NCBI GenBank assembly: GCA_046290465.1
Contig: JBKAGP010000001.1
Location: 6,144,001 to 6,208,000, forward strand
Direction: 5' to 3'
DNA from: Planctomycetota bacterium
Lineage (GTDB): Bacteria; Planctomycetota; UBA1135; UBA2386
Length of the DNA: 64,000 nucleotides
In this document: positions 1-64,000 of the stretch, piece after piece
How the letters are laid out: each line of letters starts with the position of its first letter
Position numbering within the stretch: position 1 is the first letter of the stretch
Notes under the pieces: model-generated
Database searches by the model: none
Seen by the model: the letters and a program-made list of their open reading frames with translations, nothing else
What the model was told of the DNA's origin: nothing
Made by a program: the position numbers and the translations under genes

Positions 1-142
1 CGACCCCAAGTTCGGTGCGGTGCGTTCGCTCGGAGCGATCCTCGAGGACGACCGGCTCAACCACCGCTGCGAGGTGGTGGAGGGGGCCGGTGCGGCGACC
101 AGCGCCGAACTGCTGCGCGCCTTCTTCCGGGCGCGCAGGTGA
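1..142 (+). CDS. tadA: 3' end of tRNA-specific adenosine deaminase (truncated by window start)
   Basis: Frame 2 reads DPKFGAVRSLGAILEDDRLNHRCEVVEG...AELLRAFFRARR*, the typical TadA C-terminus (DPK.GA..S......RLNH...LL..FF). Followed by tRNA-Ser. Confidence 0.85.
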   Translation, partial: DPKFGAVRSLGAILEDDRLNHRCEVVEGAGAATSAELLRAFFRARR

Positions 143-279
143 ACGGACGGTGCCGCCGGAGGTTGGCGGACGGGCTGTAGCTTCACGACGTTTCCCGACG
201 ACCAAGGTTGAAATGCATCGGCGGATCTGCACGATCCGTCGCCCCATTCGTCTTCGCGTCCCCACGCGGAGACCCTCGC

Positions 280-369
280 GGAGAGGTGCCAGAGTGGCTG
301 AATGGCCCGGTTTCGAAAACCGGTTAGTGCGCAAGTGCTACGGGGGTTCGAATCCCCCCCTCTCCGCCA
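280..369 (+). tRNA. tRNA-Ser(CGA)
   Basis: Acceptor stem GGAGAGG/CCTCTCC, anticodon arm CCGGT-TTCGAAA-ACCGG, long variable arm, T-arm GGGGG-TTCGAAT-CCCCC, encoded CCA. Confidence 0.97.
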
Positions 370-400
370 CTTTTTCCCCTCGCCTGGCGAGGGTCGTGTC

Positions 401-775
401 ATGGCCGAACGGGACGACGCCGACCGCAGCTACCGGGCGATCGCCGCCCGCATCGAGGCCTGCCTGCGCGAGCACCTGCCCGACGGCTTCCGCCATCGGC
501 TGCTCGACCGGCAGCGCGGCTGGGTGATCGAGCCCCCGCCGACGTCGGCGACCGCCCGCCCCGGCGAGTTCGGCCTGTGGGTCACCCGCGACGCCGACTG
601 GATCGTCGCGAGCTACGGCAACACCGACGCCGGCTTCGACCCGCCGTGCACCCTGCAGACCCTGTCGCTCGCGACCGAGCTGACCACCACCCCGCTGCCC
701 AGCGGCCGCGACCCTCTGCGCACCTTCCTGCTCGACCTGATCGCCCGCACCCCCAACCTCTGGGCCTGCACCTGA
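401..775 (+). CDS. hypothetical protein (124 aa)
   Basis: ATG at 401 after the tRNA; GC3-biased codons; no recognised motif. Confidence 0.6.
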   Translation: MAERDDADRSYRAIAARIEACLREHLPDGFRHRLLDRQRGWVIEPPPTSATARPGEFGLWVTRDADWIVASYGNTDAGFDPPCTLQTLSLATELTTTPLPSGRDPLRTFLLDLIARTPNLWACT

Positions 776-780
776 CCCCC

Positions 781-888
781 GTCCCTGAGATTGGTTCCGT
801 CCCTGAGGTTGGTTCCGTCCCTGAGGTTGGTTCCGTCCCTGAGATTGGTTCCGTCCCTGAGATTGGTTCCGTCCCTGAGGTTGGTTCG
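781..888. repeat. 18-bp tandem repeat x6 (GTCCCTGAGRTTGGTTCC)
   Basis: Six contiguous copies without spacers, lying between convergent genes. Confidence 0.95.
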
Positions 889-982
889 GGGAGCAAACCT
901 CACCTTCCGGGTTCCGCCTGGCGCATGCCGAGCTGTGCGCCGGCGACGACGACCAGCTGCTGCCGCGGCCCGATCCGCGCGG

Positions 983-1543
983 CTAGACGTCGACGCGCGG
1001 CACGACGCGTTCGCTGGCGTCGTCCAGCTCGAAGAAGGTCGGCATCTCGACGCCCATCGCGCCGCCGACGATGCTGGTCGGGAACGCCTCGAGCACGTTG
1101 CGCAGGTCGCGCACGTTGCCGTTGAAGAAGCGGCGCGCCGCCGCGATCCGGTCCTCGGTGATCGCCAGCTCCTCCTGCAGGGTGCGGAAGTGGGCGTCGC
1201 TCTTGAGCTCGGGGTAGCCCTCGGCGACCGCGAACAGCGTCTTCATCGCCAGGCCGAGCTGGCTCTCGTCGCGGCCCTGGCTCTCGGCCGAGCCGTGGTT
1301 CTGCATCGCGGTGTTGCGCAGCTGCACGACCCGCTCGAGCGTCTCCTGCTCGTGCCGGGCGTAGCCCTTGACGGTCTCGACCAGGTTCGGGATCAGGTCG
1401 TAGCGGCGCTTCAGCTCGACATCGATGTCGGCCCAGCTCTCCTTGGTGGTGTTGCGCAGGCGGGTGATGCGGTTGAACACGGCGATGCCCCAGATCAGCG
1501 GGATCAGCACGGCCACCGCGACGACGATCAGGATCGGTTCCAT
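983..1543 (-). CDS. lemA: LemA family protein
   Basis: N-terminal TM, then WADIDVELKRRYDLIPNLVETVKGYARHE, AEGYPELKS, IAAARRFFN and FPT motifs. Confidence 0.93.
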   Translation of the reverse strand: MEPILIVVAVAVLIPLIWGIAVFNRITRLRNTTKESWADIDVELKRRYDLIPNLVETVKGYARHEQETLERVVQLRNTAMQNHGSAESQGRDESQLGLAMKTLFAVAEGYPELKSDAHFRTLQEELAITEDRIAAARRFFNGNVRDLRNVLEAFPTSIVGGAMGVEMPTFFELDDASERVVPRVDV

Positions 1544-2229
1544 CAGCTGTCGAGCTCCTTCACGAGGTGGCGCGGCCACCATTCGCAAAACCTGCCGAGG
1601 AAGGCGATCTCGGCCTTGAAGCGCGCAGGCTCCCAGCGGCCGCGGCCGTCGCTCAGGCACAGGGCACCGTGCTCGATGTCGATCATCGGCGGCCGCTCCG
1701 CCAGCAGGAACTCCATCATGCGCGGGTGCAGCACGTCGTAGGCGAACCGGCGGTCGCTCGACTTGACGAAGTACTTGCGGCTGAACTCGTCCGACTCGAA
1801 GTCGATGTCGTCGAAGCCGAACGCGCCCTTCAGCTTGTCCCACATGCCCTCCGGCCGGACCAGCAGCGGCGGCGTGTCCCACGGCGGGTGCACGATCAGG
1901 TAGCTGAAGTTGTAGGTCGTCGTGCTGCGGTTCTTGCCGCTGCCCGACGTCACCTTGTAGCGGAAGTCGCCGGCTACCAGCCGGCACGGCCGATCGAACA
2001 GCAGCACGGTGCCGGTCATCGTGTTGCGCGCGACGCGGCCGTGGCCGCGTCGGAAGATCTCGAACTGCGCATACTCGTCGTCGTGGCCGTGGTCGACGCC
2101 GGGGTCGAAGCGCAGGCCTAGCTCCTGCGCCAACCCCTGCAGCGCCTCACGGCGCTTCTTCTCCTGCAGCCAGCCGAAGTACGCGAAGACCGCGACCAGC
2201 AGGATCCCCGCGACGATCAGGAACGGCAT
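1543..2229 (-). CDS. membrane-anchored protein, DUF3137-like, translationally coupled to lemA
   Basis: N-terminal TM, DIDFESDEFSRKYFVKSSDRRFAYDVLHPRMME motif; its stop overlaps the lemA ATG. Confidence 0.75.
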   Translation of the reverse strand: MPFLIVAGILLVAVFAYFGWLQEKKRREALQGLAQELGLRFDPGVDHGHDDEYAQFEIFRRGHGRVARNTMTGTVLLFDRPCRLVAGDFRYKVTSGSGKNRSTTTYNFSYLIVHPPWDTPPLLVRPEGMWDKLKGAFGFDDIDFESDEFSRKYFVKSSDRRFAYDVLHPRMMEFLLAERPPMIDIEHGALCLSDGRGRWEPARFKAEIAFLGRFCEWWPRHLVKELDS

Positions 2230-2260
2230 GCCGCGAGGGTAGCGTGGGCTCCGGCCCGCG

Positions 2261-5191
2261 CTACTTCTTGTCGCCGCCGCCGGCTTCGCCGCCGAGCTTG
2301 CCGGCGCCGTGCAGCTGCGTGATCGCGGCGCGCGCGGCCTTCTGCACCTCCCGGTCGTCGTCGGTGGTCCAGTCGATCAGGTAGGGAAGCGCCGCCGGCT
2401 CGCCGAGCAGCGCCAGCGAACGGATCGCCAGCAGCCGCTGCGCCTTGTCCTGATCGGGCATCGCCTGCGCGATCAGCTTGGCCGCGGCACTCGCCGGGGT
2501 CGTGTCGATGCGCCGGCTGGCGTCGCCCCAGAAGTCCTCCTGTTGGCGGATGGCGCGCAGGTCGTCCAGCGTGTTCTTCGCGTACTTGCGCACGTACGTG
2601 TCGTCGTCGCGCAGCAGCGGCAGCAGGTAGGCAGCGGCGCGCGAACCGAGCGCGCGCACCAGGGCCTGTGCGGCGCCGCTGCGCGTGCCCGATCGATCGT
2701 CGGCCAGCAGCGCTGCGACCTGCGTCTCGAGCTCGACGACGCGCGCGTCGGGCATCGCCTTCAGCGTCGAGTAGGTGTTCTCCTGGAGCAGCAGCAGCCA
2801 CAGGTCGCGATCGAATTCGAGGCGCTGCATCAGGCGCTCGATGTTGCCGATCCGCGGGTTGGCGCGAAGCGCCCGTTTGCCCGCCTCGGCGTAGCGGCGC
2901 GCGACCTCGGCGGGCAGCTGCGAGAGGACGCCCAGCCAGAGCCGGGCGTCGGAGGTCGAAGCCAGCCGCGAGACGCAGCTCTCGAGTCGCGGGTGGCGCT
3001 GCAGTTCTTCGGCATCGAGCGCGCGGAATGACGTCACCAGCGTGTAGCGGTTCTCGGGCTGGTCCTTCGGCCGCTCGGTGCTGTTGGCCAACAGCAGCGT
3101 GGTCAGCGCCGGCAGGCCGGCGGTGGGCACCCTCGCGCCGTCGCCGCCGTTGCCGTGCAGCAGGTCGAACCACACCTTGTCGGCGTGCGGGCCGGCGACC
3201 AGCGCCTGCCACAGGCGGACCTGCGCGTCGAACGGGTAGCCGACCTCGCCGGTGCAGAGGTAGTCGATGCGGCGCGTGCCGCGATTGGTGCGGGCGCCGC
3301 CGCGGTTGGCCCGGGTGGTCGCCGTGCCCTGCACGGTCGACGCCGAATCGCTCCAGTCGATGTCGTAGTGCGCGGCCAGCAGCGGGATCGCTGCCTCGTC
3401 GCCGGCGCGCACCAGCTCCTGGAACAGCCTGTCGGCGGTGTTGCCGTCGAGCTTCGCGTGGAAGCGTTCGAGCAGGTCGCGCAGTTGGTCACGCGCTGCG
3501 GCGTGATCCTGCTGCGACAGCTCGACCAGCACGCCGATGCAGTGCGGCAGCAGCTGAGGGCGCGCCGCCGCGATCGCACCGATCCACGGCGCGGCGCGGT
3601 CGGGCGCGGCCACACCGCCGAGACGCAGCAGCTCGAGCACTTCCGGGCGCCAGTGGATGCGGCCGTCGTGCAGCGTGCCGCGCCACGACACCGACGGGTC
3701 CTCGAAGCACTGCTGCACGGCCGCCCGGCAGGCCTCGAACCACGACGGATGCGGTTCGCGCTGGCGCAGCACGTTGAGCGCCTGACGGGGATCCCGCTGT
3801 TCGGGCAACGAACGGATCACGCGTGCCGCCTGCGCCGGGCTCGCCTGCCGGTAGATGTCCTCGAGCCAGCTCGTCTGCTTCTGGAAGTAGCCGAGCTCGA
3901 CCAGCGTGACGACGTCGTCGCGCGCGGCGTCGGTCCACGCCACCTGCATGCGGTCGAGCATGCCGGACAGCCCGGCCGCCGGACCGACCGGTGGCGACTG
4001 TGGCTCCCGTCGCGGCAGACGTCCGAGTTGGCTCGCCGTCTGCGCGGCCCGGTGGATCCAGGCATCGTCGGCCTCGACCCGGAACTCGTTGCCAGGACCG
4101 CCCGGGAAGTAGAAGTTGAAGTTGGCCGGCAGCGTGGTCGCGACCTCGAAGAACAGCTCGGTGCCGCCTTGCGGCCCGAATGCGAGCAGGGTCATCAGCA
4201 GGGTCTGTGCCGCCGTCCGCTGCGACGCGACCGGCGACGCCAGCGCGGCCCGGATGCGCTGGTGGTGCATCGAGAAGAACACCTCGCGTTCGACCTCGGA
4301 GTAGCGCTGCCAGTTGTTGGTGGCGGCGTTCATGGCGAGCGCCCGGGCGTCGGCGTTCTCGTTGCCGGCCAGCGCCAGCACGTCCTGCGGGCCGAGGTCG
4401 TGCGCGACCCGACGAAGGTTGCGCCAGGTCTCGCCGGTCGGATCGTTGCTGCGGGCGAACGCCGCGAACACGTCGGCCATGCCCTTGCCGCGCGCCGACG
4501 CGTTGGCCGACGCGAACCGCACCAGCGGCAGCGGCCCGGACGCGGCGGTCTTCAGCAGGAACGCGCGCGCCGGCTCGCCGCCGATCGACCACAGCAACTC
4601 GTAGAAGTACGACAGCTTCGGCGACAGGTTGCGCAGCCGCCAGTCCTCGCGCGCGATCGAGTCGTCGACGGCGAGCTGCCGGGCGACGACGCGCGCGGCC
4701 GGGTCGCCGAGCCACAGCACCTCGGTGCGCAGCGCCTGCAGGCGGCGTTCGTCCTCGCGCGACAGCTTCTGGTCGTTGGCGTAGCGCGACAGGATCTCGG
4801 CCATCCGGATCACCAGCGCCTCGGCCTTCTGTTCGCGCTCGCGGTCCTGCTGGCGGTCCTGGTTGCCGCTCTCGAGCAGCGCCTTGGCCTGCTCGGCGCG
4901 CTCGCCGCCGGACCTGGTGGCGCGCTCGAGCAGCGGCCGGGCCTCGTCGCGGCGGTCGAGCGTCCACAGCAGACGGCCGAGCCGCAGCGCGGTGTCCTCG
5001 TGCACGTCCTTGGCGCGCGCGTCGGCGAGCAGGCCGCGGTAGAGCTGCTCGGCGTGGTCGAGGCGGCCCTCGGAGGTCTCGACGACGGCGGCGTAGTCGA
5101 GCCGTTCCTTGGGCGTGGCTTCCCGGATCTGGCAGGGGATCGACGCGGCCAGGGCGGCCAGCGTCAGCGACGTTCGTAGGAGTTCCTTCAT
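2261..5191 (-). CDS. large exported TPR/HEAT-repeat protein (976 aa)
   Basis: Signal-peptide-like N-terminus, TPR-like N-terminal helices, C-terminal HEAT repeats (LLPLLRDDDTYVRKYA; ALPYLIDWTTDDDREVQKAA). Confidence 0.8.
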   Translation of the reverse strand: MKELLRTSLTLAALAASIPCQIREATPKERLDYAAVVETSEGRLDHAEQLYRGLLADARAKDVHEDTALRLGRLLWTLDRRDEARPLLERATRSGGERAEQAKALLESGNQDRQQDREREQKAEALVIRMAEILSRYANDQKLSREDERRLQALRTEVLWLGDPAARVVARQLAVDDSIAREDWRLRNLSPKLSYFYELLWSIGGEPARAFLLKTAASGPLPLVRFASANASARGKGMADVFAAFARSNDPTGETWRNLRRVAHDLGPQDVLALAGNENADARALAMNAATNNWQRYSEVEREVFFSMHHQRIRAALASPVASQRTAAQTLLMTLLAFGPQGGTELFFEVATTLPANFNFYFPGGPGNEFRVEADDAWIHRAAQTASQLGRLPRREPQSPPVGPAAGLSGMLDRMQVAWTDAARDDVVTLVELGYFQKQTSWLEDIYRQASPAQAARVIRSLPEQRDPRQALNVLRQREPHPSWFEACRAAVQQCFEDPSVSWRGTLHDGRIHWRPEVLELLRLGGVAAPDRAAPWIGAIAAARPQLLPHCIGVLVELSQQDHAAARDQLRDLLERFHAKLDGNTADRLFQELVRAGDEAAIPLLAAHYDIDWSDSASTVQGTATTRANRGGARTNRGTRRIDYLCTGEVGYPFDAQVRLWQALVAGPHADKVWFDLLHGNGGDGARVPTAGLPALTTLLLANSTERPKDQPENRYTLVTSFRALDAEELQRHPRLESCVSRLASTSDARLWLGVLSQLPAEVARRYAEAGKRALRANPRIGNIERLMQRLEFDRDLWLLLLQENTYSTLKAMPDARVVELETQVAALLADDRSGTRSGAAQALVRALGSRAAAYLLPLLRDDDTYVRKYAKNTLDDLRAIRQQEDFWGDASRRIDTTPASAAAKLIAQAMPDQDKAQRLLAIRSLALLGEPAALPYLIDWTTDDDREVQKAARAAITQLHGAGKLGGEAGGGDKK

Positions 5192-5223
5192 GCCGGTAAC
5201 AGACGGGATCGGTCGTTCGGACT

Positions 5224-5280
5224 TGTCGCGGGTGCGCGGATTCGATGTCGCCCAGATGTCAAGGTCGGCCGGATGTCGCG
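5224..5280 (-). promoter_or_regulatory. putative OmpR-type direct-repeat operator / -35 element upstream of the 976-aa gene
   Basis: Minus strand TTGACA-TCTGG-GCGACA (11-bp period), with extra GCGACA copies; the same motif occurs at 7953-7980. Confidence 0.5.
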
Positions 5281-5285
5281 GTCGC

Positions 5286-5355
5286 CCAGGTCACGATCGA
5301 CCAGGTCACGATCGACCCGGTCACGATCGACCCGGTCACGATCGACCCGGTGACG
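5286..5355. repeat. 15-bp tandem repeat x4.5 (CCMGGTCACGATCGA)
   Basis: Contiguous copies; contains the response regulator stop codon. Confidence 0.9.
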
Positions 5356-6067
5356 TGGCGGCGGGGCCGCCGTCGGCGTCGGGCACCAGCCGGTAGCCGA
5401 CGCCGTGCACGGTGACCAGGTGCCTGGGCTTCTTCGGGTCGTTCTCGAGCTTCTTGCGAAGGTGCAGCAGGTGGGTGTCGATGGTGCGGTCGCCGATCGT
5501 CGCGCCGTTCCAGACCTCGTCGAGGAACATCGTGCGGTCGACCACGCGGCCGCGCTCGCGCCACAGCAGTTCGAGCATCGCGGCCTCGGTCGGCGACAGC
5601 CGGTGGCTGTGGCCGGCGCGGGTCAGCTCGTAGGCGGCCAGATCGACGGCGACGTCGCCGAACGCAAACCGGCCGCTCATCTGCTCGCTCGGCGCATCGG
5701 CCTCGCGGCGCCGCAGCAGCGCCTTGATGCGGGCGCGCAGTTCGCGCAGCCCGAACGGCTTGGTTACGTAGTCGTCGGCGCCGAGCTCGAGGCCGAGCAC
5801 CTTGTCGGCCTCGCTGCTGCGCGCGGTCAGCAGCAGGATCGGCGTGCGGCGGTCGTGCTCGCGCACCGAGCGCAGGATCTCGAGGCCGCTCGGGCCGGGC
5901 AGCATCACGTCGAGGATCAGCAGGTCGAACCGGCGCTCCCTCAGGATCGCCAGCGCCTCGTCGCCGTCCTGCGCGACGGTCGCGCTGTGGCCGTCGTGCT
6001 GCAGCGCATCGTGCAGCACGGTGCGGATCGACGCGTCGTCTTCTACGAACAGGACCTCGAAGGTCAT
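5336..6067 (-). CDS. OmpR/PhoB-family response regulator
   Basis: VEDD, LDVMLPG, LTAR, GADDYVTKPF receiver motifs; winged-helix RTIDTHLLHLRKKLE...TVHGVGYR. Confidence 0.95.
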   Translation of the reverse strand: MTFEVLFVEDDASIRTVLHDALQHDGHSATVAQDGDEALAILRERRFDLLILDVMLPGPSGLEILRSVREHDRRTPILLLTARSSEADKVLGLELGADDYVTKPFGLRELRARIKALLRRREADAPSEQMSGRFAFGDVAVDLAAYELTRAGHSHRLSPTEAAMLELLWRERGRVVDRTMFLDEVWNGATIGDRTIDTHLLHLRKKLENDPKKPRHLVTVHGVGYRLVPDADGGPAATSPGRS

Positions 6068-7932
6068 CGTTGCGGCTCCTCGGTCATGGTCTGGGAGGTG
6101 CTGGTGATGGGCAGTACCAGGTCGAACGCGCAGCCGTCGCCGTCGTCGGGCGCGTTGCAGGTCAGCGTGCCGCCGTGGTGGCTGACGATCGCGCGCGACA
6201 GGAACAGGCCGAGGCCGACGCCGGCGATCGCGCCGCTCTGGTGCGCCGTGCCGCGGCGGAATCGCTCGAAGATCCGTTCGCGCTCGGGGCCGGGCACGCC
6301 CGGGCCGTGGTCGCGCACGCGCACCGTGAAGCGGCCGTCGCCGCCGAACGTGTGCACGTCGACGCGGCGACCGCCGCTCGCGTACTTGCGCGCGTTCTCG
6401 AGCAGGTTGAGCAGTGTCTGGGTGATCGCGCCGCGGTCGAGCCGCGCCGGCGCCGCCGCCGCGCCCTCGTGCAGCGTGACCGTCAGGCCGTGCCGTTCGC
6501 CGAGCGGCGCGTAGGTGCGCACGGCCTCGCGCACGACGTCGGCGGCGTCGTCGTCGCGCAGGTCGTAGGCGCGCTCGCCGCGCTCGAGCTGGCCGAGGTC
6601 GAGCACGTTGTCGATCAGCGCCGACAGCCGCGCGGTCTCGCCGGCCATCATCGCGAAGTAGTCGCGCTGGCGTTCGGGCCGCACCTCGTCGTCGTGCAGC
6701 ACGTCGGCGATCAGGCGCAACGACGCGACCGGCGTCTTCAGCTCGTGGGTCACGCCGGACAAGAACTCGGTGCGCGCGCGCATCGCCGCGTTCTCGCGCC
6801 GCAGCGCGCGCATCGTCGCCCAGACGCTGCCGCCGAACAGCAGCAGCAGCAGCGCGCCGAGCGACCAGACCGCGGCCGGCCGCGCATACCACGGCAGCGC
6901 CGGCACCGGGGGCGGTGCGATCCAGGCCAGCGGCGACAGCACGGTGGCGGCGGCGGCGCTCGGCTCGAAGCGCAGCGCGCCGCGCGCCGGCACCGGCGGC
7001 AGTTCGAGCGGGTTGGGCGTGCGCGTGCCGAGGCCGTGCAGCTGCTGCAGGAACGCGCGCGGCAGCAGCGCCCCGCGGCCCGCGCCGTCGCCGCCCGGAA
7101 ACCACAGCGCGACCTGGCCGTCGAACGCCTGCGCGTGCCGCAGGCCGTCCGGTTCGCGCAGCAGGCGGTTGGCGCGCCGCAGCAGCGCGCGTCGCTCGGT
7201 GCGCGCGGCGTGGTCCGTCTCGATCGCGGCGACGTCGTGGCCGTGCTCGTGCAGGCGACGCAGCGTCGTCGTCGCGACCCGGCGCGGCAGCGCAGCCAGC
7301 TGCCCGGCCCGTTCGGCGAGCGCGAACCGGCCGCGCTCGGCCTGCAGCAGGCACAGCGCCGCGAACGCGTCGGCGACGTCGCGTTCGCCGAACGCCGCCG
7401 GCGGCAGCTTCGCGAGGTATCGCTGCAGGTCCGCCAGCAGCGCCTCGCAGCGCGCGTCGTCCCCGCGGCGGTGCGCCTGCCAGGCGGCGGCGCCGAGCAC
7501 CGGCCAGCTGCGGCGGGCGCCGCCGTCGAGGCGCCGCAGCACCGCGTCCATGCGCTGCGCGGCGGCGATCTGCTCGCCGTCGTTGAACTCGAGCCGCTGC
7601 ACCTCGACCAGCCGTTCGCGCGTCAGCGAGTCGAGCGGCACGCCGTCGGTCTCGAGCAGCCAGCCGATCCGATCGGCGACCACGACCTCGCCGTCGCGCA
7701 CCTCGAACCGCTGCTCGACCGGGCACAGTTCGAGCACCGCCGGCTGCGCCAGCACCGCACGCATCGCCAGCGCGGTGTCGCGGGCGTCCCGTTCGGCGGC
7801 CCAGACGGCGCGTTCGTGCGCCTCGCTGGTGGCCTGCACCAGGCCCCAGCCGGCGAACGCGACCAGCGCGGTGCCGGACGCGAGCGCGAGCAGCAGCAGC
7901 AGCGGACGGGCGGTGTGGCGGCGGCGGGCGAT
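6064..7932 (-). CDS. membrane sensor histidine kinase (start uncertain; probable ATC at 7932, first canonical GTG at 7839)
   Basis: HisKA VTHELKTP, HATPase NLLENARKY, DHGPG, GVGLGL. Two TM segments, the first lying upstream of the 7839 GTG. Confidence 0.9.
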   Translation of the reverse strand: MARRRHTARPLLLLLALASGTALVAFAGWGLVQATSEAHERAVWAAERDARDTALAMRAVLAQPAVLELCPVEQRFEVRDGEVVVADRIGWLLETDGVPLDSLTRERLVEVQRLEFNDGEQIAAAQRMDAVLRRLDGGARRSWPVLGAAAWQAHRRGDDARCEALLADLQRYLAKLPPAAFGERDVADAFAALCLLQAERGRFALAERAGQLAALPRRVATTTLRRLHEHGHDVAAIETDHAARTERRALLRRANRLLREPDGLRHAQAFDGQVALWFPGGDGAGRGALLPRAFLQQLHGLGTRTPNPLELPPVPARGALRFEPSAAAATVLSPLAWIAPPPVPALPWYARPAAVWSLGALLLLLFGGSVWATMRALRRENAAMRARTEFLSGVTHELKTPVASLRLIADVLHDDEVRPERQRDYFAMMAGETARLSALIDNVLDLGQLERGERAYDLRDDDAADVVREAVRTYAPLGERHGLTVTLHEGAAAAPARLDRGAITQTLLNLLENARKYASGGRRVDVHTFGGDGRFTVRVRDHGPGVPGPERERIFERFRRGTAHQSGAIAGVGLGLFLSRAIVSHHGGTLTCNAPDDGDGCAFDLVLPITSTSQTMTEEPQR

Positions 7933-7938
7933 GGCAGC

Positions 7939-7980
7939 ACGCTAACGGGCCCGGTCGCGGAGTTGTCAACGAGATGTCGC
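7939..7980 (-). promoter_or_regulatory. putative promoter (TTGACA-19 bp-TAGCGT) overlapped by three 11-bp-spaced boxes
   Basis: Minus strand GCGACA-TCTCG-TTGACA-ACTCC-GCGACC...TAGCGT directly upstream of the kinase. Confidence 0.55.
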
Positions 7981-7982
7981 GG

Positions 7983-8372
7983 TCAGCGCAGCAGCACGTC
8001 GTAGACCTGCAGCCGCGCCACGTGCGGGCCCAGCAGTTCGTCGACGGCCTGCCGGTGCAGCGGATGGTCGGCGTAGGCCTCCAGCGCCGGCAGGTCTTCG
8101 AAGTTCATCACGAACGCGGCGTGGTAGTCGTTGTCGATCGCGGGGTGGTCGAGCAGCGGCTGGCCGAACGAGACCCGGGTCAGCCCGGGGATCCGGCCGA
8201 CGAAGCCGCGGCCGGTGCGCTCGATCCGTTCGAGCACGTCGCGGTCGTCCGGGTCCTTCAGCCACATCAACACGACGTGGTCGACCTGGCCGGCCTCGGA
8301 GTCGGTGGTCTGGCAGCCCGTCAGCAGCGTCGCAGCCAGCATCACGGCCAGCATCACATTACGGCAGCGCAT
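7983..8372 (-). CDS. Dabb (stress-responsive A/B barrel) family lipoprotein
   Basis: Lipobox LTGC; HVVLMWLK, IPGL and LEAYADHPLH motifs. Confidence 0.85.
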   Translation of the reverse strand: MRCRNVMLAVMLAATLLTGCQTTDSEAGQVDHVVLMWLKDPDDRDVLERIERTGRGFVGRIPGLTRVSFGQPLLDHPAIDNDYHAAFVMNFEDLPALEAYADHPLHRQAVDELLGPHVARLQVYDVLLR

Positions 8373-10471
8373 CACGGCAGCGTCTCCCACAAGAACGTCC
8401 ACGAGAGCGCCGCCATGAACGCGGCCTGCTTGTTGTCGGCGGCGCCGCCGTGGCCGCCCTCGATGTTCTCGTAGTAGAGCACGTCGTGGCCCTGCGCCAT
8501 CATGCGCGCCATCATCTTGCGCGCGTGGCCGGGGTGCACGCGGTCGTCGCGCGTCGACGTCGTGAACAGCACCTTCGGGTACTTCGTGTCCTTGTCGACG
8601 TTGTGGTACGGCGAGTAGCGCCGCAGCCACTCGGCCTCTTCGGGCACGTCGGGATCGCCGTACTCGCCCATCCACGAGGCCCCGGCGAGCAGCTTGTGGT
8701 AGCGCAGCATGTCGAGCAACGGCACCTGGCAGACGACCGACCGGAACAGGTCGGGGTACATCACGGTCATGTTGCCCATCAACAGCCCGCCGTTGCTGCC
8801 GCCCTGGATGCCGAGGTGGCGCGGCGACGTGATCTGCGCGTCGATCAGGTCCTCTGCGACCGCGGCGAAGTCCTGGTAGCACTTGTCGCGGTTGGCCTTC
8901 AAAGCCGCCTGGTGCCAGCGCGGGCCGAACTCGCCGCCGCCGCGGATGTTGGCGACCGCGTAGACGCCGCCGCGTTCGAGCCAGCTGGCGCCGACCGTCG
9001 CGCTGTAGCCCGGCGTCAGCGAGACCTCGAAGCCGCCGTAGCCGTACAGCAGCGTCGGGTTGCTGCCGTCGCGCGCGGCGTCGTCCTTCATCACCAGGAA
9101 GTAGGGCACGCGCGTGCCGTCCTTCGACGTCGCCTCGCGCTGCTCGACGACCAGGCCCGCGGTGTCGAAGAACGCCGGCAGGCTCTTCAGCTTCTGCGGA
9201 GCGCCCTTGCCGATCGTGCCGCGCCACAGGCTGGTCGGCGTCAGGTAGTCGGTCACCGTCAGCCAGTAGTCGTCGCCCTGCTCGTCGTCGACCGGCGACG
9301 CCGAGATCGTGCCGAACTCCGGCAGACCCGGCAGCTTCTCGAGCCGCCAGCCGTCGTCGCCGTGGGTGGCCGCGTAGACGACGTTGCGCACGTTGTCGAG
9401 CACGTTGACCAGCAGGTGGTTCCTGGTGCCCGACCAGCCGCTCAAAGAGCTGCGTTCGGTCGGTGCGAACAGCACGTCGAACCGGCGCTTGCCGGCCAGG
9501 AAGTCGTCGAACCGGGTCACCAGCAGCGAGCCGGCCGCGTAGCGTTCGCCGCCGACCTGCCAGTCCTCGCGCAGCTCCAGCAACAGCCACTCGCGGTGCA
9601 CGGACGCGTTGGCGCTGTCCTGCTTGTCGAGCTTGACGATCTGGTCGCCGCTGACGAAGAACATCTCGTTGGTGTAGAACGTGACGCCGCGGTAGAGGAA
9701 GTCGCGTTCGAAGCCGACGGTCGGGTCGCGGTAGGCGTAGAAGAACACGTCGCTGGCCTCGCCCTGCTCGAGCGTGACGGCGTCCGCGATCGGCGTGCCG
9801 CGCTTCCAGACCTTGGCGACGCGCGGGTAGCCGGACTCGGTCATCGAGCCCTCGCCGAAGTCGGTGCCGACGTAGAGCGTGTCGCGGTCCTTCCAGGCGA
9901 CCTGCGTCTTGGCCTCCGGCAGTTCGAAGCCGCCGGCGACGAACTGCTTCTTCACCGGGTCGAACTCGCGCACGACGGTCGCGTCGGCGCCGCCGCGCGA
10001 CAGGCTCAACAGGCACCGCGAGCGATCCGGCAGCAGCCAGCTCGAGCCCTTCCAGACCCAGTTCTCACCCTCCTCCTTGCCGAGCGCGTCGAGGTCGAGC
10101 ACGACCTCCCATTCGGGTTCGTCCTGCTGGTACGACTCCCAGCTGGTCCGCCGCCACAGGCCGCGCGGGTTGTTCGCGTCCTGCCAGAGGTTGTAGTAGT
10201 GCTCCCCGCGCTTGGCGACGTAGGCGATGCGATCGTCGGAGTCGAGGATCGACAGAATGCGCTGCTGCAGTTCGCCGAAGCGCTTGCCGCCGGTCAGGGC
10301 CTGCTGGCTCTCCTTGTTGCGCGCGCGCACCCAGTCGAGCGGCTCGTCGCCGCCGACGTCTTCCAGCCAGAGAAACGGATCGTTCGCAGCTTCGTTCGGC
10401 ATCGGGTCCTGTGCAGTCGTGGCCAGCGTCGTGCAGACAATGGCGGCCAGCGTCGGTAGTCGGTGGTTCAT
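8372..10471 (-). CDS. prolyl oligopeptidase (S9A), exported
   Basis: DPFLWLED, LLYGYGGF, NIRGGGEFG, catalytic GGSNGG, DDRVHP and GGHG motifs; signal peptide. Confidence 0.95.
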   Translation of the reverse strand: MNHRLPTLAAIVCTTLATTAQDPMPNEAANDPFLWLEDVGGDEPLDWVRARNKESQQALTGGKRFGELQQRILSILDSDDRIAYVAKRGEHYYNLWQDANNPRGLWRRTSWESYQQDEPEWEVVLDLDALGKEEGENWVWKGSSWLLPDRSRCLLSLSRGGADATVVREFDPVKKQFVAGGFELPEAKTQVAWKDRDTLYVGTDFGEGSMTESGYPRVAKVWKRGTPIADAVTLEQGEASDVFFYAYRDPTVGFERDFLYRGVTFYTNEMFFVSGDQIVKLDKQDSANASVHREWLLLELREDWQVGGERYAAGSLLVTRFDDFLAGKRRFDVLFAPTERSSLSGWSGTRNHLLVNVLDNVRNVVYAATHGDDGWRLEKLPGLPEFGTISASPVDDEQGDDYWLTVTDYLTPTSLWRGTIGKGAPQKLKSLPAFFDTAGLVVEQREATSKDGTRVPYFLVMKDDAARDGSNPTLLYGYGGFEVSLTPGYSATVGASWLERGGVYAVANIRGGGEFGPRWHQAALKANRDKCYQDFAAVAEDLIDAQITSPRHLGIQGGSNGGLLMGNMTVMYPDLFRSVVCQVPLLDMLRYHKLLAGASWMGEYGDPDVPEEAEWLRRYSPYHNVDKDTKYPKVLFTTSTRDDRVHPGHARKMMARMMAQGHDVLYYENIEGGHGGAADNKQAAFMAALSWTFLWETLP

Positions 10472-10639
10472 CGGTGGGCGTGAGCCTCGGGTGCAGGATG
10501 CGCCTGCACAGGTCTCTGCGACCTGCGGGCGGAGTCCAGGTTTACCGGCTGCGCGGCGCGTTCGCGCCAGAAGGCGCAAAAGCCCGGGCGGATGCCGCGC
10601 CGCGCGCAACCCGATCACAGCACGGCTGCACCGCTCCGA

Positions 10640-13192
10640 TCAGAACATCCCGATCGTGTGCTGCAGGCGGTTGCCGGCGCTGAGTCCGGTCAGCGCGCCC
10701 GCGGTCAGCTCGACGCCGACGACCTGCTGGTAGAGCGCCGAGCCGAGCAGCGCGGCGCTCGCCGGGATCGGCAGCGACAGCTGCGCGCGGCCCTGGCTGT
10801 GCCCCGCGACCTGCACGAAGTCGGGCGTCACCCACAGCGTGCACGCCGACAGCGGCAGCGGCTGCACGGTCGGCGACAGGCCGAGCACGTCGAGCGCGAG
10901 GCCGCCGGTCGGCAGCCCCTCGGCGACGCTGCGCAGCTCGCCGCCGAGGAACGCGCCCTGCTCGGCGCGCAGCACGTTCGGGCCGCCGCTGCCGACGCAG
11001 TTGGGGCCGAAGCTCTGGCCGGTCGCCGGGCAGTCCGTCCGCACGCGCGTGAAGTGGACGGCGACGAGGCCGTCGTGCTCGACGAAGCGGCCGGCGACGT
11101 GGAGTTCGCCGCGGCGCGTGAACTGCAGGTCGAGCACGGTGCCCGGGGTGCCGTCGGCCGCGCCGACCCCGCCGGCGAGCTGGCTCCAGCCGGTGCCGTC
11201 GAAGCGCGCCAGGCTGCGCGCCGCGACGCCGCCGATCGCGTCGAACTCGCCGCCGACGACCAGGTCGCCGTCCGGCAGCACCGCGATCGTGTGTAGCACG
11301 CCGGCCGTCGGCGCCGGCAGCGATTGCCAGCTGCTGCCGTCGAAGCTGGCGACGAACGGCTGGGCGGTGGTCGTGCCGCAGACGAACAGCACGCCGTCGC
11401 GCCGCACCACGCAGTCGCTGACGACGTGGCCCGTGCCCGCGACCGCGCTGGTCAGCCCGGCGCCGAGCGGCAGCCACGCCTGGCCGTTCCAGCGCATCAC
11501 GCCCGGCTGGCCGCCGCCCGGGATCGACTGCAGCGCGCCGCCGGCGACGAGGTCGCCGCCGGGCAATTCGGCGAGCGTTGCGAACTGTCCGGACAGGCCG
11601 CTCTGCTGCGTGCTGAGCAACGTCCAGCCGGTGGGGCCGTGGCGGAACAGGCCGTTGCCGCCGGCATACACGGTGCCGTCCTCGAGCTCCACCACGCAGC
11701 TCGCGCCGCCGAGGAACGGGGTGTTGCCGAAGCCCGACCAGGTCGCGCCGTCGAAGCGCATGACGTCACCGTTCGGGCCGACGACGAACGAGCCGGCGAT
11801 CAGCACCGAGCCGTCGGCGGCGGGCTCGATCGCGCGCACCTCGGGCAAGAACGGCGCGCCCTGCAGCACCGGCCCGTTGGCCGTCGACTGCGGCAGCCAG
11901 GTGCCGCCGACGCCGCGCACCAACCCCGGCGAGTAGTTGCGTTCGACCCGGTAGAACGAGCCGCCGAGCAGCAGGTCGCCGTTGGGCAGCGCGGTCGAAG
12001 CCTGCACCGGCGCGTCGATGCCGCCGCCCATCGGGTCCGCCTGCCAGCTGCCGACCACCGCGACGCCGTTGCACGGCTCCCCGCTGACGGCCTCGAACGG
12101 GCCGGCGAGCGCGAACGCCGTCGGCGTGTTCTGGCCCGGGCGCGGGTCGATCGACAGCGACAGGCGTGACGGCGTGAACGTCGCCGCGGTCGCCAGCGGG
12201 GCATAGAGCGCCGTCCAGCCGGCCAGCGGCTCCCACAGCGCCACGCCGGCCTGCTGGCCGAACGCGTCGAAGTCGCCCACGGCCATCAGGGCCTCGCCCT
12301 GGAAGCCCGTGGTGATGCCGAGCGCGCCGATCCACGGCCCCGCGGGGAACGAGTTGCTCGGCCCCAGTCCTGGCAGGTCGCTCCAGGTGCTGCCGTCCCA
12401 TCGGCGCACGGCCGGCAGCGTGGGGGCGGCGGCGAACACGTCGCCGCCCGACATCACCGCGATCGACGCGACCGGCTGCGCGACGCCGGCACCGAGCGCC
12501 GACCAGCCGGAGCTGCTCCAGCGCGCGAGGTTCTGTGCCGGGGTCGAGCCGGCGGTCGCGAACGCGCCGCCGGCCAGCAGGTCGCCGTTGGCGTCGATGC
12601 AGATGGACTGCACCAACGGGTCCGGGCCACCGGCCACGCCGCCGCCCAGTCCGACCCACTGCGAGCCGTTCCAGCGGGCGAGGCGCGCGGTCGGCTGTCC
12701 GGCACAGGCCGTGAAGCGTCCGCCGGCGACCGGGTCGCCGTTGGCGAGGGTGCCGACGACGAGCGGTTCGGCGTCGAAGTCGCCGCCGAGCACCGTCCAC
12801 ACGCTGCCGTTCCAGCGCGCGACCCGATGCACGGCCGCTGCACCTTGCCCGAGCGAGCCCGCGACCAGCAGCGTGTTGTTGCCATCGACGGCGGCCGCGC
12901 GCACATGGTCGAACGGGCCTGCGGGCAGGGTCGTCCAGCTCCGGGTGGCTGGGTCGTACAGCGCCGCGCCGGCGCACGGGGTCGCCTCGACGTATGCGAA
13001 CGCGCCGCCGACGAAGACGAGCATCGGAGCCGGCCCGGCGCCATCGGAGTCCCAGTAGCGCACGACGTCCGGACGTGCGGACGGGCCGCGGTGGGCGAAC
13101 GCGGGCGTCGCGACCAGCCCGCACTGGGCGGACACGAGTGCGGTGGACAGCGACAGGCCGATGGCCGCGAGGATCGGATGGGTGGGGTTCAT
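10640..13192 (-). CDS. exported beta-propeller repeat protein
   Basis: Signal peptide; repeated G.L..GG.F...G......ARW.G..W..LG.G units; C-terminal Ig-like tail (LSLPIP...LLG..LYQQ). Alternative start at 13201. Confidence 0.85.
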   Translation of the reverse strand: MNPTHPILAAIGLSLSTALVSAQCGLVATPAFAHRGPSARPDVVRYWDSDGAGPAPMLVFVGGAFAYVEATPCAGAALYDPATRSWTTLPAGPFDHVRAAAVDGNNTLLVAGSLGQGAAAVHRVARWNGSVWTVLGGDFDAEPLVVGTLANGDPVAGGRFTACAGQPTARLARWNGSQWVGLGGGVAGGPDPLVQSICIDANGDLLAGGAFATAGSTPAQNLARWSSSGWSALGAGVAQPVASIAVMSGGDVFAAAPTLPAVRRWDGSTWSDLPGLGPSNSFPAGPWIGALGITTGFQGEALMAVGDFDAFGQQAGVALWEPLAGWTALYAPLATAATFTPSRLSLSIDPRPGQNTPTAFALAGPFEAVSGEPCNGVAVVGSWQADPMGGGIDAPVQASTALPNGDLLLGGSFYRVERNYSPGLVRGVGGTWLPQSTANGPVLQGAPFLPEVRAIEPAADGSVLIAGSFVVGPNGDVMRFDGATWSGFGNTPFLGGASCVVELEDGTVYAGGNGLFRHGPTGWTLLSTQQSGLSGQFATLAELPGGDLVAGGALQSIPGGGQPGVMRWNGQAWLPLGAGLTSAVAGTGHVVSDCVVRRDGVLFVCGTTTAQPFVASFDGSSWQSLPAPTAGVLHTIAVLPDGDLVVGGEFDAIGGVAARSLARFDGTGWSQLAGGVGAADGTPGTVLDLQFTRRGELHVAGRFVEHDGLVAVHFTRVRTDCPATGQSFGPNCVGSGGPNVLRAEQGAFLGGELRSVAEGLPTGGLALDVLGLSPTVQPLPLSACTLWVTPDFVQVAGHSQGRAQLSLPIPASAALLGSALYQQVVGVELTAGALTGLSAGNRLQHTIGMF

Positions 13193-13378
13193 GGACGACA
13201 TGCGGGGGGCCGCGCGGTGGAGCAAGGAGTGTACCCGGCGCCGAGCGGGCGCCCGCGACGCCTGCCGGTGCGGGATCGCAGGCCCGTGTTTCGGCGGCGA
13301 AACGGCAAGCCCGCGCCTTGGCGCGAACCGGTCGAAGGAATCCCTGTAAGCAGCCTCCCGCTCCAGCATCCGTGGCAC

Positions 13379-14926
13379 ATGCGATCGTCCAGCTTCGTCG
13401 TGGCCGTGCCCCTCTTGCTCCTCGCCGTCCTGCCCGCCCAGGAGGGCTCGCGCGCCGTCGGCTCCGGCCGCGCGTTCACCGAACAGAAGGTGCTGACGCC
13501 CGGCCAGCGCGATCGCTGGGAGGTCGACGTCGCAGCGGACGAGGTGCTGCGGTTCCGGGTGACGGCGCAGCAGTTCGATCCGGTGCTCGAACTGGTCGAC
13601 GCGGCGGGCACGGTGCTGGCGAGCGACGACGGCGTTGGCTCGCAGAGCTACGTGCAGCACCGCGTGCCGCAGGCGGGCAAGGTCGCGTTCGTCGTGCGCG
13701 GCTACCGCGGCGGCGGCGGCGGCCGCTACGACGTCTGGATGGAGCGCTACCGGACCGTCGCCGCGGCCGTCGGTGACGAGGTCGAAGGGCGCATCGGAGA
13801 GCACGGCTGGGCGCACGTCCGGCTGCAGCTCGAGCAGGGCGCGCGGTTCTTGCCGCTCGTCGACGGCGCGCGGCTGACCTACGTGATGGAGTTCGGTCCG
13901 GACCGCCAGCTGCACGCGCGCTTGAACACCTACACAGCGCTCGCCGCCGGCGAACACCATCTGCGCGTCGAGGGCCGCGCCGGCGACGCGTTCTGCCTGC
14001 GGACCCTGCGCCCGACGACGCGCGAACCCGAGGTCGGCGAACGGCTCGACGTCACCCTCGCGCCGGGGGGGATGGACGTGCTGCGGATCCGGCTGCCGCC
14101 CGACCGCGCCTGCATGCTCGATCTGGCGATGCCCGGCGTGCAGCTGCAGCAGCACCTGCAGCTGGTCGACCTGCGGCGGCCGTACTGCCAGCTCGGCACC
14201 GCGATCAAGGGCGGCCGGGTGCGGCGGCTGTTCTGGGCGCAGCAGGGCGCCGACCTGGAGCTGTGGCTGCACCATGCCGGCGGCGGCGAGGCTGGCTACA
14301 CGTTCTGTCTGCGCGACGCCGATCGGCCGGCGCCGGACGACCAGCAGGCGCAGCTCGCGCTCGGCGACCTGCAGTGCCACACGATCCCGGCGCGGACCGG
14401 CGACATCGTGTCGCTGGTGGCGCGCTCGGAGCGGTTCGATCCGAGCATGGTGGTGATCGATCCGCATGGCCACGAGGTGTGCCACGTGCACGATCGCGGC
14501 GCACTCGACCGGGCCGCGAGCGCGACGTTCGACGCGCGCCACGACGGCTCCTACCGCGTGCTCGTCTACGCGCCGGCCCACGCGGGCTCAGGTGGCTACG
14601 ACCTCGACGTGACCCGCCACGAAGTGCCCGAAATCGCGTTCGGCCGGTCGCTGCAGCTCGCCTGCGATCCGACCGCGAACGCGCACGCGCAGCTGCGGCT
14701 GCCGGCGGGCCAGGAGGTCTGGTTGTCGGTCAAGGGGGCCGGCGTCGATCCCGCGCTGACCGTCGTCGACGACCGCGGCCACACGCTCGGCTGCTGGGAG
14801 GGCGGCGGCGTGCGCGGCGACGTGCTGCAGGCGCTGCGGCTGGACCGGACCTCGCGGCTGACGCTGTTCGTGCACGCGCGTTCGGGCCAGGGGGTCTGCA
14901 CGGTTCGCGCGATCGCGGTCGAATGA
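13379..14926 (+). CDS. exported protein with repeated PPC (pre-peptidase C-terminal)-like beta domains
   Basis: Signal peptide; repeated FDPVLELVD..G..LASDD / FDPSMVVID / VDPALTVVD and G.Y.L motifs. Confidence 0.75.
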   Translation: MRSSSFVVAVPLLLLAVLPAQEGSRAVGSGRAFTEQKVLTPGQRDRWEVDVAADEVLRFRVTAQQFDPVLELVDAAGTVLASDDGVGSQSYVQHRVPQAGKVAFVVRGYRGGGGGRYDVWMERYRTVAAAVGDEVEGRIGEHGWAHVRLQLEQGARFLPLVDGARLTYVMEFGPDRQLHARLNTYTALAAGEHHLRVEGRAGDAFCLRTLRPTTREPEVGERLDVTLAPGGMDVLRIRLPPDRACMLDLAMPGVQLQQHLQLVDLRRPYCQLGTAIKGGRVRRLFWAQQGADLELWLHHAGGGEAGYTFCLRDADRPAPDDQQAQLALGDLQCHTIPARTGDIVSLVARSERFDPSMVVIDPHGHEVCHVHDRGALDRAASATFDARHDGSYRVLVYAPAHAGSGGYDLDVTRHEVPEIAFGRSLQLACDPTANAHAQLRLPAGQEVWLSVKGAGVDPALTVVDDRGHTLGCWEGGGVRGDVLQALRLDRTSRLTLFVHARSGQGVCTVRAIAVE

Positions 14927-14964
14927 CGGGCGCCGCCGTGCTAAGGTGCGCACGGCGGTCAGGC

Positions 14965-16221
14965 ATGCTGCGGATACCGGTCGAATCCAGAGCAAGCCGT
15001 ACGGTCTCGGCTTGGGTCGAGGTCGATCTCGGCAACATCGCGCACAACGTGGGCGCGTTCCGCCAGCGGCTGCCCGCGGCGACCCGCCTGACGGCGGTGG
15101 TCAAGGCCGACGGTTACGGCCACGGCATGCTGCGGGTGGCGCGCACCGCGCTGCACGCCGGCGCCGAAGAACTCGCGGTCGCGACCGTGCACGAGGGCGC
15201 CGCGCTGCGGGCCGCCGGCCTGCACGCACCGATCCTGATCGCCGGTCCGGTCGCGCCGGAGGAGGCGCCGCTGGTCGTGCAGCACGGGCTGGTGCCGAGC
15301 GTGGCGTGCTTCGAGGTCGCGGCGGCGCTGACCCGGGCGACCCGCAGGTTCTTGCCGGTGCAGATCGAGGTCGACACCGGCATGACCCGGCACGGCGTCG
15401 CGGCCGGCGAGCTGGCCAACTTCGTCAAGACGCTCGAGGAGCGCGGCCGGCTGTCGATCGCGGGCGTCTACACGCACTTCGCCGGGCTGTCGGCGCAGGA
15501 CCTGCCGGCGATGCGGCAGCAGCTGCAGCTGTTCTCGTCGGTGGTCGACTCGGTGCAGTCGCTGCGCGGCGTGCGGCGGCACGCGTGCAACACGCTCGGC
15601 GCGCTGCTGCTGCCGGATGCGGCGCTCGACAGCGTGCGCATCGGCGGGGGCCTCTACGGGTTCGATCCGCTGGCCGGAGCCGGCCGGATCGCGCTGCGGC
15701 GCGCGCTGTCGCTGAAGGCCCACGTCGTCGGCCTGCGTACGGCTCGGGCCGGCGAACGGGTCGGCTACGGCGGCGAGTTCGTCTGTCGGCGCCCGACCCG
15801 GCTGGCGCTGCTGCCGATCGGCTACGGCGACGGACTGGTGCGCGAGCTGTGGCGCGGGGCCGAGGTGCTGGTGCGCGGCCGGCGCGCGCCGATCGTCGGC
15901 GCGATCAGCATGAACCAGACGCTGGTCGACGTGACCGACCTGCCCGAGATCGTGTTCGGCGAAGAGGTCGTGCTGCTCGGCGCGATGGGCGACGACGAGG
16001 TGACGGCGGACGAGCGCGTGCCGGCCGGCGGCTCGGCCTACGAGGTCACGTCGGTGTTGAGCCCGCGGTTGCCGCGCCTGTTCGTCGGCAGCCCGCTGGA
16101 TGCGTCGAGCGAAGCCAACCAGGAACGGGCGGCTGCAGATCGGGCGGCTGCAGATCGGGCGGCTGGCGATCGCACGGCCGGGCCGCATTCGCCAGCGACG
16201 CCGAAGTCGCAAGCGACGTAG
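14965..16221 (+). CDS. alr: alanine racemase
   Basis: AVVKADGYGHG (PLP lysine), VDTGMTRHG, THFA, VGYGG, PIGYGDG. The start could be 14923. Confidence 0.93.
   Translation: MLRIPVESRASRTVSAWVEVDLGNIAHNVGAFRQRLPAATRLTAVVKADGYGHGMLRVARTALHAGAEELAVATVHEGAALRAAGLHAPILIAGPVAPEEAPLVVQHGLVPSVACFEVAAALTRATRRFLPVQIEVDTGMTRHGVAAGELANFVKTLEERGRLSIAGVYTHFAGLSAQDLPAMRQQLQLFSSVVDSVQSLRGVRRHACNTLGALLLPDAALDSVRIGGGLYGFDPLAGAGRIALRRALSLKAHVVGLRTARAGERVGYGGEFVCRRPTRLALLPIGYGDGLVRELWRGAEVLVRGRRAPIVGAISMNQTLVDVTDLPEIVFGEEVVLLGAMGDDEVTADERVPAGGSAYEVTSVLSPRLPRLFVGSPLDASSEANQERAAADRAAADRAAGDRTAGPHSPATPKSQAT
16126..16170 (+). repeat. 15-bp tandem repeat x3 in the alr C-terminal tail (RAAAD)
   Basis: CGGGCGGCTGCAGAT copies. 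Confidence 0.85.
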
Positions 16222-16285
16222 CTGGCAGGCACGTCGCAGGCGAGATCATCGCGGGCCGCGTGCGAGCCGCCGACTTGTAGGCCGC

Positions 16286-16336
16286 CGACGTGCAAGCTGC
16301 GTCGACGTGCAAGCTGCGTCGACGTGCAGGCCGCGT
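16286..16336. repeat. 17-bp tandem repeat x3 (CGACGTGCAAGCTGCGT)
   Basis: Contiguous copies between alr and the SRP RNA. Confidence 0.85.
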
Positions 16337-16348
16337 CGACGCGCGGCC

Positions 16349-16474
16349 CGCGAAGGTGGGATCCGCCAGGCACCCCGGGCACAAGGAACAGCCACCGTTG
16401 GCTGCTACCTTCCGGTCCTGACCAGGTGCGCCGACTGCCCCCTTGCTCGGGACCCGGCAGACCCCACCTTCGCG
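16349..16474 (-). ncRNA. ffs: signal recognition particle RNA (4.5S)
   Basis: Long hairpin closed by CGCGAAGGTGGG/CCCACCTTCGCG, with domain IV motif TCAGGACCGGAAGGTAGCAG; near dnaX. Ends approximate. Confidence 0.93.
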
Positions 16475-16490
16475 AGCCGCGCGAAGAAAC

Positions 16491-16581
16491 TGGCGGAGAG
16501 GGGGGGATTCGAACCCCCGACGGCCTTTTGGGCCGTACCCGCTTTCCAGGCGAGCTCCTTAAGCCACTCGGTCACCCCTCC
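16491..16581 (-). tRNA. tRNA-Ser(GGA)
   Basis: Reverse complement: GGAGGGG acceptor, anticodon loop CTGGAAA, long variable arm, GGGGGTTCGAATCCCCC, CCA end. Confidence 0.96.
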
Positions 16582-16712
16582 GCACGGTCCCGTTTGCTCG
16601 CACTGTGGCGCCTGGACGGGAATTGGGGACGGAGAACCCTAGCTGCCGACGGCGCGCCAGGCAAGGTCGCCATGCTCTTTCGCGGCGCTTCGCGATCCGG
16701 CATGCTGGCGGC

Positions 16713-18524
16713 ATGGCGGCAGCCGGCAACGACAACGGATCCGAGGGCAGCAGCGGCAACTACCAGGTCGTCGCGCGCCGGTTCCGCCCGCAGACGTTCG
16801 ACGAGCTGGTCGGCCAGGAAGAGGTGCTGCAGTCGCTGCGTCGGGCCCTCGAGCAGGGCCGGGTGCCGCACGCGTTCCTGTTCACCGGCAGCCGCGGGGT
16901 CGGCAAGACCACGTCGGCGCGGATCCTGGCGCGCTGCCTCAACTGCGAGCAGGGGCCGACGCCCAGCCCGTGCGGCGTCTGCGAGCCGTGCCGGTCGATC
17001 CTCGACGGCAGCAACCCGGACGTGATCGAGATGGACGCCGCGTCCAACCGCGGCGTCGACGAGGTCCGCCGGCTGCGCGAGAGCGTGTCGTTCGCGACCA
17101 TGCAGTCGCGCTACCGCGTCGTGATCCTCGACGAGGTGCACATGTTCACCAAGGAGGCGTTCAACGCCTTCCTCAAGACGCTCGAGGAGCCGCCGCCGCA
17201 GGTGGTGTTCGTGCTGGCGACGACCGAGCGCCACAAGGTGCCGGACACGATCATCTCGCGCTGCCAGGTGCTGCCGTTCCGGCGGGTGGGCGAGACCGAC
17301 CTGGTCAAGCGCCTGCGCATGATCGCCGACAAGGAAGGCGTCACGCTGGTCGACGCGGTGCTCGAGGAGATCGCGATGGCGGTGCGCGGCGGCGTGCGCG
17401 ACGCCGAGACCGCGCTCGAACGGATCCTGCCGTTGGCGCGCGAGATGGGCGATGCGTTCGACCTCGACGCCTACCGCACGCTGACCGCGCGGGTCGGCCT
17501 CGATGCCGTCATCGACGTCGTCAAGGCGCTGCTGCAGGGCGACGCCAGGCAGGGCCTGCAGTTCGCCCGCGCGATGCAGGAGCAGGGCTTCGACGAGCGC
17601 GAGGCGCTCGGGGAGATCACGTCGATGCTGCGCAGCCTGCTGCTGATGAAGATCGACGGCGAGGACACCGGCCTGGTGCCGCTGTCGGGGGCGCTGCGCG
17701 AGCGCGTGCAGGAGGTCGCCAAGGACGTCGACACGGCGCGTCTCGACGCGATGATCGGCGCCGGCATCCTCGGTCGCGAGCGGCTGCGCAAGCTCGAGGA
17801 CCGCGGGGTCGTGTTCGAGATCGCGCTGGTGCGCATGGCCCAGGCCGGCGCGTTGCCGACCCTCGCCGACCTGCTCGCCGAGGTGCGGGCGGGGGGCGGA
17901 GCGGCGCTCGCGGCGGCCGCGCCGGCGCCGGCGGCCGCTGCTCCTTCGCGTTCGGCGCCGCCACCGACTGCCGCTCCGCGCGCCGCTGCGTCGGCGCAGG
18001 CCGCGCCGCAACGTCCTAGCGCGCCGCAGCGTCCGAGCACGCCGGTCAGCGACTCCAACGAGTTGAAGGCCCGTTCGCTGGCCCGGCTCAGCGACCGCAA
18101 GCTGCTGCAGACGACGCTCGAGCTGTGCCGATTCACCGGTCCCGACCAGAACGGCCGGGTCGTCGTCACTCTGGAGAGCGAGCGCAAGATGTTCATCGAT
18201 CGGCTGAAGTCGCCGGTGATCGAACAGGAACTCAAGCAGGTCATCCAGGAGGCCGCCGCGCGCGACCTGTCGGTCGAGATCCGCACCAAGGGTGGCGGTG
18301 GCGGCGAGGCAGCGGCCGGGGGCGGCGGCGCCGGCGGCGGCCGCAAGCCACCGCAAAAGGACGCGCAGCCGGGGCCCAAGGCCAAGCGCGTGCTGAAGAA
18401 GTTCGGCGGCCGCGTCGTCCAGGTGAACCCGCAGGATCGAGTCCAGCAGCCGCCCGCGGCCCCGCCGAGCGAGCCCGACTACGACCAGGAGATGCTGGAT
18501 CCGGGCCTGCCGCCGGAGGACTAG
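16713..18524 (+). CDS. dnaX: DNA polymerase III subunit gamma/tau
   Basis: RRFRPQTFDELVGQ, GSRGVGKT, CLNC..PCGVCEPC, DEVHM, NAFLKTLEEPP, TIISRC. Confidence 0.97.
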   Translation: MAAAGNDNGSEGSSGNYQVVARRFRPQTFDELVGQEEVLQSLRRALEQGRVPHAFLFTGSRGVGKTTSARILARCLNCEQGPTPSPCGVCEPCRSILDGSNPDVIEMDAASNRGVDEVRRLRESVSFATMQSRYRVVILDEVHMFTKEAFNAFLKTLEEPPPQVVFVLATTERHKVPDTIISRCQVLPFRRVGETDLVKRLRMIADKEGVTLVDAVLEEIAMAVRGGVRDAETALERILPLAREMGDAFDLDAYRTLTARVGLDAVIDVVKALLQGDARQGLQFARAMQEQGFDEREALGEITSMLRSLLLMKIDGEDTGLVPLSGALRERVQEVAKDVDTARLDAMIGAGILGRERLRKLEDRGVVFEIALVRMAQAGALPTLADLLAEVRAGGGAALAAAAPAPAAAAPSRSAPPPTAAPRAAASAQAAPQRPSAPQRPSTPVSDSNELKARSLARLSDRKLLQTTLELCRFTGPDQNGRVVVTLESERKMFIDRLKSPVIEQELKQVIQEAAARDLSVEIRTKGGGGGEAAAGGGGAGGGRKPPQKDAQPGPKAKRVLKKFGGRVVQVNPQDRVQQPPAAPPSEPDYDQEMLDPGLPPED

Positions 18525-18565
18525 ACGCGCGGCGGGGACGGGCGCGGATGCGCTCGGCCGCGATC

Positions 18566-18599
18566 GGTGGCACAGGATGAACCCGGTTCGGTATGCGGC
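18566..18599. repeat. dispersed palindromic intergenic repeat, copy 1
   Basis: GGTGGCACAGGATGAACCCGGTTCGGTATGCGGC; similar copies at 51089 and 62266; partial extra copy at about 18606-18624. Confidence 0.8.
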
Positions 18600-18625
18600 A
18601 CTTGGTGGACCGGGTTCGGTATGGG

Positions 18626-20041
18626 TCAGTTCGCGGTGGGGGCGAACTCGACGTGGCCGAGCTGCGAGATGCGCTTGTGGATCTGCGACTCGGGGCTCCA
18701 GTTGCCGGTCCAGCCGGTCTTCTGCATCTCGGCGAGCTCGTCCTGCCACCACCAGCTGTCGCCGAAGGCCGGCTTCAGGTCGTCGAGCCAGCGCGCGTGC
18801 TCGTCGAACTTGGCGAAGAACACCTGGTTGACCCAGGCCGGGTTGCGGCCCTGGATGAACTTCAGCACGTAGACCTTCTCGCCGTTGACCTCGGCGACGC
18901 CGTCGACGAGCACCTTGCCCGGCGTGCACGACATCGACGGGCCGCGCACCGTGCGGGCCAGGCCCGAGACCTTGCGGTAGGCCTCGCTGAAGATCTCGAA
19001 CGCCTTGCCCAGCGGCACCTCGAAGTACTGGCGCGGGCCGGTGTCGCGCTCGACGAACATGTAGTACGGGATCGCGCCGAGCGTGACCTGGCGCTTCCAC
19101 ATGTTGGCCCAGACGGTGGCGTCGTCGTTGACGTGGCGGATCAGCGGCGCCTGGCAGCGGACCACCGCGCCGGTCTGGCGGATCCGCTCCATCGCGGCCT
19201 GGCCCATCGGCGTGTCGAGTTCGACCGGGTGGCTGTAGTGCGCCATGATCGCCAGGTTGCGGCCGGCGCTGTGCACCTCGTCGAACAGCTTCATCAGGTC
19301 GTCGGCATCGTCGTCGGTGACGAAGCGGCCCGGCCAGTAGGCCATCGCCTTGGTGCCGATGCGGATGCTGACGATGTGGTTGAGCTCCTCCGACAGCAGC
19401 GGCTCGAGGTAGCGGCGCAGGACCTTGGTCTTCATGACCATCGGGTCGCCGCCGGTGAACAGCACGCTGTTCACCTCGGGGTGCTTCTTGAGGTACTCGA
19501 TCATGCGGTCCGCCTCCTTGGCGGCGAACTTCATGTCGTCGAGGCCGACGAACTGCGGCCAGCGGAAGCAGTAGGTGCAGTAGCTGTGGCAGACCTGACC
19601 GGCCGACGGGAAGAACAGCACCGTCTCGCGGTACTTGTGCTGCATGCCGGCGACCTCGATGCCCTCGAGCTTCGGCACGTTCATCGACTTCTGGCCGGCC
19701 GGGTGCGGGTTGAGGCCGAGCTGGATGCGACGCGCCTCCGCCTTGATCTCGTCGCGACCGGCCTGCTTCTTGAGCAGGTCGATCATCGTGTCGAGCTCGC
19801 CGTCCTTCAGCATGCCCGGTTGCGGGAACGTCAGCTGGAACATCGGGTCGTCCGGCACGCGATCCCAGTCGATCAGCTCGTCGATGACGTAGTCGTTGAC
19901 GCGGAACGGCAACACCTGCGCGACGGCGCGCATGGCCAGCACCTGGTCCGGGCGGAAGCGCGACAGCTGGGGGATCTTCTCGAGGTTCTTCTCGGTGTAG
20001 ACCGTGAAGGGGCGAGGGGCGACTTGGATGTTCTTGGGCAT
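18626..20041 (-). CDS. KamA-family radical SAM protein (lysine 2,3-aminomutase-like)
   Basis: QHKYRETVLFF, CHSYCTYCFR (CxxxCxxC), VLFTGGDP, IRIGTK, QAPLIRHVND, PYYMF. Confidence 0.9.
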   Translation of the reverse strand: MPKNIQVAPRPFTVYTEKNLEKIPQLSRFRPDQVLAMRAVAQVLPFRVNDYVIDELIDWDRVPDDPMFQLTFPQPGMLKDGELDTMIDLLKKQAGRDEIKAEARRIQLGLNPHPAGQKSMNVPKLEGIEVAGMQHKYRETVLFFPSAGQVCHSYCTYCFRWPQFVGLDDMKFAAKEADRMIEYLKKHPEVNSVLFTGGDPMVMKTKVLRRYLEPLLSEELNHIVSIRIGTKAMAYWPGRFVTDDDADDLMKLFDEVHSAGRNLAIMAHYSHPVELDTPMGQAAMERIRQTGAVVRCQAPLIRHVNDDATVWANMWKRQVTLGAIPYYMFVERDTGPRQYFEVPLGKAFEIFSEAYRKVSGLARTVRGPSMSCTPGKVLVDGVAEVNGEKVYVLKFIQGRNPAWVNQVFFAKFDEHARWLDDLKPAFGDSWWWQDELAEMQKTGWTGNWSPESQIHKRISQLGHVEFAPTAN

Positions 20042-20309
20042 AGGGTTCCTGTCGAGGACTCCGGCTTCGTTTCGTCGAAGCGAATTGCGGGCGTCAGGAT
20101 GCTGACCGCCTTCTCCCCGGGCTCGCGCGGCGCCGCGAAGGCGCCCACGTGCGTTTTCGAGCCCGATCGGGGGCGAGCATCATAGCGAACGTTCGCCTTC
20201 GTGCCCACCCCGCACCCTCTTCGGTGGCCGGGCGGGTCCGGATGCCGGTCGGGCAGCGTTCGCGTTTCTCCTTGTCCTGCGGCATGATGCGGTCAGGAGA
20301 ACCGACACG

Positions 20310-20636
20310 ATGGCATCTGGATTCGGAGACATGCAGAGCCTGCTCAAGCAGGCGCAGGACATGCAGCGTCGCATGCAGGAGACCCAGCGGGCGCTCGCCG
20401 AGCGGGTGCTCGAGGGCAGCGCCGGTGGTGGGGTCGTCAAGGCCTACGTCAACGGCAACCAGGAGCTGCAGTCGATCAAGATCGACAAGGCTGCGGTCGA
20501 CCCGGACGACGTCGAGACCCTGGAGGACCTGGTCAGCGGCGCGGTCCGCCAGGCGCTGGCCGCGGCCCGCGAGCTGAAGGAGCAGGAGACGGCCAAGATC
20601 ACCGGCGGCATGAACCTGCCCGGGCTGGGCTTCTAG
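20310..20636 (+). CDS. ybaB: YbaB/EbfC nucleoid-associated protein
   Basis: LLKQAQDMQ, GSAGGGVV, DPDDVETLEDLV, TGGMNLPG. Confidence 0.95.
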   Translation: MASGFGDMQSLLKQAQDMQRRMQETQRALAERVLEGSAGGGVVKAYVNGNQELQSIKIDKAAVDPDDVETLEDLVSGAVRQALAAARELKEQETAKITGGMNLPGLGF

Positions 20637-20670
20637 GGCGACCGGGTCTCTCGGGCGGCTGGATTCCCGC

Positions 20671-20736
20671 GCGGCTGCGAGCTGGATCTCTCGCGGCTGC
20701 GGGCTGTATCTCTCGCGGCTGCGGGCTGGGATTCCC
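20671..20736. repeat. 22-bp imperfect tandem repeat x3 (GCGGCTGCGRGCTGKATCTCTC)
   Basis: Contiguous copies downstream of the ybaB stop. Confidence 0.8.
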
Positions 20737-20762
20737 CCCGCCCCGTTCTACAACGGCTCAAC

Positions 20763-22079
20763 ATGCACGCCCCTAGCTGGACCGCCCTGCTGGCCGCGGC
20801 CGTGCTGGCCGCCTCGTGCGGCTGGCCGTCGCGCCACGCCTCGCTGGCCGAACTCCCGACCGAACTGGTGCCGATGGAGGGCTTCGAGGACGTGCGGGCG
20901 GTCGACGGCTACCCGGACGCCGCGTTCCAGGCGTCGTTCGACGCGGCGATCGCGCAGCTGGCGGCCTCGCCGGTGCCCGCCGACGGCCGCCGCGACTTCG
21001 ACATGCTGGTGCTCAGCAGCGGCGGCGTGAACGGCTCCTTCGGCGCCGGCATCCTGACCGCGTGGTCGCAGCGCGGCGACCGGCCGACGTTCGAGACCGT
21101 CACCGGGGTCAGCGTCGGCGCGCTGATGGCGCCGTTCGCGTTCGCCGGCCCCGCGTTCGACCACCGCCTCGAGCAGCTGTTCCGCCACATCAACCCGGGG
21201 GACCTGCACCGCGAGAAGGGCGTGCTGACGTCGGTGCTGTGGGACGAGTCGCTCGCCGACAACCGGCCGCTGCGCCGGCTGGTCGCGCGCGGCGTCGACG
21301 ACGAGCTGATGCGCGCGATCGCCAAGGGGCACGCCGAGGGTCGTCGCCTCTACGTCGGCTCGACCAACATGGACATCGGCCAGTTCTGCATCTGGGACCT
21401 CGGCGCGATCGCGACCCGCGGCACCGACGAGGCGCGCGACCTGCTGTGCGACGTGCTGGTCGCGTCGGCGTCGATCCCGGTGGTCTATCCGCCGATGCGC
21501 TTCGAGGTCGGCGGCCGCGACGAACTGCACAGCGACGGCGCGGTGACGCGGCCGCTGTTCATGCCGCAGAACGTGTTCGACGGCTACCTGTCGGCCGAGC
21601 GCGCCGGCGTCAGCTGGGACGACATCGACGCGACCCTCTACGTCGTGCACAACGGTTCGCTACGCGCCTGCCCGACCGACGTGCAGCGCGACACGCTCGC
21701 GATCGCGACGCGCACCGTCACGATGATGAGCTACACGATGGTGTCGGAGCACATCCTGCACCTCTACCTGCTGGCGCGCGCGTGGGGCGCCGAGTTCCGC
21801 TTCCACACGCTGCCCGGCGGCCAGGAACTGCCGATCGACAGCTTTACGTCGGCGGACACCAACCGGCTGTTCCTGCTCGGCCAGGGGCTGATGGAGCGCA
21901 ACGAACCGTGGCTGCAGGCGCCGCCCGGCTACGTCGTCAACGAGGACCTGCACCGGGTCCAGCCGCACTCGACCCCGGCGGCGGTGGTCGACGAGCGAGG
22001 CCTGAGCGAGCGCCTGACCGTCATCGAGGAGCAGCTGCGGCTGCTGCGTGAGGAACTGCGCGCGGCGCGCGAGCAATAG
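20763..22079 (+). CDS. patatin-like phospholipase lipoprotein
   Basis: Lipobox LAASC; LSSGGVNGSFGAG, GVSVG nucleophile, ASASIP, DGA. Confidence 0.88.
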   Translation: MHAPSWTALLAAAVLAASCGWPSRHASLAELPTELVPMEGFEDVRAVDGYPDAAFQASFDAAIAQLAASPVPADGRRDFDMLVLSSGGVNGSFGAGILTAWSQRGDRPTFETVTGVSVGALMAPFAFAGPAFDHRLEQLFRHINPGDLHREKGVLTSVLWDESLADNRPLRRLVARGVDDELMRAIAKGHAEGRRLYVGSTNMDIGQFCIWDLGAIATRGTDEARDLLCDVLVASASIPVVYPPMRFEVGGRDELHSDGAVTRPLFMPQNVFDGYLSAERAGVSWDDIDATLYVVHNGSLRACPTDVQRDTLAIATRTVTMMSYTMVSEHILHLYLLARAWGAEFRFHTLPGGQELPIDSFTSADTNRLFLLGQGLMERNEPWLQAPPGYVVNEDLHRVQPHSTPAAVVDERGLSERLTVIEEQLRLLREELRAAREQ

Positions 22080-22082
22080 CCC

Positions 22083-22682
22083 ATGGCCGGACGCGATCGC
22101 ACCATCGAGAACCTGATCGAACGGCTCAACCGCCTGCCGGGCGTCGGGCCGAAGACCGCCGAACGGCTGGCGTTCCACCTGCTGCGCGTCGAGCAGCAGG
22201 AGGCGATGGAGCTGGCGCAGGCGATCGAAGCGGTGCGCAAGGCGGTCAAGAGCTGCAGCGTCTGCTTCCAGCTCGACGCCAGCGACCCGTGCAGCGTCTG
22301 CAGCGACGACACCCGCGAACGCGACATGCTGCTGGTCGTCGAGGACCCACGCGAGGTGGCGCGCTTCGAGGACATCGGCTACCGCGGCGTCTACCACGTG
22401 CTGCAGGGCCGGCTGTCGCAGCTCGAGGGCATCAAGCTCGAGGACCTGACGATCACGGCGCTGATGCAGCGCGTCGAGGAGGGCGACTTCCAGGAGGTCT
22501 GCCTCGCGACCAATCCGGACCTCGAGGGCGAGGGCACCGCGCAGGTGCTGGCCGAGAAGCTGCAGAAGAGCGGTGCGCGGCTGACGCGGCTGGCCCGCGG
22601 CCTGCCGGCCGGCTCGTCGATCGCGCAGGTCAGCACGTCGATCCTGTCGGACGCGATCGAGGGGCGCCGGCCGCTGTCGTGA
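22083..22682 (+). CDS. recR: recombination mediator RecR
   Basis: LPGVGPKTAERLAF, C4 zinc finger, VVED, YHVLQG, ATNPDLEGEGTA. Confidence 0.97.
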   Translation: MAGRDRTIENLIERLNRLPGVGPKTAERLAFHLLRVEQQEAMELAQAIEAVRKAVKSCSVCFQLDASDPCSVCSDDTRERDMLLVVEDPREVARFEDIGYRGVYHVLQGRLSQLEGIKLEDLTITALMQRVEEGDFQEVCLATNPDLEGEGTAQVLAEKLQKSGARLTRLARGLPAGSSIAQVSTSILSDAIEGRRPLS

Positions 22683-22692
22683 TGGCGCTGTC

Positions 22693-25212
22693 GTGAGCCG
22701 CCGCGAACCGCTGCCGATCGACGCGTCGCTGCCCGACGTGCTGCGCGCGCTCGAGCGCAGCACGACGGCGCTGCTGATGGCGCCGCCGGGCTCCGGCAAG
22801 ACCACGCGCGTGCCGCCGGCCCTGCTCGATGCGCTGGCCGACGGCGGCCAGGTCGTCGTGCTCGAGCCGCGTCGCCTCGCTGCGCGCGCCGCCGCGCAGC
22901 GGGTCGCGCAGGAACTCGGCTGCGAGCTCGGTGGCCTGGTCGGCTACCAGGTGCGCGGCGACTCCAAGGTCTCCAGGCAGACGCGGGTGCGGTTCGTGAC
23001 CGAAGGTGTGCTGGTGCGGCAGATGGTGCAGGACCCGTTCCTCGACGGCGTCGCCGCGGTCTGCCTCGACGAGTTTCACGAACGGCACCTCGAGGGCGAC
23101 CTGGCGCTGGCGATGCTGCAGGAGACCCGCACGACGGTGCGCGAGGACCTGCTGCTGTGCGTGATGTCGGCGACGCTCGACCCCGGCCCGCTGCAGGCGT
23201 TCCTCGCCGGCGCCGAGGTCGTCGAAGCGGACGGCCGCCTGCACCCGGTCGAGGTCGTGCACCTGCCGCGCGTCACCACCGCCGACCTCGAGGTGCTGGT
23301 GCGCGACGCCGTCGAGCGCGCGCTCGACGAGACCGACGGCGACGTGCTGGTGTTCCTGCCGGGCGTCGGCGAGATCTCGCGCTGCCAGCAGGCGCTGCAC
23401 AACCTCGCGCGCCGCCGCAACGTCGCGGCGCTGCCGCTGCACGGCCGCCTCGACCTCAAGGAGCAGAGCCGCGCGATCCGGCCGCTCGACCAGCGCAAGG
23501 TGGTGCTGTCGACCAACGTCGCCGAGAGCTCGCTGACGATCGCCGGCGTCACGGCGGTGGTCGACTCGGGCCTCGCCCGCGAACTGCGCTTCGACCGCGG
23601 CCGCGGCGTCGATGTGCTCGAACTCGGCCGCATCAGCCTCGCGTCGGCGACCCAGCGCGCCGGTCGCGCCGGCCGCACCGGCCCCGGCCGCTGCTATCGG
23701 CTATGGTCGCAGGCCGAGGAGCGCGGCATGCGGCCGCACTCGCTGCCCGACGTGCAGCGCGTCGACCTGTGCGGCCCGGCGCTGTCGGTGCGCGCGTTCG
23801 CCGGCCGCGACCCGGTCGCGTTCGGCTGGTTCGAAGCGCCGCCCGAGGACGCGCTGCAGCGCGCCGACGAGCTGCTGGCGATGCTCGACGCGATCGACGG
23901 CGCCGACGGCCGGCTGACCGCGCTCGGGCGCGAACTGCTGGCGATGCCGCTGCATCCGCGGCTCGGCGCGGTCGTGCTCGCCGGCCGCGAACTCGGCTGT
24001 TCGGTCGCCGCGGCGACCGCGGCGGTGCTGCTCAGCGACGTCGAGTCGCTCGGTCGCGACCGCGACGGCGCCGACCTGCACGCGGCGGTCGAGGCGTTCC
24101 TGCTGGCCGAGGAGCGTGGCTTCCCCGAGCACCTGTGCCGCGAGTTCGGTTCGTTTCCGGGCCCGGCGCGCGCGCTGCAGAAGACCCGCGACCGCATGTT
24201 GCGCCGCGGGGATCGCGACGACCCGCGGCGACGCGATACGACCCTGCTCAACCGCTGCCTGCTGCGGGGCTTCCCCGACCGGGTCGTGCGGCGCACGCCC
24301 GGTGCGGCGCTCGACGTGCGAACCGGCACGATGGTCTCCGGCCGCGGCGTGAGCTTGCCGAAGGTCTGCGACGGCGAGGAGCTGGTGCTGGCGCTGCGCC
24401 TGCACGAGGCCGGCCGCCAGCAGCGCTCGCAGGCCAACCTGACCGCGTCGCTGACGATGGAGGACCTGGAGCAGGCCGAGGGCCGCGCCCTCGAGAGCGT
24501 CGTCGTCGCCGAACTCGACGAGGCGCAGGGCCGCGTGTTCGCCGTTCGGCAGCAGCGCTACCGCGACCTGCCGCTGCGCTCGGCGCGCGGTGGCGAGCCG
24601 CCGCTCGATGAGGCGCGCGAGCTGCTGCTGCCGATCCTGGCGCGCGATCCGTGGCGCTGGCTCGGCGAGCAGAAGGAGCTGCGTCGCCTGCTCGGTCGCA
24701 TGGCCTGGCTGGCCGAACGCGCGCCGGACCTCGACCTGCCTGCTTTCGACGACGAGGCGGTGGCCCGCGCCGCGCTCGACCTGCTGGCCGGCACCGACCT
24801 CAAGCAGCTGCGCGACGTCAAGGTCAAGGAGGTGCTGATCCACCGGCTGACCCCGCAGCAGCAGCGCACGCTCAAGCAGGCAGCGCCGGACCGCATCGAG
24901 CTGCCGACCGGCCGCGCCGCCGTGGTCGACTACACCGCCGAGGCCGGCCCGACCGTCGCCGCGCGCCTGCAGGAGTTCTTCGGCCTGCCCGAGGTCGCGC
25001 GCCTCGCCGGCGGCCGCGTGCCGGTCGTGCTGCAGCTGCTCGCTCCAAACCACCGCCCGGTGCAGGTCACGACCGACCTCGCGAGCTTCTGGCAGAACGT
25101 CTACCCGCAGGTTCGCAAGGAGCTGAGCCGCCGCTATCCGCGCCACAGCTGGCCCGAGGATCCGCTGGCGGCCAACCCGGAGTCGCGGCCGAAGCCGCGG
25201 CGACGGCGGTAA
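22693..25212 (+). CDS. hrpB: ATP-dependent helicase HrpB
   Basis: APPGSGKTTRVP, DEFHER, MSATL, TNVAESSLTI, QRAGRAGR, C-terminal RLQEFFG...RYPRHSWP. Confidence 0.96.
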   Translation: MSRREPLPIDASLPDVLRALERSTTALLMAPPGSGKTTRVPPALLDALADGGQVVVLEPRRLAARAAAQRVAQELGCELGGLVGYQVRGDSKVSRQTRVRFVTEGVLVRQMVQDPFLDGVAAVCLDEFHERHLEGDLALAMLQETRTTVREDLLLCVMSATLDPGPLQAFLAGAEVVEADGRLHPVEVVHLPRVTTADLEVLVRDAVERALDETDGDVLVFLPGVGEISRCQQALHNLARRRNVAALPLHGRLDLKEQSRAIRPLDQRKVVLSTNVAESSLTIAGVTAVVDSGLARELRFDRGRGVDVLELGRISLASATQRAGRAGRTGPGRCYRLWSQAEERGMRPHSLPDVQRVDLCGPALSVRAFAGRDPVAFGWFEAPPEDALQRADELLAMLDAIDGADGRLTALGRELLAMPLHPRLGAVVLAGRELGCSVAAATAAVLLSDVESLGRDRDGADLHAAVEAFLLAEERGFPEHLCREFGSFPGPARALQKTRDRMLRRGDRDDPRRRDTTLLNRCLLRGFPDRVVRRTPGAALDVRTGTMVSGRGVSLPKVCDGEELVLALRLHEAGRQQRSQANLTASLTMEDLEQAEGRALESVVVAELDEAQGRVFAVRQQRYRDLPLRSARGGEPPLDEARELLLPILARDPWRWLGEQKELRRLLGRMAWLAERAPDLDLPAFDDEAVARAALDLLAGTDLKQLRDVKVKEVLIHRLTPQQQRTLKQAAPDRIELPTGRAAVVDYTAEAGPTVAARLQEFFGLPEVARLAGGRVPVVLQLLAPNHRPVQVTTDLASFWQNVYPQVRKELSRRYPRHSWPEDPLAANPESRPKPRRRR

Positions 25213-25321
25213 GCCGCGCTGGCGCCAGATGGCGGGCCATGGCCAGGCCGCGCCGAAAACCCGTAGATTCGGGCCGCTCCCTGTACCCTCTTGGTGCACT
25301 CCGGCATTTGGGCCGCCGTCC

Positions 25322-25882
25322 ATGAGCCACTCCATCGCCGCGCCCCTGACCCACAGTCGGACCGAGCTGTTCGTCGACCGGCACCAGGTCGGGCTGTGGC
25401 GGTTCCTGCGCGCGCTCGGCTGTGATGCGCTGCATGCCGAGGAGCATTGCCAGGACGCGCTGCTCGCCGCGTTGCACCGCGGCATCGACCGGCTGCCGGA
25501 GCGCGAAGCGCACCGATGGCTGCGAACGGCCGCCCGCAACCTGTTTCGGATGCAGCTTCGCAAGGATGGGCGACGGCCGAAGACCGTCTCGCTGGACCTG
25601 CTGGAGGCCGGGTTCGGGGAGTTGCACGGTCAGGATCCGGACGGCGGGCGGGCGCTGCAGGCGCTGCGCTCGTGCCTGCGGGCCTTGCCGGGCCGGCAGC
25701 GCGACCTGATTGCGCGGCGCTACGAGCACGGACAGTCACGGCGCCAGATTGCGGCCGCGTTCCGTCTCGGAGAGGCGGCGATCAAGCAGGCACTGCGACG
25801 AGTGCGTCTGCGCCTGAAGGATTGCGTGACCCGTGCGTTGCACGGCCAGAGCCACTGCCCCGATGACCAGGAGACGACCTGA
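25322..25882 (+). CDS. ECF sigma-70 factor
   Basis: Region 2 (AEEHCQDAL...WLRTAARN) and region 4 (CLRALPGRQR...QIAA...ALRRVRLRLKDC). Confidence 0.88.
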   Translation: MSHSIAAPLTHSRTELFVDRHQVGLWRFLRALGCDALHAEEHCQDALLAALHRGIDRLPEREAHRWLRTAARNLFRMQLRKDGRRPKTVSLDLLEAGFGELHGQDPDGGRALQALRSCLRALPGRQRDLIARRYEHGQSRRQIAAAFRLGEAAIKQALRRVRLRLKDCVTRALHGQSHCPDDQETT

Positions 25883-27273
25883 TGAGCCACCGAACGGATC
25901 CGGAGCTGGCGCCCGAATGGGACGAGCAGGCGATCGACGCGCTGCTCTGCGAGTATCTGACGCGCGAAGCGCCTCCGCGGATGACCGACGCGGTGCTGGA
26001 ACGGCATCACCGGGGCGACGGGGCCCTGGCCGCATCCGTCGTCGACGCTGCGGCCCACGCGGCGACCCGCCGATCGAACGGGACGTGGCTCGCGGCTGCT
26101 CTGCTGCTGCTCGGGGTCGGCGCGGTGCTCGGCACGATCTGGATGGCGGACGCCGACGACGCTGGTCGGCGCATGGCAGCGAACGGGCCGAAGGACCCGA
26201 TGCCGGAGCTGTGGCAGGATCCAGAGCCGCGGGAACGGCAGGATCCGAAGGGGAAGAAGGAAGCAGGTCGTGCCGAGCAGGAGCAGCAGGGAGGGGCGGG
26301 CCAGGAGCGACGGCCAGCGAAGCTGCCGTTCGAGATGCCGCCGTCGGAGGCCGGGGGGGACGAGCGGTTCTTCTTGCGCGTGGTCGACCATCAGGGCGGT
26401 CCGGTGCAGTCGTTCCGCTTCCGCGTGCTCGGCTCTTCGCTCGGCGATCGACCGCTGTTCGTCGGCATTCCCGCACTGCGCGACCTGCGTCGCGAGCCGC
26501 GCGACTTCTCGAAAGACGAGGGCCGCACCGCGGTGGAAGGGCTGCGCCCAGGGGTCTACCGCGTGCTGGTCGACGACGGGGTGCACGCGCCGTCGATGAG
26601 CGCCGCGTTCGCGGTAGCTCAGGGCTCGGCGGTCGAGGTCCTCGCCCAGCTGAAGATCGGTGGCACGATCTCGGGCGTCGTTCGCGATTCGCGCGGTGCG
26701 CCGGTGGCGGGTGCGGTCGTATCCACCGGGCTCACGTTGCCCGAAGGCATGGTCGATGCGAGTGCGTTCGGGGCGCACGTCCTGGACAGGCTGCCTGGTG
26801 TGATCACGCCGCGTCAGGTTACGACCGCGGCCGATGGCTCCTACTCGCTGCAGCGGCTGCGGCCCTCGAGCTACCACCTCAGCGTCGTGCACCCGGACTT
26901 CTGTGTCGAACGCCACCGCGACATCCAGGTCGAGGGCGGCAAGGAAGCGGCGGCAGCGAGGTTCGACGTTCGGTTGCGCGATGGCGCGCTGGTGCGGGGC
27001 AAGGTGTCGCTCGACGGGGCACCGGTGCCCGGCGCCCGCATCGCGGTCTTCACCGACGAGCGCGATGCCCGCCAGAAGTTGAGCATGCGGGCAGACGCGC
27101 AGGGACGGTTCGTTGCGCGGTTCCGGCTGCCGCCTGGCGACTACAAGATCTGCGGCAACGTCGAGCCGGTCGGCCGGCAGGCATCGAAGCTGGAGCAGCG
27201 GCGCCGCAGCAGCATCGCGTTCGCGGTCCGTCCGCGACAGGCGGAAGCCGAGGTCGACGTCGTGTTGCGCTGA
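25882..27273 (+). CDS. putative anti-sigma membrane protein with carboxypeptidase-regulatory-like beta domains
   Basis: TGATG overlap with the sigma; short cytoplasmic domain, one TM, then ISGVVRDSRGAPVAGAVV and TAADGSYSL repeats. Confidence 0.75.
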   Translation: MSHRTDPELAPEWDEQAIDALLCEYLTREAPPRMTDAVLERHHRGDGALAASVVDAAAHAATRRSNGTWLAAALLLLGVGAVLGTIWMADADDAGRRMAANGPKDPMPELWQDPEPRERQDPKGKKEAGRAEQEQQGGAGQERRPAKLPFEMPPSEAGGDERFFLRVVDHQGGPVQSFRFRVLGSSLGDRPLFVGIPALRDLRREPRDFSKDEGRTAVEGLRPGVYRVLVDDGVHAPSMSAAFAVAQGSAVEVLAQLKIGGTISGVVRDSRGAPVAGAVVSTGLTLPEGMVDASAFGAHVLDRLPGVITPRQVTTAADGSYSLQRLRPSSYHLSVVHPDFCVERHRDIQVEGGKEAAAARFDVRLRDGALVRGKVSLDGAPVPGARIAVFTDERDARQKLSMRADAQGRFVARFRLPPGDYKICGNVEPVGRQASKLEQRRRSSIAFAVRPRQAEAEVDVVLR

Positions 27274-27485
27274 CCCGATCCGCGACCGGTCGAGAGCCGA
27301 TGCATTGGTCGTTCGGCACGTTGACGAGCTTGCCGACCGCGTCGTGGTCGCAACGGGCGCCGCGCCCGCGTCCGGTCCGGCCGTTGCCAACGGCAGTCCT
27401 CGCGACTGCCGCATTCCTGGACGCCGCGTGCCAACTGCTCAAGATCTGGGCGGTTGTGGTCGAAACCACTCATGGAACCGGACCC

Positions 27486-28859
27486 ATGAGCCTCGACCTG
27501 AAACTCGGACAACGGCAGGAGCAGCGCATGGCGCTGCTGCCCCAGATGCTGCAGTCCATCGAGGTGCTGCAGCTGGCAACCGCCGATCTGGTGGCGTTCG
27601 TCGACGCCGAGCTGCAGCAGAACGAGACGCTCGAGGTGCAGCGCCGCGAGGTCGAAGCGCCCGATGCCCCCGAGCCCAAGAGCAACGAACGCGACGAGCC
27701 GGACTTCGAGGAGTTCCGGCGAGCGCGCCCGGACGGCGACGACAAGAAGCTCGGCTTCCTCAACTCGGTGCCGGCGCGCGGGGGCAACCTGGTCGACCAC
27801 GTTCGCGAACAGCTGGCCTTCCGCGACGTGCCGCCGCTGATCGCCGAGGTCGTGGTGCTGCTGGCCGAACGCGTCGACGAGCGCGGCCTGCTGCCGCAGC
27901 CCGACACCGAACTGGCCGTCGAACTCGACCTCGGCAGCGACCTGGTCGGCGAGGCGCGCACGGCGCTGCAGCAGCTCGAGCCGGCCGGGGTCGGCGCGCA
28001 CGATGCCATCGAGGCGATGCTGATCCAGGCGCAGGCCGACCCGGACCTGCCGCTGATCGAGATGATGCTGCGCGAACACCTCGAGGAGCTGTCGCGCAAC
28101 AAGCTGCCCGACGTCGCGCGCGCGCTGTCGCTGTCGATCGACGAACTGCAGGACCTGATGGGGCGGGTGCGGTCGCTCAACCCGCGGCCGGGCGCCGAGT
28201 TCGTCGCCGACGACGACCTGCCGGTGCAGCCCGATGCGTTCGCCTGGCTGCAGAACGGCGAGGTGCGCGTCGCGCTCGACGACGAGGCGCTGCCCGACCT
28301 GCAGGTCAACGAGCAGTACGCGGCGCTGTTCGGCGACCGCCGGACCGAGCGTGAGGTGCGCGACTACCTGCGGCCGAAGCTGCGCTCGGCGCGGGACCTG
28401 ATCGACGCGATCCAGCAGCGCAAGGCGACGCTCGCGCGCGTCGTGCAGGCGACCATGGAGCAGCAGCGCGCCTTCCTCGAGAAGGGCCGCGCGGCGATCA
28501 AACCGCTGCGCATGAGCGACATCGCCGACCAGCTCGAACTGCACACGTCGACCGTCAGCCGCACGATCGCCGGCAAGTTCGTGCAGACCGATCGCGGCGT
28601 GTTCTCGTTGCGCGAGTTCTTCGACGGCAGCCGCATCGACGCGGCCAAGGCCGAGGGGCAGGGTCGCATGGCGGTCTCGCAACAGATCCAGGACCTGGTC
28701 GACCAGGAGGACAAGCTGCACCCGATGTCGGACGACGACATCGTCGCGGCGCTTTCCGGTCGCGGCGTGCAGGTGGCGCGCCGGACCGTTGCCAAGTACC
28801 GACGGGAGCTCAGCATCCCGTCCAGCTACCAGCGCAGGAAGTTCACCGACCCGTCATGA
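27486..28859 (+). CDS. rpoN: RNA polymerase sigma-54 factor
   Basis: PQMLQSIEVLQL, LEPAGVGA, LHTSTVSR, RpoN box ARRTVAKYR. Confidence 0.97.
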   Translation: MSLDLKLGQRQEQRMALLPQMLQSIEVLQLATADLVAFVDAELQQNETLEVQRREVEAPDAPEPKSNERDEPDFEEFRRARPDGDDKKLGFLNSVPARGGNLVDHVREQLAFRDVPPLIAEVVVLLAERVDERGLLPQPDTELAVELDLGSDLVGEARTALQQLEPAGVGAHDAIEAMLIQAQADPDLPLIEMMLREHLEELSRNKLPDVARALSLSIDELQDLMGRVRSLNPRPGAEFVADDDLPVQPDAFAWLQNGEVRVALDDEALPDLQVNEQYAALFGDRRTEREVRDYLRPKLRSARDLIDAIQQRKATLARVVQATMEQQRAFLEKGRAAIKPLRMSDIADQLELHTSTVSRTIAGKFVQTDRGVFSLREFFDGSRIDAAKAEGQGRMAVSQQIQDLVDQEDKLHPMSDDDIVAALSGRGVQVARRTVAKYRRELSIPSSYQRRKFTDPS

Positions 28860-29584
28860 CGCGCTACGACCCGTTCTCCTACGGCGAGGTTCCCCTCGAT
28901 TCCAAGCAGCCAGGCGACGCCGCTCCGGACGCCGAGGACCTGCTGTTCGCGGCAGGCGAGCAGAACAGCCAGGCGCCGCCGGCCGACGACAGCTGGTCGC
29001 TGTTGGAGGACAACGTCGATGGCCTGATGCCGGGCGAGACCGCCAGCACGGCGGAGACGATCGCGTTCGGCACCGAAGTGCTCGGTGAGGATGCCGGCGC
29101 CGGCGCGGCGATGCACGATCCGCTGACCGGCGGCGAGGCGATGAGCCTCGAGGACCTGCAGGACGCGTCGCCGCCGTCGGCGGGGATGGGCCAGCAGACG
29201 GGCCAGCAGACGGGCCAGCAGATGGCCCAGCAGATGGACCAGCCGAGCGAGCCGGCGATGGCCGAGCCGCCAGCCGCGCCCACCGGCGACGCCGAGCCGA
29301 GCACGCCGCGCGGCCGCGCGGTTAGGCGCCAGCCACTGGCGCCGCGCGCCGCCGCGCAGCCCGGCAGCGAGCCCGAGGCGCCGCAGCAGAAGCAGTTCGC
29401 GGCGGTGCCGCCCCGACGCGGTCTGCCGATCCTCGCGGCGTTCCTGCCGATCGCGCTGTGTGCCGGTGGCGGCACCGCGGCGTCGTGGTTCTGGGTGATG
29501 CAGAACAACCCGGTGATGGCCGGCATCCTCGGCGCGACCACGCTGGTCAGCGCGCTGTTCGCCTGGCTGCTTCTGCGCGGCTGA
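28856..29584 (+). CDS. hypothetical protein, acidic disordered N-terminus with two C-terminal TM helices
   Basis: ATGA overlap with rpoN; GQQT repeats; hydrophobic C-terminus. Confidence 0.75.
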   Translation: MTRYDPFSYGEVPLDSKQPGDAAPDAEDLLFAAGEQNSQAPPADDSWSLLEDNVDGLMPGETASTAETIAFGTEVLGEDAGAGAAMHDPLTGGEAMSLEDLQDASPPSAGMGQQTGQQTGQQMAQQMDQPSEPAMAEPPAAPTGDAEPSTPRGRAVRRQPLAPRAAAQPGSEPEAPQQKQFAAVPPRRGLPILAAFLPIALCAGGGTAASWFWVMQNNPVMAGILGATTLVSALFAWLLLRG

Positions 29585-29602
29585 CGCTATCTGGTCGGCG
29601 GC

Positions 29603-30394
29603 TTGCCGACCTACCTGCTGACAGTCGCCTATGACGGCACGCACTTCCACGGCTGGCAGCGCCAGGTGGGCGTGCGCACGGTGCAGGAAGAGCTCGAGAA
29701 GGCGTGCGCGGCGATCGACCTGCCCGACACCCACGTCGAAGGTGCCGGGCGCACCGACACCGGCGTGCACGCGTTCGGGCAGTGCGCGCACATCCGCATC
29801 GGTCGGGAGTTCCCGCCCGCCAAGCTGCAGCTGGCGCTGAACTCCAACCTGCCCGAGGACGTCGCCGTGCAGCGCGTGGTCGAAGCGCCCGAGGGCTTCC
29901 ACGCGCGGTTCTTCGCCGGCGGCAAGCGCTACCTCTACCGTGTCGTCTGCAGCCCGGTGAAGCCGGCGGTGGGCCGGCCGTACTTCCACTGGAGCCGCCG
30001 GCCGGTCGACGTCGACGCGATGCGGGGCGCGATGCAGTGCCTGCGCGGCAAGCACGACTTCGCGTCGTTCGCGACCAACCCCGGCTACGCGCGCTCGCGC
30101 GGCACGGTGCGCACGCTGCAGCACGTGCACCTGGTGCGCCGGCGCGACGGCTTCGACTTCGCCGTGCAGGGCTCTGGCTTCCTCTATAACATGGTGCGCA
30201 ACCTGGTCGGCACGCTGCTCGAAGTCGGCTACGGCAACCGGCCGGTCGGTTGGGTGGACGAGGTGCTGCGCGGTCGCGACCGGCGGCTGGCCGGGGCGAC
30301 CGCGCCGGCGCGCGGCCTCTACCTGCTGCGCGTGCTGTACGGGCGGGATCTGAGCGTGCCGGCCGGCGAAGAACCGGGCCGCGACGACGGCTGA
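29603..30394 (+). CDS. truA: tRNA pseudouridine(38-40) synthase
   Basis: YDGTHFHGWQRQ, GAGRTDTGVHA, FHARF, GFLYNMVR, TAPARGLYL. TTG start. Confidence 0.96.
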   Translation: MPTYLLTVAYDGTHFHGWQRQVGVRTVQEELEKACAAIDLPDTHVEGAGRTDTGVHAFGQCAHIRIGREFPPAKLQLALNSNLPEDVAVQRVVEAPEGFHARFFAGGKRYLYRVVCSPVKPAVGRPYFHWSRRPVDVDAMRGAMQCLRGKHDFASFATNPGYARSRGTVRTLQHVHLVRRRDGFDFAVQGSGFLYNMVRNLVGTLLEVGYGNRPVGWVDEVLRGRDRRLAGATAPARGLYLLRVLYGRDLSVPAGEEPGRDDG

Positions 30395-30420
30395 TCCGAT
30401 CTCGTCTACGATGCTCGGGG

Positions 30421-31266
30421 ATGAACGGATCCGATCTCGAACCCGGTAGCAGCGCCCCGACAACCCGGGTCGTCGGACGGCGCGATGCCGACCCTCGCGA
30501 GGCGGAGCTGTGGCGCCGGCTGCAGGCGTTCGAGCTGGACGCGGTCGACGCGGCGCTGCCGTTCTCGCAGCGGCTGGCGCGTGAGAACGGCTGGAGCCGC
30601 GCGTTCGCGCAGCGCGCGATCGACGAGTACCGGCGGTTCGTGTTCCTGGCGATGGTCGCCGGCCACCCGGTCACGCCGTCCGACGAGGTCGACCAGGTCT
30701 GGCACCTGCACCTCTGCTACACGCGTTCGTACTGGGACGAGCTGTGCTGTACGATCCTGCCGCGGCCGCTGCACCACGGGCCGACGCGCGGCGGCGGCGA
30801 CGAACGGCACAAGTACGACGTGTGGTACCGCCGCACGCTGGCCAGCTACCGGCGGGTCTTCGGCGAGGAGCCGCCGCCCGCGTGGTGGCCGTCGCCGCAG
30901 CTTCGGTTCGCCCCGCGGCGCTGGCGGCGCGTCGACGTCGGCTCACAGCTGGTCGTCGCGCGCGCGTGGCTGGTGGCGGCCGTCGCGCTGGCCTCGTTGC
31001 TGCTGCTGCCGGCGTGCCGGGGCGTGCACGTCGCCGTTGGCATCGTCACGTTGGTCGGCTTGTTCGGGCTCGGGTGCATCATCTGGGCGGCGATCCGCAG
31101 CGGCGGCGGCGGCGGCCGAGGCGGCGACCACGGCGGCTGCGGCGATGCCGGCGGCTACGGGTGTGGCGGCGGTCGCGACGGCGATTCCGGCTGCGGCAAC
31201 AGCGGCTGCGGCGGCAGTGGTTGTGGCGGTGGTGGTTGTGGCGGCGGTGGCTGCGGCGGCGACTGA
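30421..31266 (+). CDS. glycine-rich-domain (TIGR04222-like) membrane protein with Gly/Cys tail
   Basis: RLARENGW, EYRRF, PSDEVDQVWHLH, LHHGP; two TMs; GCGG repeats at the C-terminus. Confidence 0.82.
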   Translation: MNGSDLEPGSSAPTTRVVGRRDADPREAELWRRLQAFELDAVDAALPFSQRLARENGWSRAFAQRAIDEYRRFVFLAMVAGHPVTPSDEVDQVWHLHLCYTRSYWDELCCTILPRPLHHGPTRGGGDERHKYDVWYRRTLASYRRVFGEEPPPAWWPSPQLRFAPRRWRRVDVGSQLVVARAWLVAAVALASLLLLPACRGVHVAVGIVTLVGLFGLGCIIWAAIRSGGGGGRGGDHGGCGDAGGYGCGGGRDGDSGCGNSGCGGSGCGGGGCGGGGCGGD

Positions 31267-31445
31267 CCGGCGCGGTTGGCCCCCGAACGGGAACTTCGTC
31301 TTTTCGCGACCGATCGGCGCGGCCGTTCGGCCACTGGACGCCCCGTGCCCGGGGCTGCCATCCAGGGCACGGATTTCCGCACGGAATGACGAATATGGCC
31401 CAACGCCGGTCGTTGGGCCGCCCTTTCCAAGACCGCCCACCTGCC

Positions 31446-33236
31446 ATGCTCCTTCGCACGCTCACCGTCTCCGCGCTGACCACGCTGGTCGCCGCCCAGT
31501 CCGTCCCGCTGCAACCCCGCTCGGTCGCCGACGCGCTGCCGGCCTCCACCTACGCCGCGGTGCGGTTCGGTGGCCTCGACGCCTGTCGCGAGGCGGTCGG
31601 CCAGCTGCCGATGACCGCGCTGGTCGAGTCGTTCTTCGGGGAGCTGCCGGCCGAGCTGCGCGACCAGGTCCTCGAGGACGGCCTCGCCGACGCCGCCGAC
31701 GAGCTGCGCCAGCACCTGCAGGAAGCGGGCATCAAGCCGGCCGAGCTGCGCGCGGTGCTGAGCCAGCCGATGGCCGTCGCGGTCGGCCGCCTGTCGATCG
31801 AGGGCATGGGACCGTCGCTGTGCCTGCTGGTCGAAGAAGGCAACCGCCGTCAGGCGATCAACAACACCATGCGCGCGGTCGGCCGGCTGCTGCCGCGCCT
31901 CGGCGCCAACGTCGAGCTCGGTCGCGACGAGATCGCCGGCCACAAGCTCTACCGCCTGCAGATCGAGGACGGCCCGCCGGTGTTCGCGGGCTGGCTCGGC
32001 CAGTACTACGTCGTCAGCAACAGCCGCGGCTACCTCACGGAGGTCGCCAAGGTGCAGGCCGGCACGCAGGTCAGCCTGGCTGCGTCGACGCGCGTCGGCC
32101 AGCTGCGCCAGCAGCTGCCGGCACCGCCGCTGATGTCGATGATGATCAACGCATCGTCGGTCATGGACGCGCTCGCGCCGCACCTGCCGTACGAGGCGGC
32201 CGACCTGTCGGACGCGCTCGGCCTTGGCCGCCTCGACGTCATCTACTCTGCGATGACCGCCAGCGAACGCGGCGGCACCGACCTGCTGCACGTCGGCATC
32301 GGCGGCAGCGAGCGCGGCCTCGCCAAGGCGCTGGTCGCCACGCCGGCCGACCTGTCGTTCGCCAAGGTCTGCTCGGCCAACACGATCGTGTTCGGCGCCG
32401 GCAGCTTCGACATGCCGGCGGTGATCGAGGCGTTCCAGCGGTTCGTCAAGCTGCTGCCGGCCGAGGCACAGCAGGAGATCCGCCGCGAGATGGGGCGTGA
32501 GATGGCGCGCGAGATGCGCCACATGGGCACCTCGCCGGCCGAGGTGCACGGCATGCTGCGTGCGTTCGGCAACCAGGTCGGCTTCGCCGTCAGCCTCGAG
32601 AAGGGCGCGGTCCCGAAGCCGGAGATGCTGCTGCGCCTGTCGGTCGACGACCACGCGCCGATCTCGTCGCTGATGCAGCGCGTCGAAGCGCTGAGCACGC
32701 GTGAGGCCCACGTCGAGTGGCGCAGCCGCAAGGCCGGTGCGCACGAGGTGCGCTTCTGCAACGTGCAGGTCGAGGACCAGCTGCAGCTGTCGCCGTGCTA
32801 CGTGCTGACCGACGACAACCTGTGGATCGGCTCGGACGTCGCCGGCCTGGTGCGCGCGCTGCGCCGCGCCGACAAGCCGGAGAAGAGCCTCGCCGCGACC
32901 GAGGACTTCGCGCGCATGGCGCGCGAGGCCACCGGCGCCAGCGGCGTGGTGCACATCCGTTCGTTCCGCGGCGTCGAGATCGGCTGGCGCTCGGTCGAGA
33001 CGATGCTCTACCCGATGCTCGACGCCAACGCCGACGAGATCGGCTTCGACAGCGACTCGCTGCCGGACAGCGAGCAGCTCGCCGCGGCGCTCGGCACGAC
33101 CACGTTCGTCTACCGCGTCGACGACTACGGCGTCACGGTCAAGACCGAGGGCCCGATGGCGATGGGCGCGTTGCTGGCTGCGTTCGGCATGCTCGGCGAC
33201 GAGGTGCTGAGCCGCGCCACCGGCAAGGTCTTCTAG
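31446..33236 (+). CDS. exported hypothetical protein (DUF3352-like)
   Basis: Signal peptide; repeated beta/alpha units (VFAGWLGQYYVVSN; CYVLTDDNLWIGSD...SLAATEDF). Confidence 0.7.
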   Translation: MLLRTLTVSALTTLVAAQSVPLQPRSVADALPASTYAAVRFGGLDACREAVGQLPMTALVESFFGELPAELRDQVLEDGLADAADELRQHLQEAGIKPAELRAVLSQPMAVAVGRLSIEGMGPSLCLLVEEGNRRQAINNTMRAVGRLLPRLGANVELGRDEIAGHKLYRLQIEDGPPVFAGWLGQYYVVSNSRGYLTEVAKVQAGTQVSLAASTRVGQLRQQLPAPPLMSMMINASSVMDALAPHLPYEAADLSDALGLGRLDVIYSAMTASERGGTDLLHVGIGGSERGLAKALVATPADLSFAKVCSANTIVFGAGSFDMPAVIEAFQRFVKLLPAEAQQEIRREMGREMAREMRHMGTSPAEVHGMLRAFGNQVGFAVSLEKGAVPKPEMLLRLSVDDHAPISSLMQRVEALSTREAHVEWRSRKAGAHEVRFCNVQVEDQLQLSPCYVLTDDNLWIGSDVAGLVRALRRADKPEKSLAATEDFARMAREATGASGVVHIRSFRGVEIGWRSVETMLYPMLDANADEIGFDSDSLPDSEQLAAALGTTTFVYRVDDYGVTVKTEGPMAMGALLAAFGMLGDEVLSRATGKVF

Positions 33237-33288
33237 GGACCGGCTGCTCCGAGCTTGCACCGGTCCCTCGACCGGGCAAGCTTCGGGC

Positions 33289-33516
33289 ATGAACAAGCAG
33301 GACGACGCCCGCCGCAAGCGGCTCCGGCGGATGTGCAAGGAGGGGGCCGACGAGCTCACCGTCGCCACCGAAGACCTCCGCTGGCTGCTCGACGAGGCCT
33401 CGCGCCTGCAGCAGGCCAACGACCGCCTGCGCCGCCAGAACCGCCGGCTGCGGTTGCGCCACGAACGCGACGGCGCGCCGTCCGACGACGGCGGCGGGGG
33501 CGAGAGCGAGCAGTGA
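33289..33516 (+). CDS. small coiled-coil hypothetical protein
   Basis: 75 aa with good codon bias; its stop overlaps the next GTG. Confidence 0.65.
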   Translation: MNKQDDARRKRLRRMCKEGADELTVATEDLRWLLDEASRLQQANDRLRRQNRRLRLRHERDGAPSDDGGGGESEQ

Positions 33517-34304
33517 GCTACATCGTGCTGGTGCACTGGAACGAGGTCGAGTGCCTCGAGCGCCAGCAGAAGCTCGAGAACTACGGCCATCGGGTGTTCG
33601 CGCACTGGCGGCAGGATCGCGGCAGCGAGCTGACCCGCGGCGTCGCCGCCGAGCGACCGGACGCGGTCGTCATCGACCTCTCGCGGCTGCCCTCGCACGG
33701 CCGTTCGGTCGCGACCTGGCTGCGGGAGAAGAAGGCGCTGCGGCGCGTGCCGATCGTCTGCGTGCCGGGCGATCCCGAGAAGACGAAGCGCATGCAGGAC
33801 GCCTTCCCCGACGCGGTCTACGCGCCGTGGACGCGGCTGAAGGGCGCGCTCGCGAAGGCGATCACGAACCCGCCCGCAGATCCGGTCGTGCCCAAGGCGG
33901 TTGACTACTCGGGCACGCCGCTGCCGAAGAAGCTCGGCATGAAGGCCGGCTCCGTGCTTGCGGTGCAGCGGCCGCCCGCCGGCTGGGCCGAGACGCTCGG
34001 CGAACTGCCCGAGGGCGCGACGCAGAAGCGCGGCCTGCGCGGCGAGCGCGACGTGGTCGTGCTGTTCTGCCGGGCCTCGAGCGAGCTGCGCGCGGACTGG
34101 AAGGCCGCCGCCGGCTGCCTCGCCGAGGGCGGCGGGCTGTGGGTCGCCTGGCCGAAGAAGACGTCGGGGGTGACCACCGACCTGACCGACGCGGTGGTGC
34201 GCGCGTTCGGCCTCGACCAGGGTCTGGTCGACACCAAGGTCTGCGCGATCGACGCGACCTGGTCGGGGTTGCGATTCTCCCGGCGACGGGCGGCGCGGCG
34301 CTGA
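33513..34304 (+). CDS. atypical receiver-like domain fused to DUF3052-like domain
   Basis: PDAVVIDLSRLPSHG...VPIV; C-terminal YSGTPLPKKLG...LWVAWPKKTSGV...GLVDTKVCAID.TWSGL. Confidence 0.8.
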   Translation: MSYIVLVHWNEVECLERQQKLENYGHRVFAHWRQDRGSELTRGVAAERPDAVVIDLSRLPSHGRSVATWLREKKALRRVPIVCVPGDPEKTKRMQDAFPDAVYAPWTRLKGALAKAITNPPADPVVPKAVDYSGTPLPKKLGMKAGSVLAVQRPPAGWAETLGELPEGATQKRGLRGERDVVVLFCRASSELRADWKAAAGCLAEGGGLWVAWPKKTSGVTTDLTDAVVRAFGLDQGLVDTKVCAIDATWSGLRFSRRRAARR

Positions 34305-34353
34305 GCGCGTTGCCGGCGGCGCGGCAGGCGCGTATCGTCGCAGGCACCTGGAG

Positions 34354-35235
34354 ATGTCGATGCACCCGATCAAGACCTGCCTAGTACTGTTTGCACTGTT
34401 GTTCGCCGCCAGCGCGGCCGTGACCGCCCAGGGCGCGCGCTACCTGATCCCCGAGCGCATCGAGCGCAAGACCGAGGCCGGCGACGACGGCCAGCAGGTG
34501 TGGGCCAAGTGGGAGGCGCCGGACTGCACCAGCTGCAAGGGCACCGGCAAGTCGGTCTGCGCCACCTGTGCGCGCTTCCCGAAGGACGCCGACAAGTGCC
34601 CCGAGTGTGAGCGGAAGGACAAGGCCAAGTTCCTGACGACGTGCCGCGTCTGCGCCGGCAAGGGCAAGCTCGCCGACCCGCTCGACGAACTACCGTGCGC
34701 CGGTTGCATGGGCTCGGGCATGTTCCTCTGCACGGTCTGCGGTGGCGGCGGCCAGCTCAAGGTCGGATCCGCGAAGCGTTGGAGCGCGTGCCCCGCCTGT
34801 CGCGGCAAGGGTCGCTTCGACTGCGGCGGCTGCAAGGGCAAGCGCGTGATGAGTTCGCTGGTGGTCAAGCCGTCCCTGCGCGAGGCCCCGCTCGACAAGC
34901 TGCAGAAGGCGCAGGAAGCGGTCGACGCGGCGTTGCAGCGCTTCGCGTCGTTCCTCCCGGCCGGCGGCACCAAGGCCCGCAAGGAGGTCAAGGAACTCGG
35001 CAAGGCCTACGACGAGCTGAAGAAGCTGCACCCGTCGTGGAAGGGCATGGCCAAGGCCACCAAGAGCTACATGGGCAAGATCTTCGCCGGCGCGCAGTTC
35101 CAGGGGCACGAGCAGAACGAGGCGGCCACGATGAACCAGCTCAAGTCCAACGCCGAGTACTACCTGAAGCACCAGAAGCGCATGCTCGAGCTGGCGATCA
35201 AGCGGGCCGAGCTGAACGCCAACGCGGGCAAGTGA
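34354..35235 (+). CDS. exported protein with eight CxxC motifs (DnaJ-like zinc fingers) and helical C-terminus
   Basis: Signal peptide; CTSCKGTG, CATC, CPEC, CRVCAGKG, CAGCMGSG, CTVCGGGG, CPACRGKG, CGGCKG. Confidence 0.85.
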   Translation: MSMHPIKTCLVLFALLFAASAAVTAQGARYLIPERIERKTEAGDDGQQVWAKWEAPDCTSCKGTGKSVCATCARFPKDADKCPECERKDKAKFLTTCRVCAGKGKLADPLDELPCAGCMGSGMFLCTVCGGGGQLKVGSAKRWSACPACRGKGRFDCGGCKGKRVMSSLVVKPSLREAPLDKLQKAQEAVDAALQRFASFLPAGGTKARKEVKELGKAYDELKKLHPSWKGMAKATKSYMGKIFAGAQFQGHEQNEAATMNQLKSNAEYYLKHQKRMLELAIKRAELNANAGK

Positions 35236-35277
35236 CCCTGCCCGTCGGAGCGTCTGCGCGGTAGTCTCCGCGGACCT

Positions 35278-38136
35278 ATGCGTCCGCTTTCCCGTCTGCT
35301 TTCCGCCCTGCTCGCTGCGGCTCCCGCCGTCGCGCAGGGCGTCGTCAACGAGTCGCTGCTGCGCGCCCCGAGCGGCGGTGCTGCCGAGACCTGGTCGTCC
35401 CGCGTGTTCGAGCAGGTCCAGGGCTCGGTCGTCTACGTCGCCGTCGAGGTCGACGGCGACCGCGGCGCGTTCGTCGTCGAACGCGCCAGCTCCGGCATCG
35501 TCGTCGACGGCAGGGGCTACGTGGTGACGTTCCACCGGCTGGTCCAGGAGGCGATCGGTGCCGACGACAAGCGGATCAAGGTGCGCCTCAACGACGCGTC
35601 GAACACCGAGCTGGCGGCGAAGCTGGTGCGCAGCGACGCGGCGACCGGGCTGGCGCTGCTCCGCATCGAGCCGCCGCAGGACGGGCTGACGGTCGCGCCC
35701 GGTGTGGCCGGCATGCCGCACTACGGCGAGCCGGTGCTGGTGGTCGCGCGCCCGGCCGGCGAGGAGATGCTGGCGTTCGCCGGCGTGGCCAGCCGCGCGC
35801 TGTCGGCCGTCGAGTTCGACGGGCATCGCTTCGCCCGCGGCGCGTCGTTCCTGACCGATGCTCGCGTCGACCTGCGCTGCGATGGCGCTGGCGTGTTCGG
35901 CGCCGACGGCGCGCTGCTCGGCATCTACTCGAGCGAGCACGTCGCGCGCGAGGTGCGCGAACCCAAGCTCGAGGACCTGAAGCGGCCGAGCTTCGGCGCG
36001 GTGATCCCCGCCGAGCGGATCCGCGGCGCCTTTGCGGCCGAACTCGGCGCTTCCGAGGCGCGCGCGCGGGCGCCGCATGCATGGGCGCGCGCGGTCGCGG
36101 CCGTCGCGCCGTCGGTGGTGGGGGTGTACAGCGGTGATGGTGAATGGCCGATGCCGGGCCCGAACGACCCCGGCTGCGAGCAGCGCAACGAGCAACTCGG
36201 CTCGGGCGTGGTCGCGACCGCCGACGGGTTGGTGCTGTGCAACGCGCACGTCTGCCGCGGCGACGTGCGCGTAAAGGTCGGTGCAGCCGTCTATCCGGCC
36301 GAGGTGGTCAAGAGGCGCAGCGGCTCGAACCTGGCGCTGCTGCGGGTCGCGTTGCCGACCGGCGTGCGGCTGACGCCGGCGACCTTCGGCGTCGACGACG
36401 ACGTGCGCCTCGGCGAGGCGGTGCTGGCGGTCGGCAACCCGACCGGTGACGGTGCGGTCGTGACCGGCGGCGTGATCTCGGCGATGCGCGCCCGTGAGGG
36501 CGGCCGGATCCAGGCCGATGCCAACCTCGGCAACCAGAACGGTGGCGGTGCGATGATCGACGCGTCCGGCCGGGTCGTCGGCATCGGGGACGCCGGCCGC
36601 GTCGACCCGGTCGAGATGGCCTACATGATGCGCCGCGACCGCGCGACCAAGGAGACCAACCTGTCGACGTTCGTCGGCGTGCGCCAGGTGCGCAAGGTGT
36701 TCGGGGACGCGCTCGACGAGGCTTCGGCCGAAGGCTCGCTGGTGGCGCCGATGCCGGCGAGCGAGCAGCAGCGGCAGCTGCGGCGTGCGGCGCTGGCGAC
36801 GATGGTCGAGCAGGCCAGCGGCGCGATGCTGAACATCTACGTGGCCCGCAACATCGCCGAGATCGATCCGGAGGACCCGTTCCCGCCCGATCCGGTCTGG
36901 CAGCCGATGAGCCTCGGCTCGGGCGTGATCATCGACCGTTCGGGCCTGGCGGTCAGCAACTGGCACGTCGTCGACGACGGCACGTTCCCCGACGGCGCGA
37001 CCAACGACGAGTTCCGGATCACCGCGCGGGGCTTCGGCGGCAAGGAATACGAGGTGCGGGTGCTGAGCATCTCGCGCGAGGACGACCTGTCGCTGCTGCA
37101 GCTGGTGCTCGACGACGGCGAGTCGGTGCAGGCGGTCGAGCTCGGCAACTCCGAGCAGCTCGGCATCGGCGAGGCCGTCGCCGCGATCGGCAACCCGCAC
37201 GGGCGCTCCAACACGATCACCTACGGAGTCGTCTCGGCGAAGGGGCAGGGCATCCGCGTCAAGGGGCGCTGGGCCAAGCTCAACCACCTGATCGAGACCG
37301 ACGCCGCGATCAACGGCGGCAACAGCGGCGGCGCGCTGCTCGACATGAACGGTCGGCTGGTCGGCATCAACAGCGCCGGTGGCGGCTCGCTGAACAACGT
37401 TGGCTACGCGATCGCCGTCGACCACGTGCGGCGGCAGCTGACCGGCCTGTTGATGCAGCCCTACAAGCTGCGCAGCCCCGAACTCGGCATGCGCGTGCTG
37501 GACGACGAGGGCGAGGTCGTGGTGATGGACGTCGACGAACGCGGCCCCGCGGCGCGCGCCGGCGTGCGTTCGGGCGACCGGGTGCGGGCGCTCGGCGGTA
37601 CCAAGATCACCTGGACGCCGGGCTTCGCGCGCACCCTGCTGCTGCAGCAGGCGGGCGTGCCGGTTGCCGTCGAGGTCGAACGGCAGGGCGAAGCGAAGTC
37701 GTTCGAGGTGACGCCGCTGCGCCCGGAGGTCTGGTCGGTGATCCGCCAGGCCGGCCTCGAGGTCCGCGACTTCGGCTTCGGCGAGGCGCCTGAGCGGGTG
37801 CAGCGGGTGGTCGTCGCGATGCACCGCAAGTTCAGCGGCGACGCGACGGCGGTGCCGCAGGTGATCCCGTCGCAGGTGGTGCGGGTCGAGCGTGTGTTCG
37901 CTGCGCAGCAGCCGGAGGCCGACCTGAAGGCCGGGGACCTCGTGCTCGGCATCGAGCTGCGCACCCGCGCCGACAACCGGGCGGTGCTGCAGCCGATCGA
38001 CGGCGTGCGCGCGCTGCGCGACTGGTTCAACAATCGCGAGATCGGCAGCTACGACGGCGCCCGGTGGCGTTGCTGGGTGGCGCGCGGCGACGACGTGCGC
38101 GCCGTCGAGCTGGTCGCCCGACGGCTGCTCTGGTGA
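35278..38136 (+). CDS. HtrA/DegP-like serine protease with three trypsin-like domains plus PDZ domain(s)
   Basis: Three SG.V..G...H...L.LL..GNP-type units; the third has NWHVV, DDLSLL and TDAAINGGNSGG; PDZ motif GPAARAGVRSGD. Confidence 0.9.
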   Translation: MRPLSRLLSALLAAAPAVAQGVVNESLLRAPSGGAAETWSSRVFEQVQGSVVYVAVEVDGDRGAFVVERASSGIVVDGRGYVVTFHRLVQEAIGADDKRIKVRLNDASNTELAAKLVRSDAATGLALLRIEPPQDGLTVAPGVAGMPHYGEPVLVVARPAGEEMLAFAGVASRALSAVEFDGHRFARGASFLTDARVDLRCDGAGVFGADGALLGIYSSEHVAREVREPKLEDLKRPSFGAVIPAERIRGAFAAELGASEARARAPHAWARAVAAVAPSVVGVYSGDGEWPMPGPNDPGCEQRNEQLGSGVVATADGLVLCNAHVCRGDVRVKVGAAVYPAEVVKRRSGSNLALLRVALPTGVRLTPATFGVDDDVRLGEAVLAVGNPTGDGAVVTGGVISAMRAREGGRIQADANLGNQNGGGAMIDASGRVVGIGDAGRVDPVEMAYMMRRDRATKETNLSTFVGVRQVRKVFGDALDEASAEGSLVAPMPASEQQRQLRRAALATMVEQASGAMLNIYVARNIAEIDPEDPFPPDPVWQPMSLGSGVIIDRSGLAVSNWHVVDDGTFPDGATNDEFRITARGFGGKEYEVRVLSISREDDLSLLQLVLDDGESVQAVELGNSEQLGIGEAVAAIGNPHGRSNTITYGVVSAKGQGIRVKGRWAKLNHLIETDAAINGGNSGGALLDMNGRLVGINSAGGGSLNNVGYAIAVDHVRRQLTGLLMQPYKLRSPELGMRVLDDEGEVVVMDVDERGPAARAGVRSGDRVRALGGTKITWTPGFARTLLLQQAGVPVAVEVERQGEAKSFEVTPLRPEVWSVIRQAGLEVRDFGFGEAPERVQRVVVAMHRKFSGDATAVPQVIPSQVVRVERVFAAQQPEADLKAGDLVLGIELRTRADNRAVLQPIDGVRALRDWFNNREIGSYDGARWRCWVARGDDVRAVELVARRLLW

Positions 38137-38151
38137 GCGGCGCGGTCGGCG

Positions 38152-40422
38152 CTACTTGGCCGTGAAGGCGCCGCGGGCGTTGCCGGACTGGCCCTTCCGC
38201 GACCAGCTCCACGTGAAGTGGATCTTGCCCTTCGGCAGCGGGTCGAGCGGCCAGAACGTCGCCATGCCGGGCGCCGAGGTGGTGCGGACCTCGCCGTCGT
38301 CGAAGACGGTGACGCCCTCGACGGCGTTGCCCTCCTTGTCGGTCACGGTGCACTGCAGGGTGCTGCGCAGGTCGATGCCGCCGCTGCTGCCGAAGTGCAT
38401 CGTCAACGGGAAGCCGATCTGCTTGTTGCCCTCGCGGCCGTGCTTCTTCAGCAGTTCTTCGGCCTCCGGGCCGAGGATCGACACGTCGACCTCGCGTTCG
38501 AAGATCAGGTTGGTGTCGTTGCGGGGCGGGTAGCAGTCGAAGCCGGCCTGCGGATCCTTCGGGTCGCCGATGCCGCTGGTCGCGTTGATGACCAGGATGT
38601 TGCCCTCGGCATACATGCCGATCGACAGCAGCGTGTGGTTGATGAACAGGTCGCGGTAGCCCGGCTTGTAGATCCACTCGTCGAACACCTTGTCGGCCTT
38701 GCTCGCCTTGACGCCGGTCTCGACGACCGCCATCTGCGCGAACAGGCGACCGGAGTAGCTGCCGCCCAGTTCGACCTTCTGCACGTGTTCGGCGCCGGGG
38801 CCGCGCTCCCCCTTGTTGGCCGCCAGGTAGTCCGCGTGGTCCTTGCAGCGGGCCGAGAACGTCGCCGACCACGTCACCGGCGCGCGCCTGTGCTCCTTGC
38901 GGCGTTCGTTGAAGGCGGCGAGCCACTTGTCGACGTCCTTGCTGATCGCGCTGACCGGCGGCGTGTTGTCGCGGATCGACTTCAGCACCGGTGAGGCCTC
39001 GGTCCAGAAGTCCTCCCACTCCTTGTCGAGCTGCGGGATCGTGACCCCGTCGGCGACCTCGGCGAACTTCGCCTCGAACTCGCCCGGCTGCTTGGCGCCG
39101 CGCTTCTTCATCTCCTGCGCGATCTGGTCCATCTTGCGCAGCAGTTCGGGGTCGCGACGCATCATGTAGTCGGTGAACGACCACGACTTGATGCGCTGCT
39201 CGTTGGTGAAGTTCGACGCCTCGCAGAACGGCAGGGTGTTGGCCGGCACGCCGCCGGTGCTCTTCCACGCCATCTCGAGGCTGAGGTTCTTCCAGACGTC
39301 GAAGTCCGGCGACTGGAACTCGCGGTCCTCTTCGCTCGCGGTGGTGCCCTGCTGCTTCTTCAGGTCGACCGCGAACAGGCGGTTGTTGTTGAACATCATG
39401 CCGACGAACGTGTGGCCGATGCCCTCGTTGTAGGCGGTCGCCCCGAAGCCCGAGTAGATGCCGGCGACGTTGCGCACGCACGCGTCGAGCAGCACCTGCC
39501 GGCCGGACGTCGAGCCTACGCGGACGCCGGCGATCGTGCTGGCCGACGAGTTCTCGAGCTTCCACTCGAGGTCCGGAACCTGGTTGGCCCTGAGGATCTG
39601 CTGGTAGCTCTCCTTGGCGGTGAAGAACGCCCAGTCGAGCGGCCACTTGCCGTCCGCATACTGCCACGGGAACGCGACCTTGCAGACCCGCAGCGCCCGC
39701 TCGGCCCACTGCAGCGCGTCGTGCAGGTTGGCTTCTTCCTCCTCGTCACCGTGCAGCGTGAAGTGTTCGCTGCGCACGGTGATGTAGGGCACCTGCGCCT
39801 GCTGCACCGGCTTGCAGTCGACACCTTCGACGCGCTCGGTCTCGTATTCGACGCCGGCCTGCTCCTCGACCGCCTTCTCGATCATCTTGCTGCGCTCGTA
39901 GAGCGTCTTCTCCAGGTCGGTGCCGCTGAGCCCGCCGACCTCCTGGTGCGACAGCGCCTTCGACGCGTCCCCGTCTTCCTTGAGGAACCGCAGCACCATC
40001 TTCCAGTGGTGCATCGCGCGGTCGCGGCGGCCGGCCTTCTCGTACTTCTTGGCCATCGACTTGTGCTGGCCGGCGAGCTTCTTCTCGAGCGAACGGTACT
40101 GCGACTGCAGCGGCTTGCCGTCGCTGCCCTTGCCGGTGTCCTTGGTCGGGTACGGCCGCCGCGTGTCGAGCACCCAGGAGCTGCCGTTCTTGACGTAGCC
40201 GAGCGCCGTCCAGGCATCCTCGTTGTCCGGGTCGTACAGCTTGATGGTCTTCAGCCAGACAACCTTGGCGATGCGCGGGAAGCCCTTGTCGAACGCCTTC
40301 TTGGCGTAGGCGTTCAGCGCCTTGGCCTGGCGCTGGTTGAACTGGGCTTCTTCGCTTTGCGCGGCGACCATCGCGGTCGTCGCCAGCGCGAACAGGGATA
40401 GCAGGAGTGCTCGTTGGATCAT
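38152..40422 (-). CDS. exported multidomain protein with TPR-like N-terminus and CAP/SCP-like domain
   Basis: Signal peptide; FNERRKEHRRAPVTWS...CKDHADYL...WIYKPGYRDLFIN.....IG. Confidence 0.75.
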   Translation of the reverse strand: MIQRALLLSLFALATTAMVAAQSEEAQFNQRQAKALNAYAKKAFDKGFPRIAKVVWLKTIKLYDPDNEDAWTALGYVKNGSSWVLDTRRPYPTKDTGKGSDGKPLQSQYRSLEKKLAGQHKSMAKKYEKAGRRDRAMHHWKMVLRFLKEDGDASKALSHQEVGGLSGTDLEKTLYERSKMIEKAVEEQAGVEYETERVEGVDCKPVQQAQVPYITVRSEHFTLHGDEEEEANLHDALQWAERALRVCKVAFPWQYADGKWPLDWAFFTAKESYQQILRANQVPDLEWKLENSSASTIAGVRVGSTSGRQVLLDACVRNVAGIYSGFGATAYNEGIGHTFVGMMFNNNRLFAVDLKKQQGTTASEEDREFQSPDFDVWKNLSLEMAWKSTGGVPANTLPFCEASNFTNEQRIKSWSFTDYMMRRDPELLRKMDQIAQEMKKRGAKQPGEFEAKFAEVADGVTIPQLDKEWEDFWTEASPVLKSIRDNTPPVSAISKDVDKWLAAFNERRKEHRRAPVTWSATFSARCKDHADYLAANKGERGPGAEHVQKVELGGSYSGRLFAQMAVVETGVKASKADKVFDEWIYKPGYRDLFINHTLLSIGMYAEGNILVINATSGIGDPKDPQAGFDCYPPRNDTNLIFEREVDVSILGPEAEELLKKHGREGNKQIGFPLTMHFGSSGGIDLRSTLQCTVTDKEGNAVEGVTVFDDGEVRTTSAPGMATFWPLDPLPKGKIHFTWSWSRKGQSGNARGAFTAK

Positions 40423-40633
40423 GGAGTGCAGGTGGCTCGGTGGGGTCGATGCTTCGGACCCGTCCAGTCTAACGGCGTGGCGCGCCCGTCGCGATTCGGC
40501 TTTGCGCGCGCCGGGCGACTCGCCATACTGCTCGCCCTCGAAATCGCGAGCCGGGCCGCCGGATGCGGCCGGTTCGCAGCACAGGATCCCGCCCGGGGAT
40601 CCGCAGCAGAGCCCCCAACATGAGGACCACAAC

Positions 40634-41725
40634 ATGAGCACCGTCTACGACCTCGCGGTCCTGCGCGGCGACGGCATCGGCGCCGAAGTCGTCAACGAAG
40701 CCCTCAAGGTCCTCGACGCGATCGAGCAGGTCTACGGCTTCCGGACGAAGCGCGAGGACCTGCCGTACGGCGCCGAGCACTTCTTGAAGACCGGCGAGAC
40801 GATGCCCGACGCCGCGTTCGACCGCCTGCGCGACATGCACGCGGTGCTGTTCGGCGCGGTGGGCGACCCGCGCATCGAGGTCGGCAAGCTCGAGTTCGCG
40901 ATCATCGCCGGCCTGCGCCACAAGCTCGACCTGTTCGTCAACCTGCGCCCGATCAAGCTCTACCACGAGTCGCTGTGCCCGCTGAAGGGCAAGAAGCCGG
41001 AGCACATCGACATGATGTTCTGCCGCGAGAACACCGAGGACGCCTACGCCGGCATCCACGGCGCGACCAAGAAGGGCACGCCGGACGAGATCTCGATGCA
41101 GCAGATGCTCTACACCCGCAAGGGCACCGAGCGCATCATCCGCTACGCGTTCGAGCTGGCGAAGCAGCGCGGCCCGACCGGCGGCCGCAGCAAGCCGAAG
41201 GTCTCGCTGGTCGACAAGGCCAACGCGGTGCGCGCGCAGGAGCTGTGGACGCGCACCTTCCGGGAGGTCGCGGCCGAATACCCGGACATCGACACCGACC
41301 ACGCCTACATCGACGCGGCGTGCATGTTCATGGTCAAGGACCCCGAGCGCTTCGACGTCGGCGTCACCACCAACCTGTTCGGCGACATCATCACCGACCT
41401 CGGCGCGGAGCTGGTCGGCGGCATCGGCATCGCGGCGTCGGGCAACATCCACCCCGGCCAGGTCTCGATGTTCGAGGGCATCCACGGCTCGGCGCCGGAC
41501 ATCGCCGGCAAGGACGTCGCCAGCCCGATCGCCACGATCCTGGCGACCGCGCTGATGCTCGACCACGTCGGCCAGCACGATGCCAAGGCCGAGCTCGAGG
41601 CGACCGTCGCGCAACTGCTGCAGGACGGCCGGATCCGCAGCTTGCGCGACGGCGAACACAAGTGCAGCGAACTCGGTGACATGGTCCGTGACGCCGTGCT
41701 GGCGCGCGCCGGCGTGCGCAGCTGA
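40634..41725 (+). CDS. leuB: 3-isopropylmalate (beta-decarboxylating) dehydrogenase family
   Basis: GDGIGAEV, FGAVG, NLRP, RENTE, VDKAN, NLFGDIITD, HGSAPDIAG. Substrate specificity not certain. Confidence 0.8.
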   Translation: MSTVYDLAVLRGDGIGAEVVNEALKVLDAIEQVYGFRTKREDLPYGAEHFLKTGETMPDAAFDRLRDMHAVLFGAVGDPRIEVGKLEFAIIAGLRHKLDLFVNLRPIKLYHESLCPLKGKKPEHIDMMFCRENTEDAYAGIHGATKKGTPDEISMQQMLYTRKGTERIIRYAFELAKQRGPTGGRSKPKVSLVDKANAVRAQELWTRTFREVAAEYPDIDTDHAYIDAACMFMVKDPERFDVGVTTNLFGDIITDLGAELVGGIGIAASGNIHPGQVSMFEGIHGSAPDIAGKDVASPIATILATALMLDHVGQHDAKAELEATVAQLLQDGRIRSLRDGEHKCSELGDMVRDAVLARAGVRS

Positions 41726-41823
41726 TCCAGAACCTCGAAGAAGGCGTGCCGATCGGTCACGCAGCTGCGTAGGGCGAAGCGTCGTCCGGCGGGTCGACTG
41801 GCCTGCCGCCACTCGCCTCGCCC

Positions 41824-43557
41824 ATGACCGCCCGCCTTCTCGTCCGCCTCGCCGTATGTCTGGGGTTCGCCGCCTCGGCGCTGGCCCAGGCTCCGCACCC
41901 CTCGCCGCGTCGCGCGCAGGCGCCGCCGCGCCTGCTCGATGCGCTTTCGGTGCGCAGTGGGGCAGTCGCGAAGCTCACGTTCGACCCGGCGGTCGACCGC
42001 TCGCTGGAGCTCGACCTCGGCGGGGTCCGGCGCCGGCTGGTGGTCGCACCGCACGACCTGCGCGGTCCCGACTACCAACTGCTCGAGCGCCGCGGCGGCG
42101 CGCTGGTGCCGGTCGAGGCCGGGCCGACGACGACCTTCCGCGGCGCGATCGACGGCCGTCCCGGCAGCCGGGTCGCCCTGCACGTCGACGCCGGCTCGAT
42201 CCGTGCGCTGGTCGTCGACGGCGACCGCAGCTGGGCGGTGCAGCCGCTGCGCGACGTCGACGATGCCGCCGATCCGTCGCTGCACGTCGTCTACCGCGGT
42301 GCCGACGTGCAGCAGGGCTTCGGCCACTGCGGCGTCGCGGCGCTTGCCGCCGGCGCCGGCACGACCGTGCAGCCCGACTCGGTCTACGAGTGCGAGCTGG
42401 CGCTCGAGGCCGACCACGCGCTGTTCCTTCTCAACACCAGCAACACGCTGGCGACCCAGAACGAGGTGCTCGGCGTGCTCAACGCCGTCGACGTGATCTT
42501 CCAGAACGACCTGACCGTCACGTTCCAGGTGCCGCAGCTGGTCGTCGACGTGACGCCGGATCCGTACACGACCAGCGTCGCGAGCCAGCTGCTCGGAGAG
42601 CTGCAGACCGCGTGGAACACGACCTACGCGGCGGTCCCGCGCGACGTCGTGCACCTGTTCAGCGGCCGCGCGATCGGCGCCGCGAGCGGTGGCACGGTCG
42701 GCTTCGCGTACGACGCGACGGTCTGCGATCCAGCCAACGCCTACGGCCTGTCCGAGACCCGCTGGAGTGCCAACTTCGCGCTGCGCGCCGGCCTCGTCGC
42801 GCACGAACTCGGCCACAACTTCGGCGCCAGCCACTGCGACCTGACGCCGGCCTGCAGCCTGATGTGTTCGGCCATCGGCCAGTGCTCCGGCGTGACCGCG
42901 TCGTTCGGCGCGACCGCGGTGGGGGAGATGCAGGCCTACCTGCAGTCGGTCGGCTGCCTGACGGTGGTGCCGACGGTGCCGCAGATCAGCAGCGCCAGTC
43001 CGGCGCTGGTCGCGACGGTGGCGCCGCCGATGGTGACGCTGGGCGGCAGCGGCTTCCTCGGCACGACGACGGTGACCATCGGCGGCCAGCCGCTGGTCGG
43101 CGGGTTCACGGTGCTGAGCGACACCCAGCTCTGCTTCACGCCGCCGGCGGGGCTGCCGCTCGGCGTGCAGATGGCGACCGTCAGCAATCCTGCCGGCACC
43201 AGCAACGCGACGTTCCTGGTCTACCAGGCGTCGGATCCGTGCCAGCTGGTGGTGCCCGACATCACGCAGGCGAACGCCCCGTTCACGTGGCGTCTGGGCG
43301 GCTGGCCCAACGGCACCGGCTACCTCGGGGTCAGCCTGGTCGATTCCAACGTGCCGCTGCAGGGCTTTCCGGTGCTGAGCCAGTTCTTGACGCTTTGGTC
43401 GGGCCCGCTCGACGCGCGCGGCATGGCCACGGTCACGGTGCCGCAGGTGCCGGCGCTGTTGAGCGGCTTTCCGTTCTACTCGCAGCTGATCGACGGGGTG
43501 ACCGGTACCGGCACGGTGCGCAGCGCGTCGCTGGTGTATCGCACGTTGGTTCTCTGA
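41824..43557 (+). CDS. exported M12B/reprolysin-like zinc metallopeptidase with IPT/TIG domain
   Basis: HELGHNFGASH, Met-turn CSLM, propeptide cysteine (HCG), TIG-like VTLGGSGF..TTVTIGG. Confidence 0.9.
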   Translation: MTARLLVRLAVCLGFAASALAQAPHPSPRRAQAPPRLLDALSVRSGAVAKLTFDPAVDRSLELDLGGVRRRLVVAPHDLRGPDYQLLERRGGALVPVEAGPTTTFRGAIDGRPGSRVALHVDAGSIRALVVDGDRSWAVQPLRDVDDAADPSLHVVYRGADVQQGFGHCGVAALAAGAGTTVQPDSVYECELALEADHALFLLNTSNTLATQNEVLGVLNAVDVIFQNDLTVTFQVPQLVVDVTPDPYTTSVASQLLGELQTAWNTTYAAVPRDVVHLFSGRAIGAASGGTVGFAYDATVCDPANAYGLSETRWSANFALRAGLVAHELGHNFGASHCDLTPACSLMCSAIGQCSGVTASFGATAVGEMQAYLQSVGCLTVVPTVPQISSASPALVATVAPPMVTLGGSGFLGTTTVTIGGQPLVGGFTVLSDTQLCFTPPAGLPLGVQMATVSNPAGTSNATFLVYQASDPCQLVVPDITQANAPFTWRLGGWPNGTGYLGVSLVDSNVPLQGFPVLSQFLTLWSGPLDARGMATVTVPQVPALLSGFPFYSQLIDGVTGTGTVRSASLVYRTLVL

Positions 43558-43592
43558 GCTGGGGTTCTCTGAGCTGGGGTTCTCTGTGCTGG
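43548..43592. repeat. 15-bp tandem repeat x3 (GGTTCTCTGAGCTGG) spanning a stop codon
   Basis: The first copy contains the peptidase TGA. Confidence 0.88.
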
Positions 43593-43986
43593 GGGCCTTT
43601 GCGTCGCGGCTTCGGAGCCGGGGCCTCCGATCGTGATTCCCCGATCGTGACCATCTGCGCCCCGGGTGTGCGACCGACGGTTCAGACCCGCGGCGGGGCG
43701 GTCCGGATCCGCCAGCGCGGCGGGGCGACCTCGGCTGCTTCGTCACGGCGCGGCAGCAACTCTGGGCGGGAGGCAGAACGGGAATCCAGCGGGACTTCTG
43801 CAGGTCGGCTCATGATGGTCGGGCCCCGGAAGCGAGGCGTTCCCCTTCCCGTGGCGCCGACGGGGGCAACCGAGACCATTCCGTTACGTGGGCAATCGGC
43901 GCGCTCTGCGTAACCGGCACCTATCGTGGGCCTCACGACGTTCGTGGCTGTCCCCCGATCGTCCGTAACGACAATCCTCAGGAGTC

Positions 43987-44823
43987 ATGATGAAGATCCG
44001 TATCGCTTCCACCCTGCTCGCGCTGGCGCTTCCCCTGGTCGCCCAAGAGCCCGCCTCGTCGCAGGTCGAGGCGGTCTTCTACAAGGCCTACTACCTCGAA
44101 AAGGGCCAGCGTGACTTCGCCGGCGCCATGGCGCTCTACCAGCAGTTCCTGGAGAAGGCCCCGAGCCACAAGCTGGCCAAGGAAGCCGCCAAGCAGCAGT
44201 TCCGCCTGCTGGACCGCACCGGCAAGTCCAAGGAGCGCGACGCGTTCCAGGCCAAGTACAAGGAACTGATCGGCAACATGACGGCCGGCTCGTCGCGTCC
44301 GGCGCGTCCCGATCGCGGCGAAGGCGGCGACCGCGCGGAGCGCGGCGGCCGTGAGCGCGGCGGCTTCGGTGGCCGTGGCGGCCGCGGTGGCGGCATGCGC
44401 GGCGTGATGCAGCTGATGCGCGGCGACGCCAAGGTGTCGGAGATGTCGAAGGAGCAGCTTGAGCAGCTCAAGGAAGGCGTCGCGGGCGCCGAAGGCATGA
44501 TCGACCGGATGCGTCAGTTCGTCGGCGAAGAGGCCGCGGCCAAGATGGAGAAGGCGACGGCCGACCTCAAGAAGGCGCTCGAAGCCGGCAAGATGGAGGA
44601 CGCCGACAAGGCCCTCAACGCGCTGAAGGAAGCGTTCCCGACGCGCGGTGGCCGTGGTCGCCGTGGCGACCAGGGTGGCCGTGGCCGAGGCCGCGGCGGT
44701 GAAGAAGGCGGCGCCGGTGGCCGTGGCCGTCAGGGTCGCGGCGGCGAAGGCCGCGGTCGCCAGGGTCGCGGTGGCGGCGCCGGTGGCGGCAGCAACAACG
44801 GTGGCGGCGGCGGCGGCAACTGA
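43987..44823 (+). CDS. exported protein with TPR-like N-terminus and RGG-rich low-complexity regions
   Basis: AGGAG RBS, signal peptide, strong codon bias, RGG/GRG tracts. Confidence 0.85.
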   Translation: MMKIRIASTLLALALPLVAQEPASSQVEAVFYKAYYLEKGQRDFAGAMALYQQFLEKAPSHKLAKEAAKQQFRLLDRTGKSKERDAFQAKYKELIGNMTAGSSRPARPDRGEGGDRAERGGRERGGFGGRGGRGGGMRGVMQLMRGDAKVSEMSKEQLEQLKEGVAGAEGMIDRMRQFVGEEAAAKMEKATADLKKALEAGKMEDADKALNALKEAFPTRGGRGRRGDQGGRGRGRGGEEGGAGGRGRQGRGGEGRGRQGRGGGAGGGSNNGGGGGGN

Positions 44824-44942
44824 GCTCCGACGACCGTTCCGCTCGAACGGCCGCGCGCGGTGGGCATCGCCCCTGCGCGCGGCCGTTCTGCGTACCGCGG
44901 GTGCGGCTGGCGCCGGCGCGGTGGATCGGCGAGCATGACGAC

Positions 44943-46514
44943 GTGGCGCCAAAGACGATCGATCCGGTCCAGCTCGAGGTGTTCCATCACCTGCTCGGCG
45001 CCTACTGCGAGGAGGCCGGCGCGAGGCTGCGGCTGAGCGCGATCAGCCCCAACATCCGCGAACGCGCCGACTACTCGGTCGCGGTGTTCGACCGCGATGG
45101 TCGACTGGTCGCACAGGCCGCCCACATTCCGGTGCACCTCGGCAGCGCGGGCGACGCCGTGCGCGCGGTGCGCGAACAGCTCGACCTGGTCGACGGCGAC
45201 GTCGCGATCCTCAACGATCCCTACTGCGGCGGCACCCACCTGCCCGACGTGACGATGGTGCGCCCGGTGTTCGTTGGCGGCGCGCGCCGCGCCGAGTGGT
45301 TCGTCGTCAACCGCGCCCACCACGCCGACATCGGCGGCGCGACGCCCGGCTCGATGGGCATCGCGCGCGACCTGTTCGCCGAAGGCCTGGTGCTGCCGCC
45401 GGTCCACTTCCGCCGTCGCGGCGACCTGCAGCGGGACCTGCTGCGACTGTTGTCGCGCAACGTGCGCGGCGCCGAAGAACGGCTGGTCGACCTGCGTGCG
45501 CAGGAGGCGAGCCTGACGCAGCTCGGCCAGCGATTGCTCGCGCTCGTCGACCAGCACGGCCTCGGCACCGTGCGTCGCACGACCGCCGCGTTGATGGACT
45601 ACAGCGAACGGTCCGGCCGTGCGATGCTGCGGCAGCTGCCGCGCGGCACGTTCCGCGCGCAGGACGCGCTCGACGACGACGGCCTCGGCAACGGCCCGCT
45701 CGCGATCGACCTGCGGCTGACGATCGCGCGCGATCGCGCGACGTTCGACTGGACCGGCACCTGCGACCAGGCAGAGGGCGGGGTCAACGCCAACCGCGGC
45801 ATCGCGATGGCCGCCTGCGTCTACGCGATCCGCTGCCTGTGCCCCGGCCGCCTGCCGACGAACGAAGGGCTGTTCCGGCTGCTGCGGCTGGTCACGCGAC
45901 CGGGCAGCATGGTCGACCCGCGCTCGCCGGCGCCGGTCGCCGGCGGCAACGTCGAGACCAGCCAGCGGCTGGTCGACACCGCCTTCCAGGCGCTGGCGGC
46001 GGCAGCGCCCGAGCGCGTGCCGGCGGCGTCGGCCGGCACCATGAGCAACCTGACGTTCGGCGGCTTGACCCGCGACGGCCGCGAGTTCGCCAGCTACGAG
46101 ACGCTGCCCGGCGGCGCCGGCGCCAGCGGCATGGCCGGCGGCCAGTCGGCGATCCAGACCCACATGACCAACACCCGCAACACCCCGATCGAAGAACTCG
46201 AACAGCGCGCGCCGCTGCGGGTGCGGGCGCTGTCGGTGCGCCGCGGCAGCGGCGGCCGCGGCGCGCGCCGCGGCGGCGACGGCCTGGTCAAGGAGGTCGA
46301 GGTGCTCGAGCCGCTGCACGGCGCGTTCCTCGGCGAACGCCAGCTAAGCGGTCCGCCGGGCGCGGCCGGCGGGCGGCCCGGCAAGCCCGGACGGCTGCAC
46401 GTCGAGCGCGGCGGCCGGCGCACGCGGCTGCCGGCGAAGACCAGCTTCGATCTGGCGGCGGGGGACGTCGTCATCGTCGAGACTCCGGGAGGAGGAGGCC
46501 ATGGCAAGGACTAG
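44943..46514 (+). CDS. hydantoinase B/oxoprolinase family protein
   Basis: SPNIRERADYS, HIPVHLGS, NDPY.GGTHLPD, HHADIGG, GTMSN, ETPGGGGHG. Confidence 0.92.
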   Translation: MAPKTIDPVQLEVFHHLLGAYCEEAGARLRLSAISPNIRERADYSVAVFDRDGRLVAQAAHIPVHLGSAGDAVRAVREQLDLVDGDVAILNDPYCGGTHLPDVTMVRPVFVGGARRAEWFVVNRAHHADIGGATPGSMGIARDLFAEGLVLPPVHFRRRGDLQRDLLRLLSRNVRGAEERLVDLRAQEASLTQLGQRLLALVDQHGLGTVRRTTAALMDYSERSGRAMLRQLPRGTFRAQDALDDDGLGNGPLAIDLRLTIARDRATFDWTGTCDQAEGGVNANRGIAMAACVYAIRCLCPGRLPTNEGLFRLLRLVTRPGSMVDPRSPAPVAGGNVETSQRLVDTAFQALAAAAPERVPAASAGTMSNLTFGGLTRDGREFASYETLPGGAGASGMAGGQSAIQTHMTNTRNTPIEELEQRAPLRVRALSVRRGSGGRGARRGGDGLVKEVEVLEPLHGAFLGERQLSGPPGAAGGRPGKPGRLHVERGGRRTRLPAKTSFDLAAGDVVIVETPGGGGHGKD

Positions 46515-46926
46515 GAGGATGTTCTCGCTGTCGGTGCTGCTCGCTGCGGCGTGCAGCTCACCGGGCTACAGTCCGTTCCCGCTCGACCTCGGTGACGAGC
46601 TGCCCGAGGACGCGTTCGCGCGCTGCCGCGAGGTGCTGCTGCGTCGCTACGAGACGCTGACCCGTTCGGACGCCGACGGCTTCCTGCTGCAGACCGACTG
46701 GGCGGCCAGCCAGGATCCGCCGGGCGAACGGCGCGCGTCGGTGTTCCGCGACCCCGTGGTCGACGGCAGCCTGTCGGTGGTCGTCGAGCTGCGCCGCGTC
46801 AAGCTGCCGATGTTCGGGTTGCCCGGGTGGACCGAGCCGCGCGGCGATCCCGCCGCCGAACGCGAACTGGCCGAGGTGCTGCGCGAGGCGCTGGCCGACC
46901 CGGAGCCGATCGGGTTCTCGAAGTAG
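46501..46926 (+). CDS. hypothetical lipoprotein
   Basis: Lipobox LAAAC; overlaps the upstream stop, with an AGGAGG RBS. Confidence 0.75.
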   Translation: MARTRRMFSLSVLLAAACSSPGYSPFPLDLGDELPEDAFARCREVLLRRYETLTRSDADGFLLQTDWAASQDPPGERRASVFRDPVVDGSLSVVVELRRVKLPMFGLPGWTEPRGDPAAERELAEVLREALADPEPIGFSK

Positions 46927-46949
46927 GCACGCGCGGTCGGTGCGACGCC

Positions 46950-48050
46950 TCAGGCGGGTGGCCCGGCCAGCGCCAGCGCGCGGGCCAGCTGGCCGTCCGG
47001 GTCGCGGCGGCGACGCGCGCGTTCGACCAGGCGCACGGCGGCCGGCTCGCGGCCGCGCAGCTCCAGCAGGCGGGCGCGCGCCAGCACCAGCGCCGCGCGG
47101 GGGACGTCGGCGCAGCGACGCGCGCGCCGCAGCGCCTCGGTCGCGGCGGGCGCGTCGCGCTCGACGCAGCAGCACTCGAACAACCACAGCCAGCCGGCGG
47201 CGCGATCGGGCTGCAGCTCGACGGCGGTGCGCAGCAGTTCCCGCGGCGTCGGCGGGCGCCGCGGCCGGCGCCGCAGCCACGGCTGCAGCGCGCGCCGCAC
47301 GGCCAGCGTCGACGGCTGCACCGGGAAGCGCTGCGCCAGCCGCCGCAGCCGGTCGAGCCGCGCCGGCAGGTCCAGTGTCGGTGGCGCGTCGAGTTCGTGC
47401 ACGGCGTGCCGCACCCGCAGCAGATCGGCGGCGAGGCCGACCATCGCTTCGGCGGTGCGCGCCTGCCAGAACCGTCGGCGGTCCTCGTCCCAGCCGAGCC
47501 GGGCGGCGAGTTCGTCGAGTTGCCGGCGCAGCCGGCGGCGGCCGAGCCCGGCCCGGCGGGCGGACTCGGCGACGTTGGCTCGGCCGTTGTGCAGCGGCAC
47601 CAGCGGCGGCAGCTCGACGCCCGGCAGGCAGGTCGGCTCGGTAGCTGCGGATGGCTCGGCGACTTCGGATGGCTCGGTGATCCCGGGTGGCTCGGCGATC
47701 CCCGACGGCTCTGCGATCCAGGTCGCCTCGGCGGTCCCCGACGGTTCGTCGAGCAGCGGCTGGCAGCGTCGCTGGTGCCGGCGCAGGCCGTACAGGGTGC
47801 GTTCGGTGACCTGCATCCAGCGGGCGTGGCGGTCGCGTTCGGGCATCGCGACGATCTCGCTCGCGTGCGTCAGGCAGTCGACGGACAGCTCCTGGACGAC
47901 GTCGTCGCGCAGCTGCGCCAGCTGCGCGGCAGGGATCGCCTTCCAGGCGCCGATGCGGCGCAGCACCCCGGGCAGCAGCCGGCTCTCGAAGCCGGCGAGC
48001 AGCGACAGGGCCCGGTTGCGGTCGGAATCGGTGGGGCGGGGCTCGCTCAT
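46950..48050 (-). CDS. divergent ECF-sigma-like protein with C-terminal TPR-like extension
   Basis: DDVVQEL...ARWMQVTERTL (region 2-like), AEPS repeat linker, HTH NVAESARRAGLGRRRLRRQL, TPR-like tail. Confidence 0.55.
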   Translation of the reverse strand: MSEPRPTDSDRNRALSLLAGFESRLLPGVLRRIGAWKAIPAAQLAQLRDDVVQELSVDCLTHASEIVAMPERDRHARWMQVTERTLYGLRRHQRRCQPLLDEPSGTAEATWIAEPSGIAEPPGITEPSEVAEPSAATEPTCLPGVELPPLVPLHNGRANVAESARRAGLGRRRLRRQLDELAARLGWDEDRRRFWQARTAEAMVGLAADLLRVRHAVHELDAPPTLDLPARLDRLRRLAQRFPVQPSTLAVRRALQPWLRRRPRRPPTPRELLRTAVELQPDRAAGWLWLFECCCVERDAPAATEALRRARRCADVPRAALVLARARLLELRGREPAAVRLVERARRRRDPDGQLARALALAGPPA

Positions 48051-48116
48051 TCCAACCTTGGGTGGTGTTCCGGGGGCAACTCGTTATGCTCGCCGCCCTT
48101 TTCCGCTGCGCGAACC

Positions 48117-49403
48117 ATGCCCACAACCTGTGTCGTAGGCATCCTCTGGGGTGACGAAGGCAAGGGCAAAGTCATCGACTACCTGGCCGCCGAGACCGAC
48201 TACGTCGTCCGTTTCGGAGGTGGCCACAACGCTGGCCACACGCTCGTCCTGCCGCCGTCCGTCGCTGGTGACGGCAAGCTCGTCCTGCACCTGGTGCCGT
48301 CCGGCATCGTGCACCCGCACACCGTCAACGTGATCGGCAACGGCGTCGTCGTCGACCCGATCCACCTGTGCGAGGAGGTCGCGATGCTGCACCAGCGCGG
48401 CCTCGACGTCGAACTCGGGCGCAACCTGCTGATCAGCGAACGGGCACACGTGATCCTCGCGGCGCACCGCCGTCAGGACCAGTGGGCCGAGAAGGTCCGC
48501 GGCAGCGGCCGCATCGGCACGACCGGTCGCGGCATCGGTCCGGCCTACAGCGACCGCTGCGCGCGCGTCGGCCTGCGGGTCGGCGACCTGTGTCGCCCCG
48601 AAGCGCTGAAGAAGGCGCTGACCGGCCTCGCCGAGCAGAAGAACGCGCTGTTCGAGCCGGCCGGCATCGAGCCGCTCGACTGCGCGCAGATGTTCGACGA
48701 GCTGTGCGCGGCGGGCGAGAAGCTGAAGCCGGGCATCGTCGACGCCGGCAAGACGCTGCGCGACGCGCGGCTGGCCGGCAAGCGCATCCTGCTCGAGGGC
48801 GCGCAGGGCTGCCTGCTCGACGTCGAACACGGCACCTACCCGTTCGTGACCAGCTCGCACGCGAGCACCGGCGGCGCGTTCAGCGGCACCGGCATGCCGC
48901 CGCACGCGATGCGCACGATCGGCATCGTCAAGGCGTACGCGACCCGCGTCGGCGAGGGGCCGTTCCCGACCGAGCTGCACGACGCGACCGGCGATGCGCT
49001 GCGCAAGGCCGGCAACGAGTACGGGTCGACGACCGGCCGGCCGCGTCGCTGCGGCTGGTTCGACGCGGTGGCGGTGCGCTACTCGGGTGCGGTGTCGGGC
49101 GTCGACGAGCTGGTGCTGACCTGCTTCGACGTGATGCGCGGCTTCCCGCTGCGCATGGCGACGTCGTACCGGCTGCCCGACGGCAGCACCACGACCGACC
49201 TGCCGGCGTTCGACCTCGAGGGGGTCGAGCCGCAGTTCACCGAGCTGCCCGGGTTCGACGAGGACATCTGCGACGTGCGCGACTACGCCGCGCTGCCGCA
49301 GACGGCGCGCGACTACGTCGCCGCGATCGAGCAGCACACCGGCCTGCGGGTCGGCACCATCTCGGTCGGCCCTGGTCGCGACCAGGTCATCCGCCGGGAC
49401 TAG
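48117..49403 (+). CDS. purA: adenylosuccinate synthetase
   Basis: WGDEGKGK, GGHNAGHT, GTTGRGIGPAY, EGAQG, TTGRPRRCGWFD. Confidence 0.98.
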   Translation: MPTTCVVGILWGDEGKGKVIDYLAAETDYVVRFGGGHNAGHTLVLPPSVAGDGKLVLHLVPSGIVHPHTVNVIGNGVVVDPIHLCEEVAMLHQRGLDVELGRNLLISERAHVILAAHRRQDQWAEKVRGSGRIGTTGRGIGPAYSDRCARVGLRVGDLCRPEALKKALTGLAEQKNALFEPAGIEPLDCAQMFDELCAAGEKLKPGIVDAGKTLRDARLAGKRILLEGAQGCLLDVEHGTYPFVTSSHASTGGAFSGTGMPPHAMRTIGIVKAYATRVGEGPFPTELHDATGDALRKAGNEYGSTTGRPRRCGWFDAVAVRYSGAVSGVDELVLTCFDVMRGFPLRMATSYRLPDGSTTTDLPAFDLEGVEPQFTELPGFDEDICDVRDYAALPQTARDYVAAIEQHTGLRVGTISVGPGRDQVIRRD

Positions 49404-49453
49404 ACGAGGTCCATCGACAGCGGCCATGGAGCAGCGGCCATGAAGAGGTGGCG

Positions 49454-50179
49454 ATGAAGAAGCACGAGGCGGACGAACTGGTCGTGCCGAAGAGCGTCGC
49501 CGTCATCATGGACGGCAACGGGCGCTGGGCGAAGCGCGCCGGCTTCGAGCGCATCCGCGGCCACGAGAAGGGCATCGACGCGGTGCGCACGACGGTCACC
49601 GAGTGCGCCCGGCTCGGCGTCGAGGCGCTGGTGCTCTACGCGTTCTCGGAGGAGAACTGGGCGCGGCCGAAGCGCGAGATCGACATGCTGTTCAAGCTGT
49701 TGAAGCGCTTCCTGGTCGACGAGCGCGACACGCTGATGGACAACGACGTGCAGCTCCTGCACAGCGGCCGTCGCGAACGGTTGGCCGACGACGTGCGCGA
49801 CCTGCTCGACGAGACCATCGAGCTGACCCGCGCCAACACCGGCATGAAGCTGTCGCTGGCGATCAGCTACGGCGCGCGCCAGGAGCTGGTCGACGGCATC
49901 CGCAAGATCGCCGCCCGCGTGCAGCGCGGTGAGCTGGCGCCGGAAGCGATCGACGAGCAGACGGTGCACGACGCGCTCTACCAGCCGTCGCTGCCCGACC
50001 CCGACATCCTGATCCGCACGGCGGGGGAGATGCGCGTCAGCAACTTCCTGCTGTGGCAGATCAGCTACGCCGAGATCCACGTCAGCGACGTCTGCTGGCC
50101 GGAGTTCGGCGCGGAGCAGCTGCAGCAGGCGTTCCGCGACTACGGCCGCCGCATCCGCAAGTTCGGGAAGGTGCTCTGA
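49454..50179 (+). CDS. uppS: undecaprenyl diphosphate synthase
   Basis: IMDGNGRWA, YAFSEENWARP, IRTAGEMRVSNFLLWQ. Confidence 0.97.
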   Translation: MKKHEADELVVPKSVAVIMDGNGRWAKRAGFERIRGHEKGIDAVRTTVTECARLGVEALVLYAFSEENWARPKREIDMLFKLLKRFLVDERDTLMDNDVQLLHSGRRERLADDVRDLLDETIELTRANTGMKLSLAISYGARQELVDGIRKIAARVQRGELAPEAIDEQTVHDALYQPSLPDPDILIRTAGEMRVSNFLLWQISYAEIHVSDVCWPEFGAEQLQQAFRDYGRRIRKFGKVL

Positions 50180-51030
50180 TGGCCAGCGACCTCGGCACCC
50201 GCGCGGTGCTCGCGCCGACGATGCTGTTGATCATCGGCGGCATCTACTGGCTCGACCTCGCCGGCACGCTCGGCGTCAAGGAGGGCGCGCTGTCCGCCGG
50301 CCTGCTCGGCCTGCTCGGCATCGGCGGCGCCTGGGAGTTCGCGACCCTGCTGCGCAGCGCCGGCTTCGCGGTCGGCAAGCGCACGCTGCTGGTCGCGACC
50401 ACGCTGCTGCTGGTCAGCGCGTTCGCGTTCGGCTGGGCGGAGCTCGACCACGAGCTGTACCCGCTGGTCGCCGGAACGTTGCTGCTGCTGTTCCCGCTGG
50501 CGCTGCGCTCGCTCGGCCGCGACGACATGCACCACGGCCTCGAACGGCAGGGCGCCACGCTGCTCGGGTTCATCATGGTCGCGTGGCCGATGTACCTGGC
50601 GATGGGCACCTGCTTCCGCTGCCTGCCGTCGCTGCTCTACGTGGTGTTGATCTGCAAGGGCGGCGACATCGGCGGCTACTGCGTCGGCCGCCTGCTCGGC
50701 CGCCATAAGCTGATCCCGCACATCAGCCCCGGCAAGACCATCGAGGGCGCGCTCGGCAGCCTCGGCACGTCGGTGCTGCTGGCCTGGCTGCTCAACGAGC
50801 CGATGCTCGGCGAACGGCTCGACCTGCCCGTCTGGGGGGCGCTGCTGACCGGCGTCGTGCTGAACTTCACCACCCAGACCGGCGACCTGATCGAGTCGCT
50901 GCTGAAGCGCCGCTGCAACGCCAAGGACAGCTCGACCCTGCTGCCGGCCCACGGCGGCATCCTCGACCTCGTCGACAGCCTGCTGTTCTCGTTCTGCGCC
51001 TGGTTCCTGGTGCTGGTCCGGCTGACGTGA
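50179..51030 (+). CDS. cdsA: phosphatidate cytidylyltransferase
   Basis: Multi-TM; ISPGKTIEG, GDLIESLLKR..KDS..LP.HGGILD. Confidence 0.96.
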   Translation: MASDLGTRAVLAPTMLLIIGGIYWLDLAGTLGVKEGALSAGLLGLLGIGGAWEFATLLRSAGFAVGKRTLLVATTLLLVSAFAFGWAELDHELYPLVAGTLLLLFPLALRSLGRDDMHHGLERQGATLLGFIMVAWPMYLAMGTCFRCLPSLLYVVLICKGGDIGGYCVGRLLGRHKLIPHISPGKTIEGALGSLGTSVLLAWLLNEPMLGERLDLPVWGALLTGVVLNFTTQTGDLIESLLKRRCNAKDSSTLLPAHGGILDLVDSLLFSFCAWFLVLVRLT

Positions 51031-51088
51031 GGCAGGTTTCCCCGCCGCCGGGATCGGCGCGGGGGCGACGGTCGCGCGCGGCGGGCCG

Positions 51089-51121
51089 GGTGGCGCAGGC
51101 TGAACCGGGTTCGGTATGCGG
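51089..51121. repeat. dispersed palindromic intergenic repeat, copy 2
   Basis: GGTGGCGCAGGCTGAACCGGGTTCGGTATGCGG. Confidence 0.8.
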
Positions 51122-51190
51122 TGGTCGGTTCTCGGTTCTGGGGGGAGTTGGGGTTCCACCAGCGGCGGCCGCACTTAGACTCCGCGCCAG

Positions 51191-52201
51191 ATGAGTGACG
51201 CGGACATCAGCATCCCGGTGGAGTCGGTCGACGAGGCTCGGACCCTGCTCGGGCCGTTGGACAGCAACGCGCGGTTGATCCGCGAGCTGCACGGCGTCAG
51301 CGTGCTGGCCCGCGACGGCAGCGTGCGGCTGCTCGGGGACGAGGAGCACGTCGCGGTGGTGCGGGGGGTGCTCGAGGAGTGCCTGCGGCGGATGCGCAGC
51401 GGGCACCGGATCGGCACCCAGGAAGTGTCGTCGCAGCTGCGGCAGACCCTCGGCGTGGCGGCGGGCACCGATGCGCCATCGGAGCCGGTCGCGAAGGCGC
51501 GGCCGAAGGGCGGCGCGGTGGTGCGCGCCCGCACCGAGGGCCAGCAGCGCTACCTCGAATGCATCGACAAGCACGACGTCGTGTTCGGCGTCGGCCCGGC
51601 CGGCACCGGCAAGACCTACCTCGCCGTCGCCAAGGCGATCGAGGCGATGAAGCAGGGCGGCGTGCGCAAGCTGATCCTGGTGCGGCCGGCGGTCGAAGCG
51701 GGCGAGAAGCTCGGCTTCCTGCCGGGCGACTTCCAGGCCAAGATCGACCCGTACCTGCGGCCGATGCACGACGCGCTGTCCGACCTGCTCGATCCGCGCA
51801 CGCGGATTCGCTGGCTCGAGACCGAGGTCGTCGAGGTCTGCCCGCTCGCCTACATGCGCGGCCGCACGCTCAACCAGGCGTTCGTGATCCTCGACGAGGC
51901 GCAGAACACCACCGTGCAGCAGATGTTGATGTTCCTGACCCGCCTCGGCGAGGGCTCGCGCATGGTCGTCACCGGCGACCCGTCGCAGGTCGATCTGCCG
52001 GGCAACGTGCGTTCGGGGCTCGGCGACGCGCTGCGCCGCCTGGAGAACGTCGAGGGCATCGGCATCTCGCGCCTCGGCGCCGAGGACGTCGTGCGCCACA
52101 AGGTCGTCAGCCGCATCGTGACTGCCTACGACGAGTTCGATCGCAACCGCGACCACGCGCCGCGCGGCGGCCGGGACGAGCGCGCCGAGTCCCGGGACTA
52201 A
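51191..52201 (+). CDS. phoH: PhoH/YbeZ family ATPase
   Basis: GPAGTGKTYLA, RPAVEAGEKLGFLPG, YMRGRT, DEAQN. Confidence 0.95.
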   Translation: MSDADISIPVESVDEARTLLGPLDSNARLIRELHGVSVLARDGSVRLLGDEEHVAVVRGVLEECLRRMRSGHRIGTQEVSSQLRQTLGVAAGTDAPSEPVAKARPKGGAVVRARTEGQQRYLECIDKHDVVFGVGPAGTGKTYLAVAKAIEAMKQGGVRKLILVRPAVEAGEKLGFLPGDFQAKIDPYLRPMHDALSDLLDPRTRIRWLETEVVEVCPLAYMRGRTLNQAFVILDEAQNTTVQQMLMFLTRLGEGSRMVVTGDPSQVDLPGNVRSGLGDALRRLENVEGIGISRLGAEDVVRHKVVSRIVTAYDEFDRNRDHAPRGGRDERAESRD

Positions 52202-52204
52202 GAC

Positions 52205-52624
52205 ATGCTCGAACTCGTCGACCGCTTCCGTCCGCGCACCGAACGCGCGTTCGTCGAACGGGTTGTGGCGGCGGTGCGCGAGCACGTCGGGCGTCCCGAT
52301 CTCGAGGTCTCGCTGCTGCTGACCGACGATTCCGAGATCGCGGACCTGCACGACCAGTACCTCGGTGACCCGACGCCGACCGACGTGATGTCGTTCGCGA
52401 TCGACGACGGTGCCGAGGTCGTCGTCAGCGTCGAGACCGCGCGTCGCGTCGCCGCGGACAACGGCACGCCGATCAACGCGGAAGTCGCGCTCTACATCGT
52501 GCACGGCATCCTGCACACGGTCGGCTTCGACGACAAGGACGCGCGCGAACGTCTCTGTATGCGCGAAGCGGAGCGCGCGATCCTGACCGGACTGCGACTG
52601 CGCGTGCGCGAAGTCGACGCGTAG
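52205..52624 (+). CDS. ybeY: rRNA maturation endoribonuclease YbeY
   Basis: PTDVMSF, HGILHTVGFDD (the third His of the usual motif is Asp here); follows phoH. Confidence 0.9.
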   Translation: MLELVDRFRPRTERAFVERVVAAVREHVGRPDLEVSLLLTDDSEIADLHDQYLGDPTPTDVMSFAIDDGAEVVVSVETARRVAADNGTPINAEVALYIVHGILHTVGFDDKDARERLCMREAERAILTGLRLRVREVDA

Positions 52625-52996
52625 TGGTCGCGTCTTGAACGCATCACCAACGCATCACCGCCGCGCAGTCGACGCGTCGTCGTTCGTCATCGACGTCGAC
52701 AACACTCCACGAAGTGTGTGCACGACGTTGCGCCGCACGTGAGGTTCGTGCTACCGTTCGCGCGTTCGCTCCTTCGCAATCGACGTGATGGTCGCGGTTC
52801 GTTTCACGACGACGCGCACACGACAACGACGAACGGCATCCCGACGACCTCGCGGTGCACGTGTCCGAGTCGCTGGCGCCGAGCGAACGACGCCGCTCGG
52901 GTCGTCCTCGTTTCGACCCGCCGCCACTTCGACGACGTCGGCCGCGAGCCGGGTCCGTTCGACCTTCCGACGGATTCGTCTCTTGCCAGGTAATGC

Positions 52997-53782
52997 ATGG
53001 TAGGTAAACCCGCTGCCCGTGATGCCGCAGCCTCGCGCGAGCGAGCCAGCAACGGCCTCACCACCGAGCACCTGCTCGAACGCTACCGACTGCGTCGCTC
53101 CCGAAAGGTGCTCGACCAGGTCGTCGAACGCCACCGCGACCTCGTCGAGACGATGGCGCGCAACCTCGCTTCCCGGCTGCCTCGCAGCGTCGACGCGCAG
53201 GACCTCGTGCACGCCGGGATGTGGGGCATGATGCAGGCGATCGCGTCGTACGAACCCGATCGCTGCGACTCGTTCCTCGCGTTCATGCGGATCCGCGTGC
53301 GCGGCGCGATGCTCGACGAGCTGCGCCACATGGACTTCCTGCCGCGCCTGTTCCGCCGCCGCGTGCGCGAGCGCGACCAGGCGCGCGCGCGTCTGCGCAT
53401 GCAGCTCGAGCGCGAGCCGACCGACAGCGAACTGGCCGACGCGCTCGGCATCACCGAGCAGGCGCTGCTGCGCTGTCCGGCGAGCAAGGTGCTGCGTTCG
53501 GTGCACTTCCGCGAGGGCGACAGCGACGAGGACCAGTTCGACCACCTCGAGGACGACGCGATCGAGTCGCCGATCGAGGCGATCACCCGCCAGGAACTGC
53601 TCGAGCTGGTGCGCAAGCACCTCGACCCGGTCGAGTGGAAGGTGCTCAAGTTGCACTACCTCGACGGCCTGACCGGCCGCCAGGTCGCGCAGCGCATGCG
53701 CCTGTCGGCGTCGCGGATCTGCCAGATCCACGTGCAGGTGCTCGACCGACTCAAGCAGGAGCTGACGGCGCGCGCCGTCTGA
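52997..53782 (+). CDS. FliA/WhiG-family (group 3) sigma-70 factor
   Basis: DLVHAGMWGMMQAI, RVRGAMLDELRHMDFLPR, REPTDSELA, SASRICQIH. Confidence 0.9.
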   Translation: MVGKPAARDAAASRERASNGLTTEHLLERYRLRRSRKVLDQVVERHRDLVETMARNLASRLPRSVDAQDLVHAGMWGMMQAIASYEPDRCDSFLAFMRIRVRGAMLDELRHMDFLPRLFRRRVRERDQARARLRMQLEREPTDSELADALGITEQALLRCPASKVLRSVHFREGDSDEDQFDHLEDDAIESPIEAITRQELLELVRKHLDPVEWKVLKLHYLDGLTGRQVAQRMRLSASRICQIHVQVLDRLKQELTARAV

Positions 53783-53789
53783 TCGACGC

Positions 53790-55073
53790 ATGGTGGACAA
53801 GACGCCGTGCCCGGGTGCCGGCGCCCCGGAGTTCCATCTCCGCGACGGCGCGCTGTGGTGTGAGGACGTCGCCGTCGCCGAGCTGGCCGAGCGGTTCGGC
53901 ACGCCGCTCTACGTGATGAGCGCCGCCGCGGTGCGCGCGCGGGTCGACCGCGTGCGCCAGGCGTTCGGCGACGACGCCAGGATCTGCTACGCGGTCAAGG
54001 CCAACTCCAACCTCAACCTGCTGCAGCTGCTGCACCGACTGGGCTGCGGCTTCGACCTGGTCAGCGGCGGCGAACTCGAACGGCTGCGCGCCGCCGGCCT
54101 GCCCTCGGACGAGGCGGTGTTCGCCGGGGTCGGCAAGCAGGGCTGGGAGATCGACGCGGCGGTCGCCGCGGGGCTGCTGTTCTTCAACGTCGAGTCGCCG
54201 CACGAGCTGCCGCTGCTGGCCGCCGCCGGCGCAGCGGCGGGCGCGCCGGTGCGCGTCGCGCTGCGTCTCAACCCGGACGTCGACGCCAACACGCACGCCT
54301 ACATCAGCACCGGCAAGGACGAGAACAAGTTCGGCGTCGCGCTCGACCGCGCCGGCGACCTGGTCGCCGCCATCCACGCCGATCCGTGGCTCGAGCTGGT
54401 CGGCTACCACGTGCACCTCGGCAGCCAGCTGCGCGGCACCAACCCGTATCTCGAGGCGCTCGATCGCGTGCTGCAGTTCGTCGACGACGACCCGCGTCGC
54501 GGCGACGGCGTGCGCTACTACGACCTCGGCGGCGGCTTCGGCATCGCGTACGGCGAAGGCGCCGAACTCGACGTGCGCGCGGTCGCCGACGCGCTGCTGC
54601 CGAAGCTGCGCGAGCGCGGCTGGACGCCGGTGGTCGAGCCGGGCCGCTACCTGGTCGGCGACGCCGGCGCGCTGGTCACGTCGGTGCTCGGCGAAAAGGC
54701 CCAGGGCCGCGCCAACTTCCTGCTGGTCGACGCGGCGATGAACGACCTGATGCGGCCGGCGCTCTACCAGGCCGAACACCCGATCGTGCCGGTGCGTCGC
54801 GGCGCCGGCGAGCCGACCCGGATGGTCGACGTGGTCGGTCCGGTCTGCGAGACCGGCGACTTCCTCGGCAAGCAGCGGCAGCTGCCGCGCTGCGAACGGG
54901 GCGACCTGCTGGCGGTGTTGGCGGCGGGCGCGTACGGTGCCAGCATGGCGTCCAACTACAACACGCGTCCGCGGCCGGCCGAAGTGCTGGTCGACGGGGC
55001 CTCCGCCCGGTTGATCCGGCGGCGCGAGTCGTATCGGCGCATGTTCGAGGACGAACTCGAGGCCAACCCATGA
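53790..55073 (+). CDS. lysA: diaminopimelate decarboxylase
   Basis: YAVKAN, DLVSGGE, HVHLGSQ, DLGGG, EPGR, GPVCETGD, YN.RPR. Confidence 0.96.
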   Translation: MVDKTPCPGAGAPEFHLRDGALWCEDVAVAELAERFGTPLYVMSAAAVRARVDRVRQAFGDDARICYAVKANSNLNLLQLLHRLGCGFDLVSGGELERLRAAGLPSDEAVFAGVGKQGWEIDAAVAAGLLFFNVESPHELPLLAAAGAAAGAPVRVALRLNPDVDANTHAYISTGKDENKFGVALDRAGDLVAAIHADPWLELVGYHVHLGSQLRGTNPYLEALDRVLQFVDDDPRRGDGVRYYDLGGGFGIAYGEGAELDVRAVADALLPKLRERGWTPVVEPGRYLVGDAGALVTSVLGEKAQGRANFLLVDAAMNDLMRPALYQAEHPIVPVRRGAGEPTRMVDVVGPVCETGDFLGKQRQLPRCERGDLLAVLAAGAYGASMASNYNTRPRPAEVLVDGASARLIRRRESYRRMFEDELEANP

Positions 55074-55234
55074 TCCGACCCAGACGTTCGCTCGCGCGCC
55101 TGTCGGCGCTGCTGCTGGTGTTCGCCGCCGCGACGTCGTGCAGCTTCATCGCCGACGAGTTCGTCAAGCTCGACACGCCGGGGCCGGTCGCACAGCCGCC
55201 GGCCCCGCCGAGTGCGCTGCAAGACCGCCCCTGA
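55070..55234 (+). CDS. small lipoprotein (54 aa)
   Basis: ATGA overlap with lysA; signal peptide with ATSC lipobox; Pro-rich tail; TGATG overlap with the next gene. Confidence 0.7.
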   Translation: MIRPRRSLARLSALLLVFAAATSCSFIADEFVKLDTPGPVAQPPAPPSALQDRP

Positions 55235-55590
55235 TGGTCACAGACGGGCTGCGACACCTGCTCGAGCGCGGCGACGGCATGGGGGAGTACGACGACGGCC
55301 GCAGCGGGTACGCCGAGCATCCGGTCTGCGGCGATCGCATGGAGCTGAGCGTGCAGCGGGACGGCGAGACCGTGCGCGGCGTGCGCTGGCGCGCCAGCGG
55401 CTGCCCTGCGTCGATGGCGCTGGCGGCGCTGTGCAGCGAGGTGCTGGTCGACGTGCCGGTCGCCGAGGTCGCCCGCGTGCTGCGCGCCGGCATCGCGGCG
55501 CGCGGCGGGCTGAAGCGGCACGAGCAGCACGCCGAGAAGATGGCGCTGCGTGCCCTCGAGCAGGCGCTGGGCGAGGCCCCGGGCAGCTGA
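55234..55590 (+). CDS. IscU/SufU (NifU N-terminal)-like protein
   Basis: [10 protein letters not shown] and ASGCPASMA motifs; third Cys absent. Confidence 0.8.
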
Positions 55591-55591
55591 G

Positions 55592-57178
55592 ATGGCGCGC
55601 TGGACCGACTTCCTGCAGCGGTTGCGCGGCGACGCGCACGACGGCGAACGGCAGCGCTGGCTGGCGATCCTCGGGTTGAACCGCCAGCTCGCGCTCGCCG
55701 ACGGCCGCTCGGCGGTGTTGACCGTGCTCGTCGACGAGGCGGTGCGCCTGTTCGGCGCCGAGCGCGGCTTCCTGATCGCGCGCCGCGGCGACGACGGCTT
55801 CACCGTCGAGGTCGCGCGCAGCCTCGACCGCGAGCCGGTCGCCAACCCCGAGCGCAAGGTCTCGTCGACGATCGTCGAGCGGGTGCTCGGCAACGGCGAG
55901 GGCCTGTTCAGCGAGGATGCCCAGGACGACGCCTTGACCGCATCTCAGAGCGTCGCCGACCTGCGGCTGCGGTCGGTGCTGTGCATGCCGTTGCGCGTCG
56001 GCGACCGCGTGCTCGGCGTGCTCTACCTCGACCACCGCTTCCAGTCGGGCGCGTTCGGTGAGAAGGACCTGCCGTGGCTGATGGCGTTCGCCGACCAGGG
56101 CGCGATCGTGCTGCACCTGCACGGCCTGCTGGCCGAGAACCGCGCCCAGGCGGCGCAGCTGGCCGAACAGAACGCCGGCCTGCGTGCGACCGTCGCCGCG
56201 CAGGCGCGCGCGCTCGCCGACGAGGCCCCGGTGCCCGGTCGTGACGAACTGCGCCACCCGATGCCCGGCATGGTTGGCGACTCGCCGGCGCTGCTGCGCG
56301 CGCTGCACGTGCTCGACCGCGTCGCCGATACCGACCTCGGCGTGCTGCTGACCGGCGAGAGCGGCACCGGCAAGGAGGTCGCGGCGCGCGCGCTGCACCA
56401 GGCCAGCGCGCGGCGGCAGGGGCAGTTCGTCGGCGTCAACGCGGCGGCGATCACCGGAGAGCTGCTGGCGAGCGAGCTGTTCGGCCACACCAAGGGGGCG
56501 TTCACCGGCGCCGACCGCGAACGGCCGGGGCTGATGCGGCGCGCGGCCGGCGGCACGCTGTTCCTCGACGAGGTGACCGAGATGGACCTCGAACTGCAGG
56601 CCAAGCTGCTGCGCGCGCTCGAGGAGCGGCGCGTGCGTCCGGTCGGCAGCGACCGCGAGCAGGCCATCGACGTGCGCGTGATCGCCGCCAGCAACCGCGA
56701 TCCGCGCGCCGCGATCGCCGACGGCCGGCTGCGCGAGGACCTCTACTTCCGCCTGGCGGTCGTCACCGTGCACCTGCCGCCGCTGCGCGAGCGCGGCGAG
56801 GACCTGGTGGCGCTGACCCGCAGCTTCGTCGACGGCTTCGCGCGCGAGCAGGGCGTGCCCGCGCCCGACCTGCACGACGACTTCCTCGCGGCGCTGCGCG
56901 CACGGTCGTGGCCGGGCAACGTGCGCCAGCTCCGCAACGAACTGCAGCGGGTCTGGGCGCTCGGCGACGGCGGGCCGCTGCGGCCCGAATGGCTGACCCC
57001 GGAGGAGGCCGGGCCCGGTCCGGCCGACGGCGTGCCGACCGACCTCGCCGGGCTCGAGCAGTGGGCGATCGACCGTGCGCTCGAGCAGGCCGGCGGCAAC
57101 AAGGCCGAGGCGGCGCGGCTGCTCGGCATCGGCCGCCGCACCCTCTACGACAAGCTCAAGGGGCGCGCGCAGCCCTGA
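55592..57178 (+). CDS. sigma54-dependent enhancer-binding protein (GAF-AAA+-Fis HTH)
   Basis: GAF (SVLCMPL...LYLD), [47 protein letters not shown]. Confidence 0.96.
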
Positions 57179-57181
57179 TCG

Positions 57182-57202
57182 GGTGTGCGGATCCTGCACA
57201 CC
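57182..57202. promoter_or_regulatory. palindromic upstream activator site candidate
   Basis: GGTGTGC-GGATCCT-GCACACC inverted repeat about 85-100 bp upstream of the -24/-12 promoter. Confidence 0.6.
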
Positions 57203-57284
57203 TGGGCGATCGCCGCACGCCGCGGTCGGTCGCCCGGATCTTGTAACCCATGGTATGAAGGGCTCTTGAAGAAATGTCTCAGGT

Positions 57285-57300
57285 TGGCACTGCGGTTGCT
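57285..57300 (+). promoter_or_regulatory. sigma54 -24/-12 promoter
   Basis: TGGCAC-TGCGG-TTGCT matches TGGCAC-N5-TTGCW; preceded by an AT-rich tract. Confidence 0.85.
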
Positions 57301-57315
57301 CTCCCCTCCGCCAGC

Positions 57316-59028
57316 ATGACGCGTCTCTCGCTCGCAATCCTGATGGCATCCGCTGGCCTGCTCGGTCAGACCGATGTCGACGGTGCGCCCGAGCTGAAGG
57401 ACTGCGTCGAACGGCCCTACGCCTACATCCGCCTCGACGCCTCGCCCCCTCGAAGCCGCAACGCCAACCGGCGCGACCACGCCGCGGTGCGCAAGCTGCT
57501 GTCGAACCCTTCGCTCGACCTGCTGTTCACCGGCGATCTGCAGGCGACCGGCACGGGCGAGGCGGCCGGCAGCAACACCGGCAGCGAAGCCGGCTCGAGC
57601 CGCGCGCTGTCGATGGTGCGCGGCATGCTGAGCAAGGGTGCCAGCCAGATCGAACTGGCGCTGACCGGCATCGTCGGCCGCGCCGGCAAGCCGCTGCTGG
57701 TGCTGCGGGCCCGGCTCGAGCACGACCAGGCGGATCGTCTGCGGCTGGTGCTCGAGCAGACCGCCGCGCTGGCGACCCCGAACCGCAAGCTCGGTGGCCA
57801 CCAGACGTTCACGTTGCGCGGCGGCCGCGGCCAGGGTGCCGGTGACGTCGTCGAGATGGCCATGGTCGGCGACGACTTCGTGGTCGGCAACGACACCTCG
57901 GCGATGCGCGAGGTGCTCGAGCCGCAGCCCGCGACGACGTCGGCGGGTGCGCAGCGCCAGGTGCTGTCGGCCAACAAGCAGTTCCAGCAGCTGCGCCAGC
58001 GCCTCGAGGTGCCGCCGGGCTCGCTGCTCGCCTTCGGCGACTGGAAGCGGCTCGGCCGGCGGCTGCAGTCGTCGATGACCGGCGCGCACGCCGAACTGCT
58101 CGCGTCCAGCGGGCTCGGCTCGGCGCGCTCGGTGATGATGACGATCGCCCCGGCATCCAAGGAACAGTCCAAGAAGGCGGACGAGGCGTTCGCCGCGACG
58201 CTGCTGCTCGACTTCGAGTTCGACGCGTCCGAGCGCGGCGGCGGCATCGACGGCTGGTTCGCCGCGACCCAGCCGGTGCCAGCCCGTCAGCTGATGAAGG
58301 AGCTGCCGCGCACCGGTCTCGGCGGCCTGGTGCTGTCGGTCGACCTGCGTGCGGTCGCGTCGCACTCGCGGCGCACGTCGCACCTCTACTGGGACCTGCG
58401 CGAGGCGTTCAGCAACTTCGGCCTCGACTTCCAGCGCAACGTGCTCGGTCGCTTGGTCTCACGCGGGACCGTGCAGCTGCACTTCGGCAAGCGGCACTTC
58501 GGCGCGTCCGGCGATGCGTTCGCCGCGGTGTCCCCGGTCTACGCCGTGCGGGCCAAGAACCGGCGCGCCGCGCAGGACCTGTTCAGCGACATGCGGCGCG
58601 TCGTCGAGGAGACCGAGATCGGCAAGCTGGTCGAGTTCACCGACGAGGCCGGCAAGCGCAAGGTCGAACTGCTGCGGCTGACCGGACGCGCCAACGCGTT
58701 CTCGGCGTTCTTGATGGTGCACGACGACACGCTGCTGCTCACCCGCGAGCAGGAGACGCTGGCGCAGCTGTTCGAAGAGCTGAAGCGTCCGCGCAGCCGC
58801 AACCGTCGCGACCAGCTGGCCAGCAACGCGATCAAGTCCATCGGCGGCGAGGACATCGCCGGCCTGTTCGACGTCGACCTCTCGCCGTTGTTCGAACGAA
58901 TCATGGCTGCGCTCGGAACCTCCGACGTAGACCTGTCGACGCTCCCCCGGCGTCATGTCGGTTACCTCGCGACCGATCGCTCCGAAGACGGTGCGGTCGT
59001 GCGCGTCCGGGTGTTGTCCTCGAGATGA
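57316..59028 (+). CDS. exported hypothetical protein (DUF3352-like)
   Basis: Signal peptide from ATG 57316; MAMVGDDFVVGND...LSANKQF unit resembles the 31446 protein. Confidence 0.7.
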   Translation: MTRLSLAILMASAGLLGQTDVDGAPELKDCVERPYAYIRLDASPPRSRNANRRDHAAVRKLLSNPSLDLLFTGDLQATGTGEAAGSNTGSEAGSSRALSMVRGMLSKGASQIELALTGIVGRAGKPLLVLRARLEHDQADRLRLVLEQTAALATPNRKLGGHQTFTLRGGRGQGAGDVVEMAMVGDDFVVGNDTSAMREVLEPQPATTSAGAQRQVLSANKQFQQLRQRLEVPPGSLLAFGDWKRLGRRLQSSMTGAHAELLASSGLGSARSVMMTIAPASKEQSKKADEAFAATLLLDFEFDASERGGGIDGWFAATQPVPARQLMKELPRTGLGGLVLSVDLRAVASHSRRTSHLYWDLREAFSNFGLDFQRNVLGRLVSRGTVQLHFGKRHFGASGDAFAAVSPVYAVRAKNRRAAQDLFSDMRRVVEETEIGKLVEFTDEAGKRKVELLRLTGRANAFSAFLMVHDDTLLLTREQETLAQLFEELKRPRSRNRRDQLASNAIKSIGGEDIAGLFDVDLSPLFERIMAALGTSDVDLSTLPRRHVGYLATDRSEDGAVVRVRVLSSR

Positions 59029-59141
59029 TTGCACCTGCTGTGTAACGCAGCGCGATCCACTCGTAGCAACACCTGCTCTTTCCCAACTCCAAACAACAGC
59101 CTTCGGTGAGGACCGGCGCGCTCGCGCGCCGTCGCCTTGCC

Positions 59142-59355
59142 GCGGATGCATGGGTGTCGAAACAGCCTCCAGCCGGCCCGAAATACTTGGGGCAGGCAGG
59201 GTCGGACGGAGACTTCCGCGTGTGTTGCGCGGGACATGCATCCGCATCTTCTTCGGGCGCATGGGTCGTTTGTCCCGCGCCGTCATTCCGAATACTTGGG
59301 GCAGGCAGGAATGACGGGGCGGAATGCGTGGTGTCACGCGGCGATCCATGCGCCC
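59142..59355 (+). ncRNA. candidate tandem structured RNA (two ~100-nt multi-stem units with a shared loop)
   Basis: Two units, each with a closing stem, a hairpin bearing GA(A)ATACTTGGGGCAGGCA and a small GTGT-loop hairpin. Stems differ but pair. Confidence 0.65.
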
Positions 59356-59395
59356 TCATTTTGTTTATGGGCATGCTTGGGTCTACAACCGGGGC

Positions 59396-62212
<2,817 letters not shown>

Positions 62213-62265
62213 CGCCCGGCACCACCGCGCCGGCAGGCCGGACCGACCGCATCGCGCCGCGAAGC

Positions 62266-62295
62266 GGCGCAGGATGAACCCGGTTCGGATGCGGC
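62266..62295. repeat. dispersed palindromic intergenic repeat, copy 3
   Basis: GGCGCAGGATGAACCCGGTTCGGATGCGGC. Confidence 0.75.
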
Positions 62296-62315
62296 GTCGA
62301 GGCCGTGGTCTCGGG

Positions 62316-63014
62316 TCAGCGGTCGCCGTACTGCTCGCGGAACTGGGCGCGCACGGCGACGAGGAAGGCCTCGAGCTGCTTGCCGGGTTCGTCGTCGAAC
62401 GGCTCGCGCAGTTCGAGGTCGCGCAGCCGGTCGACCCGGAAGGTGCGGAAGTCCTCGCGCAGCTCGCACCAGGCGCCGAGGGTCCAGACCGCGCCCCAGA
62501 ACGCCAGGCACAGCGGCCGCAGCACGCGTTCGGTGCCGGCTCCTGCCTTGTCCTCGTAGCGAACGCACAGCCGGCGCTTGGCGTCGATCGCCTCGCGCAC
62601 GGTGCGGATCGTGCCGCGCACCTCGGGGCACATCTCGGCCGGCACGGCCAGCTCCGGTCGGGCGAACCCCTGCAGCAGGTGATCCGGGACCACCTGCTCG
62701 ACCTTGGCGAGCACGCGCCGCGCCTGCGCGGCGAGCCGTTCGTCGCCGAACGCCTGCACCATGCGCGCGCCGAGCACCAGGGCATCGATCTCCTCGCGGT
62801 CGAACATCAGCGGCGGCAGGTCGAAGCCCTGCTGCAGGCAGTAGCCGACGCCGGCCTCACCGTCGATCGGCACGCCGCTCGCCAGCAGGTCGGCGACGTC
62901 CCGATAGACGGTGCGCAGCGAGACCTCGAGCGCGTCCGCCAGCTCGCGCGCGGTCACGACGCGCTGCGAGCGCAGCAGCAACACGATCTGGAACAGCCGG
63001 TCCGCGCGACGCAT
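62316..63014 (-). CDS. YafY-family HTH-WYL transcriptional regulator
   Basis: MRRADRLFQIV, LEVSLRTVYRD, GEAGVGY, WCELREDFRTFRVDR. Confidence 0.95.
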   Translation of the reverse strand: MRRADRLFQIVLLLRSQRVVTARELADALEVSLRTVYRDVADLLASGVPIDGEAGVGYCLQQGFDLPPLMFDREEIDALVLGARMVQAFGDERLAAQARRVLAKVEQVVPDHLLQGFARPELAVPAEMCPEVRGTIRTVREAIDAKRRLCVRYEDKAGAGTERVLRPLCLAFWGAVWTLGAWCELREDFRTFRVDRLRDLELREPFDDEPGKQLEAFLVAVRAQFREQYGDR

Positions 63015-63050
63015 GGCGGGCAGACGTTACCACCGAGGCAGCCGCAGGGC

Positions 63051-63554
63051 TCAGCTCCACTCCGGCACGTCGGCCGTCGGTCCGTAGGTCGGCGGCACCG
63101 CTGCGTCGCACAGGCGGAGGTAGACCTGCAGCTGGCCGCGGTGCTGGATCCAGTGGTGGATCAGCACGTCGCGAACGACCTGCTCGCGCGGCGCCTGCTG
63201 CAGCACCTTGTCGCCCATGCGCGCCGTCCACGTCCGCCGCATCGCGTCGTCGTCGAGTCGTTCGAGCGAGCTGCGGCACGTCGCCAGGTTGGTCTCGAGC
63301 GTCGCGAACAGCTCGGCCTTGTCCTTCGGCACGAACGGCTGGTAGTCGGCCAGCTGCGCGAAGTCCATCTCGTCCTCGAGGAAGCCGTGCGCCCACATCG
63401 GCGCCTCGGCGAGGTGCCCGGCGAGTGCTGCCATCGTCCACGACTTGTCGTGCGGGCGGTAGTCGAAGCGGTCCTCGGGAACGGCCTGCAGCACCTTCAC
63501 CGTCAGGGCGGCTTCGCGGGTCAGGTCGGAGAGCAGCGATTGCGTGATCGTCAT
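63051..63554 (-). CDS. DinB/YfiT family protein
   Basis: YRPHDKSWT...LAGHL, HHWIQHRGQLQVYLR, PPTYGP. Confidence 0.92.
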   Translation of the reverse strand: MTITQSLLSDLTREAALTVKVLQAVPEDRFDYRPHDKSWTMAALAGHLAEAPMWAHGFLEDEMDFAQLADYQPFVPKDKAELFATLETNLATCRSSLERLDDDAMRRTWTARMGDKVLQQAPREQVVRDVLIHHWIQHRGQLQVYLRLCDAAVPPTYGPTADVPEWS

Positions 63555-63684
63555 GCGGCGCATGATGACGAGCCCCTGCTGACAGCGTGGTGGCAGCAGC
63601 ATCGCGGTTCGTCGAGCAGCCGCCCATGCGAGGAGCCCAGGCGGCAGCGCCAACGCTGCTTCCAAGCCAACCGCGGAAGCGCGC

Positions 63685-64000
63685 TCAGCGCTTGCCGATC
63701 GCGTCCGCCGGCAGCTCCAGCACCAGCTCTCGTGGTTGGTCCCGCTTCGTCTCGAACGTGCCGAGCAACCAGCTGCGCGTCGCCTTGGGATGGGTGTGCA
63801 GATGCACCTCGACGCGGCCCGGCGGCAGGCCGGCGCACGTGAACCGTCCCGCCTGGTCGAGGATCACGTCCTCGACGATCCGCTGCTGCGCCGCTTCGCC
63901 GCAGACCAGCCGTACCCGCGGGGCCGAGCGGCTGTGGTAGGCGTAGATCGATGGGCTGCGCTCGGAATCGTGCTTCGGATCGAGGCGGAGCAGCGCGTCG
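63685..64000 (-). CDS. 3' end of a protein with a carboxypeptidase-regulatory-like beta domain (truncated by window end)
   Basis: Frame open to the window end; LDQAGRFTCAGLPPGRVEV motif. Confidence 0.6.
   Translation of the reverse strand, partial: DALLRLDPKHDSERSPSIYAYHSRSAPRVRLVCGEAAQQRIVEDVILDQAGRFTCAGLPPGRVEVHLHTHPKATRSWLLGTFETKRDQPRELVLELPADAIGKR

Follow-up and report, generated by a model that had tools for sequence, protein, structure and literature searches.

The window, a 64,000-nucleotide stretch of the genome of a Planctomycetota bacterium, contains a pair of structured RNA units located between a gene for a secreted-looking protein, here called UP, and lon. The genes and RNA features described below are all on the + strand. 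A sigma-54 activator (enhancer-binding protein) composed of GAF, AAA+, and HTH_8 domains (Pfam Sigma54_activat with an E value of 2.4e-64, GAF_2, and HTH_8) is encoded at positions 55550–57178. The region between the activator gene and UP contains a sigma-54-type promoter, TGGCAC-N5-TTGC (TGGCACTGCGGTTGC, 57285–57299), which matches the sigma-54 promoter consensus and is the sole match to TGGCACNNNNNTTGC in the window with up to one mismatch. The palindrome GTGTGCGGATCCTGCACAC (57184–57203), read from the sequence ~85–100 bp upstream of the promoter, is a possible binding site of the activator. UP (57316–59028) was listed as an open reading frame of 584 residues starting at 57274, and the ATG at 57316 is its likely start. 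The protein begins with a signal-peptide-like segment and has no match in Pfam or NCBIfam. It is DUF3352-like: its neighbors in the Atlas, where the UP record begins at residue 15, carry PF11832 (DUF3352). A search with UP as the single-protein query (E ≤ 1e-6) found no homologs in 47 genomes of the other families of the order.

The stop codon of UP is followed by a leader that contains the boxA-like motif GCTCTTTCCCAAC at 59075–59087. The string G[CTA]TCT[TC]T, continued by an A/C-rich stretch, precedes the first unit by 57–159 nt in 37 of the 38 distinct loci that have three-way-junction units like those of the window (3WJ-type loci), and a boxA-like motif follows the UP stop codon in most loci that carry plain hairpins (simple-type loci, described below). 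The boxA consensus GYTCTTTAANA, as given in PMC5725501, is matched exactly in loci L017 and L019 (GCTCTTTAACA) and L016 and L018 (GTTCTTTAACA), and the motif of the window, GCTCTTTCCCA, agrees with it at nine of eleven positions. The rRNA operons of the same genome have sites of their own, a spacer site reading GCTCTTTGACAAG and a leader site reading GATCTTTGGCATT, which also deviate from the consensus (GCTCTTTGACA and GATCTTTGGCA). A relaxed form of the motif occurs seven times in the whole genome, twice in rRNA spacers and once at 59075–59087, and the string GYTCTTT is also found as the U-tract after some of the hairpins. Since the leader around the motif is C-rich and G-poor (16 C and 2 G among 35 nt), it can alternatively be read as a Rho loading site. 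In the genus of the window, TGTGTA...CGTAGCA strings are conserved before the boxA-like motif.

A hairpin, H0 (59105–59141), in which GGTGAGG...CCTTGCC encloses CGGCGCG/CGCGCCG, abuts the first unit. Homologous loci have a hairpin of another sequence at the same place, for example GGCGGGG/CCCCGTC in locus L010. The boxA-like motif and H0, both overlooked by the initial annotation, are parts of the same conserved element as the two units.

The units are three-way junctions of ~100 nt each, with a common loop, UGGGGCAGGCA. Unit 1 (59142–59245) is closed by helix P1 (59142–59152/59235–59245), from which helix P2 (59173–59179/59199–59205) and hairpin P3 (59214–59234) branch. Unit 2 (59255–59355) has a longer P1 (59255–59268/59342–59355), followed by P2 (59280–59289/59308–59317) and P3 (59326–59341). 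The P2 loops contain the invariant sequence TGGGGCAGGCA at 59188–59198 and 59297–59307, the columns of which do not vary in 57 aligned units or in 73 distinct units. The pyrimidine-rich linker ATCTTCTTC (59246–59254) separates the two units, and the same kind of tract is found after the units of relatives. All stems and loops that the initial annotation had assigned to the units are located where it placed them, and its view of the region as tandem structured RNA is borne out by folding. Unit 1 folds with −53.3 kcal/mol (z −3.85) and unit 2 with −65.5 kcal/mol (z −7.06), and none of 200 shuffled sequences was as good in either case. The 301-nt stretch 59100–59400, the fold of which adds H0, reaches −163.2 kcal/mol (z −6.46).

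The alignment of unit 1 with unit 2 has 76% identical columns, with the differences concentrated in the stems, in keeping with the earlier description of divergent stems around a conserved loop. The two units share the identical block AATACTTGGGGCAGGCAGG. Two copies of the 17-mer AATACTTGGGGCAGGCA are present in the window, compared to 0.00 expected, and a 20-mer searched with up to three mismatches is found only at these two sites in the 6,594,045-base genome. We considered whether AAUAC, in the 5′ half of the P2 loop, forms a kissing interaction with GUGU of the P3 loop but rejected it, as the 5′ half of the P2 loop varies in relatives without compensation.

The 14-bp P1 helix of unit 2 is followed by a T-rich tail, TCATTTTGTTT (59356–59366, read from the sequence), and together they look like a putative intrinsic terminator. 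The units of relatives are followed by CATTTTTTTG and similar tails, so that the pyrimidine-rich tract recorded after each unit by the initial annotation is both present and conserved. A terminator scan called only the small stem 59229–59245 with ATCTTCTTCG; P1 of unit 2 and its tail went uncalled because the loop limit of the scan is 8 nt. The gene lon (59396–62212) encodes endopeptidase La (TIGR00763, E value 2.2e-269), which has an acidic extension at its N terminus and a tail rich in K and A at its C terminus. Its in-frame start at 59396 is preceded, at a distance of 6 nt, by the −10-like sequence TACAAC (59384–59389), and a leaderless start is possible. The pattern CTA[CA]AA[CT]-N5-8-ATG was seen in 12 of 16 inspected genomes; two of the other four have no lon nearby, and in the remaining two the inspected stretch ends before lon. 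The open reading frame downstream of lon (62274–63842) has no relative in Pfam, NCBIfam, or the Atlas.

The array is a single-locus RNA restricted to one Planctomycetota family. The loop motif, with up to two mismatches, is present in 21 of 41 close genomes, and members of the same genus typically have a pair ~110 nt apart. Scanning one genome per species for two loops 85–115 nt apart yielded 92 stretches, 28 of which passed a filter for the closing stem; L041 and L062 were missed by the filter but look by eye like the same RNA. The remaining stretches are repeats without relation to the array, for the most part palindromes of the form GGGGCAGGCA-N-TGCCTGCC, repeats in coding sequence, and CRISPR-like repeats. 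Every flagged locus with a listed title belongs to a Planctomycetota-type MAG or to an "uncultured bacterium". From 57 aligned units we built R1, a covariance model of 104 positions in which 22 base pairs are modeled. In the genome of the window, R1 detects exactly two units, unit 1 with 81.1 bits and unit 2 with 83.2 bits. It matches 55 of the 91 genomes of the family, with one locus in each and nearly always two adjacent units, sometimes one or three. Two of 151 genomes sampled across the phylum are matched, both from the same family; these large searches used stricter filters and scored a part of the candidates, and may therefore miss weak copies. The scattered genomic copies of a REP, a MITE, or another dispersed repeat, which had been named as a possible objection, are not observed: the genome has only the two adjacent units, and related genomes have one locus with one to three R1 matches.

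The stems of the units covary, while the loop is invariant, which argues for selection on structure at the RNA level, as the initial annotation had proposed from two copies. In an alignment of 95 R1 matches (73 distinct), fitted to the model and thus favoring pairing, 95.9% of the cells pair, compared to 28.5–50.4% when the 3′ partners are slid by one to three columns. Compensatory changes on both sides occur in 20 of the 22 modeled pairs, and none of 500 shuffles reaches the observed values. In the MAFFT alignment made before model fitting, 16 of 23 predicted pairs have compensatory changes. The columns TGGGGCAGGC-A are invariant in the aligned units, and the P1 and P3 helices are conserved in sequence within the genus of the window. 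The modeled pairs include 78 G-U cells and 28 A-C cells, which favors an RNA of the + strand moderately rather than exclusively. The − strand also folds well, with −48.2 kcal/mol for unit 1 and −57.3 kcal/mol for unit 2.

The same data bear on the idea that the element acts as DNA, with the GGGGCAGGCA repeats serving as transcription-factor sites, for instance of the neighboring activator, or as inverted repeats of a REP/MITE or recombination type. Identical 10-mers are indeed repeated close to the gene of a sigma-54 activator and to the lon promoter. However, compensatory changes keep the arms complementary, which is needless for a site in duplex DNA; G-U cells outnumber A-C cells; the motif is always on the strand of the genes; and the genome contains no more than two copies. 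We regard a DNA-level function as extremely unlikely.

Genera other than that of the window carry a simpler form of the element. Two copies of GGGGCAGGCA 40–125 nt apart are present in 51 of the 91 family genomes, including 15 that are R1-negative, and R1 and the tandem-loop pattern together cover, by count, 70 of the 91. Among 401 genomes of the phylum, the pattern outside the family corresponds only to unrelated repeats. The simple-type set comprises 15 loci, namely the 14 R1-negative loci that were fetched and L169. They are arrays of two to four hairpins with GC-rich stems, the loop of which is formed by a pyrimidine/A-rich 5′ half and GGGGCAGGCA. Each hairpin is followed by a U/C-rich tail resembling TTCTTTCC and preceded, a few bases ahead, by a short UUCG(U/G) string. 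Among the 39 distinct hairpins, 37 different 5′ arms occur. The uninterrupted stem has a median length of 14 bp and measures 8 bp or more in 32 of the 39, compared to 31 of 780 arm-shuffled controls. In G195, an R1-negative family member, a distant homolog of UP (29.8% identity by tblastn, 34% in another search) is followed by two plain hairpins that contain this loop.

Because the corresponding site in other genera of the family holds simple hairpins around an unchanged loop, the conserved core of the element is the hairpin loop and not the junction, the topology that the initial annotation described as shared by both units. The three-way junction of the window's genus looks like an elaboration of the plain hairpin to which P1 and P3 were added, and the two architectures together would show how such a module is elaborated in evolution. 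The hairpins might be purely structural, serving only to terminate or stabilize the UP mRNA or to insulate lon. The terminator-like form of the array and its position directly after the UP stop codon agree with such a role, which nevertheless leaves unexplained why ten loop nucleotides are invariant in all copies while the stems vary, and why sequence-conserved P1 and P3 helices were added in the genus of the window. We therefore consider it very unlikely.

The array is more tightly linked to UP than to lon. According to tblastn, UP is located directly upstream of the array in nearly all loci. A UP homolog precedes the array in 14 of the 15 simple-type loci, and the fifteenth locus starts ~200 nt before the array. 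A homolog of the activator gene precedes UP in 9 of the 15 simple-type loci and, among the other loci long enough to include this region, in 23. Of 40 homologous loci, 22 have a match to TGG[CT][AC][CT]-N5-T[TC]GC at the same relative place, 1577–2083 nt ahead of the first loop. For G005, G007, and G014, which belong to the genus of the window, UP was not found upstream of the array, so the array must have its own promoter at least there. In the window, a scan of positions 58900–59500 for sigma-70 promoters returned 0 sites, and a sigma-54-like sequence immediately ahead of the RNA, GTAGCAACACCTGCT, was rejected by eye due to its wrong spacing and missing GG.

Most 3WJ-type loci and 9 of the 15 simple-type loci have lon downstream, in the same orientation as the array. 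In the other simple-type loci it was either not found within ~3 kb downstream (five loci) or is ~1.6 kb away (L185), and in several 3WJ-type loci, for example L036, L069, L101, L008, L023, and L062, it is 1.7–2.1 kb away or was not found in the analyzed stretch. The linkage to lon suggested previously is thus usual but not general. Because lon is not always adjacent and has its own −10-like motif, the position of the array is better described as downstream of a sigma-54-driven gene than as upstream of lon.

Expression material is available from relatives in the form of low-depth contigs of public RNA libraries (metatranscriptomes). A 616-nt contig of one relative covers positions 59119–59509 and 59637–59788, another contig covers 59274–59654, and a third covers 58634–58788 inside UP. 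Positions 58805–59118 are uncovered, a gap that carries no weight either way, and none of the contigs joins UP to the array. Contigs that run from the units into lon fit a lon leader at least as well as an array at the 3′ end of UP; they neither prove one continuous transcript nor define its two ends, and they may include carried-over DNA.

It is possible, although doubtful in our opinion, that the array controls lon in cis, with the hairpins acting as tandem terminators or attenuators, and a factor that recognizes the loop, or a Nus complex loaded at boxA, setting the read-through of sigma-54-driven transcription. We retain this alternative because of the terminator-like form of the modules, each of which consists of a GC-rich stem and a U/C-rich tail, the frequent adjacency of lon, and the two contigs that bridge the units and the 5′ end of lon. 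The boxA-like motif upstream of the array also fits. On the other hand, lon is distant or was not found in 6 of the 15 simple-type loci and several 3WJ-type loci, its TACAAC-N6-ATG motif is conserved, and the bridging contigs cannot prove one transcript, since RNA libraries can contain DNA. Furthermore, the Nus complexes that assemble at boxA are chiefly known for opposing Rho rather than intrinsic terminators.

The locus, well supported as a structured RNA, is apparently undescribed; its anatomy and context are clear. A permissive Rfam 15 scan of both strands of positions 56000–64000 (E ≤ 1) found nothing in 59000–59400, in line with the initial annotation, which did not recognize a known family; the sole hit was M23 at 56338–56375 (23.7 bits, E value 0.43), inside the activator gene. 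A literature survey covering titles and abstract beginnings yielded no published description of the array, and neither did Rfam 15. The array is not a disguised housekeeping RNA, since the RNase P RNA (position 2158703 of the genome, 259.7 bits), tmRNA (6293791, 164.1 bits), and SRP RNA (6160361, 61.6 bits) are located elsewhere, as is a weak, full-length 6S candidate below the cut-off (83211, 27.9 bits).

Several known systems resemble the array in part. With two three-way junctions side by side, then a terminator-like stem, and a gene farther downstream, the array is reminiscent of tandem riboswitches, such as that for glycine, and of three-way-junction aptamers. However, the conserved bases of the array are in the P2 hairpin loop, the strands of the junction are variable, and simple-type genera have no junction; an alternative pairing that could serve as an expression platform was not found. 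The ToxI-like arrays of type III toxin-antitoxin systems likewise combine tandem RNA repeats, a terminator, and a protein gene on the same strand. In contrast to these, the units of the array are not identical, the next gene is lon and not an endoribonuclease toxin, and the locus is a single conserved chromosomal one.

A boxA-like motif ahead of a repetitive, untranslated, structured RNA is reminiscent of boxA-led transcripts such as rRNA operons and some CRISPR arrays. PMC7862264 states that boxA elements precede long non-coding RNAs and, citing Stringer et al. 2020, that conserved boxA sites are found ahead of CRISPR arrays. The array differs from these in having no spacers, no nearby cas genes, and no rRNA, and the motif of the window is two positions off consensus. 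If functional, the boxA-like site would be an example of such a site ahead of a non-coding array that is neither rRNA nor CRISPR.

By position, the array is similar to small RNAs derived from 3′ untranslated regions, such as CpxQ (from cpxP) and GlnZ (from glnA), which share the 3′ end of an inducible gene and are located immediately beyond its stop codon. In the window, the UP stop codon (59028) is followed by the boxA-like motif (59075) and then by the array (59142–59366), an order that nearly all loci share. CpxQ originates from the 3′ untranslated region of the stress-induced cpxP mRNA, the product of which is periplasmic (PMC4817254), and GlnZ from that of the sigma-54/NtrC-dependent glnA (PMC9731577). 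CpxQ and GlnZ are, however, single base-pairing RNAs dependent on Hfq, whereas the element described here is a multi-module array with a boxA-like site in a genome in which no hfq gene was found.

In its mode of action, the array would most resemble the multi-loop sequestering RNAs CsrB and RsmZ, which are non-coding RNAs with many copies of a short motif in hairpin loops, a species-variable copy number, and a terminator at the end. Yet it lacks the defining features of that family. The repeated motif is GGGGCAGGCA and contains no GGA, which is found only in some units, at the start of a stem; the array is located in the 3′ region of a protein gene; and a csrA gene (PF02599, E ≤ 0.01) was not found in the genome of the window, which is 94% complete and consists of one contig. 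The search for an hfq gene (PF17209) in the same genome was negative as well. The usual partners of bacterial RNA regulation may thus be missing.

Pairing of the loop with other RNAs was considered as an alternative. The G-rich loop could be the seed of one or more small RNAs directed at C/U-rich mRNA sites, with the modules as redundant copies comparable to multi-copy small RNA families. The loop is invariant and single-stranded on a terminator-like hairpin, and the tandem copies resemble sibling small RNAs known from other systems. Nevertheless, sites complementary to the loop are not in excess: with one mismatch, there are 49 and 52 in the genome, compared to 50 and 66 for the reversed control, a count that is silent on protein binding either way. 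No hfq gene was found, and ten bases that are invariant in every copy of ~70 genomes are stricter than typical seeds. The rRNA operon of the organism contains no loop-like sequence, with up to one mismatch allowed. Because no csrA or hfq gene was found, the loop contains no GGA, and its complement is not enriched, we favor a protein partner and consider a base-pairing seed unlikely.

We tentatively propose that the array is a family-specific non-coding RNA, forming the 3′ part of the UP transcript, that presents its repeated loops to a putative trans-acting partner. The activator would fire the sigma-54 promoter, and RNA polymerase would transcribe UP and then the untranslated array. Nus factors recruited by the boxA-like site might keep Rho from aborting transcription past the translation stop, and the transcript would end at the terminator-like last module. 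Cleavage at the conserved UUCG(U/G) linkers may separate the modules. The stable RNA or RNAs so formed would act in trans through the invariant loop, recognition of which by one partner is suggested by its constancy across all copies and ~70 genomes on freely varying stems. The two to four copies of the loop suggest multivalent binding, and the most likely role of the array would be that of a decoy or scaffold that binds multiple copies, or multiple subunits, of a single protein. The secreted appearance of UP and the failure to find csrA or hfq count against this proposal, as do the bridging contigs, the three genomes of the genus in which UP was not found upstream, the alternative reading of the leader as a Rho loading site, and the boxA-like motif of the window, which is off consensus at two positions.

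To our knowledge, very few regulatory RNAs are known in Planctomycetota. An invariant 10-nt loop in two to four copies in each of ~70 genomes, a covarying structure, and one position per genome provide a clean handle for finding an RNA-binding partner or a set of targets. The locus would also be an example of an RNA controlled by sigma-54 and its activator outside Proteobacteria. A more specific version of the proposal, which we regard as very improbable, is that in bacteria that would lack CsrA and Hfq, the array is a multivalent protein-binding RNA switched on by the sigma-54 activator together with a secreted protein, and that an oligomeric protein with affinity for nucleic acids is captured or scaffolded by its loops. 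Among possible partners, the most provocative is Lon, a hexameric neighbor that in this family has a basic tail resembling histone H1. If Lon were the partner, an envelope or metabolic signal would be coupled through RNA to proteolysis in the cytoplasm. In the window, the K/A-rich C-terminal tail of Lon matches histone H1-like models with an E value of 3.7e-5.

The lon gene (59396–62212, + strand) is preceded by a −10-like TACAAC located 6 nt upstream of its ATG (window 59384–59398). This type of arrangement is kept in 12 of 16 related genomes, and, judged from the sequence, lon appears to be leaderless or almost leaderless. The Lon protein begins with an acidic low-complexity extension of about 80 residues containing GADQxG repeats. 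The lysine/alanine-rich C-terminal tail matches histone H1-like models (E 3.7e-5), and Lon may therefore be able to bind nucleic acid. Downstream of lon, the 522-residue ORF at 62274–63842 (+) has no relative in Pfam, NCBIfam, or Atlas, and its Atlas 'recognition' is low. This gene call may not represent a true gene.

The region 57184–57299, between the gene of the GAF-domain sigma-54 activator and UP, the DUF3352-like gene upstream of the RNA array, contains a textbook-looking sigma-54 promoter identified by sequence match, TGGCACTGCGGTTGC (57285–57299), and a palindrome, GTGTGCGGATCCTGCACAC, positioned approximately 85–100 bp upstream of the promoter. The real start of UP is probably the ATG at 57316, which would leave a very short leader after the sigma-54 promoter.

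Members of this genus carry a small hairpin, its loop reading UGUGUA, after the UP stop codon (59029–59060 in the window, and in relatives), and a conserved string, CTCGTAGCA, is located 5′ of the boxA-like motif in the window and in relatives. These strings could be promoter elements. GU-rich hairpin loops are also present in helix P3 of array units 1 and 2, and directly after boxA in the rRNA leader of the same genome. A UUCG(U/G) string is positioned a few bases 5′ of every hairpin module in the simple-type loci L185–L198, and is also found in the window in the linker before unit 2, CTTCGGGCG (59246–59256). This string is a possible processing site.

Cyanobacteria, Chloroflexota, and some other Planctomycetota carry arrays of repeated palindromes with the pattern GGGGCAGGCA-N3/4-TGCCTGCC (loci L055, L088, L099, L107, L121, L175, L176, and others). 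These loci are false matches to the array, as the repeats are unrelated and share the ten-letter invariant loop sequence of the array hairpins by chance.

Among housekeeping RNAs, the window encodes an SRP RNA (RF00169; 16361–16459, − strand, 61.6 bits), adjoined by a tRNA-sized sequence with a weak match to the tmRNA model (16491–16581, − strand, 21.4 bits). Outside the window, the genome contains a full-length 6S RNA candidate (G000:C1:83211–83420, +), the score of which, 27.9 bits, is below the cut-off of 46.4.
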